Virus record (IMG/VR): IMGVR_UViG_3300029338_000118
Origin: a virus
DNA length: 6,836 bases
Reading direction: 5' to 3' (one strand)
Shown here: positions 1 through 6,836 of the stretch, one piece after another
How positions within the stretch are numbered: position 1 is the stretch's first letter
Layout of the letters: every line of letters begins with the position of its first letter
Program-made: the position numbers and the translations under genes
The notes under the pieces: generated by a model
What the model was told of the DNA's origin: nothing
Seen by the model: the letters and a program-made list of their open reading frames with translations, nothing else
Database searches by the model: none

Positions 1-138
1 GGTGGTTCTCATGCTCTTCGCCTTACTGAAAGTGCCCGTTTGCTTCAGTCTTTAGGCTATGGCAATTTTACTACCATTTCTAAAATCTATCGTGATGATG
101 AGAAGAAACCTACTACTCTTATGCTTGACGGTAAATCA
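1..138. repeat. Terminal direct repeat, copy 1 (circular-genome overlap). It is identical to 6699..6836, giving a unit genome of 6,698 nt.
   Basis: Base-by-base reading shows ggtggttctcatgctcttcgcc...cttgacggtaaatca at both ends of the window, 138/138 identical. The reading frame of the capsid gene is continuous across the junction, because 6699-6249 = 450 is divisible by 3. Confidence 0.95.
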
Positions 139-1569
139 ATTGATGGTGTTGAAGCACCGAATACTGATACCGGTGTTCGTGTTTCTCCTTTCCGTCTTCT
201 TGCTTATCACAAGATTGCAAATGATTTTTATCGATATGCTAAGTGGGAAGAGTATTGCGCACCTTCTTGTAATGTTGATTACCTTTCTCAGTCTTCACCT
301 AAGATGGATTCTTATCTTGGTTCTGCTGCCTTTGATTCTTGGACGTCCCGTGAGAATACATTGAATTCTTATTTGTTCGATATGGAATACTCACGTCTTC
401 CTCTTGACCGTTTTAACGGTGGTCTTCCAAAGGCTCAATTTGGCGATGAGAGTGTTGTTAATCTTGGTTCTGGTGCTAATGTAGATGTTGTTGGTTCTAT
501 TTCTACTGTTAAGGATAATGTTAAAATTTTTCATCGTCTTTCTCTATCTAACCCTTCTGTGACTCTTGCAGGTGATATTGCTGATACTTCTGCATCTGTT
601 GATTATAAAAGTGGTATCCCTTCACACAATGGTACTTTATCCGTATCAGGTAAAGGTGTAACTGGTATTACTGGTGATGTTATTTCTGATGATTCAGGTT
701 CTACTTCTGTTGTTACTTCTGTTACCCCACATACTCTTTCTGTTTCTGGTCCTGATGCTTCTGAACTTTCTGTTATTGCCCTTCGTCGTGCTACTGCTTT
801 GCAGCGTTATAAAGAGATTCAGGAGTGTAACGATACTGATTTCTGTTCTCAAATTGAAGCTCATTTCGGTGTCCGTCCTAATAACCACGGTACTAAATCT
901 AAGTTCCTTGGTGGTTATTCCTCTGTTTTTGATATTAATCCCCAGATTAATCAAAATTTAGCTGGTGATAATGTTGCTAATATTCAGGCTACACCTACTT
1001 CTTCTTCAGGTGGTAAGTGTTCTTTTAAAGTTTCAGATGATTATGGTATTGTTATGGGTATCTATCGCATTACTCCTCAGCTTGATTATGCTGATTGTGG
1101 TTTGGATTCTCGTAACCTTATGGTTGATGCTTCTGATTATCCTATTCCTGAACTTGATAGTATAGGAATGGATACTTTGAAAGTTAATTCACTTGTTGTT
1201 AAGGATTACCCTATCAACGGTAATAATGACCTTGGCGGTTTAAATACTTCTTATGCTTATGCACCTCGTTATCTTGATTTCAAGTTGAGTTTTGACCGAT
1301 TTAGCGGTGCTTTCCTTTCTAACCTTCGTACTTGGGTTACCGGACAGCAAATGGACATACTTCAAAAAGCCGCTTCTAGTGCTCCGGTTGGTGGTTCTCT
1401 TGGTCAGTTCATTTATAAACTGTTATACTGCCCTCCTAAGTTGTGTGAGAATGTTTTTGTTAATAATCAATATGATGGAATTGATAATGACCAGTTCATG
1501 ATTGGTTCTTTCATTGGTTGTTCTGTTAAGCGCAAGCTTTCTGTTTATGGTCTCCCTTATTCAAATTAA
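1..1569 (+). CDS. VP1: Major capsid protein VP1, 3' part. It is partial at the window start; the true start is at 6249 through the circular junction.
   Basis: The track ORF 40..1569 is the same frame as 6249..6836, and its 'M' at 40 is really an internal TTG Leu codon. It contains the conserved microvirus capsid block LRRATALQRYKEIQ...IEAHFGVRP...SKFLGG. The third codon position is strongly T-biased, like the rest of the structural module. Confidence 0.9.
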   Translation, partial: GGSHALRLTESARLLQSLGYGNFTTISKIYRDDEKKPTTLMLDGKSIDGVEAPNTDTGVRVSPFRLLAYHKIANDFYRYAKWEEYCAPSCNVDYLSQSSPKMDSYLGSAAFDSWTSRENTLNSYLFDMEYSRLPLDRFNGGLPKAQFGDESVVNLGSGANVDVVGSISTVKDNVKIFHRLSLSNPSVTLAGDIADTSASVDYKSGIPSHNGTLSVSGKGVTGITGDVISDDSGSTSVVTSVTPHTLSVSGPDASELSVIALRRATALQRYKEIQECNDTDFCSQIEAHFGVRPNNHGTKSKFLGGYSSVFDINPQINQNLAGDNVANIQATPTSSSGGKCSFKVSDDYGIVMGIYRITPQLDYADCGLDSRNLMVDASDYPIPELDSIGMDTLKVNSLVVKDYPINGNNDLGGLNTSYAYAPRYLDFKLSFDRFSGAFLSNLRTWVTGQQMDILQKAASSAPVGGSLGQFIYKLLYCPPKLCENVFVNNQYDGIDNDQFMIGSFIGCSVKRKLSVYGLPYSN

Positions 1570-1571
1570 TT

Positions 1572-1946
1572 ATGGCAAAGATTGTTTTTGTTCCACCTTT
1601 TGGTGAAGATTTGCAGCTTTCTTGCGTTGATGGCTGCTATGAGGTTTCCTCAGATATTAATGTACTGCTTAATCTTAATAAAAAAGCTCAAGATGTTCAC
1701 ACGGCTGAAAATGTTTTGGCACGTGTTCGTGAATTACCTCAGAATGATTCATCTGTTGATTTGTCTTCTGAAAGCGGTGCTCCAACACGTTTCTTTGATT
1801 CTCTTTCTGACCGCTTGGCGGTTGCTAAAAATGAGTTGAAGCGTTTGGATTCCGAGCAGGCAAAGTATAAGGATTCTGCTATGAAACGTGAAGCTTTTGA
1901 GCGTGTTAAGGCTCTTAAGAAAAAACTTGGTATTGAAAATTTGTAG
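1572..1946 (+). CDS. Hypothetical 124-aa protein between VP1 and VP2. It may be an internal scaffolding-type or other small virion-assembly protein.
   Basis: The ATG is 2 nt after the VP1 stop and its own stop is 3 nt before the VP2 ATG. Codon bias matches the neighbouring genes. The C-terminal third is a charged helical or coiled-coil-like segment (LAVAKNELKRLDSEQAKYKDSAMKREAFERVKALKKKL). I recognise no family signature; the function is guessed from position only. Confidence 0.6.
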   Translation: MAKIVFVPPFGEDLQLSCVDGCYEVSSDINVLLNLNKKAQDVHTAENVLARVRELPQNDSSVDLSSESGAPTRFFDSLSDRLAVAKNELKRLDSEQAKYKDSAMKREAFERVKALKKKLGIENL

Positions 1947-1949
1947 CTT

Positions 1950-3134
1950 ATGGATTGGGTTTCTCCTGTTTTAGGTGCTGGCGCGACTATTGCGTCAGCC
2001 CTAATTGGTGGTTCTTCTAAAGATAGCTCTTTGGCTGGTTCTTATATACCACCTAATAATAATAAAGTTACTTGGAAAGATGGACGTTTAGCGTATTATG
2101 ATCCTACAACAAACGAGACTTTTGATTATATGGATAATGCCACTAAGTCAAAAATTCCTAAGTCTGTTTATTGGTCAATTATGATGAATCAAGCAAACCA
2201 GATGTTTTCGGAAAAGATGTGGAATGCACAGAATGCTTATAATACACCTTTTAATCAGGCTCAACGTTTAAAGGCTGCTGGTCTTAATCCTTATTTAGCT
2301 ATGCAAAATGATGGTTCTATCGGTATGGCTGAATCTGCTTCTACTCCTTCCGGCTCTGCCGATATGTCTTCAGGTTCTGTAGATGCTTCTTTGGCTGCTT
2401 CACGAAGTCAATTAATTGGCTCTATGGGCAATATTTTGCAGTCTGCTTTTTCTAATATTAATCAACAGAAAATTGCTTCTGCACAAGCTGATAAATTGCA
2501 GTCTGAAACAGATTATCAGAATATTGTGAATAAATTTGCTATTACTGATATGATTACTAAGTTGCAACAACGTATGGCTGAAACGCATGACACTGAAGCT
2601 AGGAAACGTTATCAGGATATTATTAACTATGTTACCGATTCTTCTAAGGAATATTTTGTAGAGAAAAATCATTCTGATGCAGTAAATTCTTTAAATACTA
2701 CTCTTCTTCAAGAAGATGAGCATAATTTAAATGTTGCACGTTTGCGTTCTCAAAAGCTTGAGGGTGATTTGCTTGCTGTCAATTTATCTTGGCTTCCTAA
2801 AGAAAAAGCTGCCGGCATTGCTCAGGCTTATGCTCAGGCTTATGCTTCCACCTCTTCTGCAAAAGCTTCTGAACAAGCTGCTTTGAATTATGCTGCTGAT
2901 ACCTACGGCAAACAGTTTGACAATAAAATGCGTGATGAGTTACGTGCTGTTATTAAGAAGTCTGAACAGTCTCGTTATGATTCTCAACGTACTTCTCTTG
3001 ACGTTCTTAAAGAACAGCTTAGAGAAGCTAGAAAAAATAATAATACTTATGAAATTCGCCTTATTGGTGATATGATAGGTAAAATAACTGGTGGCTTCCA
3101 AAATTACGCTGTTGGTAAACATATGCTTAAATAG
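1950..3134 (+). CDS. VP2: Minor capsid / DNA pilot protein VP2 (functional analogue of phiX174 H).
   Basis: The product is 394 aa. It has a Gly/Ala-rich hydrophobic N-terminus (VSPVLGAGATIASALIGG). It carries the motif FNQAQRLKAAGLNPYLAM, matching the (R/K)xxxAGLNP motif typical of gokusho- and alpavirus VP2. The C-terminal half is long, Q/A/K/E-rich and predicted helical. Its position downstream of VP1 fits. Confidence 0.8.
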   Translation: MDWVSPVLGAGATIASALIGGSSKDSSLAGSYIPPNNNKVTWKDGRLAYYDPTTNETFDYMDNATKSKIPKSVYWSIMMNQANQMFSEKMWNAQNAYNTPFNQAQRLKAAGLNPYLAMQNDGSIGMAESASTPSGSADMSSGSVDASLAASRSQLIGSMGNILQSAFSNINQQKIASAQADKLQSETDYQNIVNKFAITDMITKLQQRMAETHDTEARKRYQDIINYVTDSSKEYFVEKNHSDAVNSLNTTLLQEDEHNLNVARLRSQKLEGDLLAVNLSWLPKEKAAGIAQAYAQAYASTSSAKASEQAALNYAADTYGKQFDNKMRDELRAVIKKSEQSRYDSQRTSLDVLKEQLREARKNNNTYEIRLIGDMIGKITGGFQNYAVGKHMLK

Positions 3135-3164
3135 TTTCTTGTTTTTGATTTTCTTATATCGTTA

Positions 3165-3199
3165 GCCGTTTGTCTACTATTGTAGGCAGACGGCTTTTT
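3165..3199 (+). terminator. Rho-independent terminator ending the long + strand transcription unit.
   Basis: The stem pairs gccgtttgtcta (3165-3176) with taggcagacggc (3183-3194), 12 bp including two G:U wobbles. The loop is ctattg and a TTTTT run follows at 3195-3199. It starts 31 nt after the VP2 stop. Confidence 0.8.
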
Positions 3200-3226
3200 G
3201 CATTTCTGTATTTCCTAATTTACTTA

Positions 3227-3280
3227 TCTAGATTCAGTATTTTATTTATTCATTTTATTTATTTATTACTGATTCTAGAT
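3227..3280. repeat. 13-bp imperfect inverted repeat bracketing a 28-nt pure A/T-plus-one-C tract of (TTTA/TTATT)n type.
   Basis: tctagattcagta (3227-3239) pairs with tactgattctaga (3268-3280), 12/13 complementary. The spacer is ttttatttattcattttatttatttatt. Confidence 0.7.
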
Positions 3281-3648
3281 TTTAAATTAGCTATCTAATC
3301 ATGCAGCTATTAAGCACTTTTTTAGTGCGCTGCCTTTACCTCTTGTTTAATATTGGTTGAAGTGACACCATAAATTTTCTGAACACTTCAACATGCTTGC
3401 CTTTAGTTTAGGCAAGTTTCTTTGTGCGAGTTTCCGCAGAAGGAAACGACAACCCATTATTTTAAACTCTATCCGTTAGGCTTCGATACCTATGAAAAAC
3501 ACTAGCCTTTTTGTTTCTTTTTGGGCAATGCCAAAAAGAAAACCCTCGGTAGAGCCCGCGGAGCGTAAATGCGCTCGGTTCCGCGCGCTAGGCGGAACTC
3601 AGGTTATAGGGCTGAAAGCCCTAATCGCCTATCCTCGCCAACTTTTGA

Positions 3649-3728
3649 GCGCAACATAATAGACGTTGCACAATCCGAAAATTGCACGCATGTGAATTTT
3701 CGTTTGTGTGACGTTTATTATGTTGTGC
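3649..3728 (+). repeat. Long imperfect hairpin: about 36 bp in 80 nt, in three helical segments with an apical 4-nt loop.
   Basis: 3649-3673 pairs with 3704-3728 (25 bp, four of them G:T). An internal loop follows, with t3674 and c3675 opposite t3703. 3676-3683 (cgaaaatt) pairs with 3695-3702 (aattttcg). 3685-3687 (cac) pairs with 3692-3694 (gtg) around the loop gcat. All non-canonical pairs are G:T, which would be C:A mismatches on the - strand. Confidence 0.85.
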
Positions 3729-3733
3729 GTTCG

Positions 3734-3740
3734 GCGAAGC
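3734..3740 (+). repeat. GCGAAGC mini-hairpin motif, copy 1 (context cGGCGAAGC). It sits immediately 3' of the long hairpin.
   Basis: The exact heptamer gcgaagc is at 3734-3740. The same GGCGAAGC octamer recurs at 3845-3852 and 3862-3869. Confidence 0.7.
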
Positions 3741-3752
3741 AGAAAATGGACA

Positions 3753-3805
3753 ATAATTTAGTCGTTTAAATTGCGACGAAGGAGCCTTTTAAACGTCTAA
3801 ATTAT
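3753..3805 (+). repeat. Second long hairpin: an 18-nt inverted repeat with one mismatch and a 17-nt loop.
   Basis: ataatttagtcgtttaaa (3753-3770) pairs with tttaaacgtctaaattat (3788-3805). 17 of 18 positions are complementary, with a t3762/t3796 mismatch. The loop is ttgcgacgaaggagcct. Confidence 0.8.
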
Positions 3806-3843
3806 GTTCATTTTCACATTTCCGTTGGTCGAACACTCAAGCT

Positions 3844-3878
3844 TGGCGAAGCTGTTAAGCTGGCGAAGCCAGTTAAAT
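3844..3878 (+). repeat. Tandem 17/18-nt direct repeat, each unit carrying a GGCGAAGC (GCGAAGC mini-hairpin) core.
   Basis: Unit A is tggcgaagc-t-gttaa-gc (3844-3860) and unit B is tggcgaagc-ca-gttaa-at (3861-3878). The GCGAAGC cores are at 3846-3852 and 3863-3869. Unit B extends to a 5-bp stem, ctggc GAA gccag (3860-3872). Unit A can alternatively fold as agctt/aagct (3840-3853). Confidence 0.75.
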
Positions 3879-3951
3879 TGTTGTTTATGTTAAAGCAATA
3901 CAAATTAATATAAAATTCGTTATTATATTATCGGTTATTATTTTTTTTAAT

Positions 3952-3959
3952 TATCTTTG
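3952..3959 (+). promoter_or_regulatory. Bacteroidota-type -7 promoter element (TAnnTTTG) for the whole + strand gene block.
   Basis: tatctttg at 3952-3959 matches the TAnnTTTG consensus of Bacteroides primary-sigma promoters. A ~55-nt very AT-rich tract precedes it. It lies 57 nt upstream of the first ATG (4016) and is the only such motif between the terminator and the first gene. I found no clean -33 TTTG at the expected spacing. Confidence 0.5.
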
Positions 3960-4015
3960 CGCCAGTTTTGAAGGTTGTTATACCTTATTGTTCTTTGACT
4001 TATTGTTACAAAATT

Positions 4016-4381
4016 ATGACTTCACATTTAACACTTGTTCGTATTAAGACTTCCTCGTCTTTGGATTCTATTCAAGGAGAGTTGTATGTCAATGGTTTGT
4101 TCTTCTGTCATACGATAGAAAGATTAAGTAAGGCAGTCCCTAAGGGCTGCTATCCTCTCGGTGTCTCTTACTCACCGCGTTTTAAGACACGTTTGCCTTA
4201 TTTGTCTGTTCCTCATCGCAAAGGTATTCGCATTCATGCTGGTAATACCGCAAAGGACTCTCAGGGCTGCATTCTTGTCGGTAAGTTAGATGATTGTTTT
4301 ACTATTATTAATTCACGTTTAACGTTGAAAAAACTTCTTTCATCGTCAGACTATTCATTTCATTCAATAATTATTAAGTAG
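4016..4381 (+). CDS. DUF5675-like protein with a YkuD (L,D-transpeptidase)-like His...Ser-x-Gly-Cys motif. It is a candidate cell-wall-acting or lysis enzyme.
   Basis: The product is 121 aa from the ATG at 4016; the track's 3968 start is a TTG inside promoter DNA and is unlikely. The pattern G-x-L-x-x-N-G-x-x-x-C-x-T-I-E ... P-x-G-x-Y-P-L ... S-P-R-F ... V-P-x-R-x-G-I-R-I-H-A-G-N ... S-Q-G-C-I-L-V-G follows the layout I remember for the phage and Bacteroidota DUF5675 family. The segment IHAGN-x(5)-SQGCILV resembles the YkuD catalytic HG-x(n)-S-x-GC[IV] motif. This family assignment is from memory and was not searched. Confidence 0.65.
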   Translation: MTSHLTLVRIKTSSSLDSIQGELYVNGLFFCHTIERLSKAVPKGCYPLGVSYSPRFKTRLPYLSVPHRKGIRIHAGNTAKDSQGCILVGKLDDCFTIINSRLTLKKLLSSSDYSFHSIIIK

Positions 4382-4382
4382 T

Positions 4383-4481
4383 ATGGATAAAAAGACTATT
4401 TGGAATATTGTTTTTAAAGTTGCTATGTATGCACTTGGTTTGCTCACTGGTGTAACTGCTTCTGCTGCCAATTTGCTTTAG
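4383..4481 (+). CDS. 32-aa small membrane peptide, a candidate holin-like or membrane partner of the upstream enzyme. It is too short to appear in the ORF track.
   Basis: The ATG is 1 nt after the previous stop (tagtATG) and its own stop is 18 nt before the Rep ATG. My translation is MDKKTIWNIVFKVAMYALGLLTGVTASAANLL, a charged N-terminus followed by about 20 hydrophobic residues. It fills an otherwise unexplained gap in a tightly packed operon. Confidence 0.45.
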   Translation: MDKKTIWNIVFKVAMYALGLLTGVTASAANLL

Positions 4482-4485
4482 CTTT

Positions 4486-4493
4486 TATGTTTG
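4486..4493 (+). promoter_or_regulatory. Second TAnnTTTG motif directly upstream of Rep, possibly an internal promoter giving a near-leaderless Rep mRNA.
   Basis: tatgtttg at 4486-4493 ends 6 nt before the Rep ATG at 4500. This is a motif match only, and such 6-specified-base motifs are expected by chance in AT-rich DNA. Confidence 0.2.
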
Positions 4494-4499
4494 TATATT

Positions 4500-6242
4500 A
4501 TGTGTCAGAATCTTCCTTTTACTAAGTGTCTTCACCCTGTTAAGGTGAGGACACTTAGAGGTATTCAACTTGTTAAGTGTGGTAAGTGTCCTGCTTGTGA
4601 AAATGCTTTGCGTTCTGAACTTCGTGCAAAGGTACAATTTGAAGAAAATAATGCACTTGCTTGTTTTTTTATTACAAACACATATTCAGATGCTAATCTT
4701 CCTTTGTTTTGTTTACGTAATGATTTGATTGAAGATAGCGATAAGCAATATAGTAAATCAGGCTCTACTATTGATGATGAGTTTTATCGTTCTTATAAAT
4801 CTATTAATTATACAGATATTTATGGCGATAAGCATACTTTTGAAGGTTCTTTCTCACTTGCTTCTCGTAATGTTGGTTTTTTCCCTTTATCTGAACGCAT
4901 TCAGGAAGATAATTATAATAAAAAACTTGATTCTTGGTGTCTTGATTTAGATAATTCTATTTATTCACGTTGCATTCTTGCACATGCTTCTGATCATTTT
5001 GATAATTTGTTAGCTGCTTATCATTCTCAACTTGAAAGTAATGTTGCTAAGTGTCGTTCTTTAGGTGTTCGAAATCATTCTTTGTCTTGGTATGATTTTG
5101 TTGATAATAATTACCTTGAATTAGATCATTTAAATTGCGTTCCATTGCTTTATTATCCTGATTTGCAGCGTTTTATTAAACGTTTAAGAAAGTTAATTTC
5201 AAAATTATTTCCTTATGAAAAGATACGTTACTACGCTATTGGAGAGTACGGGACAAGTTCCTACCGTCCGCATTGGCATATCTTATTGTTCACCAACTCG
5301 GCTAAAGTTGCCTCTTGGCTGCAACAGTCCTTTTACAAAAATGATGTTCTTTCAACAAAAGATAGAACAATTAACGGCTCCTCTATTTTGGATTCGCTCT
5401 GGAAATATGGTACTTGTACTATTGATAAGACAGATGGCAAAGCTAGTGGATATATTTCAAACTATGTTGTTGGCACTTCTGTGCTCCCAGAGATACTTAC
5501 ACGGCTTGCTCCGCAAAAAACCTTCCACTCTGTTCGATTCGGTTGTCCGTACACGAAGAGTGAGGTCCGTGAGTTCTTTCTTGGACGAAATTATGAACGG
5601 TTCTCAACAATTGAATATGTCTTGCCTACAGACTGCACTTTGCAATCTCGTCCCTTATGGCGGTCGTATTACTCTTTGTTCTTCCCTCAATTTGTTGGAT
5701 TTAACTCTTTGCCTGATGAAGAAAAATATAGAGTACTTACGGTGTATCCCAAACTTGCCTCATGGTTCTTCGAAACTAATGTAAGTGAACTTGCACGTAA
5801 GATTTATTTTCGTTGTATCGCCCCCTATCGAAAAGGTAAGGTACTTGATGAAGTTAGTGCACAAATCGCTAAGTTTTTTGATTGGTTTGATTGGTCTTCT
5901 GGTACTTCTTTAACACTCTCACCACTTCTTGGTGTGCTTTATGCTTCTAAGCGGTTTTTATCCATTTCTTCCGATTTTGGCTTTACCCCTCGACAGTATT
6001 TTGATATATGGCGTGATTTTGTCAATTGGCGTGATTATAAGTGTCTAGTACAACATTTAAATGATTGCCGTACAAATGAAATTTATCTTAATTGTTATTA
6101 TAAAATTTATTCGGGTACTGATATTTCTTTTGATTACTTAAATGATTCTGCTTTATTTAAAACATTCCGTTATGACGCTTTACGTACTAATCAACGGCTT
6201 GTTAAACATAAGGCTTTTGTTGAACAACTTAAAGGTATTTAA
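4500..6242 (+). CDS. VP4: Rolling-circle replication initiation protein VP4 (HUH endonuclease, phiX174 A-like).
   Basis: The product is 580 aa from the ATG at 4500; the track's 4491 start is a TTG. The N-terminal Cys cluster is CLHPVKV...VKCGKCPACENALRSELRAKV. Motif 1 is CFFITNTYSD, of FxTLTY type. Motif 2 (HUH) is YRPHWHILLF. Motif 3 is SGYISNYVVG, with two Tyr spaced YxxxY as in phiX174 A protein. The length fits the long alpavirus-type Rep. Confidence 0.9.
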   Translation: MCQNLPFTKCLHPVKVRTLRGIQLVKCGKCPACENALRSELRAKVQFEENNALACFFITNTYSDANLPLFCLRNDLIEDSDKQYSKSGSTIDDEFYRSYKSINYTDIYGDKHTFEGSFSLASRNVGFFPLSERIQEDNYNKKLDSWCLDLDNSIYSRCILAHASDHFDNLLAAYHSQLESNVAKCRSLGVRNHSLSWYDFVDNNYLELDHLNCVPLLYYPDLQRFIKRLRKLISKLFPYEKIRYYAIGEYGTSSYRPHWHILLFTNSAKVASWLQQSFYKNDVLSTKDRTINGSSILDSLWKYGTCTIDKTDGKASGYISNYVVGTSVLPEILTRLAPQKTFHSVRFGCPYTKSEVREFFLGRNYERFSTIEYVLPTDCTLQSRPLWRSYYSLFFPQFVGFNSLPDEEKYRVLTVYPKLASWFFETNVSELARKIYFRCIAPYRKGKVLDEVSAQIAKFFDWFDWSSGTSLTLSPLLGVLYASKRFLSISSDFGFTPRQYFDIWRDFVNWRDYKCLVQHLNDCRTNEIYLNCYYKIYSGTDISFDYLNDSALFKTFRYDALRTNQRLVKHKAFVEQLKGI

Positions 6243-6248
6243 TTAATT

Positions 6249-6836
6249 ATGTCTAAAGATTCAAATATTATGGGCTTTCATTCTATTAAGAATAAGGCTC
6301 ATTTTAACACATTTAATCTTGACCGCCGTAACTTGTTTACTGCAAAAATTGGTCAATTACTTCCTATCTTTTGTGAAGAGGTCATCCCAGGAGATGAGAT
6401 TCATATTAACATGCAGCATTTTTCTCGTTCTATGCCTGTACAGACTGCTGCTTTTACTCGTCTTAAGGAAAATATACAGTTCTTTTTTGTCCCTTACACT
6501 TCTCTCTGGTCGTTCTATCGTGACGCAATGAAGAATGTGCCTGTTAATCAGGCTGGTTTACCTAATACAATGCGTGCCCAGTCTCCTTTTGATTCTACTC
6601 CTCTTTCTTCTGAACTTCCTAGTTTCTCCTCTTTTGAGATTTATAAATGGTTCAAATATGTTTCTTCTAAGTTTGCTGATTCTGATGTCAACAATGTAGG
6701 TGGTTCTCATGCTCTTCGCCTTACTGAAAGTGCCCGTTTGCTTCAGTCTTTAGGCTATGGCAATTTTACTACCATTTCTAAAATCTATCGTGATGATGAG
6801 AAGAAACCTACTACTCTTATGCTTGACGGTAAATCA
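6249..6836 (+). CDS. VP1: Major capsid protein VP1 (phiX174 F-like), 5' part. It continues through the circular junction into 1..1569, for a full length of 2,019 nt and 672 aa.
   Basis: The ATG at 6249 lies 6 nt after the Rep stop and the frame stays open to the window end; the ORF track misses it because there is no in-window stop. My translation is MSKDSNIMGFHSIKNKAHFNTFNLDRRNLFTAKIGQLLPIFCEEVIPGDEIHINMQHFSRSMPVQTAAFTRLKENIQFFFVPYTSLW... The segment F-x-L-x(4-5)-x-T-x-x-x-G-x-L-x-P-x(5)-V-x-PGD is the characteristic N-terminal signature of Microviridae major capsid proteins. Confidence 0.9.
   Translation, partial: MSKDSNIMGFHSIKNKAHFNTFNLDRRNLFTAKIGQLLPIFCEEVIPGDEIHINMQHFSRSMPVQTAAFTRLKENIQFFFVPYTSLWSFYRDAMKNVPVNQAGLPNTMRAQSPFDSTPLSSELPSFSSFEIYKWFKYVSSKFADSDVNNVGGSHALRLTESARLLQSLGYGNFTTISKIYRDDEKKPTTLMLDGKS
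6699..6836. repeat. Terminal direct repeat, copy 2 (the same sequence as 1..138). It is an assembly or permutation overlap of a circular genome, not a biological repeat.
   Basis: Exact identity to 1..138. It lies inside the capsid ORF, so it cannot be an LTR- or att-type repeat. Confidence 0.95.

Follow-up and report, generated by a model that had tools for sequence, protein, structure and literature searches.

A conserved, exchangeable folded element in the non-coding segment of a microvirus, possibly a single-stranded DNA signal for complementary-strand priming

The window, by which we mean the whole 6,836-nt stretch of DNA analyzed here, corresponds to a microvirus whose circular genome measures 6,698 nt, the ends of the stretch being redundant over 138 nt. 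Among its genes are those for an F-type capsid protein, a pilot protein, and Rep. An earlier note on this DNA had described genes only 1 to 18 nt apart and one oversized, hairpin-rich segment without ORFs of phage-like codon usage, and on these points it is largely borne out. The gene spacing is as described, and the segment at 3135-4015, which lies 5' of a DUF5675 gene (4016-4381), measures 881 nt, or 13% of the 6,698-nt genome. Its ORFs have no Pfam or PHROG match, and the reading frames of these small ORFs vary among homologues. A hidden protein gene was considered and rejected, since ORFs 3492-3659 and 3569-3769 lack PHROG matches and the frames shift in homologues; the absence of synonymous variation in ATGAAAAACAC, read as coding sequence, also counts against such a gene. 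No tRNA or tmRNA was found. At least 12 stem-loops are present in the segment, along with the predicted terminator (3164-3195) and the promoter motif TATCTTTG at 3952, and the T excess of the genome is indeed lost (29% T in the element, compared with 37.5% in coding DNA). The G+C content had been overestimated: instead of about 57% over some 570 nt, it is 44% over 3400-3880 and 53% over 3500-3650, and reaches 60% only over 3540-3640. The features of the segment are collected in Table 1.

Table 1. Features mapped between positions 3164 and 3959 of the window
Feature	Position	Strand	Remarks
Intrinsic terminator after pilot-protein gene	3164..3199	+	14-bp stem, two G:T pairs, then T run
A+T-rich inverted repeat, 14-nt arms, around two tandem 13-nt repeats	3226..3280	+	Kept in relatives L143 and L147
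Perfect 9-bp hairpin GTTGAAGTG/CACTTCAAC	3356..3392	+	MT135341 90% identical
Terminator-like hairpin plus TTTCTTT	3395..3422	+	Abuts 5' edge of the element
Conserved structured element, long form, ~450 nt	3424..3875	+	
Predicted closing helix, 5' strand GTGCGA	3424..3429	+	Pairs with 3829-3836
Hairpin P2	3430..3447	+	Three pairs covary
Invariant single-stranded block ATACCTATGAAAAACACTAGCC	3486..3507	+	Candidate viral-strand origin
Hairpin with invariant top TTTTGGGCAATGCCAAAA and covarying base	3514..3541	+	Module and CTAGCCTTTTG leader also in bacterial repeats
Exchangeable middle block, four small hairpins	3545..3629	+	
Long hairpin 1	3649..3728	+	35 predicted pairs, 15 with compensatory changes, four conserved G:T
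GCGAAGC mini-hairpin, site 1	3734..3740	+	Aligned CGNAG pentamer: 38 of 39 copies vary at N only
Long hairpin 2	3742..3815	+	29 pairs (compensatory changes in 15); C-GNA-G loop at the tip
Near-invariant block TTTTCACATTTCCGTTGGTCGAACACTCAAGC	3811..3842	+	Holds 3' strand of closing helix (3829-3836)
Two GCGAAGC mini-hairpins	3843..3874	+	Covariation of the outer stems among relatives: CTGG/CCAG versus CGTG/CACG
Diverged dif-like attachment-site candidate TCGTTATTATATTATCGGTTATTATTTT	3917..3944	+	Corresponds to att core CATAATACCGGTTA
Bacteroidota-type -7 promoter motif TATCTTTG	3952..3959	+	Precedes DUF5675 gene

Judging from its relatives, the inverted repeat at 3226-3280 and the hairpin at 3356-3392 are both native to the window's own lineage. 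At the place of the hairpin at 3395-3422, other carriers have a different G:T-containing hairpin followed by a T-rich run, and the element sits behind hairpins of the terminator type. The small hairpins of the middle block (CTC-GGTA-GAG; GAGCG..CGCTC; GGTTCCGC..GCGGAAC; and TAGGGC..GCCCTA, followed by AATCGCC) are replaced in other carriers by two unrelated hairpin sets. A lambda boxB-like hairpin at 3607-3623 was dropped because its loop and orientation differ, and a CRISPR-like repeat or Cas12a-like hairpin in the terminator was set aside as a likeness seen by eye only.

Positions 3424-3875 form a discrete, strongly conserved folded element, which across carriers is the most conserved segment of the genome and has edges conserved to the nucleotide. 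Covariation was analyzed in 39 distinct copies of the element, with 500 shuffles plus slid controls. Paired cells made up 98.9% in the 39 copies versus 90.8% in the shuffles, and 42 of 91 pairs had changed on both sides compared with 20.3 in the shuffles, none of the 500 reaching the observed value; slid controls gave at most 46.8% paired cells and at most 13 pairs changed on both sides. The closing helix is invariant, and covariation is therefore unable to test its pairing, while the invariance of many unpaired blocks indicates that these, too, are functional. The earlier note had traced only G:T mismatches, favoring the + strand, in two of the stems, and this asymmetry extends over the 39 homologues, which contain 239 G:T cells against 8 A:C cells, with G:T in the majority of copies at five positions. 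With RNA parameters, 3423-3875 folds at -179.1 kcal/mol on the + strand (z = -9.0) and at -161.3 on the - strand (z = -8.5); with DNA parameters, the values are -101.4 and -96.8. The region thus folds far better than shuffled controls, and the + strand is favored by 18 kcal/mol (RNA parameters) or 4.6 kcal/mol (DNA parameters), a modest difference, although the two strands are not equal. Conserved equivalents with covariation are present in relatives, and the covariation, the G:T over A:C asymmetry, and the strand-specific loop motifs described below strongly support the suggestion that selection acts on single-strand structure of the + strand rather than on duplex sites.

Mini-hairpins of the GCGNAGC type bind single-strand-binding protein (SSB) poorly and mark priming or initiation on the single-stranded DNA (ssDNA) of G4, St-1, alpha3, RSF1010 ssiA, and N4 (PMC13037366), and the mini-hairpin rule used for our loop test was taken from the same source. 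GNA loops are possible in RNA as well, which tempers a DNA reading of such motifs. GCGNAGC occurs 2.51 times per element versus 0.21 +/- 0.06 in shuffles, a 12-fold enrichment, and CGNAG 4.90 times versus 1.99 +/- 0.21. The GNRA-type CGNRAG is depleted (0.33 per element versus 1.20), UNCG loops have zero occurrences in the element copies, and the reverse complement of CGNAG is found only 0.77 times per element. At the three aligned mini-hairpin sites almost every copy varies at N only, and the window genome has four GCGNAGC sites, every one of them inside the element. In line with this, + strand CGNAG in 19 genomes of the clade reaches 4.98 per kb in the non-coding block versus 0.69 per kb elsewhere, and its complement is not enriched (1.75 versus 2.17 per kb elsewhere). 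The loops of the element obey the DNA mini-hairpin rule and not the RNA tetraloop rules.

More than 40 independent assemblies contain the element, at the same genomic position, and it behaves as a cassette swapped among unrelated phages of the same gut bacterium. Its identity is 64-85% between genomes whose coding DNA is at most 70% identical or unalignable, and the Reps of these element-sharing phages are 26-34% identical to that of the window. Among closer relatives, L143, which is 95% identical over the whole genome, carries the element, L147 (Rep 86% identical) has a truncated copy, and MT135341, L292, and L293 (Rep 70-73% identical to the window's) have a mini-core only. The short and mini forms lack the 3' half of the long form, with both long hairpins and the invariant block; this half is hence dispensable, and the long form cannot be accounted for by a simple essential origin.

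In its 5' half, the element contains a block, ATAC-Y-T-ATGAAAAACAC at 3486-3502, that is invariant throughout the window's Rep clade, and 21 of the 24 genomes of that clade have exactly one copy of ATGAAAAACAC, located on the coding strand. From these sequence comparisons, we regard the block as a candidate viral-strand origin for Rep. The 3' invariant block was also considered for this role and was rejected because short forms lack it.

The hairpin at 3514-3541 and its leader are not confined to phages. They also occur in ORF-less, multi-copy chromosomal repeats of many phyla, with hosts in Dysgonomonas, Prevotella, Alistipes, Xanthomonadales, Burkholderiales, Saccharibacteria, and Chloroflexota, and the homology between phage and bacterial repeat spans only about 45 nt. 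Rfam gave no match for the bacterial repeats that share the hairpin, and next to the repeats no recurrent neighbor gene or transposase was found, except for tandem tyrosine recombinases in Chloroflexota only. Three genome matches to ATGAAAAACACTAGCYTTTT were dismissed as chance, and literature searches on the 20-mer and on the Dysgonomonas repeats returned nothing relevant. Because chromosomes need no phage origin, the presence of the hairpin on them suggests that it may bind another conserved factor. It is conceivable, if rather unlikely, that the CTTTTGGGCAATGCCAAAAG hairpin, the CTAGCCTTTTG leader, and the covarying base constitute the module by which structured single-stranded nucleic-acid elements of a cross-phylum class are recognized; the microvirus cassette would be a phage-borne member of this class recruiting the same universally conserved host factor. 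The class so proposed is ORF-less and multi-copy in chromosomes, and ranges from Bacteroidota to Saccharibacteria and Pseudomonadota.

Several other explanations of the element have to be weighed. The local composition, unlike that of the rest of the genome, could have arisen through an assembly chimera joining phage to host DNA, but this reading is already refuted and deserves practically no weight: the many independent assemblies, the whole-genome relative L143, and the boundaries conserved to the nucleotide all contradict it, no join to host DNA was found, and the 3' domain is unmatched in 185,579 bacterial and archaeal species genomes. A more substantial alternative reads the element as a gene for a structured non-coding RNA, about 450 nt long and transcribed in infected cells or from the prophage; its product might serve immunity, regulation, or anti-defense against host factors. 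In favor of an RNA are the identity of the + strand with the mRNA sense, the strong covariation, and the conserved G:U pairs, together with a discrete 5' edge and a predicted pairing of the ends (3424-3429 with 3829-3836), both typical of stable RNAs. In relatives, moreover, the downstream hairpins have short, weak T-containing tails, the location at the prophage end is a frequent place of accessory cargo, and conservation tracks the host and not Rep, which suits a host-directed RNA. Set against this, TAnnTTTG, the sole consensus known for Segatella promoters, is present within 70 nt upstream of the element in 0 of 39 copies, and a terminator-type hairpin lies directly upstream. The nearest + strand occurrences in the window are at 2531 and 3952, the motif appears 0.31 times per element on the + strand and 0.36 times on the - strand without a conserved place, and inspection revealed none in the 3' arms of the two long hairpins. 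Judged by these signals, the element is probably not a transcription unit. The loop preferences are the opposite of those of structured RNAs, and entire hairpin blocks are swapped for unrelated ones. Rfam 15 gives no match at the gathering threshold, in agreement with the earlier note, which had been unable to assign a known family; in searches of the whole window and of the short stretch, generic microRNA and snoRNA hairpin matches far under threshold are the only hits, no family matches the short stretch even at E <= 10, and a literature search on structured RNAs of microviruses found nothing relevant. ORF-less group II introns begin with 5' GUGYG and have domains V and VI near the 3' end. 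Such an intron, prompted by the GTGCG start behind a terminator hairpin, was rejected: Intron_gpII and D1-D4 gave no match at E <= 10, and a 34-nt domain V was not found by inspection. Overall, we consider an RNA gene unlikely, though it is an alternative to be taken seriously.

A role in integration is suggested by the neighboring attachment site. Relatives such as L013, L283, L235, and L236 are prophages at one Segatella copri site, where, as in dif/Xer-dependent integrating microviruses, a 14-nt direct repeat within a dif-like 28-mer borders them on both sides and an integrase gene is lacking; the empty site is present in 14 Segatella copri genomes. No integrated copy of the window phage was found, and its own site is diverged. 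The nhmmer match overshoots the element by about 35 nt, and in nearly all long-form carriers its end is followed, after 129-135 nt (155 in some), by the att core CATAATACCGGTTA. Many contigs have two copies of this core 6.2-6.6 kb apart, corresponding to attL and attR. This near-constant spacing hints at a link to integration or excision and speaks against the priming reading. The element could thus be an accessory or architectural part of Xer-type integration and excision next to a dif-like attP, either as a folded ssDNA substrate or helper in the manner of CTXphi or as a directionality sequence in the manner of cer and psi. Consistent with this suggestion, the 5' arm of long hairpin 1, AACATAATAGACGTT, agrees by eye at 12 of 14 positions with the att core found in relatives, L015 is rearranged with a 25-nt direct repeat exactly at this att-like sequence, and an extra dif-like sequence was described near one provirus end in Bacteroidetes microviruses by Krupovic and Forterre in 2011 (PMC3091885). 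In the integrated relatives, however, crossover takes place at the linear core downstream, the long hairpin is intact within the prophage, and no inverted core copy able to pair with the core, as a folded attP of the CTXphi type would have, is present. In 5 of 39 aligned copies CATAA in hairpin 1 has become CAAAA with a compensating change, which indicates that pairing is selected and not a recombinase arm; with its arm changes compensated and the crossover elsewhere, hairpin 1 was rejected as a true Xer site. Furthermore, att cores also lie near short and mini forms, and a duplex accessory sequence would not predict hairpin covariation. We regard such an accessory role as quite improbable. 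Of the folded recombination site for lysogeny that had been proposed, the dif-like att core does exist, but it is placed 3' of the island. The bacterial repeats raise a further alternative, that the element is selfish, hairpin-rich mobile DNA, MITE-like and moving via ssDNA, that parasitizes microviruses and bacterial chromosomes alike without benefit to the phage. The hairpin module and leader common to both, the patchy distribution among close relatives, and an identity above that of the surrounding genome would fit, but in every microvirus examined for position the pilot-protein gene and the att site flank the element, whose orientation never changes. Nor were target duplications at its edges, terminal inverted repeats, or a linked transposase found, as would be expected of a MITE or PATE. 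The short homology to the bacterial repeats, the absence of the full element from the 185,579 species genomes, and the many invariant unpaired blocks likewise make a purely selfish nature very unlikely.

The reading we favor, at about even chances, is that the element is a host-dependent, swappable ssDNA signal for complementary-strand priming beside the candidate viral-strand origin ATGAAAAACAC. Among the three roles suggested in the earlier note, a complementary-strand origin fits best because of the GNA mini-hairpin loops, the terminator hairpins without a consensus promoter, and the host-linked behavior of the cassette despite divergent Reps. On this model, 3424-3875 would be a cis-acting element that works as folded ssDNA of the packaged + strand. 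After entry, host SSB would coat the circle but spare the stable hairpin array, including its several GCGNAGC mini-hairpins, and the array could then serve as the entry point of host priming enzymes, so that complementary-strand synthesis would begin by priming there. We infer that the enzyme might be a primosome or else primase on its own; the latter is the case at the G4/St-1/alpha3 origin, where G4-type priming on SSB-coated DNA begins at a defined trinucleotide beside the hairpin. Needing host proteins only, the element could behave as a cassette that unrelated microviruses of the same host swap hairpin by hairpin, and together with the origin candidate at 3486-3502 and the dif-like site at 3917-3944 it may form a single control region.

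For gut microviruses outside the phiX174 group, these data place testable candidates for strand conversion, origin location, and lysogeny within 500 nt. The most conserved and most freely exchanged part of the genome is a cis-acting DNA cassette and not a gene, which is relevant to phage taxonomy, host prediction, and synthetic microvirus engineering; the host indicated by the cassette and the att core is the Segatella copri complex. The DNA-type loop signature offers a simple computational way of separating folded-DNA elements from RNA genes in ssDNA viruses, and the shared hairpin connects the non-coding DNA of phages with bacterial repeats of an undescribed family.

The single-strand origins of rolling-circle plasmids (ssoA, ssoU, ssoT, and ssoW) are folded DNAs of 150-300 nt that are specific for strand, orientation, and host, and they are cassettes, non-essential yet advantageous, that are swapped between replicons with unrelated Reps. 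The element resembles them in strand- and orientation-specific folding, host specificity, exchange across unrelated Reps, and a presumably non-essential but advantageous character. Unlike ssoA, which acts via RNA polymerase and bears RSB and CS-6 motifs, the element belongs to a phage replicon, and no promoter mimic or RSB/CS-6-type motif was found in it; with no Bacteroidota promoter mimic in its stems, RNA-polymerase priming of the type used by ssoA and the minus origin of filamentous phages is unsupported. The intergenic region of M13, f1, and fd consists of about 500 nt of consecutive hairpins with several cis functions, including both origins, and is similar in that one hairpin block gathers cis functions, here candidate origins and an att site. 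It belongs to another virus family, its functions are mapped where ours are inferred, and microviruses have no packaging-hairpin role. The Bacteroidetes dif/Xer microviruses (PMC3091885) share the 14-nt repeat flanks, the lack of an integrase, and the extra dif-like sequence near one end. In CTXphi the folded attP itself recombines, whereas here crossover falls outside the structured element and leaves the hairpin unsplit, so that the CTXphi mechanism is not applicable. Intergenic hairpins of other microviruses, the reekeekee- and roodoodooviruses, have similarly conserved loops and compensatory stem changes and have been tentatively tied to negative-strand initiation (PMC9865509); they are single hairpins of 13-64 nt, whereas the element combines many hairpins into a closed domain of about 450 nt whose blocks are exchangeable, and has a module in common with bacterial repeats. 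Compared with the oric of G4, St-1, and alpha3 and with RSF1010 ssiA, the element is 3-4 times longer, modular, exchanged among distant phages, and partly dispensable, and has no demonstrated sequence similarity. Like them, however, it is intergenic and made of clustered, stable hairpins on the single strand that is packaged or transferred, it carries SSB-resistant mini-hairpins of the GCGNNAGC, GCGNAGC, or CCGAAGG type (PMC13037366), in its case with N-only variation and strand-specific enrichment, and it would likewise depend on host enzymes only.

The microvirus in the window is complete and circular and, because its first 138 nt recur at the window's end, has a genome of 6,698 nt, with all genes on the + strand. 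As the earlier note had described, it is compact except for one stretch: spacers between genes are 1-18 nt, and the non-coding segment at 3135-4015 takes up 881 nt (13%). The small ORFs of this segment have no family match and shift frame from homologue to homologue. The terminator and the Bacteroidota-type promoter motif (TATCTTTG) proposed there were confirmed, as were the stem-loops, of which there are at least 12. The reported change in composition stood only in part: the T excess is indeed lost, but G+C had been overstated, being 44% over 3400-3880 and reaching 60% only in 3540-3640.

Features of the microvirus genome in window coordinates
Feature	Position	Strand	Remarks
Capsid protein	6249 across junction to 1569	+	Pfam Phage_F
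124-aa protein	1572-1946	+	
Pilot protein	1950-3134	+	
Terminator	3164-3195		confirmed
Block ATAC-Y-T-ATGAAAAACAC	3486-3502	+	ATGAAAAACAC itself at 3492-3502
20-mer CTTTTGGGCAATGCCAAAAG	top of hairpin 3514-3541	+	
Hairpin 1	3649-3728		
Hairpin 2	3742-3815		
Diverged att-site copy	3917-3944		dif-like
Promoter motif	3952	+	confirmed
DUF5675 protein	4016-4381	+	Pfam E = 2.4e-24; between promoter and Rep
32-aa hydrophobic protein	4383-4481	+	between promoter and Rep
Rep	4500-6242	+	

A BLAST search of GenBank phages, together with scans of IMG/VR and metagenomes, located 3423-3872 in many microviruses from pig and human gut samples. The edges of this element (3424-3875) are sharp: its 5' end is always GTGCGAG, and it extends through GTTGGTCGAACACTC as far as one or two GCGAAGC hairpins. 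No other part of the genomes that carry it is so well conserved: copies are 64-96% identical, whereas their coding DNA is at most 70% identical or cannot be aligned and their Rep is only 26-34% identical to that of the window. The window's own lineage reverses this pattern, with close Rep and an element that is often reduced: MT135341 and the related sequences L292 and L293 (Rep identity 70-73%) have only a mini-core, the copy in L147 (86%) is truncated within hairpin 1, and L143 (93%; genome identity 95%) has the full element. Across copies, single hairpins or hairpin blocks are present, missing or swapped for unrelated ones, which makes the element a modular cassette with horizontal movement between phages that are only distantly related. 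In one further relative, L015 (about 3125-3440), other sequence stands in place of the element's 5' part, and the core lies between direct repeats of 25 nt (CTGAGCGCAACATAATAGACG.TATGAC, the 5' arm of hairpin 1), as though recombination or template switching had occurred at hairpin 1.

An RNAalifold consensus of 39 distinct copies contains 95 predicted pairs, of which 91 were re-counted. At these 91 pairs, 98.9% of cells were paired in the 39 copies, compared with 90.8% in shuffles, and changes on both sides occurred at 42 pairs, compared with 20.3; none of 500 shuffles matched the observed values by any measure. When partners were slid by 1-3 columns, at most 46.8% of cells were paired and at most 13 pairs had two-sided changes. 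Hairpins 1 and 2 contain 15 compensated pairs each, and the predicted closing helix, GTGCGA (3424-3429) with TCGAACAC (3829-3836), is invariant, so that its covariation speaks neither for nor against it. Paired cells in the 39 copies include 239 G:T and 8 A:C, and the fold is therefore present on the + strand only; this asymmetry bears out the central inference of the earlier note, that selection acts on the single-strand structure of the + strand. The claim that this strand folds better also held for 3423-3875 (RNA parameters, -179.1, z = -9.0, against -161.3, z = -8.5, for the - strand; DNA parameters, -101.4 against -96.8), and both strands far surpassed their shuffled controls. At 3503-3538 and in the homologues L150-L153, a leader T run (GCCTTTTG), a 5'-arm T run and a 3'-arm A run shrink together from 4 to 3, which suggests either alternative pairing or an interaction among three strands.

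A single copy of ATGAAAAACAC, read on the coding strand, is present in 21 of 24 large-Rep clade genomes from IMG/VR (L292-L309 among them), and neighbouring clades lack it; Rep identity inside the large-Rep clade ranges from 25% to 93%. The lack of synonymous variation in the motif shows that its constraint is not that of a codon string. This block, invariant, specific to the clade and single-stranded between hairpins, has the look of a Rep nick site and is a lead for a Rep nick or binding site; it resembles the phiX174 origin only weakly, with AACACTA in common.

Relatives are integrated prophages (L013, from its reverse-strand junctions, and L277-L291), inserted at one intergenic site in the Segatella copri complex. 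The L013 provirus has the direct repeat CATAATACCGGTTA (14 nt, inside a dif-like 28-mer) at both ends; its right-hand host flank recurs in gut contigs of 84 kb and in numerous short contigs ending within the flank, and the empty site CTATTTACC-ATAATACCGGTTA-GAATTAAAAAGAGG is found in 14 S. copri genomes. The public viral contig L013 / L167 carries Nextera adapter sequence (…AGATGTGTATAAGAGACAG) in its last 50 nt (reverse strand), an artefact of assembly. L283 (CAVBFV010000077.1), binned as Lachnospiraceae, carries the S. copri attB flank with a microvirus prophage and is probably mis-binned. The phage site CGTTTACATAA-TACCGG-TTATAACAAAA is dif-like, in agreement with the XerC/XerD integration earlier proposed for Bacteroidetes microviruses (PMC3091885). 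In nearly all long-form carriers the att core comes after the nhmmer match, at a distance of 129-135 nt (155 in some) from its end, and the match itself extends about 35 nt past the element; the attachment site therefore adjoins the structured island and is distinct from it. A folded attP like that of phage CTXphi was rejected, since prophages keep hairpin 1 whole and the att core has no inverted copy.

In a bacterial genome scan, CTTTTGGGCAATGCCAAAAG recurred in at least 120 stretches (L023-L142; e.g., L028, L044, L046, L104 and L043). Carriers among the matches listed are Dysgonomonas (dozens of copies per genome), Prevotella, Alistipes, Xanthomonadales, Burkholderiales, Saccharibacteria, Chloroflexota, Verrucomicrobiota and others; of the 121 scorable copies among these matches, 108 have the leader YWRGMYTTT beside the 20-mer and 112 an outer stem of at least 4 bp, in 25 different stem sequences. 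The bacterial hairpin, with a CTAGCCTTTTG leader, lies inside highly structured repeats, 300-650 nt long, that lack ORFs and occur in multiple copies in bacteria of many phyla. These repeats have no Rfam match and no recurrent gene neighbour except tandem tyrosine recombinases in Chloroflexota, where two such genes lie 44-124 nt upstream of the hairpin (L033, L087, L098, L127 and L141). Homology with the phage element covers only about 45 nt, and none of 185,579 species genomes has the full element. These repeats weaken a purely phage-origin reading of the 3514-3541 hairpin. An intergenic chromosomal copy in Agriterribacter sp. (L122, 5240-5340), CCTATGAAACACCTAGCC followed by the hairpin, is closer to the phage version than other bacterial copies, with no microvirus genes near it.

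Strand specificity cannot decide between RNA and DNA, because the packaged DNA and the mRNA share the + sense; three observations (loops, transcription signals and the lack of an Rfam family) favour DNA. GCGNAGC occurs 2.51 times per element, compared with 0.21 ± 0.06 in dinucleotide shuffles, and CGNAG 4.90 times, compared with 1.99 ± 0.21, with its reverse complement at only 0.77; the RNA-favoured GNRA context is rarer than expected (0.33 versus 1.20), and UNCG loops are absent from element copies. Nearly all copies vary only at N in three aligned loop sites, the window genome has its four GCGNAGC sites all inside the element, and across 19 clade genomes the non-coding block has seven times the + strand CGNAG density found elsewhere, with no enrichment of the complement. 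These loops match the rule that gives DNA mini-hairpins extraordinary stability (GCGNAGC and GCGNNAGC, with N free); such mini-hairpins bind SSB poorly and are known from the priming sites of G4, St-1 and alpha3, from RSF1010 ssiA and from the hairpin promoters of N4 (PMC13037366). A strong hairpin and T-rich run always precede the element, the Bacteroidota TAnnTTTG motif is found within 70 nt upstream in 0 of 39 copies (the nearest + strand motifs in the window are at 2531 and 3952), and Rfam gave no family match for the window or the element, even at permissive settings. In L011, L013, L150, L236 and other relatives, the upstream structure is a 12-bp hairpin, TGCGCGCGTGCG ATTTA CGTACGTGCGCA, then TTTATTTT, with alternating purine-pyrimidine tracts and two G:T pairs, terminator-like and Z-DNA-prone; the window has a different hairpin there (3395-3417).

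Overall, the closed, modular, horizontally exchanged cassette with its + strand fold is real and exceeds what the earlier note had described; its candidate flanking features are a viral-strand origin and a dif-like attachment site. A non-coding RNA, which the covarying fold in mRNA sense would also suit, is unlikely given the loops and transcription signals. Still less probable is an accessory role in integration, with an attachment site that is adjacent to the island and distinct from it, and least of all do we credit selfish DNA, for all the cassette's mobility. The best-supported reading, to which we give an even chance, is that the element may act as a host-dependent single-stranded-DNA signal for complementary-strand priming, analogous to G4-type origins and to the single-strand origins of plasmids.

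Follow-up and report, generated by a model that had tools for sequence, protein, structure and literature searches.

A mosaic multi-hairpin module in the packaged strand of Segatella copri microviruses, the separate attachment site of their proviruses and a possible role of the module in second-strand priming

The strongest hairpin of an integrase-less gut microvirus raises the question of what such a structure is for: a folded attachment site used by host recombinases, a signal for priming of the second DNA strand, or something else. The window (the whole stretch analysed, 6,836 nt, from IMG/VR record IMGVR_UViG_3300029338_000118) contains a 6,698-nt circular microvirus genome with a terminal redundancy of 138 nt (1-138 = 6699-6836). 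Every gene of the window lies on the + strand: those for the major capsid protein (6249-6698 joined to 1-1569; 672 aa), a 124-aa ORF (1572-1946), the DNA pilot protein (1950-3134), a DUF5675 protein (3968-4381) and a rolling-circle Rep (4491-6242). The phage genome encodes no recombinase gene, and a scan of the window for tRNA and tmRNA found none. Between the pilot and DUF5675 genes lie 833 non-coding bases (3135-3967), a stretch unusual given the compactness of this family, which as ssDNA folded at -149 kcal/mol (z = -10.7 versus shuffles).

From 5' to 3' on the + strand, this gap holds a strong intrinsic-terminator-like hairpin with a T-run just 3' of the pilot gene (3164-3195, terminator scan), a separate conserved hairpin element, element X (3301-3394; …GAAGTGACAC…CACTTC…), a second terminator-like hairpin called by the same scan (3395-3417), and immediately thereafter a structured non-coding module of ~450 nt (3423-3872), of which the hairpin in question (hairpin 1, 3649-3728) is one cassette. 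Further downstream, TATCTTTG (3952-3959, + strand), located upstream of the DUF5675 and Rep genes, fits the Bacteroidota -7 promoter motif TAnnTTTG, with no earlier match on the + strand 3' of the pilot gene.

Fold and strand of the hairpins

Hairpin 1 pairs 36 bp within 80 nt of the + strand (25 + 8 + 3 bp). Its 25-bp basal helix, in which four G:T pairs can be read from the sequence, is separated by a 2x1 internal loop from an 8-bp helix, and beyond a 1-nt bulge follows a 3-bp helix capped by a 4-nt loop. Under ViennaRNA with DNA parameters its minimum free energy was -27.4 kcal/mol, as compared with -9.8 +/- 2.1 kcal/mol for 200 dinucleotide shuffles (z = -8.35; none of the 200 was as good), and an inverted-repeat finder ranked it first in the window. 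Sequence and DNA fold thus agree with the original prediction on the 36-bp stem, its 2x1 loop and its four G:T pairs. A second hairpin, predicted at 3753-3805 after a spacer of 25 nt, does exist, but the fold extends it to 3742-3815 (hairpin 2, + strand; ~30 bp with two 1-nt bulges; -18.0 kcal/mol, z = -6.8), and it begins 13 nt after hairpin 1.

Conservation of the two folds was analysed in 51 distinct homologous sequences, for which RNAalifold predicted both hairpins independently. For hairpin 1, 99.8% of 1,783 pair cells were paired (standard pairs), and 14 of 35 pairs had changed on both sides (100 cells), which none of 500 shuffles matched; when the partner was slid by 1-3 columns as a control, pairing dropped to 33-52%. 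For hairpin 2, 99.0% were paired and 16 pairs carried double changes (0/500 shuffles). The variation is unevenly distributed along hairpin 1: the lower stem (GCGCAACATAATAGACGTT / GACGTTTATTATGTTGTGC) hardly varies in sequence, and in the upper stem and apical helix changes are free but compensated.

In Microviridae the strand that carries the capsid gene is the packaged (+) strand and also has mRNA sense, as established from phiX174. The module was found on the capsid-gene strand in 56 of 56 loci, always downstream of the pilot gene. Moreover, non-Watson-Crick cells comprised ~181 G:T versus a single A:C, and hairpin 1 was more stable by 4.9 kcal/mol in the + strand (-27.4 kcal/mol) than in the - strand (-22.5 kcal/mol). 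Therefore the fold of hairpin 1 is under selection in the packaged, coding (+) strand.

The other parts of the module are also rich in small structures, all on the + strand. Its 5' half (3423-3648) consists of a series of smaller hairpins (e.g., GTTTCC…GGAAAC, TTTGGGCAATGCCAAA and GGGCTGAAAGCCC) and includes the heptamer GCGGAGC (3558-3564). A GCGAAGC mini-hairpin (3734-3740) occupies the 13-nt linker from hairpin 1 to hairpin 2 and reads GCG[A/G/T]AGC in 51 of 51 homologues, while the apex of hairpin 2 is a C-GNA-G triloop whose N is A, T, G or C among homologues. Two further GCGAAGC mini-hairpins (3846-3852 and 3863-3869) lie within 3843-3874, the 3' end of the conserved module, where helix 2 covaries (UA/GC/CG); the latter of the two sits in a stem (3858-3874) that the terminator scan calls. 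Four GCGNAGC heptamers are thus present on the + strand within 312 nt (3558-3869), and the whole window holds five versus 1.23 expected. Among homologues the three best-aligned copies kept C-G…A-G, and the middle loop base was A, G, T or C.

Immediately 3' of hairpin 2 lies a conserved unpaired segment (3816-3841, + strand; …CACATTTCC-GTTGGTCGAACACTCAAG), near-invariant also in loci gathered with an unrelated anchor, which is a candidate recognition or start site. A complementary (antisense) target of its 18-mer was found nowhere else in the phage genome. Two other ideas about the module were dropped: a small protein gene beginning at the invariant ATGAAAAACACTAGC of the 5' half, as relatives used three frames and lengths from 11 to 100 aa, neither of them conserved; and hairpins 1 and 2 as paralogues, for which the alignment was unconvincing. 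The 3' arms of the two hairpins have one 8-mer, ATTATGTT, in common.

The attachment site of related proviruses

The original prediction had proposed hairpin 1 as a CTXphi-style folded attP, whose stem, formed in + ssDNA, would present host XerC/D with an imitation of a dif-like duplex. The phage group is indeed integrase-less and temperate, and use of Xer has been proposed for Alpavirinae, some members of which have an additional dif-like sequence close to one end (PMC3091885). Moreover both arms of hairpin 1 match the true att core described below at 11 of 16 positions (A-CATAATA---GTT-).

Many contigs classified as viral were proviruses with host flanks, from which the sites of integration could be read directly. 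Across loci, 24 attL and 35 attR (59 junctions), 25 attP and 15 empty attB were counted; the last came from a genome scan with the reconstructed right junction, which returned the 15 empty sites and one provirus, and all 15 were in Segatella (Prevotella) copri genomes. A core, ATAATACC(G/T)GTTA, is common to every attB, attL, attR and attP counted. At the left junction host sequence, by inspection apparently the end of a TolC-like gene, passes into the phage early promoter (…CTCATAACGCCTATTTACC-ATAATACCGGTTA-TAAATAAATAGTGTTTATCTTTGCAC…), and at the right junction phage sequence passes into host (…AAAATTCGTTACC-ATAATACCGGTTA-GAATTAAAAAGAGGAAAG…); a polymorphic core position segregates between attL and attR. 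Complete proviruses of 6.4-6.6 kb were found between attL and attR in single contigs.

These junctions define another intergenic site, with the crossover core 185-328 nt downstream of the hairpin linker. In complete proviruses bounded by attL and attR (L015, L040, L050, L099, L115 and L116), hairpin 1 is intact and internal. Furthermore, attP and attB have an identical duplex core of 13-18 bp, as expected for integration of the double-stranded form. The resemblance of the stem to a host site fares no better: a 30-nt S. copri attB matched it at only 12 of 30 positions (rank 676), and its 11/16 match to the att core is equalled at ~10 other positions of the genome. The CATAA/TTATG cores that had been likened to dif arms are not conserved as sequence, as their T:A pair is flipped to A:T (CAAAA/TTTTG) in 5 of the 51 sequences with pairing kept. 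Since the junctions of integrated relatives map elsewhere, an outcome named beforehand as decisive, the attP idea for hairpin 1 fails, and we give it practically no chance of being correct.

On the other hand, the broader expectation that integrase-less microviruses of this kind integrate, as proposed for Alpavirinae (PMC3091885), is borne out by these proviruses: their att site is short, partly palindromic and loosely dif-like (CATAA-TACCGG-TTAT). In the window, the positional homologue of the relatives' attP (TCGTTATTATATTATCGGTTATTATTTT; 3917-3946, + strand) is the best match in the genome to attP, attB and core. It agrees with the S. copri-type core ACCATAATACCGGTTA at 12 of 16 positions, with four mismatches in the 16-nt pattern CCATAATACCGGTTAT; no site anywhere in the window fits this pattern with three or fewer mismatches, and no provirus with the window's own att variant was found in IMG/VR. 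In relatives, the homologues of the putative promoter at 3952-3959 (TTATATTTGCAC/TTATCTTTGCAC) are located directly 3' of attP or attL.

Distribution and mosaic structure of the module

Relatives were collected via BLAST against GenBank phages, a scan of IMG/VR and a metagenome scan anchored outside the hairpins. BLAST showed the non-coding region to be a mosaic whose pieces are common to pig-gut microviruses, and the IMG/VR and metagenome scans yielded more than 60 loci with the hairpins. Ten loci of the IMG/VR 15-mer scan, having no capsid gene and no module, were discarded as chance matches (L011, L012, L014, L020, L022, L023, L026, L030, L032 and L033). Among the loci found, the module was carried by microvirus genomes or proviruses only; its single match in a plasmid database was the genome of a microvirus listed there as a Pseudomonas plasmid. 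Species-representative genome contigs contained no exact copy of a 26-mer taken from the module; L040, a provirus located later, has a 1-nt variant of it. With the host assigned via the att sites, the phages that share the module are gut microviruses of Segatella (Prevotella) copri.

The module is ~85% identical in nucleotides between phages whose capsids are 37-45% and whose Rep proteins are 25-30% identical in amino acids. In its central 5' part, at least three alternative, non-homologous cassettes occur among relatives. Hairpin 1 is precisely absent from L103, and in L007 (with a terminal repeat; 82-88% amino acid identity) the region from the hairpin-1 loop through element X is lost. Three close relatives (L001, L008 and L009; Rep 70-72% identical) are without the whole module and keep element X, which is 87-90% identical in close relatives lacking the module and in other lineages is located downstream of it. 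About 40% of the carriers of the 5' sub-module have no hairpins, a figure for which contig ends account in part. Given these five genomes without hairpin 1 or without the module (L001, L007, L008, L009 and L103), the module would be at most an accessory or redundant origin and not the sole one. It represents a new sequence family, an unusually large and modular form of the origin-type intergenic hairpins of ssDNA phages.

Candidate functions of the module

Intergenic hairpins form both the primosome site of phiX174 and the origin of G4. A priming hairpin had been the alternative offered for hairpin 1, and it is the reading that we favour from the fold, the C-GNA-G motifs, the lack of a promoter motif, the upstream terminators and the exchange of cassettes. 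In its wider form, the whole module would be a complementary (minus)-strand origin or single-strand initiation region, with hairpin 1 as one part, a proposal that we consider evenly poised between right and wrong. We infer that the module acts as DNA rather than RNA, in priming of second-strand synthesis. It is probably not transcribed, because it lies between terminator-like hairpins and the first + strand TAnnTTTG at 3952 and shows neither an Rfam family nor a conserved ORF, the promoter part of this argument being based on one consensus motif (Bacteroidota TAnnTTTG).

The mini-hairpins give this proposal its closest link to known priming sites. d(GCGNAGC) mini-hairpins melt at 70-76 C, bind SSB poorly, are nuclease-resistant and occur at the complementary-strand priming sites of G4/St-1/alpha3 and in ssiA of RSF1010 (PMC13037366). 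The triloops of the module obey the same rule, with G and A invariant and the middle base free. Thus the module holds GC-closed GNA/GNNA mini-hairpin motifs like those of G4/St-1/alpha3 oric and ssiA, and by analogy with that literature they may resist SSB. In other microvirus clades, intergenic hairpins with compensatory changes have been tentatively tied to negative-strand initiation (PMC9865509).

Under the priming proposal, the hairpins would fold independently in the packaged (+) ssDNA, and after ejection host SSB would cover the whole genome apart from the long stems and the hyper-stable C-GNA-G mini-hairpins. The surfaces of duplexes and loops left bare in this way, along with the conserved unpaired segment next to them, would then recruit host priming machinery (candidates being primase, a PriA-type primosome or RNA polymerase), and the primer so made would allow conversion of the ssDNA to the replicative form. 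Because such a module would depend on host rather than phage factors, it could be swapped by recombination among unrelated microviruses sharing a host, here presumably the Segatella copri complex. Several observations count against the proposal: i) some seemingly complete genomes can do without the element or replace it; ii) G:T wobbles kept at fixed positions are no less typical of RNA; and iii) the terminator-like hairpin present 3' of the module in many relatives (AAAGCGAG…CTCGCTTTCTC) would fit a transcription unit.

The last two of these points lead to the main competitor, in which the module is a structured non-coding RNA gene, expressed from the replicative form or the provirus and involved in lysogeny control, immunity or host manipulation. 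Covariation with many G:U-compatible pairs is what RNA genes show, the fold lies on the sense strand, and conservation of the module exceeds that of the proteins. Nevertheless a whole-window scan (E <= 1) found no Rfam 15 family at gathering score; the sub-threshold matches were to mir-32 (31.2 bits vs 70) and mir-320 (19.9 vs 55.5), which are chance matches since long hairpins resemble pre-miRNAs. No Bacteroidota -7 motif is found upstream on the + strand, where instead two terminator-like hairpins lie directly before the module. No loop of the module fits an RNA tetraloop of GNRA or UNCG type, and the loops follow the DNA mini-hairpin rule C-GNA-G instead. Non-homologous central cassettes and loss of a single hairpin are hard to reconcile with one folded RNA, and near-perfect stems of 25-30 bp would, as RNA, be substrates of RNase III. 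We therefore consider an RNA gene unlikely, if still a serious competitor; that the module is a new structured element, passed horizontally between ssDNA phages, which acts as a transcribed non-coding RNA and not as a DNA-level origin is quite unlikely, and if true Microviridae would have their first RNA of this kind.

The observations that speak for folding of the + strand as ssDNA would serve equally for another role of the single strand: a packaging or condensation signal, a Rep-related + strand origin or termination site, or protection or a decoy against nucleases and defence systems. The mini-hairpins are nuclease-resistant (PMC13037366), and the provirus insertion site borders variable defence-type genes (a restriction-modification system and a STAND NTPase), which makes defence pressure plausible. 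However, an origin cognate to Rep is difficult to reconcile with a module common to phages whose Rep proteins are 25-30% identical and absent where Rep is 70-72% identical, and neither packaging nor anti-defence is specifically indicated by the data; we regard roles of this group as rather improbable. Finally, the hairpins could terminate or insulate transcription, both at the late operon's 3' end and at the right-hand end of the provirus; they lie after the last structural gene and before the early promoter, and hairpin 2 is flanked by an A-tract and a T-tract. Yet no T-run follows hairpin 1 (…GTGCGTTCGGCGAAGC), the terminator scan of the window called neither hairpin 1 nor hairpin 2, the AT-rich stems of 25-30 bp are unlike those of intrinsic terminators, canonical terminators are already present upstream (3164-3195 and 3395-3417), and an array of 450 nt with at least eight hairpins far exceeds what termination needs. 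A terminator role is thus very unlikely.

Comparison with known systems places the module, as a putative priming origin, near several of them and within none. The oric of G4/St-1/alpha3 is primase-dependent and has three hairpins. Like this oric and the phiX174 primosome site, the module is non-coding and intergenic, with adjacent hairpins in the packaged + strand, and it would depend on host and not phage proteins. Unlike them, it has stems of 25-30 bp, is pieced together from exchangeable cassettes, can be dispensed with in some relatives and extends over ~450 nt with at least eight hairpins, as compared with 55 nt or ~140 nt; it also shows no sequence similarity to either. Its host is moreover a Bacteroidota species with an unstudied priming system. 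The GC-closed mini-hairpins of GNA/GNNA type are shared with hairpin I of G4/St-1/alpha3 (PMC13037366).

Two adjacent long imperfect hairpins in a fixed orientation, swapped as a cassette among replicons with a common host, also recall the minus origin of M13/f1 and the single-strand origins (sso; ssoA/ssoU) of rolling-circle plasmids and ICEs. By contrast, its stems have no recognisable promoter mimic, either -35/-10-like or Bacteroidota -33/-7; in particular, a motif scan and inspection found no TAnnTTTG inside the hairpin stems that would correspond to the promoter mimics of the RNA-polymerase-dependent M13 and ssoA origins. The module also lacks RS_B/CS-6-type motifs, and plasmid single-strand origins showed no similarity to it, save for the one mislabelled microvirus. 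Closer in setting are the hairpins of reekeekee- and roodoodoo-microviruses, likewise intergenic and with compensatory substitutions (Olo Ndela et al. 2022, PMC9865509); there each hairpin stands singly and measures 13-64 nt, whereas the module has multiple hairpins over 450 nt, crosses capsid lineages, and differs in clades and sequences.

Should the module prove to be a portable minus-strand origin adapted to Segatella copri, it would offer a first handle on ssDNA priming in Bacteroidota, a sequence marker by which a large group of gut microviruses, otherwise hard to place, could be linked to their host, and a useful part for ssDNA vectors in a gut bacterium that is prominent but difficult to handle genetically. 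In integration, the phage group resembles CTXphi and the Alpavirinae proviruses (Krupovic & Forterre 2011) as integrase-less ssDNA phages using a short, loosely dif-like site, but unlike the forked hairpin of CTXphi attP(+), the att site here is a plain duplex core downstream of the hairpins. This attachment site, defined with its four att forms, is a by-product of the analysis, as is the recognition of S. copri as host of integrase-less temperate microviruses, and the 13-18-bp core makes the Xer hypothesis for Alpavirinae-like phages directly testable.

Integration site of the phage group

The integration system of the phage group to which the window belongs is fully defined. The att core reads ATAATACC(G/T)GTTA, and 13-18 bp are identical between the phage site (attP) and the empty host site (attB). 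All four forms of the site were recovered: empty attB in genomes of the host Segatella copri (n = 15), left junctions (attL, n = 24), right junctions (attR, n = 35) and attP (n = 25). The loci behind this definition are L010-L135 and L034-L049 (L-numbers denote the loci or contigs compared, including microvirus genomes and proviruses), and the counterpart of the att site in the window lies at 3917-3946. The window's own att site carries four mismatches against the 16-nt pattern, and a search of IMG/VR found no provirus with this att variant.

Position 9 of the core is polymorphic, being either G or T (for example in L100, L116, L067 and L130). Moreover, attL and attR of single proviruses differ in how the two bases segregate, with T/G, G/T and T/T all found. 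This pattern is as expected if the two strand exchanges flank an overlap region that includes position 9 (CATAA-TACC[G/T]G-TTAT). A separate oddity was seen in L130, a 6.4-kb contig with junctions at positions 48 and 6370: one end carries an attL (host-phage) junction and the other an attP-type (phage-phage) junction, which points to either integration in tandem or an assembly that joined the integrated form with the free one.

On the host side, attB is directly preceded by a gene that was read as TolC-like by inspection only. To the right of attB the host DNA differs among strains and includes defence-type genes (L029, 1-6879; L013, 451-1110; L024, 5027-7309): for example, the flank in L029 encodes a MutH/Sau3AI-like endonuclease and a C-5 cytosine methyltransferase, and that in L013 the N-terminus of a STAND NTPase. 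Therefore the provirus lies on the border of a variable island.

Hairpins and natural variants of the folded module

The module, a folded non-coding stretch of ~450 nt (3423-3872), contains hairpin 1 (3649-3728) and hairpin 2 (3742-3815). The 8-mer ATTATGTT occurs at 3716-3723 and again at 3799-3806, i.e., in the 3' arm of each hairpin and about equally far up from the base of the stem, with ACATAAT and ACAATAAT in the opposite arms. It corresponds to the "TTATGTT" that the original prediction had likened to the inner XerD-arm core of bacterial dif sites. Alignment did not establish hairpins 1 and 2 as paralogues.

Two natural deletion variants of the hairpin region were found. L007 (6380-6597), which has a terminal repeat and whose proteins are 82-88% identical to those of the window, has lost the 3' arm of hairpin 1 together with hairpin 2 and everything after it up to element X, a separate conserved hairpin element; in L103, hairpin 1 is exactly missing and a variant of hairpin 2 is retained. 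In two contigs (L060, 854-1115; L128, 1178-1439) the 5' sub-module of the folded stretch (ATGAAAAACACTAGC…TTTGGGCAATG) is doubled in tandem with the copies ~225 nt apart, which adds to the evidence for evolution of the non-coding region via duplication and exchange of cassettes.

Other non-coding elements

Element X (3301-3394; …GAAGTGACACC…CACTTC…) is found at 87-90% identity in relatives that have no module (L001, L008 and L009), and it lies downstream of the module in L013-type phages, whereas in the window it lies upstream. Among the cis-elements of these genomes, element X may be the more universal one. The window also holds a long AT-rich inverted repeat, TAATTTACTTATCTAGATTCAGTA…TACTGATTCTAGATTTTAAATTA (3215-3290), located after the terminator and before element X.

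Many relatives (L013, L015, L017, L025 and others) share a conserved, perfect palindrome of 12 bp, TTTCACGTGAAA, which lies past the module and ~60 nt upstream of attP; it is absent from the window. This palindrome is a candidate site for operator-like binding of a protein to duplex DNA.

Genome form and a probably mislabelled relative

Positions 1-138 of the window are identical to 6699-6836: the window is a circular genome of 6,698 nt whose first 138 nt are repeated at the end. Because the capsid gene spans the circle junction (6249-6698 plus 1-1569), the ORF list gives it only as a truncated product of 509 aa with a TTG start. The first gene past the early promoter (3968-4381) encodes a DUF5675 protein (PF18925, E = 3.5e-24; phrog_1501), which is found in several related microviruses but not in all. 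One of the related records, NZ_CP050055.1 (L136; 6,313 bp), is listed as a "Pseudomonas aeruginosa plasmid". Its coding content includes a microvirus major capsid protein, and the 5' sub-module is present; the record is most likely the genome of a gut microvirus wrongly labelled as a plasmid.

Follow-up and report, generated by a model that had tools for sequence, protein, structure and literature searches.

The window analyzed here, a stretch of 6,836 nucleotides of viral DNA (IMG/VR record IMGVR_UViG_3300029338_000118), belongs to an Alpavirinae-like microvirus of gut Bacteroidales and harbors, as its promoter-proximal module, two coupled genes. The first encodes a DUF5675 protein and was inserted between a conserved promoter box and an older lipoprotein gene. 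The second encodes a 32-aa peptide, a signal-peptide-only remnant of a predicted 63–74-aa lipoprotein in which neither lipobox cysteine nor mature domain is left. That the DUF5675 enzyme and the remnant membrane peptide form a host-lysis module is put forward tentatively as the whole explanation of the locus, plausible and quite possible though unproven. The two ends of the window overlap by 138 nt, and the genome is accordingly taken as a circle of 6698 nt. The features of the locus are as follows.

3164..3205, plus strand: terminator-like hairpin with a 14-bp stem and a T-run, just 3′ of VP2 (pilot-protein gene, stop at 3134)
3951..3963, plus strand: conserved promoter box TTATCTTTGCGCC, 57 nt 5′ of the DUF5675 ATG
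3990..4010, plus strand: 5′ leader GTTCTTTGACTTATTGTTACA before the DUF5675 start codon, near-identical in 11/11 clade members
4016..4381, plus strand: DUF5675 gene (121 aa, 13.5 kDa, pI 9.8), identified by Pfam DUF5675 and 461 homologues
4232..4282, plus strand: putative active-site block IHAGNTAKDSQGCILVG (IHAGN...GCILVG, residues 73–89, with His74 and Cys85), from family conservation
4383..4481, plus strand: gene of the 32-aa membrane peptide, product MDKKTIWNIVFKVAMYALGLLTGVTASAANLL, coupled to DUF5675 and present in 16/16 clade genomes
4500..6242, plus strand: Rep/VP4 replication initiator, following in the same orientation (Pfam REP_ORF2-G2P 2.7e-15; phrog_942 2.8e-31), its start ATG at 4500 being inferred from relatives

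The hairpin after VP2, whose strong terminator-like part spans 3164–3195, is predicted to end the upstream transcription unit. Within TTATCTTTGCGCC, positions 3952–3959 correspond to TAnnTTTG, the Bacteroides-type −7 consensus, which was kept in 13/13 microviruses with DUF5675 at −48 to −70. TAnnTTTG by itself occurred 11 times in the window against 9.5 expected, which is no enrichment, and hence only its conservation across relatives, which is counted among the established points, carries weight. A search for the combined −33/−7 pattern TTTG-N17-23-TAnnTTTG gave no match. The sigma-70 promoter scan showed no plus-strand site 5′ of 4016, as expected for a phage of Bacteroidales. The hairpin and the conserved box agree with the first-pass annotation, made from the sequence alone, in placing both genes first after the promoter. 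The Rfam scan returned only mir-32 (3659–3718) and mir-320 (2980–3043), both far under their gathering scores and judged to be spurious.

The ATG at 4016 falls within the ORF 3968–4381 and yields the 121-aa protein, a start supported by the length of the relatives (120–122 aa). Pfam analysis showed a match to DUF5675 (PF18925) with E = 2.4e-24 (85.8 bits against a cut-off of 26.7; profile positions 7–110 of 114), and all 55 aligned relatives were found to match DUF5675 too, so that the 121-aa ORF with a His/Cys motif proposed earlier is a real gene and a member of this family. Among 55 diverse family members, H74, G76, N77, G84, L87, V88, and G89 were invariant and C85 was kept in at least 90%. 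Inside the clade, omega was ∼0.37. The reality of the gene, its family membership, its conservation, and the selection acting on it are thus established here. Computed hydropathy and charge revealed neither a signal peptide nor an N-terminal hydrophobic segment.

The protein had been described as YkuD/DUF5675-like; the DUF5675 part of this description stands, and membership of the YkuD fold fails the profile and Foldseek tests run. No profile match to YkuD (PF03734/MEROPS C82) was found for the window protein, and the YkuD matches seen in 14 of the 55 relatives were all sub-threshold (best E = 0.037). With the Tlde1 domain (PF10908), the window protein scored 16.7 bits (E = 0.01), under the gathering score of 30.1 bits; 28/55 relatives gave matches, all below threshold, the best of which (P0065, 23.5 bits, E = 8.1e-5) extended over residues 36–97 and covered most of the domain. 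The sub-threshold match falls on the active-site block IHAGNTAKDSQGCILVG. Alignment of the DUF5675 family profile with the single E. coli LdtB sequence by hhalign returned a probability of 0.3%. AlphaFold yielded two confident models with pLDDT of ∼90 and 96 (window protein AF2 90.2), and Foldseek of both against the PDB showed no match to YkuD, Tlde1, or any solved structure; PDB sequence searches with the DUF5675 protein and two family profiles likewise found nothing. His74 and Cys85 are 11 residues apart, and the canonical YkuD His-Cys motif has a longer spacing. Homologues in crAss-like phages carry the annotation transpeptidase catalytic domain or L,D-carboxypeptidase/transpeptidase, and a 2026 preprint grouped DUF5675 as a ‘C82-like’ lysin candidate. 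The link of DUF5675 to YkuD and Tlde1 is limited to the motif, and the protein is probably a cell-wall-acting Cys/His enzyme, a putative assignment.

The DUF5675 gene and the peptide gene are joined by TAG-T-ATG, with a 1-nt spacer. In all 16 genomes examined, the peptide ORF was located directly 3′ of DUF5675 (spacing −4 to +10 nt), was uninterrupted, and was held at a length of 30–34 aa. With omega of ∼0.24 and pN/pS of 0.35 (pS 0.49 vs. pN 0.17), the peptide is under purifying selection and is conserved no less strongly than the DUF5675 enzyme; the ORF is therefore real, conserved, coupled, and synonymous-biased, which supports the earlier call of this ORF. Its invariant residues are K12, Y16-A-L, L20, G23, A26, and S27, with G19 near-invariant. 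As a membrane helix the peptide is a borderline case by hydropathy, residues 9–27 giving the highest 19-residue Kyte-Doolittle mean (1.60). The peptide matched no holin family (Pfam, PHROGs, E ≤ 1), and its C-terminus (...SAANLL) bears no charge, unlike the charged tail that is usual in holins. It contains no cysteine and hence no lipobox ([LVI][ASTVI][GAS]C). Neither the peptide nor seven long-form members described below matched Pfam Lysis_col at E ≤ 1. Resemblances to smalltalk (NF033879)/DUF6486 and to YgdI/YgdR were considered and rejected as sub-threshold. The peptide gave no NCBIfam match and only E = 0.059 with DUF6486 (PF20096; 13.5 bits vs. a cut-off of 22.7), and the long forms reached 13.7–14.6 bits vs. 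24.7 in the smalltalk/DUF6486 comparison.

The peptide was found to be homologous to the N-terminal segment (K-K ... KV-x-x-YALGL ... G) of predicted microvirus lipoproteins of 63–74 aa. The profile search, with an alignment headed by a 71-aa relative, recovered forms of 32–36 aa at E of 1e-18 to 2e-11 and long forms at 1e-7 to 1e-4, and searching back with the long-form profile recovered 32-aa proteins. A lipobox, L/I/M/V-[ASTC]-[SA]-C, was present at the equivalent place in 18/18 aligned long forms, followed by a mature part of about 31–42 aa. The signal-peptide segment of the long forms is unusually conserved, with an invariant KVLIYALGL core, pointing to an independent function of this segment. 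The family comprises 118 sequence clusters (50% identity), and no description of it was found in the searchable literature. In related microviruses and in prophages of Bacteroidales, the gene nearest the promoter is the long form. The viruses are temperate.

The history of the locus can be read from two comparisons. The promoter box that precedes DUF5675 in the window is the one that abuts the lipoprotein ATG in relatives without DUF5675, and only 2 of 70 long-form genomes carry DUF5675, the remaining 68 being devoid of it. Both observations show insertion of the DUF5675 gene into an operon of which the lipoprotein gene is the ancestral first gene; the peptide was not acquired with the enzyme. 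Horizontal acquisition of the enzyme gene as an accessory, as previously suggested, agrees with these comparisons, and the source was likely the gene pool of Bacteroidales phages and mobile elements. Codon usage was rejected as evidence for such a transfer. The gene had been described as less T3-biased, which held against the capsid gene (T3 share 0.479 vs. 0.644, p = 8e-4) and failed against VP2, VP3, or Rep (p = 0.12–0.44; overall chi-square p = 0.11); a bias that differs from the capsid gene only is weak evidence for recent transfer. The peptide, read earlier as the membrane partner in an endolysin-holin layout, is instead a truncated copy of an older gene and was not built for the enzyme. 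The association of the short peptide with DUF5675 is confined to one clade and thus reflects one evolutionary event. Clustering of mid-size ORFs in the 70 long-form genomes revealed no M15 or other enzyme gene cluster, which leaves the small genes as the only visible release candidates there.

DUF5675 is spread over crAss-like phages, other tailed phages, microviruses, and Bacteroidales islands, and the context evidence for lysis is mixed. In tailed-phage contigs, DUF5675 was located directly 3′ of holins (phrog_175, 2e-19, in L005; phrog_2359, 2.4e-5, in L010), and small membrane proteins made up 16/43 of the adjacent same-strand ORFs vs. 63/486 elsewhere (odds ratio 4.0, p = 1.4e-4; tailed phages); such adjacency was also seen in Vibrio phage isolates. 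Of the endolysin-holin layout proposed for the window, the position of DUF5675 after a holin therefore has a parallel in some tailed phages, and the part that made the peptide a holin-type partner acquired with the enzyme does not hold. The closest bacterial homologues in the scan (all tblastn E ≤ 1e-3, none from the microvirus clade itself) did not show a lysis-cassette context. Instead, on Bacteroidales chromosomes (40–57% identity), DUF5675 is the last gene of small islands, including Prevotella islands, after a DUF3987/BT4734-like, primase-helicase-like gene; 26 of the 47 scanned neighboring ORFs were DUF3987, and small membrane neighbors were depleted (2/60). DUF5675 domains also occur at the termini of phage proteins of 868–1251 aa, and in the crAss-like cr10_1, DUF5675 lies among structural-region genes, 3.2 kb from a putative holin.

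According to the reading preferred here, the small, basic DUF5675 protein would be made in the cytoplasm, and its His74/Cys85 center, whose similarity to the L,D-carboxypeptidase/transpeptidase site of the Tlde1 and YkuD enzymes does not go beyond the motif, may cut or edit the stem peptides of peptidoglycan, the protein acting as the wall-degrading component at release. The co-translated peptide would most likely form one inner-membrane helix with a small-residue face, G19xxxG23xxxS27, and may disturb the membrane like a minimal holin or like the stable signal peptides of colicin-release lipoproteins, thereby giving the signal-less enzyme access to the wall. The peptidoglycan substrate, the membrane action of the peptide, and the role in lysis are inferred only.

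Several known systems resemble this module in part. Colicin lysis and bacteriocin release lipoproteins enable cytoplasmic proteins without a signal to leave the cell, and these lipoproteins have signal peptides that are toxic to membranes (for stable signal peptides, see PMC5727409). The long forms are comparable in being tiny lipoproteins with unusually conserved signal peptides; however, there is no sequence similarity, the window peptide has no lipobox, and the host belongs to Bacteroidales rather than enterobacteria. A signal-less enzyme translationally coupled to a small membrane protein is also the arrangement of tailed-phage holin-endolysin cassettes, some of which have DUF5675 itself in the endolysin position, but the partner here has 32 aa, no charged C-terminal tail, and no holin-family match, and it is older than the enzyme in its lineage, where it mostly occurs without any enzyme. 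Like phiX174 E and other single-gene lysis proteins, the peptide may be a small membrane-anchored product of a tiny phage that might act alone; unlike E, to which it has no similarity, it is not overprinted and has an enzyme gene attached. A conserved His...Gly-Cys block is shared by DUF5675 and Tlde1a/YkuD (MEROPS C82; PMC9638812), although DUF5675 has no above-threshold profile match, export signal, or secretion-system context.

A wall enzyme is less unusual for a microvirus than had been supposed. M15_3 peptidase genes have been reported as ‘possible endolysin’ accessory genes in Alpavirinae and Gokushovirinae, with the gene in the VP2–VP4 interval in several alpaviruses, i.e., the slot that DUF5675 occupies here, and with an adjoining unknown small ORF in 5/11 cases (Roux et al., 2012, PMC3394797). 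For Families 2, 7, and 14 of the microviruses, peptidase/amidase genes associated with lysis have been reported (Kirchberger et al., 2022, PMC9239249). The DUF5675 gene is similar to these in encoding an acquired, small, signal-less candidate wall enzyme in the VP2–VP4 slot. It differs from M15_3 in belonging to an unrelated Cys/His family rather than to the zinc metallopeptidases, and in having a small neighbor whose descent from an older, conserved family of lipoproteins is traceable.

Other explanations assign the two products separate roles. The enzyme may be a lysin and the peptide, along with its long relatives, may serve an unrelated ancestral function, such as that of a small envelope lipoprotein in superinfection exclusion or receptor masking, or a role in Rep expression; we regard this as unlikely though a serious alternative. 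In prophages and in 68/70 relatives, all devoid of DUF5675, the long form comes first behind the promoter, so that the adjacency may reflect a permissive insertion site and not a partnership; exclusion functions are plausible in temperate viruses, and no holin family matches the peptide. However, for exclusion a lipoprotein would be expected to require both the mature domain and the lipid anchor, which the short form has lost while remaining under purifying selection (omega of ∼0.24), and an enzyme without an export signal still needs a membrane-breaching partner. The same selection makes it very improbable that the 32-aa ORF is a functionless, decaying remnant: although it has neither a lipobox cysteine nor any of the mature domain, the ORF is open in 16/16 genomes at 30–34 aa with its coupling spacing maintained, pS far exceeds pN, and its conservation is at least equal to that of the enzyme.

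It is rather unlikely that DUF5675 is not a release enzyme at all and acts in the establishment or replication of mobile elements, in envelope remodeling (e.g., a superinfection block), or, in other phages, in virion entry. Its place after the DUF3987/BT4734-like gene in Bacteroidales islands, its position two genes upstream of Rep here, its occurrence at the ends of 868–1251-aa phage proteins, and the cr10_1 copy among structural-region genes are consistent with such roles. On the other side stand the holin adjacency and the enrichment of small membrane neighbors in tailed phages, and the resemblance of the Cys/His block to peptidoglycan-peptide enzymes; moreover, a free 13.5-kDa protein would probably not be carried inside the T=1 capsid of a microvirus. 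An improbable variant would have DUF5675 act in the cytoplasm on peptidoglycan precursors, whose stems it might trim (UDP-MurNAc-peptide, lipid II), as a holin-free, enzymatic ‘protein antibiotic’, with the peptide irrelevant. The lack of a signal peptide and the motif similarity to L,D-carboxypeptidases would suit this mode, and phiX174 E, Qbeta A2, and Sgl of phage M all target peptidoglycan precursor synthesis; nevertheless, holin adjacency in tailed phages suits a classical endolysin better.

Gokusho- and alpa-type microviruses rank among the most abundant mammalian gut phages. For a peptidoglycan enzyme in this group of phages, the M15 peptidases are a precedent (Roux et al., 2012). DUF5675 represents a putative Cys/His enzyme family with a confidently predicted fold and no solved relative, and of the two leads, the undescribed family of small lipoproteins is the more interesting. 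A doubtful extension of the lysis-module reading is that the tiny lipoprotein, expressed first from a Bacteroides-type promoter, is the long-missing lysis gene of Alpavirinae-like microviruses and their prophages, its signal-peptide segment being membrane-active in the manner of colicin-release lipoproteins, and that the clade of the window pairs the bare signal peptide with DUF5675, an uncharacterised Cys/His fold that would attack stem peptides. The locus offers two concrete lysis candidates short enough for synthesis. If neither lyses, it is one more microvirus accessory gene; if either causes lysis, it would provide a handle on phage release in Bacteroidales and possibly a new class of antibacterial enzyme.

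The window holds a complete circular microvirus. Its two ends share 138 identical nt (1-138 and 6699-6836), so the genome size is 6698 nt. This terminal duplication stems from circular assembly, and because of it the wrap-around translation of VP1 over-counts 46 residues. The features are organized as follows:

wraps the window ends, finishes at 1569: VP1 (capsid), first in gene order
1572-1946: scaffold-like ORF, 124 aa, 3' of VP1
1950-3134: pilot protein (VP2), 3' of the scaffold-like ORF
between VP2 and the DUF5675 gene: ORF-free stretch, 880 nt
3514-3541: perfect 11-bp hairpin, within the non-coding stretch 3300-3900
3649-3728 and 3744-3814: long imperfect hairpins, same stretch
3951-3963: promoter box, containing TAnnTTTG
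3990-4010: 21-nt leader GTTCTTTGACTTATTG(T/A)TACA, just 5' of the DUF5675 ATG
4016-4381: DUF5675 gene, 121 aa (ATG 4016 to stop 4381)
4383-4481: short peptide gene, 32 aa, directly 3' of the DUF5675 gene
4500-6242: Rep, last in gene order

The closest GenBank record is a pig-gut microvirus (MT135341.1, UNVERIFIED; VP1 identity 80%, all others ≤35%) with the capsid gene as its sole annotated gene. Its DUF5675 frame is broken into two pieces (782-1113), probably by a sequencing or assembly frameshift. The non-coding stretch from the VP2 terminator to the promoter box (3300-3900) showed extreme structure as single-stranded DNA (dG -126 kcal/mol vs. -73 ± 4.5 in shuffles, z = -11.7) and a GC content of 0.43-0.46, compared with about 0.37 in the rest of the sequence. 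It may serve as the origin for complementary-strand synthesis or as a site involved in integration. The sole Rfam match in it, mir-32 at 3659-3718, was far under threshold and was regarded as spurious.

Both the 121-aa protein and the 32-aa peptide quoted in the first-pass annotation are encoded, with the junction TAG-T-ATG. By sequence, the former is unambiguously assigned to Pfam DUF5675 (E = 2.4e-24, 85.8 bits vs. a cut-off of 26.7); the PHROG holding it has no assigned function. A search of 5.8 billion proteins yielded 461 homologues. About 64 were close (57-94% identity, mostly 120-122 aa) and lay on contigs of up to 7.7 kb, often about 6.5 kb, which identifies them as a microvirus clade. 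Outside the microviruses, the closest homologues found (34-57% identity) came almost entirely from Prevotella, Bacteroides, Paludibacteraceae, and Muribaculaceae assemblies, which points to a Bacteroidales host. Alignment of 55 diverse members revealed that the His/Cys pair noticed earlier is the core of the family: H74 was invariant, along with T33, E35, G44, S53, G70-I-R, G76, N77, G84, and L87-V-G, and C85 was kept in at least 90%.

The proposed YkuD-like identity stood as far as this His/Cys core, whereas the link to YkuD itself proved weak. Tlde1_dom was matched by 28 of the 55 members and YkuD by 14, every one under the curated cut-off; the window protein reached 16.7 bits (E = 0.01) against Tlde1_dom, and the best match, the family member P0065, spanned most of that domain (E = 8.1e-5). 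Confident AlphaFold2 models of the window protein (pLDDT 90.2) and P0065 (96.0) both consisted of eight strands and one helix. Foldseek with both models detected no PDB structure at E ≤ 0.001, and neither YkuD nor Tlde1a ranked among the 50 best hits; the PDB likewise gave nothing when searched with DUF5675 sequences and profiles, and hhalign of the family profile against E. coli LdtB was also empty. Among predicted viral structures there were 11 matches at E ≤ 0.001, the best ten at E ≤ 5e-7; these ten, and most of the 11, aligned at TM 0.75-0.85. All named matches were DUF5675 proteins, one of which, from a crAss-like phage, is annotated as L,D-carboxypeptidase/transpeptidase. Some carried DUF5675 at the ends of 868-1251-aa phage proteins (BFVD A0A8S5VTR0, A0A1L7N1E2, and A0A7H0XAI4; Ralstonia phage RP31 is an example), suggesting that in some tailed phages it acts in association with the virion. 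A 2026 preprint noted some similarities of DUF5675 to C82 peptidases yet significant differences, and regarded its function as still unknown. Tlde1a is described as having a structurally altered L,D-transpeptidase fold and as trimming tetrapeptide stems (PMC9638812); the likeness of DUF5675 to Tlde1a and YkuD lies in the active-site block. In our reading, DUF5675 is probably a Cys/His enzyme with an active-site block similar to that of L,D-carboxy/transpeptidases; the evidence does not establish that it has the YkuD fold.

The 32-aa ORF is a real gene. A 30-34-aa ORF was found 3' of DUF5675, at a spacing of -4 to +10 nt, in all 16 clade genomes examined (the window, L001, L002, L038-L040, L042, L044, L052-L054, L057, L133, L208/L209, and L210), including those whose enzymes share only 60-66% identity. 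Its substitutions were synonymous-biased (pS 0.49 vs. pN 0.17), and its omega of about 0.24, vs. about 0.37 for the enzyme, indicates constraint at least as tight. Over 12 short forms and the 71-aa relative from Dulem virus, M1, K3, K4, I9, K12, V13, Y16-A-L, L20, G23, A26, and S27 were invariant and G19 nearly so, which gives the peptide a small-residue face, G19xxxG23xxxS27. Its hydropathy of 1.60 over residues 9-27 lies at the margin of what a membrane helix would show. Most clade relatives have an additional 71-78-aa ORF (MTLHKNSYYNVLVSRYGNDDG...), without family match, between the peptide gene and Rep (L040 2992-3213; L042 861-1085; also L052, L053, L054, L057, L044, and L208-L210); it is missing from the window, L001, L002, L038, and L039. 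Hydrophobic ORFs of 28-30 aa also adjoin the enzyme gene in other microvirus lineages, whose DUF5675 is more distant (L050 4212-4298; L051 2055-2147; L047 5333-5425), lying upstream of it in bajarodmic virus 1102, downstream in a gokushovirus, and just ahead of Rep in Dipodfec RodF1_11; their homology to the peptide is not established.

A profile search with the peptides retrieved 31 clusters of 32-36 aa and several hundred of 63-80 aa, the latter on contigs of microvirus size plus a few large ones; an exhaustive scan of 1.84 billion representatives put the family at 118 clusters (50% identity), of which 45 reached E ≤ 1e-10. The long form follows the pattern M-(D)-K-K-E-I-L-x-I-V-I-K-V-L-I-Y-A-L-G-L-...-L-[ST]-[SA]-C, with the lipobox cysteine in 18/18 aligned sequences, and continues over about 31-42 residues, in which a D-T-T...H motif is invariant. 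By sequence it carries a textbook lipoprotein signal peptide, and this segment shows much stronger conservation than signal peptides usually do. The window peptide aligns solely with it, is without the cysteine, and ends where the mature protein would start. The usual layout in long-form genomes is VP1, VP3, VP2, 200-700 nt of non-coding DNA, the lipoprotein, an ORF of roughly 70-83 aa, and Rep. Microvirus prophages in chromosomal contigs (L059-L062 among them) have the long-form gene directly upstream of Rep, and none of them has DUF5675. Among 70 IMG/VR microvirus genomes with the long form, DUF5675 occurs in two, both of Dulem-virus-260 type, directly upstream of the long form with a 4-nt overlap. 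This ancestry alters the reading of the gene pair, as the small gene predates DUF5675. A 32-aa "smalltalk" protein (NF033879, E = 1.4e-14) is encoded beside an HU-HIG gene in the host chromosome at L059 1554-1652 and in L060-L062, about 6 kb from the prophage in L059, L060, and L062; its shape (K-rich start, hydrophobic run, ...GVTSCM) is like that of the viral peptides at sub-threshold level only.

The arrangement of the promoter points the same way. A conserved box, T-TAT(C/A)TTTGC(A/G)CC, which includes the Bacteroides -7 consensus TAnnTTTG, and a terminator-like hairpin downstream of VP2 bear out the placing of the pair as the first two genes after the promoter. In 13/13 DUF5675 microviruses the box precedes the DUF5675 ATG by 48-70 nt, and in the DUF5675-less relatives examined it abuts the lipoprotein ATG at -12, which shows that DUF5675 was inserted between the promoter and the older small gene. 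TAnnTTTG was present within 120 nt upstream of the lipoprotein gene in 47/70 genomes, most commonly at -10 to -20, implying that the leader is very short or missing; in DUF5675-less relatives the mRNA of the small lipoprotein would be leaderless or nearly so. In L064-L073 and others, the -7 box (TTTATCTTTGCACCATG) sits at about -12 relative to the lipoprotein ATG. The DUF5675 gene brings its own 21-nt leader, almost invariant in 11 clade members with divergent flanks, possibly a translation or regulatory signal. Codon bias, offered earlier as a sign of transfer, differed at T3 from VP1 but not significantly otherwise; acquisition is better supported by distribution than by codon usage.

Context evidence on a role in lysis is mixed. 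On the side of lysis, in tailed-phage contigs, DUF5675 lies directly 3' of a holin in L005 (phrog_175, 2e-19) and L010 (phrog_2359, 2.4e-5), another holin (phrog_14914) is among its neighbors, and the L008 holin match is weak. Small membrane proteins made up 16/43 adjacent same-strand ORFs vs. 63/486 elsewhere (odds ratio 4.0, p = 1.4e-4), and cultured Vibrio phages show the same adjacency. Microvirus M15_3 peptidases, read as possible endolysins, occupy the same VP2-VP4 interval (PMC3394797), and several microvirus families are reported to encode peptidases or amidases associated with lysis (PMC9239249). Against a lysis role, small membrane neighbors are depleted in Bacteroidales chromosomes (2/60), and DUF5675 there typically comes last, after a 740-865-aa DUF3987/BT4734-like primase-helicase-like protein (DUF3987 in 26/47 neighboring ORFs scanned). 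An island in a Prevotella isolate also holds an EcoRII system and a DUF3127 gene, with no visible lysis or capsid genes, and in crAss-like cr10_1 3.2 kb separate DUF5675 from a putative holin. A recurrent trio in Prevotella and other Bacteroidales assemblies (L136-L204), comprising an ORF of about 150 aa, a DUF3987/BT4734-like_N protein (740-865 aa), and DUF5675, has several copies per genome in some strains (MN60, HUN156), suggesting small integrated elements that form a family.

The likeliest mechanism, proposed tentatively and at somewhat below even chance, is a DUF5675 enzyme acting with a coupled membrane-breaching peptide. Strongly basic (pI 9.8) and lacking an export signal, the enzyme would need a breach of the inner membrane. 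The peptide would be the obvious candidate, since its segment is unusually conserved, survives alone under selection, and has a glycine-zipper-like face, which would suit helix packing. A functional analogy, not homology, is offered by colicin plasmids, whose small release lipoproteins have stable signal peptides that harm the membrane. No other recognizable enzyme-sized accessory cluster is present in the 70 long-form genomes, leaving the small genes, overprinted genes aside, as the only visible release candidates.

With a small gene older than its partner, the peptide might instead have an unrelated ancestral role, a less probable reading. A non-lytic or entry role of the enzyme is slightly less probable again; the large phage proteins and chromosomal islands are in line with it, and the holin neighbors with lysis. 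That the enzyme acts on cytoplasmic precursors would fit a protein without export signal and is improbable, and a dead peptide, given its conservation, is very improbable.

A wall-enzyme gene in a microvirus is of a kind already known. What would be new, with no description in the searchable literature, is DUF5675 in such a role, its lack of any relative among solved structures, and, most notably, the family of small lipoproteins with its signal-peptide-only derivative.
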